Part shown: positions 1 through 64,000 of the stretch, piece after piece | Position numbering within the stretch: the first letter of the stretch is position 1 | Layout of the letters: the number at the start of each line of letters is the position of its first letter | Virus record (IMG/VR): IMGVR_UViG_3300035070_003918 | Coordinates: 1,462 to 65,461 of that record | Source of the DNA: a virus | Lineage: Duplodnaviria; Caudoviricetes | DNA length: 64,000 bases | Strand: one strand, 5' to 3' | Position numbers and translations under genes: made by a program | The notes under the pieces: model-generated | The model's input: the letters and a program-made list of their open reading frames with translations, nothing else | Told to the model about the DNA's origin: nothing | Databases searched by the model: none

Positions 1-270
1 ATCGAACGTCGACAGTACAGTCACGAGCGCCGGCAACGAGCCCTCAGAGCCAACGCTCACAACGAATCGTGCGCGCCTTGGCTGCGCCCCACGCCATAGC
101 TGCGCCCCGGTGTCGAGCGCCTTGACGAAGTGCGCGCTCTCGCACTCCGCGATCAAGTGGTCGAGCGCAACGAGCGCCGCCGAACGACGGTCGAAGTGCT
201 CGCGCCATCGCTGCAAGGCGTGGGGCGTGACGAACCAACGGCCTCGCGCTCCTTCTTTCGGCGCCACCAC
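1..270 (-). CDS. Small phage protein with T-x-HA-x-x-R motif (partial, runs off the window start)
   Basis: Own translation (not in the ORF track): ...WFVTPHALQRWREHF...RARFVVSV...LVTVLSTFD; similar to 30751..31089. Confidence 0.55.
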   Translation of the reverse strand, partial: MVAPKEGARGRWFVTPHALQRWREHFDRRSAALVALDHLIAECESAHFVKALDTGAQLWRGAQPRRARFVVSVGSEGSLPALVTVLSTFD

Positions 271-680
271 TCCCGACTCTTCCGTCTGCGCCCGCACCGA
301 GGATGCATCGTAGGCACCTTGCCCATCCGATGCGACGGCAACACCGGTGCCCCGCACTCGAGGCACGCTCGGCCGCGCGCACGCTTCGCCCTTCGCTCGT
401 CCGCAGCTACGAGGCACCTTGCTCGGTGCTCCGCGTACAGCACGGGATCCGCCCTGCGCTCGGCTGCTCTCCGTCGAGCCCGAGCCAGCACATGCTCGTG
501 CCCGACGTCGCCGCGTCCAACGGTCTTCGCCCGCTCCTTGTTCCACCACCATTGAAGGATCCACGCGACCTCCCGGATCATGTACTCGTGTTGAGCATCG
601 TCGAACAGCTCGACGATCTCTTGCTGCCTTGCCTCGTCCCTCGTCCACGGCCTCAGCACATCGTCAATGGGACGAAGCAC
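153..680 (-). CDS. Hypothetical basic protein with CxxC
   Basis: Directly downstream of csf3; CLECG motif; start uncertain. Confidence 0.45.
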   Translation of the reverse strand: MLRPIDDVLRPWTRDEARQQEIVELFDDAQHEYMIREVAWILQWWWNKERAKTVGRGDVGHEHVLARARRRAAERRADPVLYAEHRARCLVAADERRAKRARGRACLECGAPVLPSHRMGKVPTMHPRCGRRRKSREWWRRKKEREAVGSSRPTPCSDGASTSTVVRRRSLRSTT

Positions 681-1312
681 GGCTGCTCCTCATGCCTGCG
701 CCAGTACGGGTAGGTGATGCACGACATCCCGCGGTCCGCATCCGCTGAGACGCCGCTCACGTCATCGGGCAGGGGACGCAGAGGCATCCCATCGCGCAGC
801 ACCGGGAACCCCAGCCACGGCGCCACCTCTGCCACCTCCCATTGCCTCACCGCGCCGAGCCCCACCGCGCGCTTCTTGCCGACGTACGAGACGAGCCCAA
901 GCAGCGACTCGACCTCGGCTCGTTCCCCAACGCACCACCACGTCACGACGTCGTCGACCGCGTGGAACGTGGCCAGCGGGATCCGGTAGCTCTTCGTCAG
1001 CCCTGCCGTGATGTTGATCCGCCGCAACTTCGGCCCGGCCATGACCTGAGCCTCCGTCGTCGGGAAGCGACGATTGAGCCACCGCAACTCGGTCTCATCG
1101 ATCGCGCAGTGCCCGGCGCTCGCGAGGTGGAACCGCCCACACTCCGACCGCGCAACAGGGATCTCGATGGGCACTACCTCGCGCCGCGTGAGCGCCGGTT
1201 GCACCCCGTCGCGCATGGCCACGGCGTACGCGAGCAGGGCGTCCAGCATCACCGGCCGGTCCGGCATACACAGCGCCCCTCGGATATGCGCGCGCACCTC
1301 GAGCGGTCTCAT
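653..1312 (-). CDS. csf3: Type IV CRISPR Cas5-like RAMP (Csf3)
   Basis: ATG at 1312 overlaps the csf2 stop (ATGA); LDALLAYA N-terminal motif, G-loop YVGKKRAVGLGAV, RPLP and PYW motifs. Confidence 0.88.
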   Translation of the reverse strand: MRPLEVRAHIRGALCMPDRPVMLDALLAYAVAMRDGVQPALTRREVVPIEIPVARSECGRFHLASAGHCAIDETELRWLNRRFPTTEAQVMAGPKLRRINITAGLTKSYRIPLATFHAVDDVVTWWCVGERAEVESLLGLVSYVGKKRAVGLGAVRQWEVAEVAPWLGFPVLRDGMPLRPLPDDVSGVSADADRGMSCITYPYWRRHEEQPCFVPLTMC

Positions 1313-2334
1313 GCGTCGACCGACTTTAGGAAGTCCACGATGCGGCTCCTTCGGGCCTCCACGTGGCTCCTGAAGAGAGCCCCCATGCTCGGAGCGAGCG
1401 CCGTCGGGTCGGCGTCCGTCACCGCCTCTCGAGGCCGCGCAAGCTCGAGCCCCCACCCCTTCACGGCACGCATCCGACCGTGCCCCGTGCCACGCTTGCC
1501 TCCGACCACTGCGTTGCCGAGGAACGCGGCGCACGACACGTGCAGCGTGTCGATCTCGAGCGGTGTGTAGCAGTTCGCCTGCACCGCCCAGAAGAAGAGC
1601 GACCCCTGCGCCACGCGCTCGAAACGGCGCGGCATCATGCTCGACTTCTCCTTGTCCTTCTCCACGTGCTCGGCTGCGACCGACGCGCGCTCGTGCGCAG
1701 CGAGGCGATTCGTGGCCTTCACCTGCTCTCCGTCCGTGAGTAGCTTTCGCTTCTCGGGGCTCATGGTCGGATCCATCCTGACGCGCTGCTCCTCTTCGAT
1801 GTGCTCTCTCGACCCGGCCAGCGCGCCATAGCGATCCTCAGACCATGCCCGCGCACGCTCGGTGATGAAGCCTTGCGTCTCCTGACAGATGAGCGTGGCA
1901 TCCTCCACCGAGAGGCGCCCTGGCACGATTCGGTTCGTCGCGCAGCCTCCCAGCAGCGCCATGCTGGGCACGAGCTCGCAAAGCTCGCGGTACGCATCCA
2001 GGTTGACCGTGCCCGCCCCGTCGCCGCCGGACACCGCGCCCCCCGCGAACAGCAGGCGCAACGCAGCCTCCGAAAGCTGCGGGTTATCGACCATTCCGAG
2101 CGCATCCAAGAGCGCGTAGGCCGACGCCTCGCGCATCCCGTGGCGCATTGTGTCCGCTGTCACGATCGGCACGAAGGCCCACCCGTCGCGCTGACGGATC
2201 TTCCGCCGCATCGAGATCGACTCGTTGCCGATGTTCTCCGAGTGGTGCGCGATCGGGGTGTCGGCCTCGAGCACGAACTCGTATCGGATCCTCGTCAGCG
2301 TCTGCTTGCTCTCCGTCGTCGTTCCGTCACCCAT
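1309..2334 (-). CDS. csf2: Type IV CRISPR Cas7-like backbone RAMP (Csf2)
   Basis: TPIAH, VPIVTADTMRHGMRE, LLFAGG, PSMALLGG, C-terminal G-loop VGGKRGTGHGR. Confidence 0.92.
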   Translation of the reverse strand: MGDGTTTESKQTLTRIRYEFVLEADTPIAHHSENIGNESISMRRKIRQRDGWAFVPIVTADTMRHGMREASAYALLDALGMVDNPQLSEAALRLLFAGGAVSGGDGAGTVNLDAYRELCELVPSMALLGGCATNRIVPGRLSVEDATLICQETQGFITERARAWSEDRYGALAGSREHIEEEQRVRMDPTMSPEKRKLLTDGEQVKATNRLAAHERASVAAEHVEKDKEKSSMMPRRFERVAQGSLFFWAVQANCYTPLEIDTLHVSCAAFLGNAVVGGKRGTGHGRMRAVKGWGLELARPREAVTDADPTALAPSMGALFRSHVEARRSRIVDFLKSVDA

Positions 2335-2704
2335 GGGCCGCCTCCTGTCGTGCGTCTCTTCGGTCCTCTGCGATCTTTCGCGCCATCGCGAGCAGCAACG
2401 TCAGGTCACGCTCCACGACGTCGAGGCACACGCGCTGCCCCGTCTCTCGCGCCTCGTGGCTCAGCGCCAACAGCGCCGAAGAGGCCGAGCTGCTCAACGA
2501 TGGGAGTTGCAGCCCTCGGCACAACATCGTCACCCACTCGTCCGCTGTCGATGCTCTCCGCGCTGCGCTCAGGCTCCGGTTCTGCAACTGGTCCCAGTGC
2601 TTCAACGGGCTTGCCCCGTTCCTCAGGTACGCCGCTCGGATCTCGAGCAACATCTCCACCAGGACCGTCCTCAGTCGCTCTCTTTGCTCTTCGCTTGCCG
2701 CCAC
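2327..2704 (-). CDS. cas11: Type IV-B small subunit (Cas11-like)
   Basis: 125-aa helical protein between csf1 and csf2; its end overlaps the csf2 start. Confidence 0.75.
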   Translation of the reverse strand: MAASEEQRERLRTVLVEMLLEIRAAYLRNGASPLKHWDQLQNRSLSAARRASTADEWVTMLCRGLQLPSLSSSASSALLALSHEARETGQRVCLDVVERDLTLLLAMARKIAEDRRDARQEAAHG

Positions 2705-3467
2705 TCGCCGCCTCCTTCTTGGTCTTCTTCGCGTCCTTCTCGGCCGTCATGCGAGCGGCCACCTGCTCCTCGTTGCGCTGCGACAGCCACAACGCGAGCG
2801 CGAACCAATCCCCACCGCGTAGCCGTCCGTGGCGTGACTCGAACGCCTCGATCTGCGCGCGGCACATGCCCCACGCCCTCGGCGTGTAGTCGCCGCGCTC
2901 GATCTCGTCCTTCGTCGCGCCAGCGGTAAGCAGCGCCGACAGGTCGTCGACGATGGCCCACCCGGCAGCGCTCGGCAGCGTCAAGTTGCGCTCCTCGAAT
3001 CGCACGCGCCCGCGAGTCGTCCCCGCTGGGTTCACGGTCGCGTACGGGAGCACGTGCTTCTGTCCGCTGTCAGCGATGGCCGCAAACCACGGCCCTCGCT
3101 TCGGTTCGCGCAAGAAGGCCAGGATGAGCGGCTTCTCACCCTTGCTCGCCACCACATGCCCGCGACCGTCGTACAGGTGAGAGAAGTTCGACCATCGCGG
3201 CCCCTCTTTCTTCCCCGGTGCAGGCGGCTTCCCGGGGACCGGCGAGTAGCGGGCGCGGACGAAGGCGCAGCACACGCACGCGTGCGCAGACTCGGGCGAT
3301 CGGAACGATGTCTGATCGGTCATCGTCGGTCCGATGAACTCACCGAGCGGCACCCCTCGCGTCGACTCCCCACCGCAGATCGCGCACGGCTCTCGGTCGT
3401 GGTCGACCGCGCGCTCGTCATCGACTCCGTCAAGGCGAGAGCACACCTCCTGTACCGCCGACTTCAC
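2406..3467 (-). CDS. csf1: Type IV large subunit (Csf1/Cas8-like)
   Basis: Zn-finger CAICG...CVCC, SGQKHVLP motif; GTG at 3467 follows a GAGGAGG RBS (alternative GTG at 3602). Confidence 0.82.
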   Translation of the reverse strand: MKSAVQEVCSRLDGVDDERAVDHDREPCAICGGESTRGVPLGEFIGPTMTDQTSFRSPESAHACVCCAFVRARYSPVPGKPPAPGKKEGPRWSNFSHLYDGRGHVVASKGEKPLILAFLREPKRGPWFAAIADSGQKHVLPYATVNPAGTTRGRVRFEERNLTLPSAAGWAIVDDLSALLTAGATKDEIERGDYTPRAWGMCRAQIEAFESRHGRLRGGDWFALALWLSQRNEEQVAARMTAEKDAKKTKKEAASGGKRRAKRATEDGPGGDVARDPSGVPEERGKPVEALGPVAEPEPERSAESIDSGRVGDDVVPRAATPIVEQLGLFGAVGAEPRGARDGAARVPRRRGA

Positions 3468-3598
3468 GCTGCCCTCCTCGGGTCGATCTGCGGGTACGGC
3501 AGCCCCTCCGGCATGTGCCTCCGCAGCCGCCGATCGAGCGCCCGCGGTCGCGAGAGGCAGTGAGCCAAGAATAGCGGCGATGCGGTCGATCGGGCGGG

Positions 3599-5314
3599 TC
3601 ACGCGGCCCTCCTCGCAAGCTGCTCGAGGTACGCCTCGGCCAGCTTCAGCACGTGATCTGGCGCGGTCGTGAGCTGCTCGAGCAGTGGCGCATCGGGATC
3701 GCGCACACGCTCGACCTGGCCGCGCTTCAGGCCGAGGACGTCGGCGATGATCGGGTCCGAGCCCGAGTCCGACACCAGCATGTAGAGCATCACCGGCTCC
3801 TTCTGCCCGTCGCGGTGGAGCCGGCCCCCGCATTGCTCCATCGCTCCAGGACTCCAGTCGAGCTCGCCGAAGACGCCCGTGCGGCAGACGTGCTGGAGGC
3901 CGTCGAGGCCCGCTCCGGCACGCAGCGACACGACGAGGACCTTGGCCTTGCCCTCCGTGAAGGCGGCAACCGAGCTGGCCTTCTGCGTCGAGCTCTCGGC
4001 GCCGGTGTAGAAGACCACGCCTAGGTCCTCCAGGGAGGACGCCCAGATCCGGTAGACCTCCTTGTGCCAGCCGAAGAGGACGACGGGTTCTCCGCTCTCC
4101 ACCAGCATGCGTACGAACCGGGCGACGAAGGGGGCCTTCGCGATGCCAGTTGCCTGCCGCAGGCGGTAGTCGAGTTCCTCGCTCGCCTTCATCTTCGCGA
4201 AGCCACCGGTGCCGCTGGTCGACAGGATGAGCCGCGCAAGCTCGGCAGCCGACTGCTCCACACGCTTCAGCTCGTCGAGGTCCGCGTCGACGTGGTGCAT
4301 GACCACGCTCGCGGCCGGCAGCTCACGACCGACATCCGATCGCGTGCGGCGGAGCATGAGCCCGCTCTCTCGCAGGTAGGTGCCGAAAGCGCGCGGGTCT
4401 TTGATCTTCGCCTTCCGCTCGTCGAAGGACGAGGTGCACCATTCCGTCCTGAACTCTTCCTTCTCGCCGAGCTCGGTCGGCGCGAGCACGCTGAGGACCG
4501 ACCAGAACTCGATCCCGTAGTTGTAGATGGGCGTCGCGGTGAGCCCGAGCCGGTACTCGGCCTGCTCGGCGATCGATTTGGCCGCGGCGTACTTCTCCGA
4601 GACGCTCCTCCCGGTACCGACCCGCAGCTCCTGAGCCTCGTCGAACACGACGCTCCGCACGCGTCCGGCGAGGACGTCCGACCACCCGGCGAGCTTGTGG
4701 TAGTTCGAGATGATCACGTCGGGGAACCCGTCGAAGAGCGCTCCCTGCCCTGGCTTGTCGATCGTCAGCGGGTACGGCTTGGCGCCCTTCAGGACGTGGA
4801 CGTGGAGCCCGGGCGCGAAGCGGGCGAGTTCGCGCTTCCACTGCTCTGGCAGGTGGGTCAGCGTGACGACCAGCGCCGGCCGTGTCTCTGGCTCGACGAG
4901 TCCGCAGATCGCCGACGCGGTCTTCCCTACGCCCAGGTCGTCGGCCAGGAGGAGCGAGCGCCGGCGAAGCCACATCTCGGCGGCGATCTTCTGGTACTCC
5001 CGGGCGGGCACCGCGAGCTCGAAGGCTCGGGGCGCCGAGCTGCCCGCCATCAGCGCGGCCACTTCGCGCGCGACGTGCTGGTGGTGCTTGGAGCGCGCGA
5101 CGAGGTGGTCCCGGTCCGAGAACTCGAGCGGGAAGCGCTGGGAGAACCAATCGAGCTCCCGGCACACCTCAGGCGTATCCCTGAGGTGCAGCTCCTTCGT
5201 CTTGCCCTTCGCGAGACGCCCGAAGACGCGCTTCATCCGCATCAGGACGTGCGGCGGCGCCGTCACGACCCACTGCCCGCCGACGAGGCGCGCCTCACCC
5301 ATGGCGGCGCTCAA
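3599..5314 (-). CDS. SNF2-family SF2 helicase
   Basis: LLADDLGVGKT, VFDEAQ, LTATP, GLDGLQ, QCGGRLHRDGQ. Confidence 0.92.
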   Translation of the reverse strand: MSAAMGEARLVGGQWVVTAPPHVLMRMKRVFGRLAKGKTKELHLRDTPEVCRELDWFSQRFPLEFSDRDHLVARSKHHQHVAREVAALMAGSSAPRAFELAVPAREYQKIAAEMWLRRRSLLLADDLGVGKTASAICGLVEPETRPALVVTLTHLPEQWKRELARFAPGLHVHVLKGAKPYPLTIDKPGQGALFDGFPDVIISNYHKLAGWSDVLAGRVRSVVFDEAQELRVGTGRSVSEKYAAAKSIAEQAEYRLGLTATPIYNYGIEFWSVLSVLAPTELGEKEEFRTEWCTSSFDERKAKIKDPRAFGTYLRESGLMLRRTRSDVGRELPAASVVMHHVDADLDELKRVEQSAAELARLILSTSGTGGFAKMKASEELDYRLRQATGIAKAPFVARFVRMLVESGEPVVLFGWHKEVYRIWASSLEDLGVVFYTGAESSTQKASSVAAFTEGKAKVLVVSLRAGAGLDGLQHVCRTGVFGELDWSPGAMEQCGGRLHRDGQKEPVMLYMLVSDSGSDPIIADVLGLKRGQVERVRDPDAPLLEQLTTAPDHVLKLAEAYLEQLARRAA

Positions 5315-5820
5315 GCGAACCTCTGCACGTGAACGACGCGCACGGGCTTCCCGGCGAGGTCATCGGGAGCACGCAGGCGCAGACTCGTCGAGACGAGGAC
5401 GACCCCGTCCACGCGCTCGACGCAGGCATAGCGATGGAGCTGTCGCAGCACATCGGCTGGCGAGCCCTGGATCTTGAGCTCCACCGCGACCCCGCGGTCG
5501 TCTTCGGTGGGGACGAAGAAGTCGCAGCGGCCGGCGGACCCGAGCTTCACCTCGCGGGTGGCCTGCACCTCCGACGCCTCGAGCGCGAGTGCCACTCCGG
5601 CCTGGAGGTCGGCCTCGGTGGCCCATCCGAATCGAAAGCGGCCTAGCGCAGCGGCGACCTGCGCCATGGTCTCGAGCGTGGCAATGAGCGCGGCGTCCCT
5701 GGCGTTCGCGACCTCGGCGATGGTAGCAACGCCTCCGTCGTGGTCGACCGACTGCACGATCACCGGCCCACGATAGCTACGACCACGAATGAACCACGGT
5801 CCCGGCGTGTGCCCGCTCAT
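5311..5820 (-). CDS. PD-(D/E)XK-family nuclease with N-terminal HTPGPW module
   Basis: E...REV...RCDFFV...VAVELK...QLHRYA pattern. Confidence 0.7.
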   Translation of the reverse strand: MSGHTPGPWFIRGRSYRGPVIVQSVDHDGGVATIAEVANARDAALIATLETMAQVAAALGRFRFGWATEADLQAGVALALEASEVQATREVKLGSAGRCDFFVPTEDDRGVAVELKIQGSPADVLRQLHRYACVERVDGVVLVSTSLRLRAPDDLAGKPVRVVHVQRFA

Positions 5821-6863
5821 CGCTCCGCCCTTCGTGACACGAGGGTCCAGCCGTCGAAGAGGGGCTCTCCTTGGCCATTCAGAGCCAGGAAGTGCTCCCC
5901 GGTGCCATCGATGGCCCACACGCGGCTGTTGCTCTCGAAGATGCGCTTCACGGTCCAATCCTTGCCGTAGTTGCTCCACACATCCCCGACCCGCACCACG
6001 CGATCATCCGCCGGCTTCTCCTCGGTCTTCGCGGCCGGCTTCTCGGCCTTCGAGCCGCGCAGCAACGCGCCGTCGCGATTGAGCCGGCGCAGCTCGCGCC
6101 GCTGGCGGGTGACCTTGGCGCGGAGGTTCTCGGCCTCTGCTTGCGTGATGAGCAGCGCCACCTCGTTAATGGCTCTGGACACCTCTACCGACTTCGCCGC
6201 CCGCATCTCACGACGCCCGGCCTCCTCGCTCCACGCGTCGCGCTCGGCTCGGATGCGCTCGAGCTCGGCCTCGGCGTCCCGGCATCGCGCACGCCAAACC
6301 GCGGCGTCGTACTTGGTCTGCCCGGCCTCGATGAGGTGAGGCTCTGCGCGCACCCGGTCGAGCTCGCCGACGACGCGGCGCAACTCGGCGCGCAGTGCCT
6401 CGCTCAGGCGCTCCGCATCCTCCGCACGGCTGGCCAGGCGCTCCACGAACTCGCCGAATGACTCCTCATCCCTGGCGCCGAACCGCTTGCGCAGTTCCAG
6501 AACACCTTCCTGCTCCGCGGCTGCAATGGACTGTAGCTCGACGACGTGAGCCTCCGCTTGCTCCGCCCGCTTCCTCATGGCTTCGGCGTCCTTGATCAGA
6601 TCGTTGGCCGATCGGCTCGCGTTGCGCGCGTCGTTGTGCACCCGGTCGCGCAACTCGTCTCGCTCCCGCTCCGCCTTCTCCGCGCGTTCCTTCATCCCGA
6701 TGTAGTCGTCGAGCTCGACAGCCGGCGCACCGAGACCAATGCGCGCCGCGCGGTAGGCTGCGCCGCCGAGCTTGATCACGCTCTCCAGGTAGTCGACGCG
6801 GGCACGAAGCTCATGGCACTCGACGATCAGTCGGTCTCGGCTCGCCTTTGCTTGATCCTGCAT
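5817..6863 (-). CDS. Coiled-coil phage protein
   Basis: Long E/R/A heptad-rich ORF within an overlapping gene chain. Confidence 0.7.
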   Translation of the reverse strand: MQDQAKASRDRLIVECHELRARVDYLESVIKLGGAAYRAARIGLGAPAVELDDYIGMKERAEKAERERDELRDRVHNDARNASRSANDLIKDAEAMRKRAEQAEAHVVELQSIAAAEQEGVLELRKRFGARDEESFGEFVERLASRAEDAERLSEALRAELRRVVGELDRVRAEPHLIEAGQTKYDAAVWRARCRDAEAELERIRAERDAWSEEAGRREMRAAKSVEVSRAINEVALLITQAEAENLRAKVTRQRRELRRLNRDGALLRGSKAEKPAAKTEEKPADDRVVRVGDVWSNYGKDWTVKRIFESNSRVWAIDGTGEHFLALNGQGEPLFDGWTLVSRRAER

Positions 6864-6873
6864 GGTCCTCTCC

Positions 6874-7167
6874 TCAGAACGGGCACACGTTGCACGGTTT
6901 GCCGCACGGTTGCTCGGGGTAGTCGGCGCCGCATTCGCCGCACGTTGGGATGCGTCTGATTCGGCCGTACTGGACCACAAGAAACGCTCCCCACGAGACC
7001 ACCTTGCCCTTGCAGGCAAGCGCCACAAAGGCGTTCTCTGAGTTCCTCTCGGTGGCTACCCTCCGCGTGCCGACCTTGATCAGCATCACGAGCGCCGCCC
7101 GGTACGCACACCGATTGCGCAGCCGTTGCCGCCACCCGGGGCGCCTGCGTTGTCGGCGGGTTTTCAT
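6874..7167 (-). CDS. Small Zn-ribbon protein
   Basis: CGECG...PCNVCPF; ATG overlaps the upstream stop. Confidence 0.55.
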   Translation of the reverse strand: MKTRRQRRRPGWRQRLRNRCAYRAALVMLIKVGTRRVATERNSENAFVALACKGKVVSWGAFLVVQYGRIRRIPTCGECGADYPEQPCGKPCNVCPF

Positions 7168-7979
7168 CGCGGAACCTCCTGCACTTGAAGGTCGTATGGC
7201 CACTCGCTCGGGTCTGCTCCGGCACGGTCTCTCAGCTTTGGCCCCGGTCCGAAGCCGTCCGTCCAGGCCGACCCAACCTGCTTGTGGAACACCGGGACGC
7301 CTGCCTCGCGGCACTGCCGGATGATGTTGGCGCCCCAGTTCACGTTGTACGGACGCGCCTTCGGCCCGCTCTCGCCGCCGACGATCACCCAGTTGATGCC
7401 GTCGGTGTGCTCGTCGGCATTGCGGTTCAGGCGCGAAATCGAGTTGATGTCGAGCGCCTCCAACAACGGCTCACACGACAGGAACCGGACGCGCGCTGGG
7501 ATGAGCCTGAGCCACCTCGAGCGCTGCTCGAGCATCTCCATGTTCTCCGCCGTCGTGCCCGCCCAGACGTGACTCGGCCAGCGGTTGCGCCACGACAGCG
7601 GGACGAGCCTGTGCATGTTCTCCGGCCTCTTGGTCAGCAGCAGCCAGTCGAGCTCGGGCGTCGCCTCGATGATCGAGAAGAGCCGAGCGCGCGGCGCCTC
7701 CAGGTCGGGCCTGTCCTCGAAGACATCAGCCAGCGACGAGCAGAAGACGCGCCGCCGCTCACCGGCCGCGCGCGCCGCCCTGGCCCACTTCAGCGGCTCA
7801 CGCCAGTACGACTCGGACCGCATCAGCCGAGGCGCGTCGGCTCCCCAGTGTTTGCCGCCGTGGAAGCGCTCGTTTCGCGTCTCGGCGTAGCAGTGCTTGC
7901 AGCCGGCGCTGACCTTGGCGCAGCCTTCCCATGCTGAGAACGTGTGGTGCGTCCAGGCGATCCCCGTGACCTCACCCAC
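7164..7979 (-). CDS. DUF5131 / phage Gp37Gp68 radical-SAM-like protein
   Basis: TGIAWTHHTF, GCAKVSAGCKHCYA, LLTKRP, FLSCEPLL, WVIVGGESG, FHKQ. Confidence 0.92.
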   Translation of the reverse strand: MGEVTGIAWTHHTFSAWEGCAKVSAGCKHCYAETRNERFHGGKHWGADAPRLMRSESYWREPLKWARAARAAGERRRVFCSSLADVFEDRPDLEAPRARLFSIIEATPELDWLLLTKRPENMHRLVPLSWRNRWPSHVWAGTTAENMEMLEQRSRWLRLIPARVRFLSCEPLLEALDINSISRLNRNADEHTDGINWVIVGGESGPKARPYNVNWGANIIRQCREAGVPVFHKQVGSAWTDGFGPGPKLRDRAGADPSEWPYDLQVQEVPR

Positions 7980-8163
7980 GGCACACCTCCACGATCGCAG
8001 CGCGCATCCGCGCGTCCTCGGCGCTGGTGACGATGGGGGCCTGGTCGAGCTCGAGCCGCCCGCCTACCGCGCGGAGCTTCGCGCCGCAGTAGGCGCAGCG
8101 CCTCGGACTCGGGGTCAGCAGGAGGATGTGGACAGCGCAGCAGGGGCATGGCTGGGTCTTCAT
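7972..8163 (-). CDS. Small Zn-finger protein
   Basis: CPCC...CAYCG; overlaps both neighbours. Confidence 0.55.
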   Translation of the reverse strand: MKTQPCPCCAVHILLLTPSPRRCAYCGAKLRAVGGRLELDQAPIVTSAEDARMRAAIVEVCRG

Positions 8164-8792
8164 GCCTCACCTCGACGGGCGTCATCGGCGGGCGCTGACG
8201 AGACGGGGCGGATGCCGACCATCCCGGTGTAGTCGAGGAACAGCGCCCGGATGCGCTCCTCTGATCCGTGCGCGACCTTGAGCATGCGAGGGTCGGCTGG
8301 CTCCACGTGCGGCTTCCACCCGACCGGCATCGTCCGCAGGTCCAGCATCTCCCGCGCGCAGACGGCCTGGTCGATCTCGTGCACCTCGGGGAGACCATCG
8401 AAGCCGATCGGCAGACCAAACCGGAGCGCGATGGCAATCGCGAAACGGGCCTCGAGTCGATCGAACATCCCGTGGCTGGCGCCCTCCCTGACAGCGGCCT
8501 TCACCGGCCAGATGAGGTCGCCGACGTACGCCTCTGCCGCGTCGTGCATGAGGCAGGCGCGCTGGATCTCGATCGACATCCCGCGCTGCTCGGCCTCCAG
8601 CATGCAGGCGATCGAGTGGGAGGCCACCGACCAGCGCTGTCGGATGTGACCGGCGTACCGGCACTGCATCGATAGCGCGTGCGCGATGTCGCCCAGGTCG
8701 ATGTCCTCGGGGCGCGGGTCGACGACGCTCACGACGCGCCCGGACACGGTCGTCATCGAGAGGCTGGCGCGGAGGTCTTTCTCGGTGGTCAT
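8160..8792 (-). CDS. HD-domain phosphohydrolase (YfbR/5'-deoxynucleotidase-like)
   Basis: DIAHALSMQCRYAGH, SVASHS, LMHDAAEAYVGD. Confidence 0.9.
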   Translation of the reverse strand: MTTEKDLRASLSMTTVSGRVVSVVDPRPEDIDLGDIAHALSMQCRYAGHIRQRWSVASHSIACMLEAEQRGMSIEIQRACLMHDAAEAYVGDLIWPVKAAVREGASHGMFDRLEARFAIAIALRFGLPIGFDGLPEVHEIDQAVCAREMLDLRTMPVGWKPHVEPADPRMLKVAHGSEERIRALFLDYTGMVGIRPVSSAPADDARRGEA

Positions 8793-9004
8793 GACTCCCT
8801 CACGAGATCCACGATCGCGCAGCACGCCGCGCACTCTGGCGATCCGATACCGGCGCACATCCCGCACTCTGGGCAGTCATCGAGCGTGGCTGCGGCGAGC
8901 ATCGCGAGCTCTCGCGCCGTGACGTTGCCGATGATGCGCACCTTGCCGTCCCACGCGATTGCGCTCTTGAATACGTCGGCCGCGATCTCTTCTCGGCTTC
9001 TCAT
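8789..9004 (-). CDS. Small Cys-rich protein
   Basis: MRSREEIA...CPECG...CAACC; coupled start/stop. Confidence 0.5.
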   Translation of the reverse strand: MRSREEIAADVFKSAIAWDGKVRIIGNVTARELAMLAAATLDDCPECGMCAGIGSPECAACCAIVDLVRES

Positions 9005-9375
9005 GCGAATCCGTCTCCCTCGTCCGTCACAACCCAATGGCCAGGCGCCTTGCGCTCCCACGTGCACCGCGAGAACGGGCCCGCGAGTGACGCCTCGATC
9101 TTCCCGACCACGGGCGCCCCGCTGCGCGCCCTGTGCTCCAGGTAGCGCTCGACGCGGGCGAGCGTGAGGTAGCTACGCCCAGCGATGCGCCACGAGGTCG
9201 CGGCGCGCCGGTCGCGCGCGGGTCGCTGCCTGATCCTCGCCATGATGGCCGGCGCGCGCGAAGCCCCAGGGTCGCGCGGCTCGCCGTCGAGCAGCAGTGC
9301 GCCGTCCACGAGGACGTGCGCCACCCCGAAGCCGACACCCACGATCGCATCGAGCGGAACGCCGTCGCCGATCAT
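9001..9375 (-). CDS. Hypothetical phage protein
   Basis: Fits the ATGA-coupled gene chain. Confidence 0.55.
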   Translation of the reverse strand: MIGDGVPLDAIVGVGFGVAHVLVDGALLLDGEPRDPGASRAPAIMARIRQRPARDRRAATSWRIAGRSYLTLARVERYLEHRARSGAPVVGKIEASLAGPFSRCTWERKAPGHWVVTDEGDGFA

Positions 9376-9614
9376 CGCGGCACCTCGCCAGCAAGGATCG
9401 CGTCAGCGAGCGCAGATAGGTACCCGCGCTGCTCGCCGGGAACGACCGGCGAAGTTCGGAGCCAGTCCGCGATCCTCTTTCGCTCAGACGCCTCGATCTC
9501 CACGCGGTACTGGTCACCGAGGGCGTTGCACGCCGCGCACAGCTCCGCCGGCATCAGCGTCAGCCGCGCGGAGAGCACCACGGCCGGAGCGTCGCACTTC
9601 TCGCAGCGGGTCAC
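9372..9614 (-). CDS. Small Zn-finger protein with IADW module
   Basis: CEKC...CAAC; GTGA coupling. Confidence 0.55.
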   Translation of the reverse strand: MTRCEKCDAPAVVLSARLTLMPAELCAACNALGDQYRVEIEASERKRIADWLRTSPVVPGEQRGYLSALADAILAGEVPR

Positions 9615-9949
9615 TTCTTCCTCCAGTCGCCGCGCTCGATGGCCTCGGCGAGAGTCTCGGACGTCTCTACGCGCCCACGTCTGCGCTTTCGGATCCAGTC
9701 CGCGATGGCCTTCGACGTGCGCGCGTCTCGACTGTCCTCGCGGTCGCGAACATCGCTGTAGACGACATCGCCAGCTCCCTCGTCCTCGATAACCTCGATG
9801 TCGTCGACATCTCCGATCGAAAGGCTGCGAGCGCAGTGGTGACAGATCGACGCGTGCAGCTCGCCCTCGTCGATTGCCTCCTCGGGCGTGTCGGCCTCGA
9901 CGACCTGTGACACCGACGCGCCAACGTGGCCGATTACGAGATACTTCAC
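9611..9949 (-). CDS. Hypothetical protein with IADW module
   Basis: GTG at 9949 overlaps the upstream stop; CHHC. Confidence 0.55.
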   Translation of the reverse strand: MKYLVIGHVGASVSQVVEADTPEEAIDEGELHASICHHCARSLSIGDVDDIEVIEDEGAGDVVYSDVRDREDSRDARTSKAIADWIRKRRRGRVETSETLAEAIERGDWRKK

Positions 9950-10773
9950 TGGCCCCTCACTTTCGCCACGGCAGCGCGCATCTGCATGAGCGCGGTGAGC
10001 GCGAACGGCTTCAGCGGGTGCCCATCGAGGGATGCGTTCATCGCCTCGCACGCCGCCAGCAGCTCCGGCGCCGCAGCGATGAGGGCGCGGTCGCCTGGCG
10101 CGATCGACTCGGCGACGCAACGTCCGAGGTAGCCCACCTCGACGTGCTTGCGGCTCGCATCGTCGTCGCCAGCGTCGGCGTAGACATAGCCCTCGGTGTC
10201 GTTCACGCGCCACGGGCCAGGCGACGGTTCTGCCGTCGACACCGTCGACGCCACCAGCACGGCGAGGCCTGTGCGCTCGGCCGCCTCGTCGGTGTCGATG
10301 TCGATGCGCCAATCCGCGGTCGACTCGAGCCCGGTGCAGATGAGCCCAGCCGCTTCGAGCGCGCGCAGGTCATCATCAAGCTGGCCCTGCTCGTCATCCT
10401 CCAGCTCCAGGATGGTCGCCAGTTCATCCGTCGACCGGCAGAGCGGCGAGTCGCCGAGCAGCTGAGTCAGGATGTCGACGCGCCGCTCCACCGTCGACGT
10501 CGGGTCGCGCGGCCGCCCGGTCTGCCGGTGGTCACGCTCTTCGAGCGCCGCGATGACGAAGGAGACCGTGAAGTCGCGGTGGTCGCGGAGCCACCGCAGG
10601 ACGCGCTGCAGCTCGACCTCCTCGCCGGCGGTGAACCGGGCCGACGCCGTGAGGATGGCCGCCGCGGTCTTGTCGGGCGGGCTCAAGACGCCACCTCGAC
10701 CTTCCCGTCGGCAACGACGATCCGCGCGTCCGCCAGCTCCGTCTGCGGATGTCGTCAGGTCTTCGGTCTTCAC
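9946..10773 (-). CDS. Hypothetical protein (possible winged helix plus SPGPW...LIAAAPELL module)
   Basis: Coupled ORF containing a common phage module. Confidence 0.6.
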   Translation of the reverse strand: MKTEDLTTSADGAGGRADRRCRREGRGGVLSPPDKTAAAILTASARFTAGEEVELQRVLRWLRDHRDFTVSFVIAALEERDHRQTGRPRDPTSTVERRVDILTQLLGDSPLCRSTDELATILELEDDEQGQLDDDLRALEAAGLICTGLESTADWRIDIDTDEAAERTGLAVLVASTVSTAEPSPGPWRVNDTEGYVYADAGDDDASRKHVEVGYLGRCVAESIAPGDRALIAAAPELLAACEAMNASLDGHPLKPFALTALMQMRAAVAKVRGQ

Positions 10774-11369
10774 GCTGCCTTCTCCCATCGCCCCATGTCC
10801 AGGAGCGCGTAGTACACGCTGGCACAGGCCCTCGCGTCGCTCAGTGCGTCATGCGCTCCGGCCATCTTCTGGCCATAGAAGTGCTCGTACGCTTCCTCGA
10901 GCTTCGGCGGCTTGTGCTTGTCTCCGAACCCGCACTCCACCATTCGCGCGGTGGGTGGCAACTTGACCACCGAAGTGGCCTCTGTCATCGGGCAGCGAAC
11001 CTCTTTCGGCGCCGCCCACGGCGTCTTCGCCCGATAGAACTCGCACTCGAGCGCCAGCATGTCGAAGTCCGCGTTGTAGGCCACCACCACGTCGGCCACG
11101 CGGCTAAGGCGAATGAAGAGCCCGACGACCGCGGTGGGCGGCACCCCAACAGAGAGCGCAACCTCCGTCGTGATGCCGTGGACCTTGGCCGCACCATCGG
11201 GGATGACCACGCCCGGATTGACCACGAGCGACACCGAAGACACATCGCGTCGCTCCGAGTCGTGCAGCACCATCCCAACCTGGACGATGCGCGGCTGCTC
11301 TTGAGCGCTCGCCGGTCGCTCGCGGCGAACCAGTCCAGTCGTCTCTGTGTCGACGAAGAGGGTTCTCAC
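10770..11369 (-). CDS. DEDDh 3'-5' exonuclease (DnaQ-like)
   Basis: FVDTETTGL, VAYNADFD, AHDALSDA. Confidence 0.92.
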   Translation of the reverse strand: MRTLFVDTETTGLVRRERPASAQEQPRIVQVGMVLHDSERRDVSSVSLVVNPGVVIPDGAAKVHGITTEVALSVGVPPTAVVGLFIRLSRVADVVVAYNADFDMLALECEFYRAKTPWAAPKEVRCPMTEATSVVKLPPTARMVECGFGDKHKPPKLEEAYEHFYGQKMAGAHDALSDARACASVYYALLDMGRWEKAA

Positions 11370-11956
11370 GGCCTCCACCACCGCTCCTCGGCGCGAACAA
11401 ACTGGATGTCGTCGTCCGACGGCGTTCCGACGTCGTAGCCGAAGTCGTCGCCGGTCACGCTTCCGCTGGCACCACCACCGCCAGCCGTCGGCATGTGTCC
11501 GAGCGGGGTCCACCCATTGCGCTTTCGCTCCGCCCATCCGCGAGCTCGCGCCGCGTCGAGCCTCCCGTACTTCGCGAACCTCCTCCCGTCGTCGGTCCCC
11601 TTCTCCTCGTCCTTGTCGGCCATCCAGTCCTTCAGGTCGGCCAGGACCTCGAGATACTCCGGCGGGCACTCGCTCATGCGACACCCGGCGAAGCTCTCGC
11701 CCGTCCACCGCTTCGGGTCCTTCTTGACCGTCGGATCCCCGTACTGGCTGTCGAGGTCCCGCTCGCTCGCCACCTCGCCTCCGCCGCCGCGCTGGTTGCC
11801 ACCAGGAGAGGCTTTCGCGCCTCCTGTGGTGCCATTGCCGCCAGAGACGCTACGCCCCGCACAGAGGGCCATCAGCATGCCCTCCATGCGCGACACCCTC
11901 TCGTCGATGCTCTTGAGGGTCTTGAGCACCTCCGCGTTGTACGAGTCCGGGCTCAC
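11366..11956 (-). CDS. Hypothetical recombination-module protein with SSB-like acidic motif near the C-terminus
   Basis: Follows recT; Gly-rich linkers and DDDIQF. Confidence 0.65.
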   Translation of the reverse strand: MSPDSYNAEVLKTLKSIDERVSRMEGMLMALCAGRSVSGGNGTTGGAKASPGGNQRGGGGEVASERDLDSQYGDPTVKKDPKRWTGESFAGCRMSECPPEYLEVLADLKDWMADKDEEKGTDDGRRFAKYGRLDAARARGWAERKRNGWTPLGHMPTAGGGGASGSVTGDDFGYDVGTPSDDDIQFVRAEERWWRP

Positions 11957-12825
11957 GACGCCGCCCCGTCCACCTTCGTCGCGAGGCGGTCCTTCATGGC
12001 TTCCGTACGCGTCGCCGGCGCGACGGGTTGGGCTTGCCCGCTCGTGTCCTCGACGACGTCGCCGACCACGTCGATCACGTCGGAGAAGTCCGGGGTCCCA
12101 GACTCTGCGGCGGCCTGGAGCTGCAACGCCTGCGCGAAGCGCTCCTCGCTGCACGGCAGGTACTTCCCGTGCCTCCTTACCACCGTCTTGCGTGCCATCT
12201 CCGCGTAGTCCGTCCTCCAGGGCCCGTCGTCCTTCGCCTTCGACCTGTCGCGGATCGCGTTGATCTCGCCGATCGACATCCACTCGAACGTTGTCGCCCC
12301 CGTCTTGAGCTTCGCCACCGAGTACACCCCGATCATCTCCCCGCGGTCCGCCTCCAGACTCGGCGAGTGGTCGATCCTCGGGTCCGTCCCCATGTGGATC
12401 TCGAAGGCGTCGCGCGAGTACACCACGCGGCTCTCGATGCTCTGCACCTCGCCCGACTGCACCGCGAGACGGATGAGACCGCGATACCCAGGGATGAGCT
12501 GGCACGTCCCCTTGAACGGCACCAAGTACGACAGCCCGAGCGGCGTGTTCGGCGGCAGCCCCAGCGCGCACGCTTGCGCCACCGACATCACGATCGACCC
12601 GGGGTCACACGCGATCAACTCCGGCGTCTTCGACACCGCGGCCATCACCGACCGCAGCATCACGTCCGGCTTGATGTGGCTCGGCAGCAGCGCGGCCCAT
12701 GAGGGCCTCGCCTTCACGAGCAGGGCCTCGATGTTCTTCCTCTTGTCCGCCGCGCTCATCACGAGCGCCGTGTTGCGGTTGCCGTTGGTTCCGTTCGCCC
12801 GCTGCTGATTCTGATCGTTGCTCAC
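11953..12825 (-). CDS. recT: RecT-family single-strand annealing protein
   Basis: LGLPPN..LG.SYLVPF, QLIPGYRGLIRLA, GPW.TDYAEMARKTV. Confidence 0.95.
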   Translation of the reverse strand: MSNDQNQQRANGTNGNRNTALVMSAADKRKNIEALLVKARPSWAALLPSHIKPDVMLRSVMAAVSKTPELIACDPGSIVMSVAQACALGLPPNTPLGLSYLVPFKGTCQLIPGYRGLIRLAVQSGEVQSIESRVVYSRDAFEIHMGTDPRIDHSPSLEADRGEMIGVYSVAKLKTGATTFEWMSIGEINAIRDRSKAKDDGPWRTDYAEMARKTVVRRHGKYLPCSEERFAQALQLQAAAESGTPDFSDVIDVVGDVVEDTSGQAQPVAPATRTEAMKDRLATKVDGAAS

Positions 12826-13691
12826 GCTGCCTTCTCCTTCCGAGGCGTCACGCGAAGCACGCGCGCCCCGGTCTTGTTTGCCTTCCACGTCGCCTTGCCC
12901 CACTCACCCTCGATGCCCTCGGCGTCGCCGATCAGCTCGCAGAGTTTGTTGCTGGCCAGGCCCTTCTCTCGCTCCCAGTTGTCGATCGCCTTGTCGGCCT
13001 CGAACCGACGCAGTGCCCACTCGGTGGCCTCCGCCGGCGCGGGCTTGAGCGGCGTCCGGTTGAAGCCGTACACCTCGCGCAACACTCGTCGCGCCGAGTC
13101 CGTGTGATCGATCGGCGGCGCCTCCTGCCTCTCCACCAGACCCCAGAACGCCTCCGCGAGCTTCACCAGGTTCGCGTACAGCTCCGGCTCGAATCGCAAC
13201 TCGTAGATGCGCTTCGGTCCTCCGTCGAGGAAGCACACCGCCACGTCGCACCGCTCCTCCTCGCACACGCCCATCTGCCACTGGCACTGGAGCATCACGT
13301 ACGGCGGCACACCGTCCGCCTCGAGCTCGGACCAGTGATGCTTCACACGCCACCCGACGGCCTTGATCTCCACGAGCCGAGCGTCAGCGTCCGGAGCGAT
13401 CACGGTGTAGTCGGGGGACGCCACCGCGATCGGGCTCGTCTTCGCTCTCACGGTGCGCCCGTGCTTCCTCACCTGCCGCCCGGTGACCTCGCCGTACCAT
13501 TGCGCGATTGGAGCCTCGAGCATGTTGCCAAGCCACACCGCGTCCTCGTTCACGCTCTCGTCCGATAGCCCGAGCTTCTTCAGCCACACGTCATGTGGCG
13601 TCCGGTAAGGGTGCTCGCCGACCACCGCAGCGATCTCCGAGCTTCCGATCCCCATCGATCGGATCGTGTGCTGGCGCGCCGTCAGAGACAC
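12822..13691 (-). CDS. YqaJ/lambda-exonuclease family recombination nuclease
   Basis: GIGSSEIAAV, ASPD, LVEIK, YVMLQCQWQM; adjacent to recT. Confidence 0.92.
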   Translation of the reverse strand: MSLTARQHTIRSMGIGSSEIAAVVGEHPYRTPHDVWLKKLGLSDESVNEDAVWLGNMLEAPIAQWYGEVTGRQVRKHGRTVRAKTSPIAVASPDYTVIAPDADARLVEIKAVGWRVKHHWSELEADGVPPYVMLQCQWQMGVCEEERCDVAVCFLDGGPKRIYELRFEPELYANLVKLAEAFWGLVERQEAPPIDHTDSARRVLREVYGFNRTPLKPAPAEATEWALRRFEADKAIDNWEREKGLASNKLCELIGDAEGIEGEWGKATWKANKTGARVLRVTPRKEKAA

Positions 13692-14113
13692 GGGAACGCC
13701 TCGCTCCCGTACCCGTACACGGCCATCGTCTCGAGCGGCCGCGGTCGCCACGCGCTGGCCTCGTGAGCCATCGCGACCAGATCGGACGCAGCATCCTCCG
13801 ACGTCCGATCGACACCGAGCGCGGTCATCGCCTCACCGATCAAGTCGCGCTGCCGCTGCACGGTGGCTCTCGTGTTCGTGAGCGCCTCGCGCAGTGCCTG
13901 GATCTCGACCTCGGTGCTCATGGCCACGTCGAGCAGCATCGAGACGAGCTGCTCGTGCCGCTCCAGGTCCTCGATGAGCCGCGCTGCCACTTCGGCCGGC
14001 GTACCCTCGGGGGCGCACACACTGATACCGAGCGCCGCGCACGTGGCATCGCGCTCGGCGACCAGGTCGCGGAGGAAGATGGTCGTCTCCTCGGCCACGG
14101 TGGGGGCGGCCAT
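13682..14113 (-). CDS. Hypothetical coiled-coil protein
   Basis: ORF in the gene chain. Confidence 0.55.
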   Translation of the reverse strand: MAAPTVAEETTIFLRDLVAERDATCAALGISVCAPEGTPAEVAARLIEDLERHEQLVSMLLDVAMSTEVEIQALREALTNTRATVQRQRDLIGEAMTALGVDRTSEDAASDLVAMAHEASAWRPRPLETMAVYGYGSEAFPCL

Positions 14114-14358
14114 CACGCCCTCCCCACGAAGGCGCGCACAGGGCGCCGCACGCCCCACGTGACGACCACGCGCCCGCGACGACACCGGGGCACCGCGCGA
14201 CGCATGCGCTCGTGCACAGCCACCCGCGCGGCGTGCGACAGGTGCCGCTCGTCCACCGCGCACAGCACGCCTCGCTGATAGAGGTCGAGCGCTTGCTCCA
14301 CCGTCAGCGATTGCGGGTGCACCATCACACCATCAGCCGTCTCGTACAGGTTGATCAT
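14113..14358 (-). CDS. Hypothetical protein
   Basis: GAGGAGG RBS before the ATG. Confidence 0.6.
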   Translation of the reverse strand: MINLYETADGVMVHPQSLTVEQALDLYQRGVLCAVDERHLSHAARVAVHERMRRAVPRCRRGRVVVTWGVRRPVRAFVGRA

Positions 14359-14370
14359 GGGTTCCTCCTC

Positions 14371-15234
14371 TCACGCAATGGCGAGGTCGCTCTCGCCGGC
14401 CTCTGTCGGTCGCATCCGCGCACCGCCCGCGATCTCGTTGAAGCGCTTGAGCAGGTCGAGGCGCTTGAAGCGCAGATGGATCGAGCGGTTCTTGAAGCAC
14501 CGGAACTCCACCAGCCACGTCTCGCCGACGCCCTGGCCGATCGCGCACTTCTCGATCTCCGTCTGCAGCTCGCTCTGGTGGCTCTTCAACTCTCCGCGCC
14601 CGTCGAGCGCGCCGAAGACGTTCTCCAGAGCGATGAGCCGCTGGCTCATGCTCGAGCCCGACCAGCCGTAGCCGTAGGACACGTGGAAGCGCCCATTGAA
14701 GTGGCTCTCCACGGCACCGGGAAGCGCCACGCGCTCGGGGACCTCGAGCTCGCTGTTGCGCTTGTAGCGCTTGCCCTCGCAGGACCGCGGCCTCAGCCAC
14801 GAAAACACCTCCTGGACCGACTCACGGAACATGTTGGGCAACCCGCGCCGCACCTGCCGCGCGTACGAGAACACGGCCTCGTGGGTGATCTCCGGCACGT
14901 CGTCGCCCTTCAGGCTCTTCTGGAGCTTCTCCCACGCCTCCACGCTCATGAGGCGGCGGATCTCGAGCCGAGCGATGATGTGGTGCCACATGGCCCGGCG
15001 CACATCGAGGATCGCGACCTCGGCCGCGTCCGTGTCGATGGTGTGGTGACCGCCGTAGCGCGAGGCGCGCAACGTCGTCCGCTCTCCGGCCCTACCGTCC
15101 AGGTGGCACGCCGTGTCGACTGTCCTGGTCGCCTGCTCAAGCAGCGCGAAGCCGGCGATGATGTCGGCCCTCGCGCTCTCGTAGGCGCTCACGAGGGCGT
15201 CGACGCTGGCGTGGGTGACGATCGCGTTGCTCAC
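14371..15234 (-). CDS. DUF4942-like protein
   Basis: C-terminal FRCFKNRSIHLRFKRLDLLKRFN motif. Confidence 0.75.
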   Translation of the reverse strand: MSNAIVTHASVDALVSAYESARADIIAGFALLEQATRTVDTACHLDGRAGERTTLRASRYGGHHTIDTDAAEVAILDVRRAMWHHIIARLEIRRLMSVEAWEKLQKSLKGDDVPEITHEAVFSYARQVRRGLPNMFRESVQEVFSWLRPRSCEGKRYKRNSELEVPERVALPGAVESHFNGRFHVSYGYGWSGSSMSQRLIALENVFGALDGRGELKSHQSELQTEIEKCAIGQGVGETWLVEFRCFKNRSIHLRFKRLDLLKRFNEIAGGARMRPTEAGESDLAIA

Positions 15235-15734
15235 GCCTCACCTCCGAACCCCATCAAGTCACCGAGCACCGACCGCGGCGGCTCTTGCTCCGCCACGAAC
15301 TCCTCCACCTGAGCGGCGTACCGCGACCGATCGAGGTACACCGGGCAGGACCGCGACCGCACGAGCGACAGCCGCGCCAGGTCTTCCCACGTCGGCCGCG
15401 TGCGCCCCCTCGTGGCCTCGAGCAGCGCGCGAGACGGCACAGCCAGCCGCGAGCTCACGATGGCGCGCTGATAGCGCTTGTCCTCATTGAGCGCGTACAT
15501 GATGCCTCCGGCCAGGTGCGTGACGGTCGTGCGGATCGTCAGCTCCCCGGCCCGCACGAGCCGAGCGATCGTGTCTTCGGCGACGGAGTAGGGGTGCTCG
15601 TCGCGGCTCGCTGCCGCCAGCGCCGAGGCGACCGCGAGACCGACCGTGACGCACTCGCGCCACGTGGCGAGCCCACCACGCCGCAGCGTCCACCCGATGA
15701 CGGCCGCGCGGTGACGCAGGGTGGTGGTCTTCAT
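15231..15734 (-). CDS. Hypothetical protein
   Basis: ATGA-coupled; GGAGG RBS. Confidence 0.55.
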   Translation of the reverse strand: MKTTTLRHRAAVIGWTLRRGGLATWRECVTVGLAVASALAAASRDEHPYSVAEDTIARLVRAGELTIRTTVTHLAGGIMYALNEDKRYQRAIVSSRLAVPSRALLEATRGRTRPTWEDLARLSLVRSRSCPVYLDRSRYAAQVEEFVAEQEPPRSVLGDLMGFGGEA

Positions 15735-16090
15735 GGCATCACCTCCAGCGCGTAGCGGAACGACTCGACGATCTCTTGGCTCGTCTTGGGGCTCGCGTGC
15801 TGCACCGGGACGGCGTGCGTCACCGCGTCGATCACGCGGCCGATTGCGGTGTCGACGGCGTCGTCCCAGTCGCGGCAGTTGTCCTCGAGTTGCTCCTCGG
15901 CGTACCCGCAGTCGTTCTTGCGCACTCGCTCGGCGTACGCCTCCAGCATCGGCAGCGTCAGCGTGTCCTCGTCGGGGAGCAGGCTGTCGTGCATCGCGTC
16001 GAGCAGGTATCTCTCGACCCAGTCGGCGAAGGGTCCGGTGGACCCGTACGAGCGCCAGTCGAGGAGGATCGTGTCCTGGTAGTCGATCAT
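15731..16090 (-). CDS. Acidic hypothetical protein
   Basis: MIDYQDTILL...; coupled. Confidence 0.55.
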   Translation of the reverse strand: MIDYQDTILLDWRSYGSTGPFADWVERYLLDAMHDSLLPDEDTLTLPMLEAYAERVRKNDCGYAEEQLEDNCRDWDDAVDTAIGRVIDAVTHAVPVQHASPKTSQEIVESFRYALEVMP

Positions 16091-16377
16091 CGCGCACCCC
16101 CAACAGCCACGCTCGCGACGAGCACGGCCGGCAGCACCGCGGCCTGACACGAGGCGCAGACGTGACGGCCAAAGCCGTGAGAGCACGTTCGGCACACCGA
16201 GCGCGCGTCGTCGCCCGCGGCCAACGCCTCGTCGATCGAGTCGTATGGCCCACCGACGTGCGACGGGTGCGCCTTCGCCCATCGCACAGACTCGGCCGCG
16301 CGAGGCGACGAGAAGATCGCCGTCCTGTTGTCGACCGCGACCCAGTACCAGAATCGATCGGGCTTGCTCATGATCAC
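16087..16377 (-). CDS. Small Cys-containing protein
   Basis: CRTC...CASC; coupled. Confidence 0.5.
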   Translation of the reverse strand: MIMSKPDRFWYWVAVDNRTAIFSSPRAAESVRWAKAHPSHVGGPYDSIDEALAAGDDARSVCRTCSHGFGRHVCASCQAAVLPAVLVASVAVGGAR

Positions 16378-16757
16378 TCCGCCGCGACGGGCAGCGCCGT
16401 CGCCTCAAGGGCCTCACGCGAGAGCACGAACGCCGGCCGCTCATGCATCCGGCCGCGACCGCCGCACTCCTCGCAGGCATCGCAGCGCGAGCGCGGCGCG
16501 TAGCGGTTGCCGAGCTGGAGCTCGACCACGCCCTGGCCCCAGCACTCGGGGCACTCGCTCACCGTCTCGTAGGCCTCGCCGAGCGCCCGCACGATGCGTG
16601 CGACACCGGCGGTGTCCACGTCGCTCAGCGAACAGTCGAGGTAGTCGCGGCAGAAGTCCGCGACGAAGAGCGTGTCTTCGTCCGCCCACAGCTCCTCGCG
16701 GACGTAGTCGTTCGCGAGGGTCTGAAGCGCTGCAGGGAGTGCCGTCGTCGTGCTCAC
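16374..16757 (-). CDS. First gene of the leftward operon, DnaJ-type CxxCxGxG zinc finger
   Basis: CPECWGQG...CEECGGRG; GTG lies 7 nt after the -10 box (probably leaderless). Confidence 0.65.
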   Translation of the reverse strand: MSTTTALPAALQTLANDYVREELWADEDTLFVADFCRDYLDCSLSDVDTAGVARIVRALGEAYETVSECPECWGQGVVELQLGNRYAPRSRCDACEECGGRGRMHERPAFVLSREALEATALPVAAE

Positions 16758-16764
16758 GAGAGAC

Positions 16765-16793
16765 AAGGTAGCGCTAGCGCTAGCGCTAGTCAA
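16765..16793 (-). promoter_or_regulatory. Leftward promoter (PL-like) with an operator in the spacer
   Basis: Minus strand TTGACT-17 nt-TACCTT; the spacer is the CTAGCG repeat palindrome. Confidence 0.8.
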
Positions 16794-16872
16794 CTTGCCC
16801 ACGGACGATTTTCTGACCTGAGGCTTTTTGTCCTCATCCCCCTTACGTCACGTGCCGGTGCAGAATGCGGGC

Positions 16873-17466
16873 ATGGACCTCACGGGGGTGGGACTGGAGA
16901 TGCTTCGCTTGGCCGGCGCGCCGCCATCGGTGGCACCCAACGCCGCGCGCTTAGCCGCCGCGCTCGTCGGCCCCGACTGCCTGCGTCTCGTCGGTCATCT
17001 GCCCGACGGTGGAGACGTGGACGGAGACAGGATCGCGATCTCCCGCGACAGCGCAGAGCGGATGAATTTCGCCGTGGCTCGGATGCTGGCTCGTCGCGAG
17101 CTTCGGCGCCGCGGAGCGTGGGACGATCAGTCGGAGCGGAGACTCGGGGCCTTCCTCGTCGCTCCAACCCCAGTTGTCGAGGCGGTGCTGTCTGTCGAGG
17201 GCGCAGACGTGCCCGAGCTCGCCTCCACGTGCGTCATCACGCAGACGTGCGCGGCGATGCGCTTCGTCGAGGTCGGGGCTCTCGACGGCGCCGTCATCAC
17301 CCCGCACCGCGTCTACCGGCCCGGGCGCCTGCTCCGCTGGGTCTCCGACGACCAGGCCCGTGCCATCGCGCGCTCGCGCCGGCAGCCGTCGGTGCGACGC
17401 GTCGCGATCACCGACGAGCCGGGCCGCGTGGCGCTCTTCAGCGCGTCTGTGCGACCGCCGACATGA
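16873..17466 (+). CDS. ImmA/IrrE-like protein lacking HExxH
   Basis: RMNFAVA(RMLARR) where R.RFT.AHELGH is expected, followed by E..GAFLVAP and ELA; located in the immunity region. Confidence 0.55.
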   Translation: MDLTGVGLEMLRLAGAPPSVAPNAARLAAALVGPDCLRLVGHLPDGGDVDGDRIAISRDSAERMNFAVARMLARRELRRRGAWDDQSERRLGAFLVAPTPVVEAVLSVEGADVPELASTCVITQTCAAMRFVEVGALDGAVITPHRVYRPGRLLRWVSDDQARAIARSRRQPSVRRVAITDEPGRVALFSASVRPPT

Positions 17467-17848
17467 TCGCCGCCGCCGCCGCGTCCGCCCACGCCTTGGC
17501 GCCCGGATTGCCGAGCACCACCTCACCACCGACGGTCGTCGCGACGACCTGGTGAACGCGACCGAACAACGACCCGAGCAGCACGAGCAGCGTGCACACG
17601 CCGACGAGCGACGCCATCCCGCCCACCATCATCACAGGCTCGGATCGCGCCACCATCGCCTCGTTTGCCACGCAGCTGCCGCCACCGGTCATGAGAAGCG
17701 CGAACAGCCAGGTGCCGACGCCGTACCGCATCTTCTCCACGACCCGCACCCCGGTCACCGACGACAGCATCAGCGAAGCGCCATCGATCATGATCAGCGA
17801 CGGGGTAATCGTGACGCGCTCTGCCTTGAAGAGAACCTCCTCAGTCAC
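17438..17848 (-). CDS. Two-TM membrane protein (DUF6232-like)
   Basis: Beta-rich N-terminus (VTITPSLIMIDG) plus two hydrophobic helices. Confidence 0.6.
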   Translation of the reverse strand: MTEEVLFKAERVTITPSLIMIDGASLMLSSVTGVRVVEKMRYGVGTWLFALLMTGGGSCVANEAMVARSEPVMMVGGMASLVGVCTLLVLLGSLFGRVHQVVATTVGGEVVLGNPGAKAWADAAAAAIMSAVAQTR

Positions 17849-18459
17849 GGCTCGATCTCGACCGTGGCAGCGACGAACGAGCTCGCCGGGATCTCCGCCC
17901 CACCGATGATGGCGTTGGCCGTCGGCCCGATGTCGATGCAATCCGCCCCCGCCTTCGTGTACGTGGTGCCCGCGTACGGGCCCGCGACCGGGAACACGCG
18001 CACCGAGTCCCAACACGAGCCCGTCTGGGTCAGCAAGTGCGTTGGCAGCCCGCACGTGCCGTTGCTCGTGCCCACCGGGATCGTGCACGCCGCGTCGGCC
18101 CAGATCGTCGCGAACGCGTAGTTGACCGGCAGGCATCGCTGCTGGCCGTCGGACGCGCCACGCCACGCGCAGTCGATCCCGAGCTGCGAGTCGTAAAGCC
18201 CAGACGGAGTACGCGACCCGTCCGCGCCCACGAGCGTCTTGGCCTTGATCCGCTCCCCGCTCTCGAAGCCGCCGCCCGGGGTGCTCCCGCCGGTCGAGCT
18301 CGATCCGCCAGCATCCCCGCCGCCGGTCGCGCCCTCTCCGCCGTTCCCGCCCATCGAGTTCGCGGTGCTCGCCCCGGTTCCTCCGCTCGGGTCGGGCCCG
18401 ATCTCGTCCGAGCAACCTGCCAGCACCACCACCAACCCCACCATCGCCCAGCTCTTCAT
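17845..18459 (-). CDS. Lipoprotein with Gly-rich linker and Cys-rich domain
   Basis: Lipobox LAGC after a hydrophobic stretch; ESGERIKA...DGQQRCLP. Confidence 0.8.
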   Translation of the reverse strand: MKSWAMVGLVVVLAGCSDEIGPDPSGGTGASTANSMGGNGGEGATGGGDAGGSSSTGGSTPGGGFESGERIKAKTLVGADGSRTPSGLYDSQLGIDCAWRGASDGQQRCLPVNYAFATIWADAACTIPVGTSNGTCGLPTHLLTQTGSCWDSVRVFPVAGPYAGTTYTKAGADCIDIGPTANAIIGGAEIPASSFVAATVEIEP

Positions 18460-19025
18460 CGCGCCCCTCGCCTCTTTCCTGGCTTCTTCGCAGCCGCACG
18501 CGCGGCCTTTGCCTCATCGATCACGCTCTCGATTGTCCTGGTGTCTCCGACCGGCTCCGGCTCCGTCGATGGCGGAGACCCCTGAGGAAGACCGATCAAG
18601 ATCCGAAGCGCAAAGCTGGCAGCGTCGAAGAGGATCTCCTTGCTGATGCTCGTCGCTCCGACCGCGTCCAGCGCCCTCACGCCGGCCTCAAGCACGTGCT
18701 CAGGGAACCCGCGAGCCACCGCAGCGCGCGCGGCCTCGAAGCCGTCGAGCCGAGCCACGCGGGTGGTGGCGATCAACTCTCCGTCGAAGATCGCGGCCGG
18801 ATCGTAGCCGCCGAGCGCTGCCAGTCGCACCACGCACCTCGGGCCAACCCCGTGCCGTCCGTTGACGAACTTCCCGAAGTTGGTCTCGTGCACCTCGCCG
18901 AGCTCGGCCGCGAGCGAGCGCTTCGTGCGCCCGTCCACGAGCAGACCAAGAGCCACCGTGCGCGCGGCGTCCACCACCTTGGCCGGAAGCTTGGTCTTCG
19001 GTTCCGAAGCCATCTCGCGAGACAT
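18456..19025 (-). CDS. CI-like repressor (N-terminal HTH)
   Basis: TKRSLAAELG...FGKFVNG HTH-like motif; divergent from the Cro-like gene. Confidence 0.65.
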   Translation of the reverse strand: MSREMASEPKTKLPAKVVDAARTVALGLLVDGRTKRSLAAELGEVHETNFGKFVNGRHGVGPRCVVRLAALGGYDPAAIFDGELIATTRVARLDGFEAARAAVARGFPEHVLEAGVRALDAVGATSISKEILFDAASFALRILIGLPQGSPPSTEPEPVGDTRTIESVIDEAKAARAAAKKPGKRRGAR

Positions 19026-19052
19026 CCTACACCCCGTCTACGTCGCTCCAGC

Positions 19053-19118
19053 GCGGGACAGCGGTGTCCCGCACTTGACGCGACTAGCGCTAGCGCTAGT
19101 ATGGTGTCCCATGGGACA
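19053..19118 (+). promoter_or_regulatory. Rightward promoter (PR-like) and operator cluster
   Basis: TTGACG (19075)-16 nt-TAGTAT; perfect palindrome ACTAGCGCTAGCGCTAGT at 19083-19100; GGGACA/TGTCCC inverted repeats at 19053-19072 and 19105-19118. Confidence 0.8.
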
Positions 19119-19347
19119 GGTCACGAAGGGAGCGGCCATGCTCGGCGCATGGCTGCTCAAGAATGAGCGCACCAACCGCTGGCTCGCCGAAGAACTCGGG
19201 GTCGCCGAGTCGCAGGTCGGCAGGTGGCTGAGCGGCATGTGGAGGCCGCGTCAAGAGACGCTGCTGGCCATCGAGTCGATCACCGGGATCCCGGCGTCCG
19301 CGTGGCTCGACGAGCGTAAGCCTCTCAGGACGAGACGGGCCGCGTGA
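19111..19347 (+). CDS. Cro-like HTH (XRE family) protein
   Basis: WLAEELGVAESQVGRWLSG...P...LAIESITGIPASAW. Confidence 0.88.
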   Translation: MGQVTKGAAMLGAWLLKNERTNRWLAEELGVAESQVGRWLSGMWRPRQETLLAIESITGIPASAWLDERKPLRTRRAA

Positions 19348-19784
19348 GCGTCACCATCGACAGCGTCGCCCGTGGCCACGGTGGTCTCAGCATCACCTGC
19401 CACACGTCGCTCACGAGCCCGCGAGCGGACACGTGCGGTCCAGACGATGCGCTGTCCAAGCGCAGCTTCCCGGGTGTCGTGCAGGAGGTGGCGCGCGCTC
19501 TCTCGCTGGGAGTGGCGCTCTCGTCGCGCTCTCACTCGGTCGGCAGGTACCACGAGGCCACCTACTCGGGGCCTCCTCGCTGGGCGTGTATCGACCGCAC
19601 CGGCGCTGTCGTTCCCTGGCTCGAGGTCGAGGAACACTGCACGAGCCTCTACTCGCGCGAGCGCGTCGAGCGGCAGGACTGGTCGACCTTCGGCGCCGCT
19701 ATGGCCTTCGTCTGCGCTGTCGGTCGTGAGACCGCCCTGCGCGCTGTGGCTCGGCTGCACATCTCCTCTCTCGTCGCGAGGTGA
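19344..19784 (+). CDS. Hypothetical protein
   Basis: GTGA-coupled to the Cro-like gene. Confidence 0.5.
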   Translation: MSVTIDSVARGHGGLSITCHTSLTSPRADTCGPDDALSKRSFPGVVQEVARALSLGVALSSRSHSVGRYHEATYSGPPRWACIDRTGAVVPWLEVEEHCTSLYSRERVERQDWSTFGAAMAFVCAVGRETALRAVARLHISSLVAR

Positions 19785-19787
19785 CCC

Positions 19788-20087
19788 ATGGACCGCCCCG
19801 GCATCAGCAAGTGCAGCCCGAAGCGCGCTCAGGCGCATCAGAATCTCACGGAGTGGCTCGGGGAGTGGTGCGCCGAGAACGGCGTGTCCGTCCGCGAACT
19901 CGCTGGGGCGCTGGGCCTGACCTCGTCCGTCGCCGCCAAGAAGCTCTCTGGTGAGGCCTCGGTGGCGGGTATCGATCTTGTCCTGCTCTACCAATGGGCG
20001 GAGCGTCGCGGGGACAAGTTCATTCTCTCGTTTCGGGATGACGTGTGCCGCGGTGTTCGCGGCGATGACCTTCTTGCTCATGGGTGA
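19788..20087 (+). CDS. HTH protein (CII-like position)
   Basis: SVRELAGALGLTSSVAAKKLSGE. Confidence 0.7.
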   Translation: MDRPGISKCSPKRAQAHQNLTEWLGEWCAENGVSVRELAGALGLTSSVAAKKLSGEASVAGIDLVLLYQWAERRGDKFILSFRDDVCRGVRGDDLLAHG

Positions 20088-20130
20088 CAGCATGCGAATG
20101 GGGCGGACTCAGATCGATACGGGCTCAGCG

Positions 20131-20178
20131 GTTCAGCGATCAGTTCAGAGATCAGCACAGCGATCAGTTCAGCGAACA
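20131..20178 (+). repeat. Four tandem 12-nt repeats (consensus GTTCAGCGATCA)
   Basis: GTTCAGCGATCA GTTCAGAGATCA GCACAGCGATCA GTTCAGCGAACA, inside short ORF 20092..20310. Confidence 0.8.
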
Positions 20179-20309
20179 CACAAGATCGCCGCGCAATTCG
20201 ACCTGAACACCGGCGCTCGCGGGTGGACCATGGTCGCCGACTGCGACGTCCACCCCGACCGGCCGATCGGTCGGTGCCCCACGGGCCTTGGGTACGAGGT
20301 GCGCTCGTG

Positions 20310-20465
20310 ATGCACCTGACGCTGTACCACGTGGCTCGAGCCAAGCCGGCGAGCCGAAGGCGTCTCGCGCGTGCGCTCGGCCTCCGCGCGAACGCAACGA
20401 TCGCGCAGATCGTCCAGGCCGCCAATGCGCACATCGCGCCGACGCGCGGGGGCGGGTGGTCGTGA
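20310..20465 (+). CDS. Small basic protein
   Basis: TGATG coupling. Confidence 0.45.
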   Translation: MHLTLYHVARAKPASRRRLARALGLRANATIAQIVQAANAHIAPTRGGGWS

Positions 20466-20623
20466 CCGCCTGCCTCTACTTCGGCGCGCTCATGGTCGGC
20501 GCCATTCTCGCGCACCACGGGTCACCTTGGTTGGCCTTCGCGCTCGGGTGCGTCGTGCTCGTGACTCACGTGCTCTGTCGGTTGATCGATGTGCTGGATC
20601 CGGTGGAGGTCGACGATGAGTGA
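20462..20623 (+). CDS. Small membrane protein
   Basis: Two hydrophobic segments; GTGA coupling. Confidence 0.5.
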   Translation: MTACLYFGALMVGAILAHHGSPWLAFALGCVVLVTHVLCRLIDVLDPVEVDDE

Positions 20624-21053
20624 GGACAACGAGGACGGGGCGGACGTCGGCCAGCTCGAAGGGCTTCTGCCGATGGCGCCTATCAGCATCGCTCGGCTTG
20701 CTGAGTCGGTGGGCTCCGCTCCAGAGTCGAAGAACTTCCGGCGTGGCGTCTGGCAGGCCATCGAAGCCTACCGATCGCGAACCGGCATTCACCTCGTGCA
20801 GCGCGACGGGATGATCGAGGCGGTCACTCCCGAGGAGCAACTACGCGAGGCGAAGCGTCGGTTCGAGACGGCGCGCATCAGGATGCGACGCGGAGCCGAA
20901 ATCGCTAGCGGGTCAGCGACCCGCGATCCATCAATGGTCGCGAAGGCAGAGCGCCTTCTGGACCGCGAAGCGACGCGAGAGCCGACGTTGGCCAATGAGG
21001 CGCGTGAACTGCGCGCGGCCAACCTTCGCAAGCTCTTGCTCGGAAAGACTTAG
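20616..21053 (+). CDS. Hypothetical protein directly upstream of GGH-NN array 1
   Basis: GGAGG RBS; 145 aa; possible winged helix plus coiled coil. Confidence 0.7.
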   Translation: MSEDNEDGADVGQLEGLLPMAPISIARLAESVGSAPESKNFRRGVWQAIEAYRSRTGIHLVQRDGMIEAVTPEEQLREAKRRFETARIRMRRGAEIASGSATRDPSMVAKAERLLDREATREPTLANEARELRAANLRKLLLGKT

Positions 21054-21063
21054 GCAGGTCATT

Positions 21064-21148
21064 GGCGTGGCACTTCGCGGCAGGGACGTGCTCGGCACGG
21101 ATGGGCGTGGACCGGTTTGGCTTGGCGAGGCATGGACCCTTCAATGGG
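21064..21148 (+). repeat. Phased (GGH-NN)15 array 1 plus terminal hairpin; candidate guide ncRNA
   Basis: GGCGT GGCAC ttCGC GGCAG GGACG tGCTC GGCAC GGATG GGCGT GGACC GGTTT GGCTT GGCGA GGCAT GGACC, then CCC-TTCAAT-GGG. Confidence 0.85.
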
Positions 21149-21162
21149 CACTGGGAGAGACC

Positions 21163-21765
21163 ATGAAGATCATGAAGTTCAGGGTACGAATCGACAGCGA
21201 GCGACCCATCATCATCCAGAGCGATCGGCTGGTCGATCCACTCGACCCGATGAGCATCGAGAAGAGGCGGCTAGCCAAGCACAAGGACAAGGCGAGCGAG
21301 GCCTTCCAGGCAGACATTGGCAGGATCGAGTGGTTCGGCGCGCTCTACCTGGACGACGACTGCAAGCCGAGGCTCGCGATCCCGTGCGACAACATCTTGC
21401 GCGCGATGCGCGACGCCGCTGCGCGAGAGAAGCTCGGTGAGACGGTGAAGCGCGAGGTCACCATCGATCCTCCGCTGATCGACTTCCTGGACCACGGTGG
21501 CCCAAAGGATCTCGAGGCGATGTATGCCGACCCGAGGTTCGTTCTGCGCAAGTCGGTCGCTCAGCAGAAGGCGCGCGTGATGCGCGTACGCCCGCGTCTG
21601 CCCGTGTGGGCGCTCGAGTTCACCATGACCGTCGGTGGCGCACAGACGCTGACCGCGGACGACGTGAAGCGGATCCTGACGAACGCCGGCATGGTTGGGA
21701 TCGGCACGTGGCGACCTCGCTATGGTCACTTCAAGGTGACCAAGTTTGAGAAGGCCAAGGACTAG
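21163..21765 (+). CDS. Stand-alone RAMP/Cas7-like protein (200 aa)
   Basis: N-terminal strand FRVRIDSERPII, IPCDNILRAMRDAA, RVRPRLPVWALEF, G-loop AGMVGIGTWRPRYGHF; GGGAGAG RBS. Confidence 0.82.
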   Translation: MKIMKFRVRIDSERPIIIQSDRLVDPLDPMSIEKRRLAKHKDKASEAFQADIGRIEWFGALYLDDDCKPRLAIPCDNILRAMRDAAAREKLGETVKREVTIDPPLIDFLDHGGPKDLEAMYADPRFVLRKSVAQQKARVMRVRPRLPVWALEFTMTVGGAQTLTADDVKRILTNAGMVGIGTWRPRYGHFKVTKFEKAKD

Positions 21766-21779
21766 AAGTTTCGGCTCTG

Positions 21780-21877
21780 GGCTCGGCCGGGCGCGGCACG
21801 GCACGGCAGGGCGGGGCACGGAGCGGCCCGGCGGGGAGAGGCACAGCAAGGCAAGGCAAGGTCCCTTTCTACAGGGA
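21780..21877 (+). repeat. Phased (GGH-NN)17 array 2 plus terminal hairpin; candidate guide ncRNA
   Basis: GGCTC GGCCG GGCGC GGCAC GGCAC GGCAG GGCGG GGCAC GGAGC GGCCC GGCGG GGAGA GGCAC aGCAA GGCAA GGCAA GGTCC, then TCCCT-TTCTAC-AGGGA. Confidence 0.9.
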
Positions 21878-21888
21878 AGGTTTCGCGA

Positions 21889-22044
21889 ATGACTGACTTC
21901 GGCTGGTCTCTCCCATCGGTCCGCGAGCGGGCGCGCGAGTGCCAGCGGGTCGAGGTCATCAATGGGTCGCCGGTGCTGCTCGTCTTCGCGCTGCTCATCG
22001 GGGCGGCGCTGGGGTGCGTGTGTGGGGTTTGGATCAAAGGGTGA
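21889..22044 (+). CDS. Small single-TM protein (51 aa)
   Basis: Own translation MTDFGWSL...VLLVFALLIGAALGCVCGVWIKG. Confidence 0.45.
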   Translation: MTDFGWSLPSVRERARECQRVEVINGSPVLLVFALLIGAALGCVCGVWIKG

Positions 22045-22052
22045 GGTGAAGG

Positions 22053-22286
22053 ATGAGGCCGTACTTCCGAAAGTTGCCGCCGATCGTCGAGGTCCCGAAG
22101 GAGGCCCACGACGGGTACCACGTCGTCGTGAGCGGGAAGGTTGTGGCGTCGTCGTGGTGTCATGACTGCCACGCCGGGACCTGCGACTGCCTGCTGACGA
22201 TGGCGGCTCGAGCTCGACACCTCGGGGTCGGCGCCACCGTCCAGGGTCCGCTCGGGCGCGACCTCATCAAGCGGAGCGCCGCGTGA
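22053..22286 (+). CDS. Small Cys-containing protein
   Basis: CHDC...CDC; RBS present. Confidence 0.5.
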   Translation: MRPYFRKLPPIVEVPKEAHDGYHVVVSGKVVASSWCHDCHAGTCDCLLTMAARARHLGVGATVQGPLGRDLIKRSAA

Positions 22287-22678
22287 GCCCCACGGACGTT
22301 CTTCGGGCGGCTGCTGCGGCGATCCGAGCGCTGCCCGACCGTGACCTGCTCGAGCTCGCGCTGCGGGCGGATGGGCCGACGGAGCCGACGCCGTCGCAAC
22401 CGGCCGTGGCGTCGGCCCCTCCCACGGCCGCGCTCCGGCGGGAGGTCGCGACGAGCACCAAGCGCCCTACGCGGGCGGGCACGAGCAACCAGGAGTTCGT
22501 TGCACGCGCCCTCAGCGTCCTGCTGTCGAAGGCGGAGCCGGTGAGCTACGGAGCGGTGTCCAAGGCATCGGGCCTGTCCCAGCCTTCGACCCACCGCGCG
22601 CTCCAGACGCTCGTCGCGCTCGGCAAGGCGACGATGCGAAAGCAGGGTCACCGCTCGCTGTACGAGGCCAGGCGATGA
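22283..22678 (+). CDS. Winged-HTH DNA-binding protein
   Basis: VSYGAVSKASGLSQPSTHRALQTLVALG. Confidence 0.75.
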   Translation: MSPTDVLRAAAAAIRALPDRDLLELALRADGPTEPTPSQPAVASAPPTAALRREVATSTKRPTRAGTSNQEFVARALSVLLSKAEPVSYGAVSKASGLSQPSTHRALQTLVALGKATMRKQGHRSLYEARR

Positions 22679-23025
22679 AGCTGCAGGTCTCGTCGCCGGC
22701 CAGGACTCAGCCCATTCCGCCGACGCGCACGCTGCCGGTCATTCCGCACGACGTGGTGCCGACCATGCGCCCGCCGCTCGAGGTGACCAAGGTCTCTCGG
22801 CTGACCGACCGCTTCGTCTGCACCCGCTACGGCGGCCCCTGCGTCATCACGGCCGAGACGTGCATCAAGCGCCAGCGCGCCGTGCTCGCGCTGGACGACG
22901 ACCGGACTTCGACCGGTGGGTCCAAGACCTTCGGCTATGGCGGCAGCCCCACGGCCTCCGCCCAGTTCTACAACTGCAAGAAGTGCGACGACGGAAACCG
23001 CGTCGCGAGCAAGGTGAACTCGTGA
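22675..23025 (+). CDS. Hypothetical Cys-containing protein
   Basis: Coupled ORF. Confidence 0.55.
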   Translation: MKLQVSSPARTQPIPPTRTLPVIPHDVVPTMRPPLEVTKVSRLTDRFVCTRYGGPCVITAETCIKRQRAVLALDDDRTSTGGSKTFGYGGSPTASAQFYNCKKCDDGNRVASKVNS

Positions 23026-23294
23026 GCGCAACCAACTACTTCAAGACGTATTCGCCGTTCGGTCCGACCCACGGCGTCTTCCCCTTTGTCGACGGCGACT
23101 CGTCGTCGATCGAGACGGCGTGGTCCGCGGTCCTCGAGTGCAAGGGCCTGGCAGACCAGATGCGCTCGGGTCGTCGCGACGAGGACACCAGCTCCGACCG
23201 CGAGAAGCACGTCGTCCTCAGCCGGGTCGTGTCGTGCTGGACGAAGCCGAAGCTGTCGGGCCCGTGGTCTAACGTCGCGGCGGTGGCGTCATGA
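23022..23294 (+). CDS. Hypothetical protein
   Basis: GTGA-coupled. Confidence 0.5.
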   Translation: MSATNYFKTYSPFGPTHGVFPFVDGDSSSIETAWSAVLECKGLADQMRSGRRDEDTSSDREKHVVLSRVVSCWTKPKLSGPWSNVAAVAS

Positions 23295-23653
23295 TGCCGC
23301 CGCTCGACCGGGTCTGGGACGACGCCGACATGGCTCAGGCGATCCATCACGTCGCGCGCGAAGGATGGCGCGGCCCATCCTCGGCGCTGCTGTCTCGCAT
23401 CACGGGGTGGTCCGAGGAGGACGCTGCGCTCGAGCTCGAGCAGGAGGACCCCACCGAGAGGGTGTGCGCGTTCCTCTCGCTACTCGCGGTCCACTGCCAC
23501 CCGGACGCGCCGCTGATGCGCGTGACGCCCAAGCTCATCGCCGAGCTGACGGGGTGGCACCACGTCCGCGTCGAGCGCGCGCTCGTGGAGGCCGTGAGCC
23601 GAGGGCGCCGCGCGCTGTTTAGGATGGTGCCTGCCGAGGGGAGGCCCGCGTGA
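23291..23653 (+). CDS. Hypothetical protein (possible HTH)
   Basis: TPKLIAELTGWHHVRVERAL. Confidence 0.55.
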   Translation: MMPPLDRVWDDADMAQAIHHVAREGWRGPSSALLSRITGWSEEDAALELEQEDPTERVCAFLSLLAVHCHPDAPLMRVTPKLIAELTGWHHVRVERALVEAVSRGRRALFRMVPAEGRPA

Positions 23654-24237
23654 GCGCCGCATTCGACCTGGTCGCGTCGGCGCCAACGCCGCAGCGCGTG
23701 GAGCGCGCAGAGCTCGACTACTACCCAACGCCTGCGTGGTGCGTGGATGCGATCAAGCCGTTCCTATGTCCCGGGCGCTCAGTGCTCGACCCGGCCTGCG
23801 GGCAGGGGGAGTTGCTGATTCACTTCGGGGTGTCCGGCGAGACATCGCTGCTCGGCATTGAGCTGGACGGTTTGCGAGCCCTCGCGGCTGAGCGCATCGC
23901 CACCCAGCGCGTCATCGAAGCAGACGCCCTCGCCGTTGACTGGCCCAAGGTCGACCTCGTGATCTGCAACCCGCCCTTCTCGCTCTCGCTCGAGTTCGTC
24001 GAGAAGTCTCTCCAGCAGCAGCTGCCTCACACGACGCACGCCTTCCTGCTGCGGCTGTCGTTCCTCGAGTCGCGCGAGCGACGCGCGCTTCACAAGCTGC
24101 ATCCGAGCGACGTCTACGTCCTCTCCGAGCGGCCGAAGTTCAGGCCCAACCGTCACGGCAAGATGGCCACCGACTCGATCACATGCGCGTGGTTCGTGTG
24201 GGGTCCTGGGCGCGGCGGAAGGTGGAGCGTCCTGTGA
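23650..24237 (+). CDS. Orphan amino-DNA methyltransferase (N6-adenine type)
   Basis: DYYPTP, VLDPACGQG, ICNPPFS. Confidence 0.9.
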   Translation: MSAAFDLVASAPTPQRVERAELDYYPTPAWCVDAIKPFLCPGRSVLDPACGQGELLIHFGVSGETSLLGIELDGLRALAAERIATQRVIEADALAVDWPKVDLVICNPPFSLSLEFVEKSLQQQLPHTTHAFLLRLSFLESRERRALHKLHPSDVYVLSERPKFRPNRHGKMATDSITCAWFVWGPGRGGRWSVL

Positions 24238-25088
24238 GCGCGTCTCTCGCTACCTGGCTTTACATCGCAGCTGGCTCCGTTGTGGCGCTGTGCTGGCTGC
24301 GCCACGTGCGCGCTATCGGTCTGGTGCTCGTCACGGTCGCGGTGGGAGCCCTCTGGCCTCTGTTCGCGGTGGCTGTTGCGCTCCACATGCTCGTCGAGAT
24401 CGCGAAGGACCGGGTCCGATGAGCAACCCCATCGAACAGGCCACGCTCGCGCTCTACGCGGCGGACGACGGTACGAAGTCCGTGTTCGGCAGGTGCAACA
24501 ACGAGCACTGCAGCACCATCGCGCAGGAGTGCCATCCGTGGGCGTGCTGTCACGCAATGGCCGACGCGACCCGCCGACAGCGTGCGGCGGAGAACGGCTT
24601 GCTGGCCGCCGTACGTGACGCGAGGCCGCGGTCATGACGCCCTTCGGCTATCCCGTGCTCCCGTTCCTGGTCGGCGAGGTGAGGGTTGCTCAGGCCAAGC
24701 AGAGCAGGGCAAGGTGGCAATCCGACTTCAACTTGGCCGAGTTCACCGCAGCGGAGCTAGAGTTCCTGGCCAGGATCTGCCACCTGTTCAACTTCATCGA
24801 GCAGGGTATCAAGTGAGCGTCGCCAAGCTCCACCCGATGGGCGACACGTCGGTCACCGAGGAGTTCCGCTGTCGCGTCTACGCCGACGTGGAGACGGAGC
24901 ACGCGCGCTTCGAGCGTCTGCGCTCTGAGGCGCTCGCCGCCGCTCAGTCGCCCGACGGCCTCATCGAGGCACCGGCCTACGACAAGGCGATCGAGGCCCT
25001 CATCTATGAGGGCCTTCTCAACCCGGTGCCAGAGCGCGTACCAGCCGAAGGCGGCGGGTACATGCACCGGTGGAGGGTGAGGCCGTGA
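24234..25088 (+). CDS. Four small coupled hypothetical genes (24234-24422, 24419-24637, 24634-24816, 24813-25088)
   Basis: ATGA/GTGA overlaps. Confidence 0.5.
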
Positions 25089-25615
25089 TCTCGATCGGTA
25101 TCGACTGCGGCTCGGACAAGACCGGGTTCGCGTGCATCGAGATGACCCATCACGGGCCGGTCCTCACCGCCGGCGCGCACGAGCCGATCGAGTGGCTCAG
25201 AGGAAGGAGCCCCACAGCCCTCTACGCCATCGAGCAGATCCAGGGCTACGCCTTCAACCCGGCCCGCGTGAAGCACCTGGTCGAGACCGCACGCAACGAG
25301 GGACGCGCGCTCGAGATGCTCCACAACCGCGACGTCGTGGTCTTCACCGCCCGCGAGGCTCGCGGTGAGTTCTGCCGCACGCCGCGGGCGAGCGACAACC
25401 AAGTGCGCATCGTCGTCGAGGCGCTGGTCACCATCGTGCCCAAACTGAAGGCGACGACCCGTGTGCACGTCTACGACGCCGCGCTGGTGGCGCTGCTGGC
25501 CCTCCGACGACGTGGGCACGCGCTCAAGCTGCCCAACGACGCCGAGGTGCGGCTGCTCAGCTTGCAGGCGCTGGAGAACGAGAAGCGCGCGGCGAAGAAG
25601 AGGGCTGTCGCGTGA
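25085..25615 (+). CDS. RuvC-like Holliday junction resolvase
   Basis: IGIDCGSDKTGFA, AIEQ, HVYDAALVA. Confidence 0.8.
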   Translation: MISIGIDCGSDKTGFACIEMTHHGPVLTAGAHEPIEWLRGRSPTALYAIEQIQGYAFNPARVKHLVETARNEGRALEMLHNRDVVVFTAREARGEFCRTPRASDNQVRIVVEALVTIVPKLKATTRVHVYDAALVALLALRRRGHALKLPNDAEVRLLSLQALENEKRAAKKRAVA

Positions 25616-27165
25616 CAGATGTGGCGGAGCCGATTGGGCGAGAAGGAGAGACGTCTATGGAGTTGAGGAAGCATCAGCGTGAGGCCGTGGCGGTCGCTCG
25701 CGACATCGTCGCCGGAACCTTCGCGCGCAAGGTCGTCACCGCGAAGGTGACCCCCGGCGGCGGGAAGACTCTCATGGCGGCGCTGTTCGCGCGCGAACTC
25801 TTCGACGCCGGTGCCATCGACCTCGTGATCTTCGTGACGCCGCGTGACTCTCTGCGCACCCAGGTCCGCAACGAGTTCTGCAACCTGAAGCTGGGGCTGA
25901 GGCACTACCTCGTGGAGCGCGGAGGGGACAAGAAGCAGCAACAGTCGCTGTTTGGAGAAGGCTCGACCTTCGGCGGCTTCGTGATCACCTACCACGAGAT
26001 CGCGACCGCGCAGGCGACCGTGCTGAAGTGGATGAAGGGCAAGAGGGTCTTGATCATCCTCGACGAGTGCCACCACATCACCGCGAGGCCGTCGGAAGAG
26101 TCAGGGGACGGCGCTGATTGGCACGAGAAGTCGCAGTTGCTCGTGGACGCTGCCGCAAGGGTGCTCGCCATGTCGGGCACCATGGCGCGCGACAAGTCTA
26201 CCGAGCCGATATCGTTCATTCAGTACTCCAATGACGGGCTTCCGGCCCTGGACATCGCCTACAACCGCTATGACGCGCTGGTCGATGAGGCGATCGTTCG
26301 AGTGGAGTTCAAGCGCATCGACGCGAAGGCGAACTACCAGAGCGACGACAAGGTCGTCTCAATCGAGCTGAGCAAGGCTGGCAAGCTCCACGCGAAGCGT
26401 GCGCTGTCCTCCGTCGTGGACATCGAGTCAACCTACACCGGCGAGGTAGTCGAGGGCGCTGTCGACGAGTGGCTCGCGTACCGGCGCGAGGTGAATGGGC
26501 ACAGCAAGATGATCGTCATCGCTGCCACGCAGAACGCTGCGCGAGGGATCCGCACGCTGATGCAGGCGCACCTTCGCGGAGCCTTCGAGGTGGCGCTCGC
26601 GATCTCCGACGAAGGGCAGAAGGCGAAGAAGGCGATCCGCCGCTTTCGCGGCGACCCGGCTATTACGATCCTGGTCACGGTCGGGATGGCCTATGAGGGG
26701 CTCGACGTCCCAAACGTCACCCATATCGTGTGCCTCACGAGAACGCGTTCGCGCCCGTGGCTCGAGCAGGCCTTCGCGCGAGCCACCCGGTTCGACCGCT
26801 CATGCGGTCTCACGTGGTCGGAGCAGGCCGCTACCATTTTCGTCCCGGACGATGGGGAGATGCGCAGCATCATCACCGCGATCCAGGACGAGCAGGCCTC
26901 GGCCGTGCACGAGAAGGGCATTGGTCCAGGCTTCCCGCCTCGTCGGGTGCGCTCCTCGTTCGAGACTCTCGGTGCCGAGAAGACGGACGTGTCGATCACC
27001 GGAGATAGGCACTACACGAAGGAGGAGAGCCTGTTGATGGAGCGTCTTGTGCGCGAGTACGAAGGCACGCGCTTCTGGTCTCCTGAGGCGAAGCTCAAGC
27101 TGGTGGTTGGGATGGGCTGGATTGGGCGGGCGAAGGTCGTCGGTCGAACGGGCTCCCATGGTTGA
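25612..27165 (+). CDS. SF2 DExH helicase (ResIII/UvsW-like)
   Basis: LRKHQREA, TPGGGKT, ILDECHH, MSGT, EGLDVP, QAFARATR. Confidence 0.9.
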   Translation: MTDVAEPIGREGETSMELRKHQREAVAVARDIVAGTFARKVVTAKVTPGGGKTLMAALFARELFDAGAIDLVIFVTPRDSLRTQVRNEFCNLKLGLRHYLVERGGDKKQQQSLFGEGSTFGGFVITYHEIATAQATVLKWMKGKRVLIILDECHHITARPSEESGDGADWHEKSQLLVDAAARVLAMSGTMARDKSTEPISFIQYSNDGLPALDIAYNRYDALVDEAIVRVEFKRIDAKANYQSDDKVVSIELSKAGKLHAKRALSSVVDIESTYTGEVVEGAVDEWLAYRREVNGHSKMIVIAATQNAARGIRTLMQAHLRGAFEVALAISDEGQKAKKAIRRFRGDPAITILVTVGMAYEGLDVPNVTHIVCLTRTRSRPWLEQAFARATRFDRSCGLTWSEQAATIFVPDDGEMRSIITAIQDEQASAVHEKGIGPGFPPRRVRSSFETLGAEKTDVSITGDRHYTKEESLLMERLVREYEGTRFWSPEAKLKLVVGMGWIGRAKVVGRTGSHG

Positions 27166-27940
27166 CCTGCAGGTCGTCGGCATCGGCTCGAAGTTCGCCG
27201 AGGTCGGCACGGTGGCCTGGGCTGAGCGCGTCCGCCTCGAGCTCATGGGCTGCGTGAAGGACATCCCGTCCCACGTGGACCGCATTCGGCGCTACCTCGA
27301 CATCTTCCAGTCCCATCGCGCTTGGACCTTGCTGCGGGACCGCAACGGCTCGCCGTTCGACACCTTCGAGGTCTTCTGCTCGACACCGCAACCATTCGGC
27401 CTTGGCATGTCGTGGCAGGCCCTCCGCCCGTACGTCGAGGCACGCGTCGGCAAGCGCGCCGTGGACCTCGCGACGGTGGCGCCGGCGAAGGTGCCGGATC
27501 CGCCTCCGCCTGGACCGGGGCGGGGGAAGAAAAAGGACCGTCCGCCAAGCGGACGTAGCTTTTCAGAGCGCCCGTCCCACACGGCGGACGCCCAGCTCCG
27601 CGCCATCGCGGAGCGCGCGCCGGAGCCGGCGAGGGAGCTCTACAAGCAGGGCCTGCTCGGTCAGAAGGAGGCCGCGAAGCTCGGCCCGAAGAACCCGAAG
27701 CCGGAGGACGCGGCGCGAGTCACCGCGATCGCGCAGGAGCTGGCGAGCGAGGCTCGGGCGCTGGACGCCTCCACGGAGGCGCTGCGCAAGCAGGCTCAGC
27801 GCGCGCTCAACCTGAAGGCGCGACAGCTGCTCGGCGTGCAGTCGGACCGCGTGACGGACCTGCTGCGCGCCATCGAGCGGCTCGCAGATGACGACCGCGC
27901 GCGGCTCGTGGCGACGATGAAGGAGCGGGGGTGGGCATGA
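27158..27940 (+). CDS. Hypothetical phage protein
   Basis: Overlaps the helicase stop; 260 aa. Confidence 0.7.
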   Translation: MVDLQVVGIGSKFAEVGTVAWAERVRLELMGCVKDIPSHVDRIRRYLDIFQSHRAWTLLRDRNGSPFDTFEVFCSTPQPFGLGMSWQALRPYVEARVGKRAVDLATVAPAKVPDPPPPGPGRGKKKDRPPSGRSFSERPSHTADAQLRAIAERAPEPARELYKQGLLGQKEAAKLGPKNPKPEDAARVTAIAQELASEARALDASTEALRKQAQRALNLKARQLLGVQSDRVTDLLRAIERLADDDRARLVATMKERGWA

Positions 27941-27986
27941 CCGTCGTTACGAGGGCGCTGCGGGTTCGAGACGAGGAGAAGGTGGC

Positions 27987-28910
27987 GTGAGCTGGACGAG
28001 CCTCGACGACAAATGGGACGTCGGATCCAAGCTGCTGCGCGCGGCGGAGATCCTCAAGAGCGACGCGGCGCACGCCATGTGGGTGCGCGGCATCACGCAC
28101 TGCAACCGCGAGAACACCGACGGGCGCATCTACGGGGCCGTCCTCCGCTCGAAGACGTACCACCGCAAGCCGCAGGCCGTCGTCGACGCCCTGGTCAAGG
28201 TCGGGGCCCTCCTCCACCTCGGCGGCGACGAGTACGCGTTCCACGACTTCCTCGAGTGGAACGACTCGAAGGAGGAGGTCGAAGCAAAGCGGAAGCGGAA
28301 GCAGGAAAGCGGGCGTAGAGGCGGTCAGCAGAGCGGGCTGTCCAGGACCAAGCAAACCGGAAGCAAGACCGAAGCAGGTGCTTCGGATTATGGAAGCAAA
28401 AACGAAGCAGGTGCTTCGCGCTTGCTTGGGTCTAGCTTCGCGTTTGGTTCGCCGGGTGCGAACACCTCTCCTCTCCATACCTCTCCATCAGAGATCTCTC
28501 CTGAAACGGGATCCCTGCCGCCGCCCTCTGAGAGATCGCGCGCGCCCGAGGCGGCGGCGGCGGCGGCGCCGAATCCGGCGGTGGCCCAGGTTCTCGATGC
28601 GCTGAGCCGAGAAAAGCCGCTTCGCGGCGTAGCGACCACGGCTTTTGCGCAGGATTTGGCCCGATTCTGCAACGAACACGGGTTCACCGGACCCCGAACG
28701 CTGGAGGCCACGCTGACGTCGATCGGCGAGGCATCGGCGAAGGTGAGTCAGGCTGAGAACATCGGAGAACCATTGGGCAATCGGCAGATCGCCGCGCTGG
28801 TCCACGGGTGCGTTCGGACGGGTCCTCGGGGCTCGACCGGCGCCACTGCGGGCAGGCACCGGCAACCCGGGCTTGGGCACTACGAACAGACGAACGCGGA
28901 GGACGTATGA
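27987..28910 (+). CDS. Phage replication initiator (O-like)
   Basis: TDGRI...HDFLEWN N-terminal domain; internal iterons; precedes a DnaC-like ATPase. Confidence 0.75.
   Translation: MSWTSLDDKWDVGSKLLRAAEILKSDAAHAMWVRGITHCNRENTDGRIYGAVLRSKTYHRKPQAVVDALVKVGALLHLGGDEYAFHDFLEWNDSKEEVEAKRKRKQESGRRGGQQSGLSRTKQTGSKTEAGASDYGSKNEAGASRLLGSSFAFGSPGANTSPLHTSPSEISPETGSLPPPSERSRAPEAAAAAAPNPAVAQVLDALSREKPLRGVATTAFAQDLARFCNEHGFTGPRTLEATLTSIGEASAKVSQAENIGEPLGNRQIAALVHGCVRTGPRGSTGATAGRHRQPGLGHYEQTNAEDV
28350..28451. repeat. Iteron-like repeats, probable replication origin
   Basis: 27-nt direct repeat GGAAGCAAnAnCGAAGCAGGTGCTTCG at 28359 and 28392; AAGCA/TGCTT on an 11-bp period. Confidence 0.75.
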
Positions 28911-29040
28911 CCGACGGACGACAGCAGGAACCCATCGCCAGCCCGCACAGGATTGGCTCAGGCGCGCTTTTGGTACCCGACACGGGGGTCGGGTCGTCCG
29001 TGGTTACGTCGACGCGTCCTGGGGCAAATGCGGAGGTCGC

Positions 29041-29784
29041 ATGACCGGGCCCAAGTACAGCGAATCCGTGGTCGACCTGGCGACGGTGATCGAGAGGGCT
29101 CAGCGAGCCGCCGGCGCGGTGGCGTCGAGCCTGGACGAGTCGGCGAGGGCCGAGGGCGAGCGGTCCACGGCGGCACGCGATGAGGCGAGGCAGCAGGCGG
29201 CGTCGGCACGCCGCGCGGCTCAGCGGGAGGCGTCGCTCGAGACGATCCCTGTCCGGCTTCGGTGGGCTCGGCTCGGCGGCCAGTGGCCCGAGGCGGTCGA
29301 CGCGAAGGCCGTCTCCGCGCTCGAGGTCATGGGCGCAGGCCAGGGGCGAGGGGCGAACCCGCTCCTGACGCTGCACGGGCCTCCTGGGTCCGGCAAGACC
29401 TCCGCCGCGGTGGCGGTGATGCGGTCCAGGCTCGAGGCGGCCAAGCTGCCCCTGGGTCTGTTCGTGACGGCGAGCGACCTCGTCACGGCGACGAAGGCGA
29501 CCCCGCTAGGGCAGGCGGTCGAGCTCGTGGAGCGAGCCAAGACGATCCCGGCCCTGGTGCTGGACGACGTGGGCCAGGAGCCGAGCGGGGAGTGGAACCG
29601 GGTCGTGGTCGAGGTTCTCCACGAGCGGCACGCCCAGCAGCGCTGGACCGTGGTCACGACCTACTACGACGTCAGCGCGGGCTCGAAGGACATCACCACG
29701 ATGGAGGCCCGGTACGGCGGAGGGCTTGTCCGTCGCGTGGCCGAGTGCCGTCACGTGGCCTTCCGGGTGAGGGGGAAGCGATGA
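29041..29784 (+). CDS. DnaC/IstB-like AAA+ helicase loader
   Basis: HGPPGSGKT, LVLDDVGQE, ERH...TVVTT. Confidence 0.88.
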   Translation: MTGPKYSESVVDLATVIERAQRAAGAVASSLDESARAEGERSTAARDEARQQAASARRAAQREASLETIPVRLRWARLGGQWPEAVDAKAVSALEVMGAGQGRGANPLLTLHGPPGSGKTSAAVAVMRSRLEAAKLPLGLFVTASDLVTATKATPLGQAVELVERAKTIPALVLDDVGQEPSGEWNRVVVEVLHERHAQQRWTVVTTYYDVSAGSKDITTMEARYGGGLVRRVAECRHVAFRVRGKR

Positions 29785-30758
29785 TCGGCCCCGACGGACT
29801 GGACGACTACGAGGGCGACTTCGACGCCGAGGCCGACCGCGTCGAGCAGGCCGCGACGCGGGCACTCACGAGCGCCGTCGCGCCCGAGCAGCCCCGCCGC
29901 GACATGCCGAGGCCGTGGTGGTGCGCGCACTGCCACTCCGAGGCGCTGACCGAGAGCGACCGGCTCTTCGGGGTCTGCAGCGGGTGCGCCGAGCGGGACC
30001 GGAGAGCGAGGGAGCGCGCCAAGTCGAACGCGGAGCTCGGCCTCGGCGCGCCCCCGCCGCGCAGCGGACGGAGGGCGGCGTGACCCGGCTCCGCCAGCGC
30101 CTCGCGTCCTGGCTGCTCGACCTCGCGGTCCGGGTGGAGCCGGTCGTGCCTGCCGCGCCGAACTCGCCACCGCGAGTCCCTGTGCTCACCGGCCTGCAGC
30201 CGTCCCCAGCGCCAGGTGACCCCTACGCGCGCCAGGCCGGCGCTGACCTGCGCCGGCTCGCGTCCTCCGTCGAGGACGGACACGTCGTCGGCTTTCGGGT
30301 GGTGTGGCACGGGGCGCCTCACCCGCCCGAGGTGTGGTTCTACGTCCCCAATGCGATCGGAGAGGCATGATGAGCGGTCAGATCTCAACCCCCGGGCAGC
30401 GCAACCTGCGCCCCATGTGCCGGTTCTGTCGGTCCGAGCGGGTCACCCGCAACGGTCGCACCTTCGAGCGCTCGGGGCTCGCCGCGGTGTCCGTCGTCTG
30501 CGAGAGCTGCAAGCGCGAATGGGTGTCGACCGCTCAGGCCGTCGTGGCGGCGCTGGCCCCCGAGACCCTCAAGGTTGGAGCGTGACGATGAAGGACCGTG
30601 AAGAGCTGAAGCGACTCGCGAGGATGGTGCTCGACGGGTCGGCGCGAATCGCTGACCTGCGGCGAATGGCGAAGATGGTGCTGGCCGGTGACAAGGTGGT
30701 TGTCCAGGCGTCCCCAGAGCATGCACGGGCCGCTGGACTGGAGCTCGACCGTGGCTAA
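29781..30758 (+). CDS. Small coupled hypothetical genes (29781-30083, 30080-30370, 30367-30585, 30588-30758), two with Zn ribbons
   Basis: CAHC/CSGC and CRFC/CESC; overlapping start/stops. Confidence 0.5.
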
Positions 30759-31089
30759 GCTCGCCATCACCGACCACGCCATCTCGCGGTTCATCGAGCG
30801 GCACGCCCAGGGACTCACCTTCAGCGCGGCTCGCGAGCTCATCCAGGAGCGCGCCCAGCACGCCCAGCGGCTCGAGACCAGGACCGTCCTCGGCGACATG
30901 CAGTGGCGCATCACCGAGCCCGACTGCATCCTCGTCGTCAAGCGCGACAGCGAGCGGAGCCGCGCCGCGGGTCGCAAGCACCGCAATCGACCTGGCACGC
31001 AGGGGGCCGGCGGGCTCGTCGTCGTCACCGTGCTGCCGACCGTCGACCAGCAGTGGCTCGAGGACGAGACCGAGGAGGCTGCCGAGTGA
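30751..31089 (+). CDS. Small protein with T-x-HA-x-x-R motif
   Basis: ITDHAISRFIER...LVVVTVL. Confidence 0.65.
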   Translation: MAKLAITDHAISRFIERHAQGLTFSAARELIQERAQHAQRLETRTVLGDMQWRITEPDCILVVKRDSERSRAAGRKHRNRPGTQGAGGLVVVTVLPTVDQQWLEDETEEAAE

Positions 31090-31913
31090 GCAGGCGGCGA
31101 AGAAGGCAGGAGCAGGCGAGGGAGCGAGCGAAGCGAGACGAGACGAGGTCTCGGGAGACCGCGCCCACGCGAGAGGCTCAGAGCACCGGAGATCCGCAAT
31201 GGTGTCAAGATGGTATGGGAGGATCCACGGGCAAGCGCGAGGGAATCGCCGATCCATCGCTCGATGATCAGCGCGCGCGCGTGCGCGTCTGCGCCAAGCT
31301 GGTCGTGACAGATCCGACGGTCCGGTCGCAGCGGTGGCGGTGCCTGACGATGCTGCACGAGGCGGGGCTGTGGAGGACCGGAGAGACGGCGTACGACCTG
31401 GGGGAGTACTGGGGGCTGAAGGGGTCGACGGTCGAGAGCGACTACTCGTCCGTGGTGTGCGCGCTGGAGGCGATGGGCGACCCCGAGAAGGCGCAGGTGC
31501 TGTTCTGGCAGGCCCTGCACAGTTCGCTCGTGAGGGCCGAGCGCATCATTGAGCGAGCGGAGACGACGCTCGATGGTTACGAGTCTACGGGACTGAGCCC
31601 GGAGCAGTGGATGGCCGTGTCGAACGCGTTCGCGCGATTCAACGAGATGCACGACAAGGTCATCGAGCGACTGGGGAAGGCGAGCGGCGTGCTTCAGTCG
31701 GCGGGCGCGACGAACGTCGAAGTGAAGGTCCTGGGTGGGAGTGTGGATGTGGCGCCGAAGCAGATGCGAGAGGCCGTGGTCATCTTGCTGGACGAGATCC
31801 ATGCCGCATCGCCAGAGGTAGCGGCGAAGGTGCTGGGGAGGCTGCAGGAGCGCGGGCTCATCCCGTCGACGGTGGACATCGAGGCGCCGGCGCTGCCGGC
31901 AGGAGGCGGGTGA
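31086..31913 (+). CDS. Possible terminase small subunit
   Basis: HTH-like N-terminus, helical oligomerisation region, C-terminal VEVKV strand; start uncertain. Confidence 0.45.
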   Translation: MSRRRRRQEQARERAKRDETRSRETAPTREAQSTGDPQWCQDGMGGSTGKREGIADPSLDDQRARVRVCAKLVVTDPTVRSQRWRCLTMLHEAGLWRTGETAYDLGEYWGLKGSTVESDYSSVVCALEAMGDPEKAQVLFWQALHSSLVRAERIIERAETTLDGYESTGLSPEQWMAVSNAFARFNEMHDKVIERLGKASGVLQSAGATNVEVKVLGGSVDVAPKQMREAVVILLDEIHAASPEVAAKVLGRLQERGLIPSTVDIEAPALPAGGG

Positions 31914-32131
31914 TGGGTATGGTCAGCAAGCCAGGGGTCCGGTTCGACCGGGCGGCGTCGAGCCTTCGTGTGTGGGGCGTCTACGCGAATGGCGGAGCGG
32001 TCGACTTCGTCGTCGACCAGGAGAAGGCCCAGCGGCGCGCTGCAGAGGTGGCCCAGACGCTCGGGGTCGACGTCGAGCTGGTCGAGTTCGCGCCGACCGC
32101 TCAGCGTCTGGTGTTGCGGAGGTCGGCGTGA
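31913..32131 (+). CDS. Hypothetical protein
   Basis: TGATG coupling. Confidence 0.45.
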   Translation: MGMVSKPGVRFDRAASSLRVWGVYANGGAVDFVVDQEKAQRRAAEVAQTLGVDVELVEFAPTAQRLVLRRSA

Positions 32132-32598
32132 GCGCGCTACCGCTCGACATCCGCATCCGCCGACTCGACCCGCGCGCGAAGCTGCCAACGTACGGCAGCG
32201 AGCAGGCTGCTGGCCTGGACCTCTACGCGCTCGAAGACGTCGCGCTGACGCCGGGGCGCGTGCACCGTGTGCGAACCGGCATCGCCATCGAGATCCCGCC
32301 CGGCTTCGAGGGGCAGGTCCGGGGCCGCTCGGGGCGAACGGAGAGCGGCGTGTTCGTCGAGCTCGGCACGATCGACAGCGACTACCGCGGCGAGGTGGGA
32401 GTGCTGATGCACGCGTTTTTGATCGAAAGGTGGGACGAGTTCTACGGTTGCGCGTCCTTCATGTTGCAGGATTTCAAGGCCGGCGACCGCATCGCGCAGC
32501 TCGTGATCGCGCCCGTGCCCAGGTGGCGCGTGGTCGAGGTCGAGTCGCTCAGCGAGACTGCGCGCGGGGGCGGTGGCTTTGGGAGCACGGGGCGATGA
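32128..32598 (+). CDS. dut: Trimeric dUTPase
   Basis: AAGLDL, GRSG, GTIDSDYRGE, GDRIAQL, RGGGGFGSTG. Confidence 0.95.
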   Translation: MSALPLDIRIRRLDPRAKLPTYGSEQAAGLDLYALEDVALTPGRVHRVRTGIAIEIPPGFEGQVRGRSGRTESGVFVELGTIDSDYRGEVGVLMHAFLIERWDEFYGCASFMLQDFKAGDRIAQLVIAPVPRWRVVEVESLSETARGGGGFGSTGR

Positions 32599-34535
32599 GG
32601 GCTTCTCAACCGGGGTGGCAGTGCGCGTCGATGCATGACCCGGCCGGACGCCGAGGCATCTGGTTCCGCCGCGAGTCGCCGGGCGCCGTCGAGGTGTGCG
32701 CCGGCCGCGAGGGCGACGACGCCTACGTGCGGATCGCTGTCGGCGACACCGTGAGCAGCGAGCAGGTGACAGCGGTTCTTGGTTGCCTGGCCGTTGGAGC
32801 GTGGATGCTGGAGGAGCAGGAGGAGGGGCGATGAGAGACGAGGAGTGCTACCACGAGCGGGTCCGCAGGTTCGTCGACTTCTCCCGTGGGTTGGTGTTCG
32901 CCATCACATTCGCGCTCGCAATTGGTGGCGCCTGGAACCGTGACGCGTTCATGGTCGGGTGGGCGCTGGTTCTCTACATGCTACTCATGAGGAAGATGCA
33001 ATGAACGGTCCTACGCAGAAGGCAACGGGAGGGTTTACGGTCGTCGGCTGCCTGTTCATGGTGATGTGGCTGCTCTGCGTCGTCGGCGCGGTCATCGGAG
33101 CCTGGTACAACAGCGCGAGCGCGGTCGAGGACATGGGCCTGTCGCGGCACGAGTTCGACTTCTACCGCGTCGAGAAGGTCGAGGCGCCGAAGTGAACCGC
33201 GAAGACCGACCACGGATGCTCGGCCGCCGCTGGCGCGACGAGACCGGCGACCTGTGGGAGTGCACCGGTGTGCTCCTGACCCCAGGTGATATGTGGTTCG
33301 AGTTCGTTCGTAGGTCGGCGCCCATGAGGCCCAACCGCATCGCTCACATGGCACAGCCGCTGGCCGGCTGGGTAGAGGTCACCTCATGATCCGCGTCACG
33401 ATCGACATCGTCCCGGGCGGCGACGAGGCTGAGAAGAACACCGTGCGCGTCATCGAGATCGGCAACGTGACGAGGCAGGAGGACATGGGCGACCCGGTGC
33501 ACACGTACGTGGCTCGAGAGGTGTCCGCGATCTGGATGCGCCGAGAGCTGACGAAGCCGCACCGGTTCACGCACAACCGCAACGACGGCCTGGAAGCGTG
33601 CGTAAGGCGCGCGCTCGTGGCGCTGTATGGGGGTGACAAGTGACGATGGCCCGATGCGATTGGTGCGATCAGACGGCGAAGCACATCGGGCTAAGCTTCG
33701 GTGGCATCCACGTATGCGTGGACTGCTGCGCTTGTGGCGTCACCATCGAAAAGACTATGAGCCGGGTCGGCCTATGCCGCGACTGCGGCTACCCGGCAGG
33801 GTACACGCGTCGCCTTGAGGACGAGCTTAGGGCCGCGCAACTTGAACTGGCGGAGCTTCGCCGGTCGGCGTTGGCGTCGATCGACAGAATCAGGCTCCAC
33901 GACGCATCGTGGGATGCCGACCATGTGCGCCTCCGCGACGAGCGAGACGCGTGGTCCGAAGAGGCCGGGCGCCGCGGGCTTGCGTTGGCCACGGTTGAAG
34001 CTAGGTACGCAGCGCTGCTCGAGGTGTGCGCCGAGTTCGCGCGTGGGAATCGGGAGGGGACGTGATGAGTACCGAAGACGACTACGCGATCTGGTGGACG
34101 ACGCAGGCCGAGGTCGACGCGGTCCGGGAGCACTTCGACCGCGAGGAACTTGTGCTGACTGGATTGTGGCCGGAGTACCTTCAGCGCGAGTTCGAGTCGC
34201 GCGTCGGGCGACGAGGCCGCGGGCATCGTCATCCGACGCGCCGACATCCGCACGCTGGCCCACCTGCCAGGCATCGTCACGGACTTCGACCTCGTGAGGG
34301 TGGCGTGAGCGACGACGCGAAGGCCTCGGATTTCGACGACGTGATCGACGAACTGCGCCAGAGGGGAGGGCCGCCACCGGTCGCTGTGGTGACCGCCGAG
34401 GACTGGCGCAAGATGCTCGTCCGTTTCGGCTGGCCCGAGGAGACCAAGGTCAGGCTCGAGAATGGGCGCGTGATGGTGACTCGACCCGAGCGCGAGAAGC
34501 CGTTCTTCATCATCCAGCGGGAGCCAGAAGAATGA
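32595..34535 (+). CDS. Run of small coupled hypothetical genes (32595-32834, 32831-33004, 33001-33195, 33192-33389, 33386-33643, 33640-34065, 34065-34535)
   Basis: Overlapping start/stop codons; two hydrophobic proteins and one Cys-rich coiled coil. Confidence 0.5.
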
Positions 34536-34587
34536 GCAAGACCGAGTCGGTCCTGACGCTGCTCCGTGCTGAGCTGCTGGGTGGTGG

Positions 34588-35082
34588 ATGAGCGTGCACG
34601 AGGACATCCGAGGCCAGCGGTTCGGGCGGCTGATCCCGCGAGAGGTGATTGGCAGCTGCAGAAAAGGAGTGGTGTGGCTCTGCTCGTGCGACTGCGGAGG
34701 CAGCTCTCGGCGCATACTCAACGGGCTTCGCCAGCAAGTATTGCGAGGGGGCTCTCCTGCGTGTGCAGCGTGCGTAGCGCAGGATCGATCGCTTCGGAGG
34801 GCAGCGCATGACCGCAGTCGTCGAGACGCGTTGCTTCGGCAATGGCTCGCCACGGGGACGCTTTATGTTGTCGTCGACCTTGACGATCGGCCGGATCCTG
34901 GTGGGTTCGATGGTGACGGCCTCACCGTCCATGGTCCAGACCTGATGACGTACGCCGAGATTGGCGCCCAGCTTGGCATCAGCAAGGGACGCGCTCAGCA
35001 GATCGCAGAACGCGCGCTCCAGAAGCTTCGTAATCGTCTCCCGACGAGACTTAAATTCGCGCGACAGGACTACGTCGGATGA
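34588..35082 (+). CDS. Protein with GQRFGRL/CxCDCG N-terminal domain and C-terminal sigma-70 region-4 HTH
   Basis: GQRFGRL...WLCSCDCG; MTYAEIGAQLGISKGRAQQIAERALQKLR. Confidence 0.75.
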   Translation: MSVHEDIRGQRFGRLIPREVIGSCRKGVVWLCSCDCGGSSRRILNGLRQQVLRGGSPACAACVAQDRSLRRAAHDRSRRDALLRQWLATGTLYVVVDLDDRPDPGGFDGDGLTVHGPDLMTYAEIGAQLGISKGRAQQIAERALQKLRNRLPTRLKFARQDYVG

Positions 35083-36743
35083 CCCGAACCAACCCGCTCT
35101 TCCTGGCGCTACTCGAGGCCCACAAGAAGCGGGAGGCGGCGCTCGCGTCGTCGTCGATCTGGCAGACCATCACGGCGGAGGAGTTCGTCGAGGACCCTGA
35201 GTTCTGCGACGTTCCGATCTCTCCAGCGCAGCGCGCGCTCGTTCGCGCAGCTGATGGTCGCGAGGTGGGCCACCTTAGCCTGCGCGACATGGCCTACCAC
35301 CTCGGCGTGGACGGCGTCTTCGCCCCGCCGCGCCGGCCCCGCATCGTAGCCGTCCGCTCGGGTCGGCGCTCCGGCAAGTCGCTCCTCGCGAGCGCCGTGA
35401 GCCTCGTCCTCGGAGCGATGCGCTGCAAGATGCGGCGCGAGCCAAAGCACGGCGAGCGCCCGGAGCGCGACGGTCTCGTGGGCGTCAGGAAGGGCGAGCT
35501 CGTCCGCGGCGTCATCGTGACACCGAGGCTCCAGCAGGGCATCGGGACCTTCCAGCTGCTCTCGGCGATGGTGCAGGCGTCGCCCAAGCTGTCGAAGCAT
35601 CTCGTGGGAGACCCGGCGGCCGAGAGCTTCAAGCTGCGACGCGACGACGGGCAGGAGGTCCAGATCCGAGTGCTCGCGGCGGCGCCCCGCGGAGTGAACC
35701 TCCGCGGCGGCTGGTTCGTGGGCGCGGTGTTCGACGAGGCGGACTTCTTCGGCGAGGAGGACGCGAGCGTCCGGCTGGACGACCAGATCAAGGCGCTGCA
35801 GCCGGCGCTGCTGTCGGACGGTCAGATGTGGCTGACGTCGTCCCCGTGGGACGAGTCAGGCGACTTCGCCCGGCGCCACTCCGACGCATGGGGGAACCCG
35901 GGCGAGGCGGTGTCGTTCCACTCGAGCTCGACGCGGATGAACCCGACGCTCGACGCGGAGGCCATCGAAGAGGACCGCAAGAAGGACCCGGACTTCGTCT
36001 CGCGCGAGTACGACGCCGTTCCGATGGTGAGCGGCGGGGACCAGTTCTTCCCCGAGGCCGCCATCGTCGCGGCCTGCACGCGCGACGTGCTGCAGCTCGA
36101 GCCGAACGGGGCGCCGCATTGGGCAGGGTCCGATCCTGGTCTGCGGAAGAACTCGGCGGTCATCGCGCTCGCGCGGCACAGCTCCGGCAAGGCCGAGCTG
36201 GCGTTCTACGAGGAGTTGATCCCACCGCGGAAGTCGAAGCAGCAGGCGCAGGCCGACATCAAGCTCGGCATCCCTCCCGGGCTCGCGCCGAGCCAGGTCT
36301 TCACGTCGTTCGCCAGGACGGCGCTCGCCTACAAGGCCGAGTGCATCAAGGGTGACCAGTGGTACGAGGACAGCGCGATCGAGCACATGGGGAGCGTGAA
36401 GAGCGCGACGGGCGACTCGGTCTACTACTCGACGGTCCACGACAACCAGACGTCGACGGCCCTGTTCTTCACCGAGTTCCGCGGGCTGCTCAATGAGGGT
36501 AATGCCATCCTGCCGCGCGACCCGCAGCTGATGCAGCAGATGCGGGACACGAAGGTTCGGAGAGGACCTAATGGGCCGATCATCGTGCTACCGAGGACGG
36601 GAGCGGCGCACGGCGACCTCCTCAAGTCGGTGGTGCTCGCCATGGTGCAGGTGCCGCTGGAGCTAGACCTGTCAAAGGACGATGACGACAACGACTGGGA
36701 CACCGGCGACTCGCGATGGGGCGGGGCTGCGCGAGGCTTCTGA
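35079..36743 (+). CDS. terL: Terminase large subunit
   Basis: GRRSGKS Walker A, VFDEADF Walker B, LTSSP, GSDPG and HGDL nuclease motifs. Confidence 0.88.
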   Translation: MTRTNPLFLALLEAHKKREAALASSSIWQTITAEEFVEDPEFCDVPISPAQRALVRAADGREVGHLSLRDMAYHLGVDGVFAPPRRPRIVAVRSGRRSGKSLLASAVSLVLGAMRCKMRREPKHGERPERDGLVGVRKGELVRGVIVTPRLQQGIGTFQLLSAMVQASPKLSKHLVGDPAAESFKLRRDDGQEVQIRVLAAAPRGVNLRGGWFVGAVFDEADFFGEEDASVRLDDQIKALQPALLSDGQMWLTSSPWDESGDFARRHSDAWGNPGEAVSFHSSSTRMNPTLDAEAIEEDRKKDPDFVSREYDAVPMVSGGDQFFPEAAIVAACTRDVLQLEPNGAPHWAGSDPGLRKNSAVIALARHSSGKAELAFYEELIPPRKSKQQAQADIKLGIPPGLAPSQVFTSFARTALAYKAECIKGDQWYEDSAIEHMGSVKSATGDSVYYSTVHDNQTSTALFFTEFRGLLNEGNAILPRDPQLMQQMRDTKVRRGPNGPIIVLPRTGAAHGDLLKSVVLAMVQVPLELDLSKDDDDNDWDTGDSRWGGAARGF

Positions 36744-36786
36744 GGGACAAGCGAGCGACCGGGCAGACCCGGTCAAGGAGGGTGGA

Positions 36787-37719
36787 GTGGAGCATCAGGA
36801 CAAGCCGCATTGGACGAAGGCGCCGCCGCAGGACGAGCGGCTCTACCGGTACTTCACCGGCAACGACCTCCAGCCTGGAAGCATGCACGGTGCTTTCCAG
36901 CACATGTCCGAGACGAGCTTCGCGAGGGGCGTGCCGGACCCGGACGCCCGGATGGTCAACAGCGGAGCGGTGGGCTTCGCTCAGCGCGACGACCTCGAGC
37001 TCATCGAACGGGGGAACGTCGACGGGCGGAAGCGCGAGCGCGTGTCACGAGCGCAGGAGCACCGCGAGACGCGGGCGATGCTCGCTCAACTCCAGGCCCA
37101 CCACGTGGTGGTGCTGCGGCTCGCGTACGGACCGACAGACGCCATTCCTGCGCTGAAGCTCGGGGCGAACCCGCAGGCTCGGGCGAAGCTCGACGGCGAG
37201 GAGGTGGAGTACGACCGCAGCGGGGCCAGGAAGGCGTACGCGAAGCGCGAGCGACTCGGAGCTTGGCGGCAGGTGCTGCCGTCGACGCCGGCGGCGAAGA
37301 GCGGCTACGCGAAGTGGTTCGAGCATGCCCAGGCTGTGGTCGCTGAGCGGGCGTCCGGCGCAACGAGCGACCACGAGCCCGGCCTCGAAGCCTTCGACCT
37401 CGAGCGCGAGCTGCAGGGCGCGCGCCGCGACGAGGAGGCGTCGCCACTGGTGAGCGCCGCACGCCGTGCCGCGTCCCGGCGTGTGCGCGAGCTCGAGCGG
37501 CAGCTGGAGACGGTGCTGGTGATGCGTCCGCAGCCGGCGTCCGTCGAGGTGACGCTGGAGGCGTGGCTGGTGAACCACGCGACCGAGAAGGAGCTGAGCG
37601 CGGCGAGGGTCGAGGCGAATAACATGGTGCGCGAGGCCTGGAACCTCTGGGCGGACGTGAGGGGGCGACGAGCGAAGCGGCTGCCGCGGACGTTCGTGTA
37701 CGAGCGAGGTGACCTGTGA
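36787..37719 (+). CDS. Hypothetical protein (position of a late regulator)
   Basis: Long ORF with phage-like codon use. Confidence 0.6.
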   Translation: MEHQDKPHWTKAPPQDERLYRYFTGNDLQPGSMHGAFQHMSETSFARGVPDPDARMVNSGAVGFAQRDDLELIERGNVDGRKRERVSRAQEHRETRAMLAQLQAHHVVVLRLAYGPTDAIPALKLGANPQARAKLDGEEVEYDRSGARKAYAKRERLGAWRQVLPSTPAAKSGYAKWFEHAQAVVAERASGATSDHEPGLEAFDLERELQGARRDEEASPLVSAARRAASRRVRELERQLETVLVMRPQPASVEVTLEAWLVNHATEKELSAARVEANNMVREAWNLWADVRGRRAKRLPRTFVYERGDL

Positions 37720-37997
37720 GCGAGATCAAGACGGCGGACCTGGCGATCATCGCGCGCGCGGTGGCGGACGCAGCATTCGAGTTGGCAGAGCGGGAGCGCA
37801 GGGCGCAGAGCGAGCGCATCTACGGCATGAAGACGATCGCGGCCGAGTGCGGCGTAAGCCACGACGTACTCACCCGATGGGTCAACACCCACGGCTTCCC
37901 GCTCGACAAGGACCCGCGCGGGTACAGCGTGCGCCGGTGGAACATGGAGCGGTGGTTCGAGGCTCGCCGTCGAGCGGTCGAGTCGCTCAAGCGGTAG
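37716..37997 (+). CDS. HTH DNA-binding protein (excisionase/MerR-like)
   Basis: GMKTIAAECGVSHDVLTRWVNTHGFP. Confidence 0.7.
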   Translation: MSEIKTADLAIIARAVADAAFELAERERRAQSERIYGMKTIAAECGVSHDVLTRWVNTHGFPLDKDPRGYSVRRWNMERWFEARRRAVESLKR

Positions 37998-38434
37998 CAG
38001 TACGCCAACAGGTGCGTACGCAATCGTATGCGCCGAGCGCGTGCCGCGCGTTTTGGTAGCCAATAGTCAACGGATCGATCGTGCCCTATCGGATTGCATA
38101 GGGCCGCTACGCCTGCGATCCTGTCATAGTCACGAGTCGCCCGCGCGAGAGTGCGAAGTTCGACCCGCGACACGAGAGCGACGCCGTCCCCACCTCCCGG
38201 TGTTGCTCTCCGCCTCGGTCCGCTCGCAGGCGCAAAACGGCTGAGCGGATTTGCCACGCGGTCCAGCGACCACACCGCCCAGCGCGGTCTCCGGGGGCAG
38301 CACCCGGGCAAGGCTCCAGCGCCCAACCGGCCAGCGCCTACACGCACCCCTCCTTGTTTTGCGATGGCGTTCGTGCGGTGGCCACTCGGGCGCGAAGTTT
38401 CACCCATTGGCCGAGGTCGGCCAGGAGCAACAGC

Positions 38435-39091
38435 ATGAAGCTCAACTACGGCGACTTCGCGGCCCAGCAGGTCAGCGAGCGGATCGGCACCCCGGTCGAC
38501 ACCCTGACCACGCTCAAGGGGATCCCTGCCGACCGACGCGTCGCCGGCCAGGTCTTCCTCGTCCTCGCGGACAACTCGCTCTGGAGGTTCCACAGCTCCA
38601 GCACGCTCACCGGGGATGACGTCCTCGTGGCGACGCCGAGCGCTGGTTCCGGGCGGTTCCTCCGAGTGCCAGGTGCCGGCAAGTTCGAGCTCGCGTTCAC
38701 GTTCGCCACAGCCGACGCGGCGGTCCTGCTCACGATGCAGGCCGGACAGGAGCTGGCGGTCGAGCGCGTGCTGTGGCGCATCGCCGCGGACATGACCGGC
38801 GGCGCGGCCAGCGCGATCGGCGTCTCGTCCAACAAGACCACGCCGACGAACTGGAGCACCAAGGGCGACGTTCTCGGCGGCGCCACAGGCGACGTCGCCG
38901 CGACGCTGGTGGCATCGGGCGGGCTGCTCGCTGGCACCATCGGCGCGGACATGGACACGCTCACCAAGACGCGCGGCCTGGTCCTCAAGGCGACCGACAC
39001 GCTGAAGTTCGACCGCATCACGTCGGCGTTCACTGCCGGCAACGGCTCGGTCGTCGTCGTCGGCACGCTCATGCGGAACGACGGGGCCTGA
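38435..39091 (+). CDS. Probable virion protein
   Basis: AGGAG RBS; A/G/T-rich; first gene of the late operon. Confidence 0.6.
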   Translation: MKLNYGDFAAQQVSERIGTPVDTLTTLKGIPADRRVAGQVFLVLADNSLWRFHSSSTLTGDDVLVATPSAGSGRFLRVPGAGKFELAFTFATADAAVLLTMQAGQELAVERVLWRIAADMTGGAASAIGVSSNKTTPTNWSTKGDVLGGATGDVAATLVASGGLLAGTIGADMDTLTKTRGLVLKATDTLKFDRITSAFTAGNGSVVVVGTLMRNDGA

Positions 39092-39097
39092 TAGGAC

Positions 39098-39565
39098 ATG
39101 GCGCGCAAGACCGGCGGCCTCTTCACGGGACTCGCGGCGGCTGCCGCGCGAACCATCAGCGGAGCGATCGCTGCCGACAGCGCCACCCTCACCGACGCGA
39201 ACTTCCCGGCGGCGTCCGGCTTCTCGTGCCAGGGCTACGACACGATCCTGGTCGGCGCTGAGATCGCCGGCGGCGCCAGCCCCACGGCGACCATCGAGCT
39301 GCTCTTCCGAGACGAAGAGGCGGCCGACGGGTCGCGCTGGAAGCGTCTACTCCTCGGCGCGCGCGACGGCATCACGGCGATCGGCGCGGTGGCTTCGGAG
39401 ACGACGGGCGCCCTCGGCGCCAACAGCGACTTCGTCGAGCTGCGTTGTTACGGCGCATCGCTCGTGACCCCGCGCGTGACGGCGGTCACCAACTCCGCCG
39501 GTACGACCTCGCTCAAGATCCTCGTCCTCCCCGGTCGGCAGCGCATGCGTCGCGACCACTCCTGA
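39098..39565 (+). CDS. Probable virion protein
   Basis: Beta-rich ORF before the portal. Confidence 0.6.
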   Translation: MARKTGGLFTGLAAAAARTISGAIAADSATLTDANFPAASGFSCQGYDTILVGAEIAGGASPTATIELLFRDEEAADGSRWKRLLLGARDGITAIGAVASETTGALGANSDFVELRCYGASLVTPRVTAVTNSAGTTSLKILVLPGRQRMRRDHS

Positions 39566-39580
39566 CCGAAGGACCCGAAC

Positions 39581-40960
39581 ATGTCGATCTGGTCTCGCCT
39601 CGGCGGGCTCTTCAAGCGAGCGCCGTCGGTCGGGGTCTCATCGGGCGCCTCGGTCCTACCCGACCTGTCGCTGTGGCAGCAGGTCCAGCGCATCGGCGGC
39701 AGCGTCACGCCGGCCGACGTCAGCTTCATCATCCGCGCCGCCGACAGCGGCGACATGACCCGCCTCATCGATCTCGCGAACGAGATGAGGCAGAAGGACG
39801 GGCACCTTCAGTCGGTGCTCCAGACGCGCGAGACCGCGCTCTGCGGTCTCAACTGGGAGCTGGTCTTCCCGGGGCAGGACCCGAAGTCGACGCGCGGCAA
39901 GCGCCAGCGACGCTTCGTCGAGAAGGTCCTTCGAACGCACCCGGACTTCCGCCGCCTCATCGCTCACCTCACCGGCAGTGCCTACTACGGCTACGCGGTC
40001 GCGGAGACCGTGTGGGCGGTGCAGGGTGGGCGGCAGGTCCCAGCACGCTTCGTGTGCCACGGGGCCCGGCGCTTCGGCTTCCGCGACAAGGACGGCAAGC
40101 TCATCTGGCGCGACGACGGCGTCAACTACATCGGCGTGGACTTCCTCGCGAAGTACCCCGACAAGTTTATCGTCTCGCAGCCTCGCATCAACGGCGACGT
40201 GCCGTGTCGCGAGGGCCTCGTGCGCGTGCTCATGTGGCTCGCGCTCTTCCGTAACTGGTCGCTCTCGGACTGGTTGAAGCTCGCCGAGCTCGTCTACAAG
40301 CCGTGGCGGCTCGGCCGGTACAAGAAGCGCGGGGACAACCCGGCCTCGAAAGAGGACGTGGCGAACCTCAAGGCGATCCTCTCGGGGATGACGTCGAGCG
40401 GCACTGCGGTCCACCCGGACACGGTCGAGGTCGAGCTCAAGTTCCCCGAGGTCAACGGCACGGCCCAGGGACAGGGCGGCGCGCACGCGTCGCTGTTCGA
40501 CACCTGCGGGCGCGAGATGAGCAAGGCCGTGCTCGGCCAGACGCTCACGACCGAGCAGGGCTCCGTCGGCTCCCAGGCGCTCGGCAACGTCCACAACCAG
40601 ATCCGCAAGGACATCCTGGAGTCGGACGCCGTGCACCTCGCTGAGGTCATCACGCGCGACGTGATCGAGCCGATGATTCGGCTCAACTTCGGGCCGACCG
40701 CGCCGGTGCCGCGCTTCCAGTTCGTGACCGAGGGCGCCACCGACCTGGTGATGCTGGCGACCGCGCTCGAGAAGCTCGCCCCGATCATGCGCATCCCGGC
40801 CGAGTGGGCGCGGGACAAGCTGGGCATCCCGGTCCCGGACGAGGACGATGAGATCCTCGGCTCCTACGACGTCGACCTGGAGGACCTCGAAGACGAGGCC
40901 GAGAACGACGACGAGGCGGACGATGAGCCCGAAGACGACGACGCCGCGGACGCGGCCTGA
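39581..40960 (+). CDS. Portal protein (DUF935/Mu gp29-like)
   Basis: KDGHLQS, YGYAVAE, MSKAVLGQTLT, GSQALGNVH. Confidence 0.92.
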   Translation: MSIWSRLGGLFKRAPSVGVSSGASVLPDLSLWQQVQRIGGSVTPADVSFIIRAADSGDMTRLIDLANEMRQKDGHLQSVLQTRETALCGLNWELVFPGQDPKSTRGKRQRRFVEKVLRTHPDFRRLIAHLTGSAYYGYAVAETVWAVQGGRQVPARFVCHGARRFGFRDKDGKLIWRDDGVNYIGVDFLAKYPDKFIVSQPRINGDVPCREGLVRVLMWLALFRNWSLSDWLKLAELVYKPWRLGRYKKRGDNPASKEDVANLKAILSGMTSSGTAVHPDTVEVELKFPEVNGTAQGQGGAHASLFDTCGREMSKAVLGQTLTTEQGSVGSQALGNVHNQIRKDILESDAVHLAEVITRDVIEPMIRLNFGPTAPVPRFQFVTEGATDLVMLATALEKLAPIMRIPAEWARDKLGIPVPDEDDEILGSYDVDLEDLEDEAENDDEADDEPEDDDAADAA

Positions 40961-40966
40961 GGCAAC

Positions 40967-42085
40967 ATGGCCGACCAGTACTCCTACCGATTCGTCGCCC
41001 GCGACGACGGAACCGTTCAAGCCGCCCTCGACCCGCGCACGAAGGACGCGAGCGATCTGCATGTGCGCGAGCTTCGGCTGCGTGCTGTGCGCGAGGCAGC
41101 CCGAGAGGTCGACTTCGTAGCCTCCACGGAGGCGATCGACTCGTACGGCGAGATCGTCAAGCAGAACTGGGACCTCGCCCGGTTCAAGTCCAACCCGGTG
41201 ATCCTGTGGTCCCACAACGCGCGGGACCTCCCGATCGGTCACGCGACCAAGGTCGGTGTGGTTCGCAACCAGCTCGAGGTGACGATCAAGTTCGCCACCG
41301 AGAAGGCGAACCCTCAGGCCGAGCTCGTGTGGCAGTCGGTGCTCGAGCAGACGCTGCGCGCGGTGAGCGTGGGGTTCTACCCGCGGGAGATCCGGTGCGA
41401 GCGCATCGACGGCGTGGACGTCGTCATCCTGGACGACAACGAGCTGAGGGAGATCTCGGTCGTCACCATCCCGGCGAACCATGAGGCTCTGGCGAAGGCC
41501 AAGAGCGCAGCGCTGGCGAAGTTCAAGCAGGCGACGAAGAGCGCCGAGGCAGAAGACCACACGCTTGCCCGCGAAGAGCGCGGCGGCGACAGCGCCGGCA
41601 CGGCCGGCAGGGAGTCCGACATGGACGAGAAGCAGAAGGCCGCGCTCGAGCTGAAGGTCGCGGAGCACGAGAAGGCGATCAAGGACCTCGAGACCAAGGC
41701 CGCTGCCGAGGCCGCTCGCGCCGACAAGGCGGAGGCGGAGTGCAAGGCCCTGTCGGCTCAGACCGAGCGGCTCGCGCAGGAGCGCGACGCACTGGCGAAG
41801 AGCGCGGCGGACCTGGACGAGAAGCTCATCGAGATCGAGGTCGGCGCGCTCGTCGGCAAGAAGATCTCCGCGGCGGAGAAGGCGGACTTCGTCGAGCTGC
41901 GCAAGTCGAACAAGGCGCTCTTCGAGCGCATGGTCGCGCAGCGGACGGACGTCTCGTACCTCGGCGCGCAAGTGATCTCATCGGACGGCAACGGCGAAGC
42001 GCCGGCCGCCGTGGACAGCGGCGAGGCTTCCCAGAGCGACTGGGAGCGCGTCGAGAAGCTGGCGAAGTCCAGCAACGCGGCCTGA
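40967..42085 (+). CDS. HK97-type prohead protease fused to a scaffold coiled coil
   Basis: NPVILWSHN, AVSVGF, LREISVVTIPAN. Confidence 0.92.
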   Translation: MADQYSYRFVARDDGTVQAALDPRTKDASDLHVRELRLRAVREAAREVDFVASTEAIDSYGEIVKQNWDLARFKSNPVILWSHNARDLPIGHATKVGVVRNQLEVTIKFATEKANPQAELVWQSVLEQTLRAVSVGFYPREIRCERIDGVDVVILDDNELREISVVTIPANHEALAKAKSAALAKFKQATKSAEAEDHTLAREERGGDSAGTAGRESDMDEKQKAALELKVAEHEKAIKDLETKAAAEAARADKAEAECKALSAQTERLAQERDALAKSAADLDEKLIEIEVGALVGKKISAAEKADFVELRKSNKALFERMVAQRTDVSYLGAQVISSDGNGEAPAAVDSGEASQSDWERVEKLAKSSNAA

Positions 42086-42137
42086 GCAGGCTCGCGCCCC
42101 ACCACCCCAACGATTCCAAGAAGACCAGGAGCAAGCC

Positions 42138-42548
42138 ATGGCCGCTCGCGCGCTGCGTGATCTCGAGAAGTGCACCATCATCACCCGCACCGTCGTCGCC
42201 GCCGGCGCCGCGACCAAGGGCCGCATGGCCAAGTGGTCGGCGACCGCGCAGGAGGTCGACAACGCCGGCGCCAACGAGAAGGGCTTCGGCATCTTCCTCG
42301 AGACGAAGGCGGCCGGCGCCCAGGTCCAGATCGCTCTGCTCCAGGGCTCGGGAGTGATCCCGGTGCTGGTCGGCACGGGCGGGGCGACCGAGGGCGAGTT
42401 CGCTGTCGGCGCGGCCGACGGCCTCACCAACCAGACCCTCGGTGGTGGCACCACGGTCAAGTACATCGCCGGAACCTTCATGCAGACCGGCGTGGCTGGC
42501 GACTACGTGGGCCTGATGCCCGGGAAGTTCGCGGCCGGCGCGGCCTGA
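42138..42548 (+). CDS. Capsid cement/decoration protein (DUF2190-like)
   Basis: Small A/G-rich ORF between protease and capsid. Confidence 0.7.
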   Translation: MAARALRDLEKCTIITRTVVAAGAATKGRMAKWSATAQEVDNAGANEKGFGIFLETKAAGAQVQIALLQGSGVIPVLVGTGGATEGEFAVGAADGLTNQTLGGGTTVKYIAGTFMQTGVAGDYVGLMPGKFAAGAA

Positions 42549-42628
42549 GGTCGCGCGAACCACAGACTCCATCGCCCTGACGGCGTCTCATCGGCGCGCT
42601 GGGCCAGAAGAAAAGGACCCCCCCCATC

Positions 42629-43747
42629 ATGTCCGACGGAACCGTCGTGGGCGCTGTCGCGCTCGAAGAGATCGTCTCCACCCAGCGCACGGCCCGTGGT
42701 CGTGCATACGACAGCACGCGCGCGGCGCTGCGACAGCTCATCCAGACGGACAAGGACTTCCGCAATAAGCGGAACGCCGAGGTCGCGCGGATCAAGGCGG
42801 TCGGCCCGAGCGACGTGCACTCCAACACGTTCCTCTCGAACCTGTCGATCCAGTACGCCAACGACATGTACATCGGCGAGCGCGTGGCGCCCGTCGTGGC
42901 CGTGCCGTTCAAGTCTGACGACTACTTCAAGTACTCGAAGCGCGACCGGCTCGCGATCCCCGACGACATGATCGGCTCGCGCTCGGACGCGAACGAGGTC
43001 GACGAGAACCGTGAGACCGCGTCCTACTCCTGCAAGGACCGGGCGCTGAAGGGCTTCGTCTCGGCGGACACGATCGAGAACCAGGACAGCGCCTTCGACG
43101 AGATGATGGATCTCGTCGAGTCGGTGAACGACGGCCTCGGCCTCGCTCGCGAGAAGCGGGTCGCCACGCTCATCACCACGGCGGCCAACTACGACTCGAA
43201 CAACACCGCGACCCTCGCCGGCGCGGACCAGTTCGACTCCGCGGGCGGCGGTGACCCGGTCAAGAAGATCCAGGAGGCGAAGCGCGCCTGCTGGGGTGGC
43301 CGCGGCCCCTCCAAGCTGGTGCTCGTCTCGGGCGTCGGCGTCTACAACTGCCTCGCGCGCCACCAGGCGGTGCGGGACATGTTCAAGTACACCTCGCTCC
43401 AGGGCTCGAGCGGGCTCGCGACGCCTTCGATGATCGCCTCGATCTTCGGGCTCGACGAGTACCTGGTCGGCGGCGCGCGCGAGGACACGGCGAACAGCGG
43501 TCAGACCGCGAGCTACTCGGACGTGTGGGGCAAGCACCTCGCGATCGTCCGCGTCGCTCTGCGGCCGAGCAAGCGCAACGCGAGCTTCAGCTACACGTTC
43601 CGCATGCAGGGCCACCCGCTCACCACGCAGTGGTTCGACCCGACCAAGGGTCTCGGCGGCGGGTACTTCGCGAAGGTCGGCTGCTCCGAGACGCACGACG
43701 TGGTCGCGAACGACACCGGCTTCCTCTACCGCAGCGCGATCTCCTGA
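42629..43747 (+). CDS. Major capsid protein
   Basis: 372 aa; LSNLSIQY, REKRVA, DP...I, GFLYRSAI; position in the module. Confidence 0.85.
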   Translation: MSDGTVVGAVALEEIVSTQRTARGRAYDSTRAALRQLIQTDKDFRNKRNAEVARIKAVGPSDVHSNTFLSNLSIQYANDMYIGERVAPVVAVPFKSDDYFKYSKRDRLAIPDDMIGSRSDANEVDENRETASYSCKDRALKGFVSADTIENQDSAFDEMMDLVESVNDGLGLAREKRVATLITTAANYDSNNTATLAGADQFDSAGGGDPVKKIQEAKRACWGGRGPSKLVLVSGVGVYNCLARHQAVRDMFKYTSLQGSSGLATPSMIASIFGLDEYLVGGAREDTANSGQTASYSDVWGKHLAIVRVALRPSKRNASFSYTFRMQGHPLTTQWFDPTKGLGGGYFAKVGCSETHDVVANDTGFLYRSAIS

Positions 43748-43755
43748 GCCTGGTC

Positions 43756-44010
43756 ATGGCGAAGGAGAACCCCAAGGCACCGGCGCAGGCTCCCCAGGCG
43801 GAGGCGAAGGTCTCCGCTGAGGGTGAGTCCGCGCCGAGCGCCGGCAAGGCACCGGCGGCTCCGAAGCCCGCGGCACGCTTCCGCGTGTGGGCTCACGGCG
43901 CGCTCCACTGCGACGGCGTGGTCTTCGCCCCTGGCGAGGAGCTGCCGCTCACGGAGGCGCAGGTCGAAACGCTCGCGCTCGGCCAGGTCGCCGTCCGCAT
44001 CGAGGACTGA
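43756..44010 (+). CDS. Small head-associated protein
   Basis: LHCDGVVFAPGEELPL motif after the capsid gene. Confidence 0.6.
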   Translation: MAKENPKAPAQAPQAEAKVSAEGESAPSAGKAPAAPKPAARFRVWAHGALHCDGVVFAPGEELPLTEAQVETLALGQVAVRIED

Positions 44011-44012
44011 GC

Positions 44013-44471
44013 ATGGCCCTCCCGTACTGGACGATCTCGGACCTCGAGAGCCGCCTGGGTGCGGAGGTCGTGCTCCAGGTCTTCGACGACGACAACGACG
44101 GGGTGCCCGACGCGGCGGCCGTCAACCAGCTCTCCGCCGACTCGGACAGCTTCGTGGAGGGCTACCTCCGCGGCGTGTACGAGCTCGCGACGGTGCGCGA
44201 CACGCCGCCGAACCAGGTCAAGCGCCTGTCGCTCGACTACGCGGTGGCGCAGTGCGCGAAGCGCCGGCCCGAGTACGTGCGCCGAGACTTCGGCCCGCTC
44301 GAGGCTGCCGTGAGGCAGGAGCTGTCGGAGATCCGGTCCGGGAAGATCCGTCTCGACGTCATCGGCGCGCCGGAGCCTGGGGCGAACCAGGGCGGCGAGG
44401 TCTGGGACGGCGGCGACGACTACACCGAGGACACGGTCAAGTTCTTCTCCGGCGGGATGGGTGACTTCTGA
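44013..44471 (+). CDS. Head-tail adaptor (DUF1320/Mu gp36-like)
   Basis: Y.TISDL, VEGYLRGVY, LSEIRSGKIRL. Confidence 0.82.
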   Translation: MALPYWTISDLESRLGAEVVLQVFDDDNDGVPDAAAVNQLSADSDSFVEGYLRGVYELATVRDTPPNQVKRLSLDYAVAQCAKRRPEYVRRDFGPLEAAVRQELSEIRSGKIRLDVIGAPEPGANQGGEVWDGGDDYTEDTVKFFSGGMGDF

Positions 44472-44890
44472 TGCGCGTCGACGGCTTCACGGTCGGCAAG
44501 CACAACGGGCACCCCTGTCCCCCGCGCCTGTTGGCGCTGGCCGCGCTTTCGCGGCAGCTGGCCCCTCCGCATCCGTCCGAGGACGACGCATCGTCTGATG
44601 GCCCCGTGACGCTGCCGGGGCACGTCGTGACCGGGGCGCTCGGCAGGGGCCGCATGCTCGGGTGCGTGGCGCTCATGGTCGACGCCGAGCGAGAGATGAT
44701 CCGCGAGCGGTCGGCGACCGCCAAGCGGTGCCTGGCCCTGCGCCCTGCCTCGGTGACCTACGAGGAGTGGAGCGCGGAGCTGGCCAAGCTGCTCATGAGC
44801 GGTGACCCGCTCGAGCAGATCGAAGAGACGATGGCCGCGATGGCGGCCGAAAGGGACGCGGCATGTTCGACGTCCAGTTCCTCGGAGTAG
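44471..44890 (+). CDS. Hypothetical protein
   Basis: TGATG coupling. Confidence 0.5.
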   Translation: MRVDGFTVGKHNGHPCPPRLLALAALSRQLAPPHPSEDDASSDGPVTLPGHVVTGALGRGRMLGCVALMVDAEREMIRERSATAKRCLALRPASVTYEEWSAELAKLLMSGDPLEQIEETMAAMAAERDAACSTSSSSE

Positions 44891-45324
44891 AAGAGCTACT
44901 GGCCCAGTGGTCCAGCGAGCAGGCGCGCATCTCCGCCGGCATGGCCGTGGCGGTCTTCGACGCCGCGCGAGAGGGAGCTGCGCAGGCGAGAGCCTCGGCG
45001 CCCCGCCGCACCGGCACGATGATCGACCACACGGACGGCCAGCTGCTGTCGCAGTCGGCGACGACGGCGCGCGGCGAGATCCGCGTGGGTGTGGACTACG
45101 CCTCCTTCGTGAGCGACGGCACGTCGCCGCACATCATCGAGGCAAAGCGAGCCAAGACCCTGGCCTTCGAACAGGACGGCGTCATGCGGTTCCCGCGGCG
45201 AGTCCGGCACCCGGGCACGAAGGCGAACCGGTACCTCGACGGCGCGGTGGACGTGGCAGATCAGACGCTGCGCTCCGGCGTGACCGCCGTGCTGGACGGC
45301 GTCGCGGCTCGCATGCGGGGGTGA
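44863..45324 (+). CDS. HK97 gp10-like neck/tail completion protein
   Basis: APRRTG, YASFVSDGT.PH.I, VRHPGTKAN. Confidence 0.8.
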   Translation: MFDVQFLGVEELLAQWSSEQARISAGMAVAVFDAAREGAAQARASAPRRTGTMIDHTDGQLLSQSATTARGEIRVGVDYASFVSDGTSPHIIEAKRAKTLAFEQDGVMRFPRRVRHPGTKANRYLDGAVDVADQTLRSGVTAVLDGVAARMRG

Positions 45325-45327
45325 CCT

Positions 45328-46479
45328 ATGGCTGACCAGTTCGGCGCGCTGACGCTGCCGCTGGCGGCCACCATGGACGAGCCGATCGGTGACCCGGTGC
45401 TCGGGTACATCGGGGCGTTCATGGCCGCGATCATCAACGACGTCTGCGCCGACGCGTGGGCCACCCTCAAGCCGCGGCCATCGAGCCACGCGCTGCCGGT
45501 GCTGACGGTCGTCTCGAACCAGCCCCAGAAGGGGCGGTTCAACAGCAACAAACTCCCGGCGCTCTTCCTGTGGCGCCAGCGCGGCACCTACGAGGACCGC
45601 TCGCTCGACTGGGTCGAAGAGGCCGGGACGATCCGAGCTCTGTGGGTGTTCCCGCCCGACCCGCAGGAGAAGAGTGCGCCACGGTTCGCCTTCGCTTCGG
45701 CGGTGGCCAAGGCCGTGGCGCTTCGGCTCGCCCGCGGTCGTGACCCGGCGTGGCAGCTGTCCACCGACGATGATGGCGAAGCGCTCGACGTCGACGTAGA
45801 CGTCGACTCGATCGCGCTGTCGAAGACGACCGAGGTCATCGGCACCACCTACTCGGGGAGCGACCTCGACGGCGTCATCGGCGGCGCCGAGATGGACCCT
45901 CGACTCGAGCCGACGATCACCACGGCGGTGGTCTCTGCCGACCCCGACGACCCCGGCATCCCTGACGCCGGCGACGATGGTCCCGGCGGCACCGAGGTCT
46001 ACAACATCGACGAGCCGATCGTCTGGACCTTCGTCGACTGGAACGGTCTCACGCGGACGCGCAGTATGCGCCTCACGCTCGCCAACGGCGGGGAGACGAT
46101 CGCGCTCGGCGAAGACGTCGCCGAGGTCGTGTCGGTCTACATGCCGGCGCAGCTCTCCACGCTCGGCACCTTCACCTTCGGCACGGCGGCCCGCGAAGGA
46201 CGCGGCACCATCGTGGCTGGGGTGGGCGAGCTTCTCTGTCCGCCGCGTCTGCGCGAGTGGACGCCCGAGCCCATCGAGATCGTGGTCTACGACGCCGAGG
46301 GGCGCGTGGCCGACCGGCTGCAATACGACGCGGTCGGGATGACGATCGAGATCCGCGAGCGCGGGCACACGGACTACTCGGTGAACCCGTTCGGCGGCGC
46401 CGTCGGCGCTGACGTTGGGATCTACCGCTCAGACTTCCTCGCATCGGATGCGGGCTTCAGCGACGCCGGCAGCGAGTGA
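45328..46479 (+). CDS. Probable tail terminator-position protein with an inserted domain
   Basis: LPALFLWR; lies before the sheath gene; insert is similar to 60770..61342. Confidence 0.55.
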   Translation: MADQFGALTLPLAATMDEPIGDPVLGYIGAFMAAIINDVCADAWATLKPRPSSHALPVLTVVSNQPQKGRFNSNKLPALFLWRQRGTYEDRSLDWVEEAGTIRALWVFPPDPQEKSAPRFAFASAVAKAVALRLARGRDPAWQLSTDDDGEALDVDVDVDSIALSKTTEVIGTTYSGSDLDGVIGGAEMDPRLEPTITTAVVSADPDDPGIPDAGDDGPGGTEVYNIDEPIVWTFVDWNGLTRTRSMRLTLANGGETIALGEDVAEVVSVYMPAQLSTLGTFTFGTAAREGRGTIVAGVGELLCPPRLREWTPEPIEIVVYDAEGRVADRLQYDAVGMTIEIRERGHTDYSVNPFGGAVGADVGIYRSDFLASDAGFSDAGSE

Positions 46480-46515
46480 CTCGCCTGTCCGTGACGTCTG
46501 CCAGGTGACGATCGC

Positions 46516-47292
46516 ATGAGCAAGGCTTCCAAGCAGGGCCCGACCCTTCGGGTCTTCCCGAACCCCTACGCCCACCTCGACCACAACGGTCTGCTCGCCG
46601 GCATCTGCCCGCAGGGCGAAGAGGTCAGGGACGGCGCGACGCTGCCCATCCGGGCCACCGTCGGCTCGAGCTACAAGGTCGTCGACTACGACCCCGGCGA
46701 GCCGAGCCCGATCCCTGGTGGTCAGCCGCTCCGCTACTCGCGGACGAAGATCGAGTGGCAGCACGCGGCTCAGCCGATGGCCGTGCCGTTCTCCGGCGCG
46801 CTCGCCGAGTTCTACATCCAGCGCCTTCGGTGCCAGGAGATCTTCGAGGTCGTCTCCGACGGTCGAGTGAAGGTCCACCAGCCGACCGGAGCTCCCGTCG
46901 AGATGGACCTGATCGACGCGCTCGTCGCCGCCCGCAACCGAGCGATCGTCGGGCACTTCTCCGCCTACCTACGCGAGCCGCCCACCGAGAAGTGGGCCGC
47001 GCAGTTCGAGCCGGACGCCGAGGTCGCGAAGGTCGGCAAGGCCGAGCTCGACGTGTCGATCGCGAAGATCAGGCAGCGCGTGAATGAGGCCCAGGAGGCC
47101 CGCGCTGCGAAGGCCGCCGGCAAGACCATCGCCGCGGCGGAGAGCCCCAAGGCAACCCCGTTCCCTCTGCGCCCGGCAGTCGTGCACGGAGACAGCGGCG
47201 GGCAGTTCGAGCCGAGCGCGCCCGTCGCGATCGGTGGCGAAGGCGCTCCCAAGACCACCAAGACCACGACCGCCAAGCCGGCGAAGGAGTGA
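46516..47292 (+). CDS. Hypothetical virion-module protein
   Basis: ORF between neck and sheath genes. Confidence 0.6.
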   Translation: MSKASKQGPTLRVFPNPYAHLDHNGLLAGICPQGEEVRDGATLPIRATVGSSYKVVDYDPGEPSPIPGGQPLRYSRTKIEWQHAAQPMAVPFSGALAEFYIQRLRCQEIFEVVSDGRVKVHQPTGAPVEMDLIDALVAARNRAIVGHFSAYLREPPTEKWAAQFEPDAEVAKVGKAELDVSIAKIRQRVNEAQEARAAKAAGKTIAAAESPKATPFPLRPAVVHGDSGGQFEPSAPVAIGGEGAPKTTKTTTAKPAKE

Positions 47293-47300
47293 GGTAGACC

Positions 47301-48824
47301 ATGGCGAGCATCGTCATCGACGGATACGCCGACAGCGACAAGGTCCCGCAGTTCGTCGGTGAGACGAAGTTCGGCGCCGGTCCGATCAACATCCGCACGA
47401 TCCCGCTCGTCCTCCTGCTCGTGGGCCTCGAGTCCACCGCGGGCGGGACGATCACCCCCGACGTCGATGTCCTCGACTGCCTCTCCAAGGAGGAGGCGGA
47501 CACGTACTCCGGCGCCGGCGGCGAGCTCGCTTCGATGGTGTACGGCGCGATGGACCAGGGTCTCTCGGGCGTGCGCCTGATGATCGCCGCTCCGACCGCC
47601 GCCGGCGGCGCCGCTGCTGCGACGGCGACGATCACCATCACGGGCACCGCGACCAGCGCCGGGACCTACCGGTACTACGTCGGCGGCGAGCTCGTGGAGG
47701 TCACCGTCCCGAGCACCGCGACCACGCCCACCAACGTGGCCGACGCGATCGTCGCCCGCTTCGCCCAGTTCCCGCGGCTCGTCGCCTCGGCGGCGAACGT
47801 GGCCGGCGTCATCACGCTGACGTGCCGCACCCCTACGGTGCGCGGCAACCAGCTCATCCTCCACCAGGACGTGTCGGATCGGCAGGCGGGCATCACCTCG
47901 GCGATCACCGGCGGCGCGAGCGTCACCGGCGGCGGTGTGAAGTTCACGGGCGGCGCGGGCGTCGAGACGCTCACCACGCTCGCCGCGCTGCTCTACCCAG
48001 CCCGCTACCACCGGATGGCGCTGGCGCAGAACGATGCGACCTCGCTCGGCGTGTGGGAGACCAACGTCGACAACAAGGCGGGTCCGCTCGAGGGGCGCAT
48101 GGAGCACGTCGTGATCGCGAGCAACGACGCGATCGGGACGGCGACCTCGCTCGCGTCCTCGACCCTCAACAACCACCGCTTCCAGCTCTGCTGGATGCTC
48201 AACGCCGAGACGTGGACCTCGCGCATTGCGGCGTGCATGGCGGCGAAGCGTGCGTCCACCGAACAGAGCCAGCCGAACAGCGGCTACGACGACGTCGTCC
48301 TCAAGGGCGTCGCGCCGGCGCGCGCCCGCGGCGACTGGCCCTCGCGCACCACGCAACAGACGGCGCTCGACTCGGGCGTAACCCCGCTCAAGACGACCGA
48401 GGACGGGACTGTCGCGGTGGTCCGCGCGATCACCACGCGGTGTCTCGACGGCGCGTCGCCGGACTACCGCACGCTCGACACCGCCGAGGCGGTCGTGCCG
48501 GACTACGTGCGGGACCGACTGCGTCTCGTGTGGGAGACGGAGTTCAAGCCGGCGAACCCGTGGGTGCAGCCCGACCCCGGAGACGGCGAGGCGCCGGTCG
48601 AAGAGGGCGTCGCCACTCCGTTCACCTGGAACAAGCGGGTCAAGCTCGAGCTGCAGACCATGCAGAGCGAGAAGATCCTCACCCAGGTCGAGCTCGCTGC
48701 GAACGAGCCCGTCTCCGAGTTCAACACCGCCGCCAAGCGGATCATGAGCGCCGTCACGGTGGTGCCGCTCCCGATCCAGCACGCGATCGGGGTCAGCGTC
48801 AGGCAGTCGCAAGTCTCGGCCTGA
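47301..48824 (+). CDS. Contractile tail sheath (Mu gpL-like)
   Basis: GAGGELASM, ATATITITGTA, LDSGVTPL, VRAITT, DYRTLD. Confidence 0.92.
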   Translation: MASIVIDGYADSDKVPQFVGETKFGAGPINIRTIPLVLLLVGLESTAGGTITPDVDVLDCLSKEEADTYSGAGGELASMVYGAMDQGLSGVRLMIAAPTAAGGAAAATATITITGTATSAGTYRYYVGGELVEVTVPSTATTPTNVADAIVARFAQFPRLVASAANVAGVITLTCRTPTVRGNQLILHQDVSDRQAGITSAITGGASVTGGGVKFTGGAGVETLTTLAALLYPARYHRMALAQNDATSLGVWETNVDNKAGPLEGRMEHVVIASNDAIGTATSLASSTLNNHRFQLCWMLNAETWTSRIAACMAAKRASTEQSQPNSGYDDVVLKGVAPARARGDWPSRTTQQTALDSGVTPLKTTEDGTVAVVRAITTRCLDGASPDYRTLDTAEAVVPDYVRDRLRLVWETEFKPANPWVQPDPGDGEAPVEEGVATPFTWNKRVKLELQTMQSEKILTQVELAANEPVSEFNTAAKRIMSAVTVVPLPIQHAIGVSVRQSQVSA

Positions 48825-48915
48825 GCTGAGCGCGCAGCAGTCGTAATGGGCGCGCTCGACGCGCGCCATTCCTAGGCCCTGTACCCATTGCGGACGGCGC
48901 CGAAAGGACACCTCC

Positions 48916-49290
48916 ATGGCCAAGATCAAGCGCGCCGAGATTTACATCAAGGGCAAGAAGGTCGGCGTCGCCGGCAACAACTCCCTGTCCTTCAACAACA
49001 ACACGGAGCGCCAGCACGGCACCGACGGCATCGTCGGCGGCACGGACGGTAACCCGGAGTACGACCTCGAGTTCGACCACGTCGTGACCGAGAACTGGGA
49101 CGGGGCGCAGCAGTACATTCTCGACGCCATCGACAACCAGGAGGAGGTCGTCATGGTCTACCGCATGGGGTCGAAGGTGAAGCAGGGCCCGTACAAGTGC
49201 CAGTCGGGCCGGTTCTCGTCCGAGCCGCAGCGCGGCACGATGACGGGCAACACGCGCTGGATCAACGTCGGCGTGGTCAAGACCGCGTGA
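48916..49290 (+). CDS. Tail tube protein
   Basis: 124 aa directly after the sheath gene. Confidence 0.75.
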   Translation: MAKIKRAEIYIKGKKVGVAGNNSLSFNNNTERQHGTDGIVGGTDGNPEYDLEFDHVVTENWDGAQQYILDAIDNQEEVVMVYRMGSKVKQGPYKCQSGRFSSEPQRGTMTGNTRWINVGVVKTA

Positions 49291-49862
49291 AGTGGGCATC
49301 GCTCACCAGGGGTCGGCTCGCGCGCAAGCGCGGCGTGGAGCTGACCCCGCTCGACGCCGACAAGCCTCTGCTCATCGACTTCCGCATCCTCGACGGCAAC
49401 GACCACGGTCGGATCCTCGAGTACGCCGCCCAGTTCGCGCTGTCGCGGCACGTGCAGGCCAAGGACGGAGAGGGCGCCTACGAGTTCGGCAAGGACGTGA
49501 TGACGGTGCTCCTGGCGGTCACGGACCCCGAGAGCAGCGACGAGAAGCCGGAGCAGTTCTTCGGGTCGGTCGCCGAGGTGTTCCAGGCGCTCGACCACGA
49601 TCGCATCGTGACGCTCGCTCGGCAGCAGCGCTTCTTCCAGGACACCACGTCGCCGTTCCCGTTCGCGCTGACGAACGAGGAGTTCTCCGCGAAGGTCATC
49701 GAGATCGCGACCGCCGAAGAGGGCGACGATGACCCTTTCGAGAAATGGCCGCTGGCCATGCAACGGAGCTTCGTGCGTTCTTTGGCCAGCCGGTTCTTGC
49801 GCTCACTCGAGCTCAGCTCGACTACTTCTTTCGCCGCCGAGCCAGGTACCAAGCTCAGCTGA
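49287..49862 (+). CDS. Probable tail assembly chaperone
   Basis: Position between tube and tape measure genes. Confidence 0.55.
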   Translation: MKWASLTRGRLARKRGVELTPLDADKPLLIDFRILDGNDHGRILEYAAQFALSRHVQAKDGEGAYEFGKDVMTVLLAVTDPESSDEKPEQFFGSVAEVFQALDHDRIVTLARQQRFFQDTTSPFPFALTNEEFSAKVIEIATAEEGDDDPFEKWPLAMQRSFVRSLASRFLRSLELSSTTSFAAEPGTKLS

Positions 49863-49907
49863 ACGAAGCGGCGCAGCGAGCGATCCAGCAACGCTGAAGC
49901 GAGGTCG

Positions 49908-50543
49908 ATGATGGCGGACCCGCGCGTGACCTCGCTTCGCCGCATGCTCGGCACCGCCGACGTACGCAGCGCCAAAGCCGACGCGGCGCCGCCCAAGACG
50001 GTTGCGACCCCGGCCGACGTGTTCTTCGTCCCTCCTTCGTCGTTCTCCGACGAGTGGGAGCGCAAGCCTTCGGAGCCCGTTGAGATGGGCATGAGGCTGG
50101 CGTCCGTGCAGACGATCGACGAGGCGATCCGAATGGCTTCCCGCGCCGCGTGGGAAGGTCACCCGGAGCCCGGCGAAGCGAAGGCGCGCGAGGAGCTGTT
50201 CACCCAAGAGGTCATGGTCAACGTGCTGTCCCGCACGCTGACGGACCCCCGCGATCGGAGCCTGCTCTACTTCGCGACTGCCCCCGAGGCGCAGTGTCGT
50301 TTGGCGCTGTCGTCCGGGGGTATTCGTGCGTTGTGGGAACGGCTCGAGCGGCTCATGGTGGCGACGAGCCCGCTGTCTCCAGAGGTGACCGACGCCGAGG
50401 TGGAGATCCTTGGCAGGGTGGTCACGGGCGAACTGCTCAGGCGGCTGAGCAAGACCCACGAGGCGCGCGCGCGACGGATGCTCGGGGCGATCCTGATGGA
50501 GCTGATGCAGCTCCTGCCGGACGCATTCGACAAGCGGGCGTGA
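49908..50543 (+). CDS. Second chaperone-position protein
   Basis: Position before the tape measure gene. Confidence 0.5.
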   Translation: MMADPRVTSLRRMLGTADVRSAKADAAPPKTVATPADVFFVPPSSFSDEWERKPSEPVEMGMRLASVQTIDEAIRMASRAAWEGHPEPGEAKAREELFTQEVMVNVLSRTLTDPRDRSLLYFATAPEAQCRLALSSGGIRALWERLERLMVATSPLSPEVTDAEVEILGRVVTGELLRRLSKTHEARARRMLGAILMELMQLLPDAFDKRA

Positions 50544-50550
50544 CCAACGA

Positions 50551-53034
50551 ATGTCCGAAGTAACGATCCTGATCCGAGCCGCGGCGGACCCTTCGCTGCG
50601 CAACGCGTTTCGCCCGCTCGAGGAGAGCGTGCGGCGCGCGCGGAGCATGGTCGCTCGCGAAGTGCAGGGCATGGAGCAGGACCGCTCCGGCTCCGTGCGT
50701 CGCGCGTCCTCTGCCGAGACCTCGGCGATCAACCAGCTGCGCCGCGATCGCGAACGCGCGAACCAGTCGATCCTGCAGGCCCAGCGCAAGCTCGCACAGG
50801 ACGAGCTCCGGGTCTTCGACCAGGCGCTGGCGTCGAAGGAGCGCGCGCGCCAGGCGGACATCCGAGCGTCGGAGTCCGCGACGCGCGACGCCGTGCGGCG
50901 ATCGAAGACCGAAGCCGACGCGAAGATCCGGGAGGACCAGCGCGTCCACCGCGCGCGGCTGCGCGAGTTCGACGATCGTCTTCGGTCCTCGTCTCGGGCG
51001 AGGGCCACTGAGGAGCGGGAGATCCTCCGAGATTCGAGGGCCAACGACCGGCAGTCGATGCGCGATGGTCGTCGTTCGGGCAACGAGCGCTTCCAGCGCA
51101 TTCGCGAGGGAGCCTACGGCGTCCGACAGGATATGGGCGCCATTGGGCGCGCTGGCCTCGGCTTCTCTCGCGGCATGCTCGAGGGCGCCGGCGTCGACAC
51201 GTCGATCGGCAGCGTCTACGGGCGGAGCGTCGAGCTCGAGCGCCGCGCCACCGACCTGTCGAACTCTGGGTACAACCAGAACGACCCGAGGAACAACCAG
51301 CGCCGGGACCCGGCAGAGCTCTCGAAGCTGATCAAGGAGTCGGCTGACTCCAACGCCTATGGCCGCGTAGAGACCGCTGCAGGTCTCCAGGCCTTCGTCG
51401 CCAAGACGGGCGACCTCCAGACCGGTCTGGACATCATGAAGGAGCTCGGCAAGGTCGCGAAGGCCACGGGTACCGACATGAACGACATGCTCGACGCTGC
51501 CGGCGACGTGTCCAACGGCCTCGGCGAGAACTTCGCTGGCAATCGCGGACAGACCATCATCAACACGATGAAGGGCTTTGCTGGGCAGGGGAAGGTCGGC
51601 GCGGTCGAGATCAAGGACCTCGCGACGCAGATGGCCAAGCTCAGCGCGGCGAGCGGAGCGTTCGAGGGCAAGCCCGAAGAGATCATGGCCACGATGGGTG
51701 GCCTCGCGCAGATGAGCCGCAAGCTGGGAGGTTCCGCCACCGCGACGCAAGCAGCGACCAGCGTGTTGTCGATGGTCAACACGCTGAAGACGCCAGCGCG
51801 CATGAACCAGTTCAAGGAGTTCGGCGTCGACATCCTCAACGAGAAGACGGGGATGCTCCGCAACCCGGAGGAGATCATCCTCGACTCCATCGAGAAGGCC
51901 GGGACGGACCCGGCGAACCTCAAGAAGATGTGGGCCAACACCGGCGGCGCGCGCGCGGTCGAAGGCTTCGCCACGACGTACCGTCGGGCGCGCGGCACGG
52001 TGTTGGACAAGGGCGGAAGCGACGACGAGGCGAACGCCGCTGGGCGCGCCGCTGTGAAGGAAGCCTTCGCGTCGTTCCGCAAGGCAGCGCTCAACGACGA
52101 GGAGATCAACGCCTCCTTCGCTGCCCGCATGGGCAACACGGACTCCCGCGCTCAGCTCCAAAACAACCGGATGGAGGACGTCGCGCAGCGCATCGGCGAC
52201 AAGCTCCTGCCCGCGCTCGAGAAGCTCGCCCCCCTGATCGAGAGGATCGTGGACGCCTTCGGTGGAATGGTCGCTTGGGCGGCCGAGAACCCGATGATGG
52301 CTGTCGTGGCTGCGCTCGTCGCGAGCGTCGGCAAGGCAGCGATCACCTCCGCGGTGAGCGAGGCGCTCAAGAACGCGATCATGCGGTCCACTGCAGGCGG
52401 TGCAGCTGGCGGAGTTCCAGGAGCACCAGGCGGCGGGGGTGGCGGCGGGCTTCTGCCGGCGCTGGCGCCTATGGCAGCAGTCATCGGAGCGGGCCTCGCG
52501 TTCGACCAATACTCCAAGCTCGAGGCCGAGGGCGGCATCGACGCCGTGACGGGCGGCGGCATCGAAAAGGAACTGGCACAAGGCTCCGAGCTCGACCGCC
52601 GGATCGCTGCAGTGAAGTCCGGCGACGTCGACTACCTCGAGCGGCTTCGCGAGACGAAGTACCTTCAAGCCGGCTTCAGCGGCAAGAAGCAGTTCGACGA
52701 GATGGGCGGAGCCGACATGATGGCGGCGATGGGGTTTGCGGACCCAGGCGCCGACATCACCGGCGATATCGAAGCGGCCAAGTCGTTCAACAAGGCTCGC
52801 GCGGTCAACGCGCAGCCCGAACTCGTGGCGAAGATGGGCGAGGCGATTGCGGTTCCCGCCGGCGCGGCCAAGCCGCAGGCGCTCACCAAGGACGACGTCG
52901 CGGGAGCGATGGACCAATCGCTGCGCGGCGCGCTCGCGACCACCCTCAACGTGAACGTCACGAACATGCCGGCGGCCGGCGGTCCGTTCGTTGACCCGAG
53001 CGGCATCGATGACGGCGGGGTCGAGCTCGAATGA
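50551..53034 (+). CDS. Tail tape measure protein
   Basis: 827 aa helical; QGKVGAVEIKDLA motif. Confidence 0.9.
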   Translation: MSEVTILIRAAADPSLRNAFRPLEESVRRARSMVAREVQGMEQDRSGSVRRASSAETSAINQLRRDRERANQSILQAQRKLAQDELRVFDQALASKERARQADIRASESATRDAVRRSKTEADAKIREDQRVHRARLREFDDRLRSSSRARATEEREILRDSRANDRQSMRDGRRSGNERFQRIREGAYGVRQDMGAIGRAGLGFSRGMLEGAGVDTSIGSVYGRSVELERRATDLSNSGYNQNDPRNNQRRDPAELSKLIKESADSNAYGRVETAAGLQAFVAKTGDLQTGLDIMKELGKVAKATGTDMNDMLDAAGDVSNGLGENFAGNRGQTIINTMKGFAGQGKVGAVEIKDLATQMAKLSAASGAFEGKPEEIMATMGGLAQMSRKLGGSATATQAATSVLSMVNTLKTPARMNQFKEFGVDILNEKTGMLRNPEEIILDSIEKAGTDPANLKKMWANTGGARAVEGFATTYRRARGTVLDKGGSDDEANAAGRAAVKEAFASFRKAALNDEEINASFAARMGNTDSRAQLQNNRMEDVAQRIGDKLLPALEKLAPLIERIVDAFGGMVAWAAENPMMAVVAALVASVGKAAITSAVSEALKNAIMRSTAGGAAGGVPGAPGGGGGGGLLPALAPMAAVIGAGLAFDQYSKLEAEGGIDAVTGGGIEKELAQGSELDRRIAAVKSGDVDYLERLRETKYLQAGFSGKKQFDEMGGADMMAAMGFADPGADITGDIEAAKSFNKARAVNAQPELVAKMGEAIAVPAGAAKPQALTKDDVAGAMDQSLRGALATTLNVNVTNMPAAGGPFVDPSGIDDGGVELE

Positions 53035-53043
53035 GGATGGGTC

Positions 53044-53940
53044 ATGCCGGCGTTCGATGACCTCAAGAGCGCGGCCTTCGATGGCGTGTCTTTCTCCGTG
53101 TCGCGGTACTCGATCAAGGGTGGGCAGCGAGATCACGTGCACGAGTTCCCGCACGCGCCTGGTGGGCTCGCCGAGCTTCTCGGGCGCAAGCCCTACCTGA
53201 TCGAGATGGAGGCGGACTTCTCGGAGAACGACCGCTTCCGGCCCAACGCGTGGTCGCAGACGCTGCCCGAGCTTCGCCAGAAGTTCGAGCGCGGCGTCCG
53301 TTCCGACCTCTACGTGCCGACGCTCGGCACCATCGAGCGCGCGTACTGCGTCGACTGGGACCAGACCTTCAACTCGCGACGGCGGGATGGCGAGATCACA
53401 CGCTTCGTGTTCCGCGAGGACATGCAGCAGCTCGACCTGGCTCAAGAGCAGGTCACGATCCAGTATCAGAGCGTCAACGCTCAGATCGGGGACCTGTCCT
53501 TCCTCATCGATGAGGAGGAGCTCGACCCCGACTTCTTCTCGGCGGTGATGACGGCGGCCACCGACCTCGTGGCGGTCGTCGACTCGGCGGAGCTGCAGGG
53601 CAACCTGCTGGCCTCGAAGGCTGAGGGGCTCGCGGCAGCCTGCCGGATGGTCGACGAGACGGTGGCCGACATCAAAGAAGCACCGCACCACAAGGTGGCT
53701 CGAGCGGTGCGCGACCTCGGCGCCACGGCTGTGGCGATCCACCAGGACGTGCTCCGCAAGCTCGGACCGACGTTCCTGTTCACCGTGCCGTCCGTGATGA
53801 GCATCACCGACATCTCGCGCGCCATGTATGGCGACGCTGAGCACCAGATCGAGCTGCTCATGCTCAACGGTCTCGAGGACCCGTACACGGTCCTGCCGGG
53901 CACGGTGGTCAAGGGCTACTTCGGCGACCGGCTGGGCTGA
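53044..53940 (+). CDS. DNA circularization protein (Mu gpN-like)
   Basis: AAFDGVSF, HVHEFP, LGRK, LYVPTLG; LysM-like C-terminus. Confidence 0.85.
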   Translation: MPAFDDLKSAAFDGVSFSVSRYSIKGGQRDHVHEFPHAPGGLAELLGRKPYLIEMEADFSENDRFRPNAWSQTLPELRQKFERGVRSDLYVPTLGTIERAYCVDWDQTFNSRRRDGEITRFVFREDMQQLDLAQEQVTIQYQSVNAQIGDLSFLIDEEELDPDFFSAVMTAATDLVAVVDSAELQGNLLASKAEGLAAACRMVDETVADIKEAPHHKVARAVRDLGATAVAIHQDVLRKLGPTFLFTVPSVMSITDISRAMYGDAEHQIELLMLNGLEDPYTVLPGTVVKGYFGDRLG

Positions 53941-55247
53941 TGGGAGACATCGGCAAGGACCACGACGTGGTCACGATCACCCTCGCTGGCGAGACGGTGC
54001 GGATCGTCGAGAGCTACGAGGTGAGCCAGTCGATCATCGCGCAGCCCTGCGCGTTCTCGATTCGGCTGGGCACCGGCGACCAGGTCAAGGAGCTGATCAA
54101 GAAGTACCCTGCCGGCACACCCTTCACGCTCGCGATCGACGGCACGCTCCAGATCACCGGCACCACGGACGGCTACATCACCGAGGGCAGCACCGGCGGC
54201 ACCGAGTTCACGCTCCGAGGTCGAGACCGGCTCAAGTCGCTCCTGGACGCCTACGTCGAGGAGGAGCGTTCGTGGGCCGACGCGACCTACGCGGAGTTGA
54301 CGGCAGACATCCTCGCCGAGACGACGGCAGGAGACTTCACGGTCTACAACTCCGACGCGGCGAACCGAAAGGCCATCAGCCGCGCGCCGCTCACGGAGAC
54401 GAAGCTCGAGCGCGTTGCCGCGCTGCTCGCGAACGGAGAGCTCGGCGACCTCCTGGCCGCGGATGCGTTCGGCGGCGCACAGGGGACCGGCGAGGACCAG
54501 CAGGCAGCGGAGGCGATCAACACCGCGGGCTTCACCACGCTTGCCGCCGCATCGTTCGCAGGCGGCGCCCTCCAGGGAGCGGTGTTGGCCATCGGCAAGC
54601 CGAAGGAGAACCAGAAGACGATCCAGGCGAAGCTCGGCGAGCGTTGGTACGGAGGGATCCTCAAGCCGCAACTCGACCGCACCGGGCTCATGCTGTGGTG
54701 CGCCGGGGACGGCAACTTCGTCCTCTCCACTCCAGCGACGGATGCGAAGCCGGTGGCCCGTCTGTACCGCAAGCGAGGCGGCCTGACGAACGTCAAGCGG
54801 GCGTCGCTGAAGAACGAGACGACCGGGCGCTACGCTCGGTGCGTGGTTCACTTCCGTCAGGGCGGTGGGGCCACCACGAGGGGGCGCGGGTACGGCGTAT
54901 TCAACGACGAGGAGATGATCGCTCTCGGCTTCACGCAGGCCATGACGATCAAGGACCCGAAGTGCAAGAACCTCGCGCAGGCAGACTTTCTGGCGCGCAA
55001 GAAGATCGCCGAGAGCCGCAGGGCGGGGTGGTCCTACGAGGTCACGATCGCCGGGCACACGATGGTCGGGCTCGACGGTCAGCGCATCGTCCTCTCGCCC
55101 AACCTCGTGATCGAGGTCGACGATGACGAGAACGGGATCCGCGAGGAGCTGTGGGTCGAGCAAGCGTCGCACGCGCGGCGCGGCGCGACCGAGACGACCC
55201 TGCGGCTCATGCGCAAGGCCGACGCGGTCTTCGGCGAGGAGATCTGA
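53940..55247 (+). CDS. Baseplate hub (Mu gpP/gp44-like)
   Basis: ITGTTD, LRGRD; position in the module. Confidence 0.8.
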   Translation: MGDIGKDHDVVTITLAGETVRIVESYEVSQSIIAQPCAFSIRLGTGDQVKELIKKYPAGTPFTLAIDGTLQITGTTDGYITEGSTGGTEFTLRGRDRLKSLLDAYVEEERSWADATYAELTADILAETTAGDFTVYNSDAANRKAISRAPLTETKLERVAALLANGELGDLLAADAFGGAQGTGEDQQAAEAINTAGFTTLAAASFAGGALQGAVLAIGKPKENQKTIQAKLGERWYGGILKPQLDRTGLMLWCAGDGNFVLSTPATDAKPVARLYRKRGGLTNVKRASLKNETTGRYARCVVHFRQGGGATTRGRGYGVFNDEEMIALGFTQAMTIKDPKCKNLAQADFLARKKIAESRRAGWSYEVTIAGHTMVGLDGQRIVLSPNLVIEVDDDENGIREELWVEQASHARRGATETTLRLMRKADAVFGEEI

Positions 55248-56014
55248 TGCGCTGGGAGTACGTCAAGGCGGTCTTCTCCGAGTTCGTCGACGGGGTGCTC
55301 CTCGTCGGTGCCGAGCTGCTGAGCGCAGCCGAGAAGAGCGCAGCAAGCGGGCGTGGCTTCGAGCCGATCCAGCCGCTTGGACTGCGAGCTCGACCGCAGG
55401 ACCCTGACGTCGACTCCGAGAACAACCCCACCACGGGCGCCGGGCTCTTGCTCGCGTGGGACGGAGACGAAGGTCACGCGATGCCGGTCGGCGATCCGCG
55501 GGCGCTCGAGCAGATGCCGCAGGGGCAGAAGGGATCGGCGTACCTCTACGCCTGCACCGCGGAGCGCAAGCCTTCGTACATCGGGATCGAGGGCGATGGG
55601 TCGCACCAGTACCTGGCGCAGTACCCAGACGGGTCGGCGTCTCACGTCATCACGCTCGAGGTGCACAGCGACGGCAACGAGAACATCCAGATCCGGCACG
55701 GCAACGGCCACTCGGTGATGCTCCTGCCGGGCGGCAAGGTGGTGCTCTCGAACCGGAACGGCGACGTGTTTCTCGAGGTCAACGACGACGAGATCATCCA
55801 GAGCGGGCCCATCAAGGCGAACGGCGGCATGCTCGTGGGCGACGTCCTCTCGGGCCAGCAGGTGGCCCTGGTGACCGACCTGGACGCGCTCAAGACGGCG
55901 ATCATTGCCACCATCGCCGGCCTCGTCTCTACGGCCCCGGGGTCGGCGGTATCGTCCACCGTGCCGCTCATCGCGAGCACACCTGGGAGTTCGAAGCTCA
56001 AGGCTTCCCCGTGA
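55247..56014 (+). CDS. Baseplate spike (Mu gp45/gpV-like)
   Basis: QPLGLRARP OB-fold motif followed by beta-strand repeats. Confidence 0.7.
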   Translation: MRWEYVKAVFSEFVDGVLLVGAELLSAAEKSAASGRGFEPIQPLGLRARPQDPDVDSENNPTTGAGLLLAWDGDEGHAMPVGDPRALEQMPQGQKGSAYLYACTAERKPSYIGIEGDGSHQYLAQYPDGSASHVITLEVHSDGNENIQIRHGNGHSVMLLPGGKVVLSNRNGDVFLEVNDDEIIQSGPIKANGGMLVGDVLSGQQVALVTDLDALKTAIIATIAGLVSTAPGSAVSSTVPLIASTPGSSKLKASP

Positions 56015-56337
56015 GCTGCGGCATCACGGTGCCGTCGATGACGGTGGCGCCCCCCGGGCTTCCTGCCGCGTCCTTGCCCGCGGCACCTACCATCCCCGCT
56101 CCCCGGGTCCCTGCGGGGCTCCCTGGCGTAAGCCTGGCGCCCCCAGCGATGACGGTCGGGGCTCCGACCCTACCGACCCCGACGCTGCCCACGCTGCCCA
56201 CGGTGCCGACGCCTCGAGCCCCTGGTGGGTTGAGTCTCGATCTGGCGCCTCCGCCGCTGTCGGTTGCTGGCCCGGCGCTGCCGGCAGCATCGCTGCCCAC
56301 CGCCCCGGCGGTACCCATCCCGCGCTGCTCGTTCTGA
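56011..56337 (+). CDS. Proline-rich repeat protein
   Basis: Three similar Pro-rich units; Cys at both ends. Confidence 0.55.
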   Translation: MSCGITVPSMTVAPPGLPAASLPAAPTIPAPRVPAGLPGVSLAPPAMTVGAPTLPTPTLPTLPTVPTPRAPGGLSLDLAPPPLSVAGPALPAASLPTAPAVPIPRCSF

Positions 56338-56344
56338 GGTCACC

Positions 56345-56794
56345 ATGCCGCTCGGCGACGTTCCCTTCGGGTCGGACCCGCTCGGTGTGGCGGCGGAGCC
56401 GTACTCGCCAGAGGACAAGCCGACGACCCCGCGGGCGCCATTCTTCGACGGCACCACCAGGGACTTCACCCTCGACGACGACGGGCGTTACGTCGACATC
56501 CACCCGACCGATGCGGCGGTCCAGTTCGCGCTGTTCGTCGAGTACGGCAAGGCCGTATCGGCGCTCGACACCGGGCACACGCTCCGCTCGCTTCCGTCTC
56601 CCATCGCGCCGGCCGTCATCCTCGACATCACCGACCGGGTGAGGCGCGCGCTCAAGTCGCTGCTCGACCGACGACTGATCCGCTTGGTGCGTGTCGAGCA
56701 CCACGCCCCCAATCGCCACACGCTCTTCGTCGCCGTGACGTACGTCAACGTGCAGACGGCGCGCGAGCAAGTCCTCCTCGTTCCGACCACGTGA
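56345..56794 (+). CDS. Baseplate wedge (gp46/gpW/gp25-like)
   Basis: VRRALKSLLD...VAVTY; precedes baseplate J. Confidence 0.7.
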   Translation: MPLGDVPFGSDPLGVAAEPYSPEDKPTTPRAPFFDGTTRDFTLDDDGRYVDIHPTDAAVQFALFVEYGKAVSALDTGHTLRSLPSPIAPAVILDITDRVRRALKSLLDRRLIRLVRVEHHAPNRHTLFVAVTYVNVQTAREQVLLVPTT

Positions 56795-56805
56795 GGCCCT
56801 AGCCC

Positions 56806-58296
56806 ATGCCGATCGACAAGTTCGAGGGGAAGCTCGTCACCAAGACGCGGGACCAGATCCGCGACGAGTACCTCCGCGACTACAAGCTCCGCCAGCCGCT
56901 CGCGGACACCGCGCCGGGCTCGCTGCCCCACCTGCTCGGAACCAACACGGCAGACTCGATGCTGCCGATGTACGCGAACGTCCCCACCCTAGGGGATGCC
57001 ACGACGTTCCTCAACGCCAAGGGCTCGTTGCTGGACCTGTGGGGCTCCATCATGGGGCGCGCGCGCCGCCCGGACGTGGGCGCGATCGGGTACGTCACGG
57101 TCAAGACCTCCTCGGGCGGCTCCAACGTGGTTGCCGGCGACGTCATCAAGGAGACGAAGCGCAACCTCCGCTTCCGCGTCCTCGTCACCTCCGCCGTGTC
57201 CGATGGCGAGCAGGTCGGCATCGTCGGCATCGACACCGGACCGGCCACCAACCTCGAGCCCGACACCGAGATGACGTGGCTCAGCCCGCGCGCTGGGATG
57301 GCTTCCACCGCGACCGTCTTCGAGAACGCCGACGGCTCCGGCCTCACCGGTGGAGCTCTCGCCGAGAGCGACGAGCAGTACCAGGCGGCGCTGCTCGAGC
57401 TCTCGCGCAACCCGCCGGCCATGGGCAACGAGAGCCAGGTCATCGCGGAGGTGCTCAAGATCCAGGGCATCGCGATCCAGGCCGTGTTCGTGTTCCCCGG
57501 GGTGAAGGGGCCAGGGACCAAGTCGATCGCGTTCACCATGCGACCGAGCACGCCCGGGGGTTCTCGCCTGCCGAACAGCGCCCAGCTCGGCTACGTCGAG
57601 TCGGTCCTCAAGAGCGTGTACCCGTTTGACGACGGCTTCGCGATGGTCACCCTCGCCGAGCAGGGTGTGGACGTTGTGCTGCGCGCGACCTTCAAGGAGG
57701 CCGCGGCGTCCTTCGTCGACCAGTCTCCCTGGCCCGAGTACGTCGCCGCTCCGATCGCGGTGACGAACGCGGTGGCGATCACCGCCACCGCGTTCCGCGT
57801 GACCACGGCCTCCTCGATCTCCGCCCCGACCGTGGGCAAGACGATCGCGCTCTACAACAGCACCTCGGCCACGTTCGTGGCCAAGCGCATCCTCACGGTC
57901 ACCGCCGCCGGCGCGAACACCTGGGACCTCACCTTCGAGACCACGGTGCCGACCAGCGACACCTCGTTCATCCCCGCCAACGGCGCGATCGTGAGCCCGT
58001 GGGCGGCCTCGATGCAGGACCTCGTCCTCCCCGTCCTCGACTACTTCGACGCGCAGGGGCCCGGCGAGATGTTCGCCTCCTTCGCGGACCCCGGCCGCCG
58101 TCAGCGACGCTTCCCCGAGCCGGGGCCGGAGTCGTGGCCGTCGAAGGTGGAGAACCGGATGCTCGACCCGCTCTTCTCGCTGGTGAGCGACGTCGCGATC
58201 GCAGCGCCCACGGTGCCCTACTCGACGACGGTCGGTACCGCTCCGGCGCTCGCCTACCTCCACCGGCTCACCGATCTCGCGGTCTACCCGCAGTGA
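56806..58296 (+). CDS. Baseplate J-like protein
   Basis: GPATNL, LTGGALAESDE, PPAMGN, GPGT. Confidence 0.9.
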   Translation: MPIDKFEGKLVTKTRDQIRDEYLRDYKLRQPLADTAPGSLPHLLGTNTADSMLPMYANVPTLGDATTFLNAKGSLLDLWGSIMGRARRPDVGAIGYVTVKTSSGGSNVVAGDVIKETKRNLRFRVLVTSAVSDGEQVGIVGIDTGPATNLEPDTEMTWLSPRAGMASTATVFENADGSGLTGGALAESDEQYQAALLELSRNPPAMGNESQVIAEVLKIQGIAIQAVFVFPGVKGPGTKSIAFTMRPSTPGGSRLPNSAQLGYVESVLKSVYPFDDGFAMVTLAEQGVDVVLRATFKEAAASFVDQSPWPEYVAAPIAVTNAVAITATAFRVTTASSISAPTVGKTIALYNSTSATFVAKRILTVTAAGANTWDLTFETTVPTSDTSFIPANGAIVSPWAASMQDLVLPVLDYFDAQGPGEMFASFADPGRRQRRFPEPGPESWPSKVENRMLDPLFSLVSDVAIAAPTVPYSTTVGTAPALAYLHRLTDLAVYPQ

Positions 58297-58308
58297 TGAG
58301 GCACATCG

Positions 58309-58833
58309 ATGGCTGCTGAGACCACGTACACCTTCGACCGCCTCGACGCCGACGGCGGCGCCATGCGTCCGTCGCTTGAGAACATCGGCGGCGCCGACCT
58401 CGTCGACGACGAGACCTTCGGCGCGATCACGCGGGACGGGTCCGAGCCGTACTCCGACCAGCTCAACCAGCGCGCGCGCCAGATCGTGGGCTGCGCCAAG
58501 ATGATCCCCTCGGTCAGCATGACGGTCGACTGGGTCGTGGGCGTGCCCACCATCGTGGCGCTCAAGGCCCCAGGCACCGCGATCGTGGTCGGCGACTTCG
58601 CGGTCGCTGTCGCCGGCGGCGGCACGGGCGACTTCACGATCACCTGGACGACGACCAAGCTCCCGCCGGTGTCGATCGACCCCACGGTGACGCCCAACGC
58701 CCTGTCGAACACCACGGCGGTCGCCACGCAGACCGTGGGCTCACCGTCCGCCACGCAGACCCGCATCCGAGTCCAGACGTACACCGGCGGCGCGCTCGCC
58801 AACGTGCGCTGCACCGTCCACGTCGACCTGTGA
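58309..58833 (+). CDS. Tail/baseplate protein
   Basis: Beta-rich ORF in the tail module. Confidence 0.55.
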   Translation: MAAETTYTFDRLDADGGAMRPSLENIGGADLVDDETFGAITRDGSEPYSDQLNQRARQIVGCAKMIPSVSMTVDWVVGVPTIVALKAPGTAIVVGDFAVAVAGGGTGDFTITWTTTKLPPVSIDPTVTPNALSNTTAVATQTVGSPSATQTRIRVQTYTGGALANVRCTVHVDL

Positions 58834-59816
58834 AGCTCTCGCCCTTCACCCCGCTCGGGCTCCTGAGGCTCAGCGCGGCTACCCCCACGGCAGAGCGGTT
58901 CTACCGCTCGATCATCGCGGGGTACGGCGGACAGTTCTCCACCGACGAGGGATCGCTCATCGACGCGGACGCCTTCGCGCGAGCTCGCGCCATGGCTCGC
59001 TGCGCTCGTGACGTGCGGCGCGCCGCGCTCCAGGGGATTCCGTCTCAGGCCGGCGCGCTGCTCCCGCTGAAGGAGACGGAGAAGGGGATCATCCCCGACC
59101 CCACCGCCACGATGCAGGAGCGCCGCGCCGAGCTGGCCGCGCGCTCTCTGGTGTCGGCTGGCTCGACGGTCGCCAACATGGAGACCGCATTGGCGGCGCT
59201 TCTCGGCGCTGACTTCCTGGCGCTCCATACCGTGGCAGTGGCCGACACCGTCATCGTTTCGCAAGCGGACGCCGGCGACGTGAACTTCCAGCGCCCCGAC
59301 GTGGCCCGCAAGATCATCACGGTGGACGAGCCCATGTCGCTGCCTGGCGGCGGTGCCCAGTGGTTCCCGTACACGGTGCTCTCGTCCAGCCAGGGCGCGT
59401 TCTCGGGGCAACCCGAGGCACTCATCCCCGGCGACATGGTCTGCCTCCAGCCGCACATGCTCGGGCGCGCCGAGGTGGTCGAGGTGCTCGACGTCGACGA
59501 GATCCCGGACGGCAGCGGGAACAACATCCCGCACTTCGAGTGCGAGTACACGCTGAGCCACGACGACGGCTCGATCGGCTTCACGCACCCGCTGCCGATG
59601 GACGCGCGCACCAAGCGCCACAGCCTCGTGGTGGTCGACGCCGCGGTGGCCCTCGACCCCGAGACCCGCAGGCAGATCAACGAGCTGATGAGGCGCATGG
59701 TGCGTGACTGCTCGACCTGGGACGTCGTCGCCGACGACGGCGCAGGCAACACCGCGCAGTTCACGATCGGCGTCGACTCGATCGGCATCTCGCACGCTAC
59801 GCCCGTCGCCTACTGA
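58830..59816 (+). CDS. Baseplate wedge (gp48/DUF2313-like)
   Basis: LLP..E...G...ERRAELAAR; follows baseplate J. Confidence 0.6.
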   Translation: MKLSPFTPLGLLRLSAATPTAERFYRSIIAGYGGQFSTDEGSLIDADAFARARAMARCARDVRRAALQGIPSQAGALLPLKETEKGIIPDPTATMQERRAELAARSLVSAGSTVANMETALAALLGADFLALHTVAVADTVIVSQADAGDVNFQRPDVARKIITVDEPMSLPGGGAQWFPYTVLSSSQGAFSGQPEALIPGDMVCLQPHMLGRAEVVEVLDVDEIPDGSGNNIPHFECEYTLSHDDGSIGFTHPLPMDARTKRHSLVVVDAAVALDPETRRQINELMRRMVRDCSTWDVVADDGAGNTAQFTIGVDSIGISHATPVAY

Positions 59817-59831
59817 CGGGACTGAGGACGC

Positions 59832-60770
59832 ATGGCTCACTTCGTTCTGACGCGCGCATCGCTCGCGGCATGGGGGGCCACGCCCGCAGTGTTGGCCGCC
59901 GAGTTCTGGTCGCTCGACAACCAGGTCTACAAGGCGATCAACGGCGACGACGGCGGCACGTGGGCGCCCTCGAGCGCCATCACGATCGGCGGGTCTGGCA
60001 TCAGCGTCACCGGGCCGGCGGAGTTCTCCGACATCCAGACGGCCGAGTTCAACGGGCCGGCGAACTTCAACGACAACATGACGCTGGACTCGGCGGCGAC
60101 CTTCTCGCTGTCGGGAGCGTCCACGATCGAGCTCGGCTCTGGCACCCGCATCAACGTCAACAGCGGCGCGTTCATCGACATCGAGAGCGGCGCTGATCTC
60201 GACGTGAAGAGCGGCGGGGAGATCGACATCGAGAACGGCGGATCGATCGTCGTCACCTCCGGCGGCGTCGTCACCGTGCAGAGCGGCGGAGCCATCTCGA
60301 TCGAGGGCCTCAGCGGCATCGTCCTTGGGGCGTCGAGCAGCATCAGCGCCGCGAGCGGGTCGAAGGTCACGGGCACGCTCTCGCAGGAGTGCAGACTGAC
60401 GAAGACGGGAGCGGCGGCGCGCACCATCGAGCGACTGCACGACGCGACCGCGGACGCCGCGGCCTTCTTCGACTGCTCCTACGACATCGAGTTCTACTCG
60501 CACACGATCGCCACCGGCGTCTCGCACACGCTCCGCATCACCGGCGGCTCCCAGAACCCGGTGAGCGGCGACACGATCCGGTTCCACATCGACAAGACCG
60601 GAGCGGGAACGATCGCCTTCGTCAACGAGGGCATGGGCTCGAGCATCGCGATCGTGGGTTCAGGCACGGGTCACGTCCGGCTGACCTTCGTGTTCCGCTC
60701 CACCCACTGGAGGCTGCTCGACGCATGGGGCTCAAGCGGCACGAGCATCACGCCCGGCGGCCACGCCTGA
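59832..60770 (+). CDS. Tail fibre/receptor-binding protein with beta-helix repeats
   Basis: 8-residue I.V.SGG repeats. Confidence 0.65.
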   Translation: MAHFVLTRASLAAWGATPAVLAAEFWSLDNQVYKAINGDDGGTWAPSSAITIGGSGISVTGPAEFSDIQTAEFNGPANFNDNMTLDSAATFSLSGASTIELGSGTRINVNSGAFIDIESGADLDVKSGGEIDIENGGSIVVTSGGVVTVQSGGAISIEGLSGIVLGASSSISAASGSKVTGTLSQECRLTKTGAAARTIERLHDATADAAAFFDCSYDIEFYSHTIATGVSHTLRITGGSQNPVSGDTIRFHIDKTGAGTIAFVNEGMGSSIAIVGSGTGHVRLTFVFRSTHWRLLDAWGSSGTSITPGGHA

Positions 60771-61342
60771 TGTCCTACCGCGACGTCGTCCAGGTCGTCT
60801 CCGGCTTCGCGCCGACAGACGAGATCAAGAAGCTCATCAGCACAGCGATCACCGCGCAGACCTACGAGGGCTCCGCGCTCAACGGCACGCACGCCAGGGC
60901 GTTCTTCCAGACCGTCGGGATCAAGGCCATCCGGCGCCGTCTGACGGTCACCACTTCGGCTGCAGCGCTGGCCTACAACATCACCGACCCGATCGTGTTC
61001 AGCGGCACCCGCGGGGACGTGAAGGCGACCGCCGGTGTCATGCTGACGAACACCAACGGCGGCGAGACGGTGCAGACGACCGACTGGCTCGAGGAAGTGC
61101 GGCAGGTCTACGTGCCGGCCCAGTTGCTCGCGACCGGTCAGTTCGAGTTCGGGGTCGGCGACGTGGTCTTCGGCGAGGGCCAGGTGGCCCGCATCTATGC
61201 CGGCGCCGCAGGTACCTACAAGATCCAGACGGTCGGCGGGGACCGTGACCTCGTAATGGCGGTGGGCGAGTCCGCCGACCTGGCCATCGTGGGCGTGCAG
61301 CGAAGCAACGCCACGTTCCCGCTCACCATCTACCTCGCGTGA
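60770..61342 (+). CDS. Virion protein
   Basis: Similar to the internal domain of 45328..46479. Confidence 0.6.
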   Translation: MSYRDVVQVVSGFAPTDEIKKLISTAITAQTYEGSALNGTHARAFFQTVGIKAIRRRLTVTTSAAALAYNITDPIVFSGTRGDVKATAGVMLTNTNGGETVQTTDWLEEVRQVYVPAQLLATGQFEFGVGDVVFGEGQVARIYAGAAGTYKIQTVGGDRDLVMAVGESADLAIVGVQRSNATFPLTIYLA

Positions 61343-61355
61343 GGGCTCACCCACT

Positions 61356-62909
61356 ATGACGAGCGCGACCCTTCAGATCCGGGTCAACGGCGGAGCTCCG
61401 ACCACCGGCGGCGTGGTCGGCTCTCTGGCCGATTCGATCCAGATGACCGCCGCCGACAAGAGCGGTTGGGGAAACCCTGCCACGCGGTGGGAGATCTTCG
61501 ACTACCCGCCGGCCTTCACCGTGCCGGCGGGATGGTCGACGGATGCCGACGGCGTCTTCTACTACGAGGGGTCCGCGGACCCGCCAGCGTGGGTCGCTGA
61601 CGAGTGGGGCGACTACGCTCTCCGGCTGACGGCTGTCGGTCGGTACGTCGACGAGACCACGCGCTTCCGCATCGTGTCGACGAGCCTCGGGCTGAAGGAC
61701 ACTGCGCACCGAGAGGACACCCAGTTCAGCTCCGCGAGGCCGGGAGGCGTCGACGCGCTCAAGGCGAACTGGCGCACCATCGAGACCTCCCTCGGGACGC
61801 TCGGCACGCCGGACTACCTCGCCACCCCCGACACCGTCGCTCTCCGCGACGCCGACGGCGACTGCGAGTTCCGCTACGTCTACGCCGACCAGATCCTCGC
61901 GCAGGCGACGGCGAACATCCTCCTGGGGTGTGACGCCGCCGGCTACATCACCTTCTGGGAGTCGGTCACCGAGATCGCGCGCCTCTACGACAACGCCGCG
62001 GTGCGCACGCTCGCCTTCCAGGGCGCCGTGCCTGCCGAGGTGGTGAGCGGCGGCAACCTGCTCCTGTCGTCCGCCAGCGCGGCGTACATCGGGCTCCAGG
62101 AGGGCGCCACGGAGGTCTTTCGGGTGTCCGACGCCGCGGGCGCGTCGACGCTCAATGGGCGCGGCTCGAGCACCGTGATCAGCGCGAACGCTGGCAACCT
62201 GGACCTCACGTGCGCGAGCGGTTCGGCCATCCGCTGCTTCGAGGGCGGCACGCAGGTGGCCGAGTTCGCCGACGTCTCGAACGTCGGAACGCTCACCCTG
62301 ACGGGCTCGAGCGGAGGCCGGCTCACCTCTGCGGCGGACACCACGATCAACTGCGGCAGCACGTACAAGGTGCTGCTGGCAGAGGCCGGCACCACGGTCG
62401 TCGAGGTCTACGACGCCACCAACGTCTCGACGATCGCGGGCAAGGGGTCGGGCGGGACCAACGTCGTTGCCAGCGCTGGCTATCTTAGGCTCGGGGCATC
62501 CGACGCCGTGGTCATCGATGGGTCAGAGGTCGACATCCGCGACGCGGGGAACTCGATCTTCAACCTGACCATGGGAGGGTCGAACGACTCGACATTCACC
62601 GTGCCATCCGCCCGCGCGGGCGCTGGATTCGTCGCGACCGCGGCCTCCCAATACATGTACTTCCGAGTCGGTAGCGGAGGCGGCGTGTATTTCGACTCAG
62701 ACACTACGACGTTTCGCGACCGCACGGCGACGACGACCTACGCCACCATACCGTCCGCAGGCGTGCTCGTGCTCCCGTCAGTCGACGACACCGCTGTCAG
62801 CAGCCCGGCTGCTGGCTCCTTCGCGCTGTTTTTCGACAGCTCGAATGGCGACAAGCTCAGCAAGAAGAGCTCGGGCGGCGTCGTGACCGTCATCGGAACG
62901 GAGGCCTGA
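61356..62909 (+). CDS. Tail fibre-like protein
   Basis: Internal repeats (EGATEVFRV / EGGTQVAEF / EAGTTVVEV). Confidence 0.7.
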   Translation: MTSATLQIRVNGGAPTTGGVVGSLADSIQMTAADKSGWGNPATRWEIFDYPPAFTVPAGWSTDADGVFYYEGSADPPAWVADEWGDYALRLTAVGRYVDETTRFRIVSTSLGLKDTAHREDTQFSSARPGGVDALKANWRTIETSLGTLGTPDYLATPDTVALRDADGDCEFRYVYADQILAQATANILLGCDAAGYITFWESVTEIARLYDNAAVRTLAFQGAVPAEVVSGGNLLLSSASAAYIGLQEGATEVFRVSDAAGASTLNGRGSSTVISANAGNLDLTCASGSAIRCFEGGTQVAEFADVSNVGTLTLTGSSGGRLTSAADTTINCGSTYKVLLAEAGTTVVEVYDATNVSTIAGKGSGGTNVVASAGYLRLGASDAVVIDGSEVDIRDAGNSIFNLTMGGSNDSTFTVPSARAGAGFVATAASQYMYFRVGSGGGVYFDSDTTTFRDRTATTTYATIPSAGVLVLPSVDDTAVSSPAAGSFALFFDSSNGDKLSKKSSGGVVTVIGTEA

Positions 62910-62912
62910 TCC

Positions 62913-64000
62913 ATGAGCGTCATCCTCACCGTCGCGAAGAACGGAGGCGCTGCTTCCACGGGCGCGATCCTCGGAGTCGAGGGCGACTCGTTCCAGCTGT
63001 CGGCCTCGTCGAAGGCGGGGTGGACCGCGGCGTCTGCTCGCTGGGAGATCTACGACTTCCCGATCGGGTTCCCTCAGCCCGCGGGCTGGTCCACCGACGG
63101 GACGACTGGCGCGTACTACTACGCGACCGCGAACGACGACCCGCCGGCGTTCACGGTGCCAGCGCCCCACTGGGGGAAGTTCATGCTGTCGCTCACCGCG
63201 ACCGAAACAGGTTCAGTCACCACCGACACCTCAACCGCAATCGATGTGAGGTCGGCCCTTCTTGGGCTGTCGAACATCGGACGTAGCGAGGGCGCGGTAT
63301 TCGGAGGAGCGCGGAAGCGCTGGGTTGGCGAGCTTCAACGAGCGGTAAAGGGGTCCATCAACGAGCTTGAGGCGTTGCGCCCGCTTGTTGATGCTCACGA
63401 GGAGTGGGCCGCTACGATCGCAGATCACGAGACGAAGCTCAACACCGCGTATGCCGAGGCGGCGACCAGCAACGCTCCCGATACGCTGATCGATCAGCTC
63501 ACGATCGGCAGCCTCCGCGCGCTCGACGCGCAGTCAGCGGAAGACCAGCCCGACCCACTATATATCGCCGGTGGACGTCCGCACTCGTCGTTGATCGGAA
63601 TCGACACGAATCATAACGTGATCCATCACGGCGGGATCGGCGGCACTGCGCTCAACGGCGAAGGTGGGCAACTCAACTTCTTCGGTGGTGATTACCGGAT
63701 CCCCGGGTGTCCGCCGGTGCTGTGCGGAGAGATCGGGTACACGTGGCAAACGGATTACGATCTAGACCCAGTGTCAGGCCTACCGCGCACGCCGTACGCG
63801 TTGCGCCTGCATAGCGGCGTAAACCCGAACACCAACGCGCGCACGCGGCTCGTGCTCCAGGGCTATGATGCCCTATCGCTGGAGAGCGAGTTCTCGAACA
63901 TCATCGCGTCTGTTCGCGCAGGCCAAGCGATCCAGTTCGGTATGCCCACGTCCTCGAGCGGCAATGGGCTGCTCGAGGACAACGTATCTGGCTTCGTGCA
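62913..64000 (+). CDS. Tail fibre-like protein, partial (runs off the window)
   Basis: Own translation MSVILTVAKNGG...RWEIYDFP...AGWSTD; N-terminus paralogous to 61356. Confidence 0.7.
   Translation, partial: MSVILTVAKNGGAASTGAILGVEGDSFQLSASSKAGWTAASARWEIYDFPIGFPQPAGWSTDGTTGAYYYATANDDPPAFTVPAPHWGKFMLSLTATETGSVTTDTSTAIDVRSALLGLSNIGRSEGAVFGGARKRWVGELQRAVKGSINELEALRPLVDAHEEWAATIADHETKLNTAYAEAATSNAPDTLIDQLTIGSLRALDAQSAEDQPDPLYIAGGRPHSSLIGIDTNHNVIHHGGIGGTALNGEGGQLNFFGGDYRIPGCPPVLCGEIGYTWQTDYDLDPVSGLPRTPYALRLHSGVNPNTNARTRLVLQGYDALSLESEFSNIIASVRAGQAIQFGMPTSSSGNGLLEDNVSGFV

Follow-up and report, generated by a model that had tools for sequence, protein, structure and literature searches.

The DNA analysed here, a stretch of 64,000 nucleotides that we refer to as the window, belongs to an IMG/VR virus record and carries genes for a terminase, a portal protein, a major head protein, a tail sheath and a tape measure. 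Within it, a gene on the plus strand (21163-21765), hereafter vipr, encodes a minimal RAMP protein of 200 amino acids and is enclosed by two arrays of five-base units on the same strand. The upstream array (array 1; 21064-21138) counts 15 units, of which 13 start with GG, and the downstream array (array 2; 21780-21864) counts 17. Array 1 is preceded by an ORF of 145 amino acids (20616-21053, plus strand; the longest ORF starts at 20589), which is syntenic with vipr in its clade, and array 2 is followed by a small ORF of 51 amino acids. An HTH_3/CII-like regulator gene (19111-19344), with the module located approximately 1.8 kb downstream of it, is divergent to an ORF of 189 amino acids without a Pfam match (18459-19025), and on the 3' side the module is followed by methyltransferase, RuvC-like nuclease and helicase genes, as recognized by Pfam.

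In other phages, a system called VIPR was described that combines a minimal RAMP protein, Vipr, with so-called vrRNAs, which are built from 9-16 units of GGY/NN and end in a constant 3' tail (10.64898/2026.04.26.720920). As set out in this preprint, VIPR is mostly phage-borne and usually accompanied by an accessory gene, vap, and its arrays were shown experimentally to be guide RNAs (10.64898/2026.04.26.720920). Pairing of the NN dinucleotides with double-stranded DNA leaves out every third base, and competing elements are silenced upon binding (10.64898/2026.04.26.720920). A companion structural description reports a helical filament with one protomer per unit and identifies the residues by which G1, G2 and Y3 are held (10.64898/2026.04.26.720927). 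Solo and decoy vrRNAs were subsequently reported for SUSP1 satellites and VIPR-null phages (10.64898/2026.10.15.759431), and later preprint work, including the latter, treats VIPR arrays as an established class.

Array 2 reads GGCTC GGCCG GGCGC GGCAC GGCAC GGCAG GGCGG GGCAC GGAGC GGCCC GGCGG GGAGA GGCAC AGCAA GGCAA GGCAA GGTCC, with GG at positions 1 and 2 in 16 of the 17 units and GGC in 13 of them. The GGY pattern is broken in three units, namely units 9 and 12 (GGA) and unit 14 (AGC). Its NN string is TC CG GC AC AC AG GG AC GC CC GG GA AC AA AA AA CC; both this string and the number of units are exactly those given by an initial annotation made from the sequence. The bases 21865-21877, directly behind the last unit, lie outside the repeat and make up the 3' side of a small hairpin. 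For array 1 the NN string is GT AC GC AG CG TC AC TG GT CC TT TT GA AT CC. At any offset the two strings agree at 14 of 30 positions at most, and hence the arrays are unrelated to each other, as the same annotation had proposed.

The pattern of array 2 is far above chance. Over the whole window, 17 successive period-5 slots contain on average 1.4 GG, the best stretch on the opposite strand reaches 8, and in 200 first-order Markov simulations of the 64-kb window, both strands included, the highest count was 7.9 on average and 10 at most, against the 16 of 17 observed. Throughout the contig of 65,461 bases only two arrays of at least seven units are present, arrays 1 and 2. Two runs of six GG units (29255-29299 on the plus strand and 832-866 on the minus strand) were considered as further arrays and dismissed as weak and chance-like. 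A coding role for array 2 was rejected as well: a period of five is not a codon multiple, and the ORF spanning the array (21746-21892) encodes no repeat peptide. The RNAs of both arrays fold no more strongly than their shuffled counterparts (z 0.09 and 0.33), which fits an unstructured guide that is held by protein. No Rfam family matched at E<=1 in 19000-24000 or at E<=0.1 in nine related loci.

Homologues of the gene between the arrays place these repeats in a wider context. By tblastn of 50,697 phage records, 127 were found to possess a homologue, among them Felixounavirus phages (infecting E. coli and Salmonella) and phages of Gordonia, Pseudomonas and Mycobacterium. All seven reference loci that were examined, from Gordonia, Pseudomonas, Mycobacterium and E. 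coli phages, carry one to five GG(C/T)NN arrays beside the homologue and on its strand; these arrays of 7-17 units are situated in the gaps flanking the gene, and none occurs on the opposite strand of the seven loci. Such a strand-specific association over four host genera (Gordonia, Mycobacterium, Pseudomonas and Escherichia) rules out a chance repeat. Close relatives of the window locus were found neither in IMG/VR, scanned with the single protein and with a clade alignment, nor in the species genomes. A metagenome scan yielded two, L009 (63% identical), which covers the upstream half of the locus, and L045 (69% identical), which covers the downstream half, and both carry an array at the expected place. 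Apart from their 3' end, the NN of L009 and L045 are unrelated to those of the window. Taken over 22 arrays with 286 units from ten loci, the first three positions are G in 94%, G in 92% and Y in 86% of the units; the arrays having been found by their GG, the first two percentages are partly circular, whereas position 3 was not used in finding them. At positions 4 and 5 the base composition is near-uniform, and each of the 16 possible NN dinucleotides is represented among the 286 units. The turnover of NN against a fixed GG that the initial annotation proposed to look for across related phages is thus seen between the window, L009 and L045, in which NN differs while GG and Y are fixed, the comparison comprising two close relatives.

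These observations bear on an alternative in which array 2 is a slippage-prone pentanucleotide microsatellite or a DNA element (a G-quadruplex or protein-binding iterons) that has no role as RNA. Tandem Repeats Finder indeed calls array 2 as a repeat of period 5, 10 or 20, and one of its strands is G-rich. The units are, however, not copies of one another, their NN being near-random and their GGY fixed; seven of seven reference loci from four host genera show this architecture again, on the coding strand of the homologous gene; and the variation that was encountered, described below, is the swap of a cassette and not a change in the number of units. We consider this alternative extremely unlikely.

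The 200-residue protein itself matches no Pfam family, and the phage protein group that it does match, phrog_4652 (E 3.2e-30), is one of unknown function. In a phmmer search against the PDB it matches chain 36pp_D, annotated as 'SUSP1 Vipr protein', with an E-value of 8.6e-18 and over its full length (residues 6-193 against 4-188), and a profile of 106 family sequences reaches 4.8e-59 against the same chain. The Vipr family is large, with 1929 representative clusters matching at E<=1e-3. An AlphaFold (AF2) model of the protein has a pLDDT of 97 and a pTM of 0.90. With this model, Foldseek returned 98 PDB chains with E<=1e-3, those at the top being Csm3, type VII Cas7 and Cmr subunits (E from 1.5e-6, TM approximately 0.5). 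The protein is thus predicted to fold as a Cas7/Csm3-like minimal RAMP, with a single RRM core, a glycine-rich loop and a thumb. It shares the full-length homology, the RAMP fold and the G-loop with the Vipr proteins of the type II VIPR systems of Escherichia phage SUSP1 and a Pseudomonas fulva prophage (PDB 36pp), but differs from SUSP1 in being only approximately 28% identical to the Felixounavirus (SUSP1-like) homologues.

Several of the residues reported to contact RNA in SUSP1 Vipr (10.64898/2026.04.26.720927) are kept in the window protein. Its G-loop reads GIGTWRPRYG (residues 179-188), and a beta-hairpin (residues 127-146) bears the near-invariant R143. The latter corresponds to R138 of SUSP1 and is found in 105 of the 106 sequences, while W183, R184 and R35 correspond to W178, R179 and K33, respectively. 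The pair that reads G1 differs: H17 and D177 of SUSP1 are replaced by Q19 and T182. Across the 106 family sequences the two positions co-vary, with H/D in 72 and Q/T in 12, and Q/T occurs in 16 of 16 members of the clade of the window protein. In SUSP1, the D177A substitution is reported to abolish Vipr function (10.64898/2026.04.26.720927); in the window, G1 is still kept in the arrays despite Q19 and T182. Judged from these alignments, the window protein marks a putative Vipr subgroup in which both readers of the first G were changed together.

As a whole, the locus displays what defines VIPR at the level of sequence, a Vipr homologue flanked by GGY/NN arrays. We regard it as very probable that array 2 (21780-21864, with its hairpin extending to approximately 21877) is a VIPR vrRNA gene, that array 1 is a second and different one, and that the gene between them encodes Vipr. 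The proposal of the initial annotation that the locus carries two distinct guides, in each of which GG is the fixed scaffold and NN the variable code, is likewise supported by this arrangement, and the interrupted pattern it put forward for searching targets corresponds to an NN string read with a skip of one base, as shown in other phages (10.64898/2026.04.26.720920). Like in SUSP1 and P. fulva VIPR, the arrays lie on the strand of vipr and on both of its sides, one upstream and one or more downstream, and combine a free NN and a fixed GGY with a seemingly constant 3' end, are phage-borne and have no self-target. The window has a single downstream vrRNA, whose 17 units are one more than the published range of 9-16 (10.64898/2026.04.26.720920).

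The relation to class 1 CRISPR systems is one of both likeness and difference. In structure, the window protein comes closest to subunits of Csm3, type VII Cas7 and Cmr (E 1.5e-6 to 1e-4), and in both kinds of system one RAMP subunit is used per guide step and a thumb flips out bases at regular intervals. The VIPR step measures 5 nt, three sequestered and two pairing, compared to 6 nt in class 1 CRISPR, one flipped and five pairing. Furthermore, unlike in CRISPR, the window carries its guide hard-coded in the genome and appears to exchange it as a cassette. No repeat-spacer array (repeats of approximately 25-40 nt, period 60-79) was detected by Tandem Repeats Finder, which called no period above 24 in the whole window, and among the 14 ORFs between 17848 and 27162 Pfam identified no cas genes, neither adaptation genes (Cas1/Cas2) nor Cas5/Cas6 or large and small subunits.

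By analogy with the relatives, a mechanism can be proposed in which array 2 would be transcribed, processed to an RNA of approximately 105 nt and loaded by Vipr. As suggested by homology with SUSP1 and P. fulva, Vipr protomers would assemble into a helical filament, one on each 5-nt unit, in which each GGY would be flipped out and held by the G-loop, the thumb and the RRM. The two N of every unit would then be free to pair with double-stranded DNA, presumably with a skip of every third base (NNxNNx...), and the bound complex would block transcription of a competing mobile element, which could be a rival phage, a satellite or a prophage. We infer this course of events from preprints on relatives that are only approximately 28% identical.

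The 3' ends of the arrays are closely linked to the genes that follow. The tail of array 1 (21137-21159, plus strand) starts with a hairpin (21137-21148) of CCC (21137-21139) and GGG (21146-21148), and behind this hairpin comes the Shine-Dalgarno-like run of vipr, GGGAGAG (21153-21159). The 16-base sequence GGACCCTTCAATGGGC of this tail recurs without change as the tail of the downstream array in L045; there, the last units GGCAA GGCAA GGACC are followed by CTTCAATGGGC, a tail that agrees with that of array 1 over 16 bases. Searching GGACCCTTCAATGGGC in IMG/VR gave two matches, both within coding sequence and without an array. The tail of array 2 (region 21862-21880, plus strand) has a hairpin of UCCCU (21862-21866) and AGGGA (21873-21877), predicted in both the MFE and the centroid structure, and this hairpin overlaps the Shine-Dalgarno-like run GGGAAGG (21874-21880, plus strand) of the 51-residue ORF, which starts with the ATG at 21889. 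A predicted hairpin of 3-5 bp ends all four arrays of the clade, with differing stems (twice CCC/GGG, once UCCCU/AGGGA and once CUCU/GGAG), four sequences being too few for covariation. Between the end of the array and the next start codon no more than approximately 24 bases are available, a tail too short for a pseudoknot like that of SUSP1; in the window, instead, the tail consists of a 3-5 bp hairpin that merges into the ribosome site of the next gene.

This organization leaves room for a different function, in which the arrays are cis-acting Vipr-binding sites on the mRNA that serve as translational operators, and assembly of the filament only tunes expression. Both hairpins overlap or abut a ribosome-binding site, that of vipr and that of the 51-residue ORF, respectively, the tails running into GGGAGAG and GGGAAGG. 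In addition, neither a sigma-70-like promoter nor an intrinsic terminator was detected within 20300-22400, so that none separates the arrays from the flanking genes, and the target searches described below found no target. An operator, however, needs neither a free NN code nor two unrelated NN strings, nor would it call for replacement of the NN part between fixed borders, and the same kind of array acts as a guide in trans in SUSP1 (10.64898/2026.04.26.720920). We therefore judge a purely regulatory role in cis unlikely, although such a role could coexist with guiding.

The replacement referred to was found in metagenome data. Twenty DNA metagenome runs, belonging to 12 studies, contain the window stretch or parts of it; four of these runs (from wastewater, runoff and river) were compared, the other 16 accounting for small shares. 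A contig of 1588 bases from one run (X1) matches the window over 20600-21766 with nine differences and over 21850-22136 with 12 differences, the flanks thus being 99% and 96% identical, respectively. In this contig, 71 different letters take the place of the 83 bases 21767-21849. The exchangeable part of array 2 (21767-21849, plus strand) therefore comprises a leader of 13 bases (21767-21779) and units 1-14 (21780-21849), with the NN TC CG GC AC AC AG GG AC GC CC GG GA AC AA, and the retained sequence resumes exactly at GGCAA GGCAA GGTCC (21850-21864, plus strand), the last three units. Array 1 was kept in the X1 contig with a single change (21111 A>G), located at a Y position, and a contig of another study (X3) has it unchanged too. 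In contigs from runs X2 and X4, unrelated sequence stands directly before 21889, which thereby marks the right border of the cassette or module.

The initial annotation had suggested that the final run of AGCAA GGCAA GGCAA may be a constant handle instead of targeting sequence. This holds for the end of the array: the X1 contig retains GGCAA GGCAA GGTCC together with the hairpin, and L045 ends in GGCAA GGCAA GGACC. It does not hold for the AGCAA unit, which lies inside the swapped part. Ten of the 22 arrays have GGCAT, GGCAA or GGCAG as their penultimate unit. From the comparison of these contigs, the guide part of array 2 appears to turn over as a cassette between fixed borders and not by slippage or scattered substitution, the replacement presumably being another array. 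The slippage in unit number with random changes at all five positions that is expected from a simple repeat, and that the initial annotation had named as evidence against its reading, was not seen, GG and Y being fixed and NN differing.

Targets were searched for with NN strings read with a skip of one base. In the 65,461-base contig, no self-target was found, the best matches being 22 of 34 positions (65%) for array 2 and 18 of 30 (60%) for array 1. These scores equal those of controls read with a skip of zero or two bases and are below the threshold of 80% used in 10.64898/2026.04.26.720920. The earlier spot check without a self-target is herewith extended to an exhaustive search of the contig, in which the best match (22 of 34) is at background.

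Outside the contig, exact seeds of 9-10 units were searched in IMG/VR and in 185,579 species genomes, which resulted in 11 seed matches, none of which extends beyond chance. In IMG/VR, the 9-unit seeds of array 2 gave five matches for units 1-9, none for units 5-13 and two for units 3-11, and those of array 1 gave one for units 1-9 and none for units 5-13. In the 185,579 species genomes, the 10-unit seed of array 2 (units 3-12) gave three matches, approximately the number expected from a rough, composition-based estimate of chance. One of these species-genome matches maps to a Dehalococcoidia MAG, within a cysS-like gene. Over 13 units the best extensions reached 22 of 26 positions (L100) and 23 of 26 (L097), of which 18-20 are given by the seed, the others matching no better than chance. 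The best-looking match, that in L100, falls in wobble phase on codons 11-24 of a gene whose translation has the look of a possible tail protein; with 18 positions fixed by the seed, four of the remaining eight match. A second site, in L091/L092, matches 15 of 16 positions over units 1-8 (rough p 0.02 for the 50 kb examined); being non-coding and without extension, it was attributed to chance. Among the window, L009 and L045 no cross-targeting was detected, the maxima being at the level of shuffled guides except for the loci that had been fetched by a seed, and among the loci compared the guides matched neither a rival vipr nor a rival vrRNA.

The lack of a target in these searches would also be in line with array 2 being a decaying vrRNA without guide function, or a decoy that diverts the Vipr of a rival phage. 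GGY is broken in three of the 17 units, and solo and decoy vrRNAs are on record (10.64898/2026.10.15.759431), with which the arrays of the window share that GGYNN units and tail form a self-contained, exchangeable module. Unlike solo vrRNAs, however, the arrays of the window are no orphans but adjoin an intact vipr gene, the GG of 16 of the 17 units is intact, and both the handle and the hairpin are conserved. Moreover, internal degeneracy is described as frequent in working vrRNAs (10.64898/2026.04.26.720920). Decay or decoy is, in our view, very unlikely.

Whether the module includes an accessory gene was addressed at the level of sequence and structure. In the seven reference loci, the genes just 3' of vipr belong to one family, vap, for which Pfam gave nothing in any of the seven proteins. 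No tblastn homologue of this family is present in the contig (best E 0.06), and so, unlike SUSP1 and P. fulva VIPR, the window has no downstream vap1-like gene but only a weak candidate upstream. This candidate is the 145-residue ORF in front of array 1. Its homologues, with 86%, 70% and 51% identity, begin at the methionine of 20616, and the one in L009 is positioned immediately 5' of the L009 array and vipr, a synteny that is also seen in two other contigs. When a profile of six reference vap proteins was applied to 741 contig ORFs, the upstream ORF came first, with a non-significant E-value of 0.53, and hhalign of the vap and upstream-ORF alignments gave an E-value of 0.031 over matching regions. 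The Atlas model of the upstream ORF resembles viral hypothetical proteins of 139-166 amino acids (TM 0.60-0.69) and, weakly, ScpB/TrmB winged-helix proteins (TM approximately 0.36). The upstream ORF could possibly be a divergent vap-like, winged-helix-like accessory gene. If it truly is vap, the order here would be vap-vrRNA-vipr-vrRNA, compared to vrRNA-vipr-vap-vrRNA in the reference loci. A protein of 131 amino acids with an IclR/MarR-type HTH (22283-22678) was also tried as vap and rejected, its E-value of 0.082 covering 25 columns only. Stand-alone vipr genes are listed in 10.64898/2026.04.26.720920 as well.

Based on these data, the locus is most likely a genuine representative of an already known kind of element; the VIPR locus is real and probably functional. 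It places a VIPR locus in an uncultivated, high-GC, sheath-tailed phage and provides a case of natural guide replacement with base-level borders between near-identical phages. A more far-reaching view, which we put forward as doubtful though conceivable, is that the vrRNA of this clade is minimal and wired into expression. Each guide would either be excised from the operon mRNA or act as part of it, capped by a hairpin of 3-5 bp that contains or abuts the next ribosome-binding site (that of vipr or of the downstream membrane ORF), and its loading would feed back on Vipr synthesis. Recombination with the vipr stop codon and the GGCAA-GGCAA handle as its two fixed anchors would bring in new guides, and the first G would be read by a Q/T pocket instead of an H/D one. 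If this is true, recombination between the vipr stop codon and the handle would be a natural route of cassette exchange towards new specificities. As such, the swap of the guide and the Q/T pocket bear on the turnover of VIPR specificity and on the variability of the GGY pocket, while leaving the picture of VIPR unchanged.

Partial matches to the guide of array 2 (17 GGY/NN units at 21780-21864) were encountered in two related viral contigs of 66% GC, L091 and L092, each of which contains two separate sites, at 6376-6425 (-) and 4655-4704 (-) in L091 and at 142-191 and 1857-1906 in L092. At these sites the match covers units 1-8 or 1-9 of the array, with 18/18 and 14-15/16 NN positions agreeing, and does not extend to the remaining units at any of them. 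One of the sites lies directly upstream of a 388-aa ORF which, by its appearance, is a putative major capsid gene. We judged these matches to be due to chance (rough p of 0.02), although they are unexplained. Immediately downstream of array 2, the window encodes a 51-aa membrane-like protein and a 77-aa Cys/His-rich protein (21889-22288), and both ORFs also occur in other metagenomic contigs, where they adjoin unrelated upstream sequence. This region varies far more between sequencing runs than vipr does, with one contig of the public metagenome run X1 displaying 25 differences in 247 bases.

In 78 distant metagenomic Vipr loci (L010-L088; best-segment identity 24-37%), period-5 runs were scored as at least 6 GG in 10 slots. 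Such a run was found on the same strand as vipr in none of the 78 loci, and on the opposite strand near vipr in 17 of them (e.g. L014 1160-1209 and L015 1344-1413), which suggests a clade having either vrRNAs convergent to vipr or units without GG.

Among the reference phages, the vipr-vap-vrRNA module is located amid tail genes in Mycobacterium phage LittleE (L004), where it lies between those for the tail sheath and the tape measure, and in Pseudomonas phage Medea1 (L005), where it carries its own regulators and lies between tail assembly genes K/L and I/J. In these two phages the module has the look of an inserted moron and not of an early-region component. Some deposited annotations run through the arrays: the first ~100 residues of Gordonia phage Trine gp40 (L003 3097-3900) result from translating two arrays together with their tails, and LittleE gp35 (L004 2057-2446, opposite strand) spans two vrRNA arrays. 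Both calls are probably annotation artefacts. The 'histone H3/H4' label given by one source to P0014, a Vipr homologue with 51% identity, looks like a spurious, automatic assignment.

In the four actinophage VIPR loci compared (Gordonia phages Trine and MakoManhole, Mycobacterium phages LittleE and prophiBWHA-1), every array leads into a tail whose fold resembles the acceptor stem and T-arm of a tRNA, as in L003 (3200-3258 and 3309-3367), L001 (2974-3030), L004 (3690-3745) and L007 (2358-2420). In the T-arm-like hairpin, a stem of 6-7 bp, whose sequence differs from locus to locus, closes a 7-nt loop inside GGTTCGAnTCC. ARAGORN scored one of these tails as tRNA-like (L003 3295-3363), Rfam returned no matches among them, and the word 'tRNA' is absent from the main text of the three VIPR preprints searched. 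These arrays might be cut to single vrRNAs by the tRNA-processing enzymes of the host.
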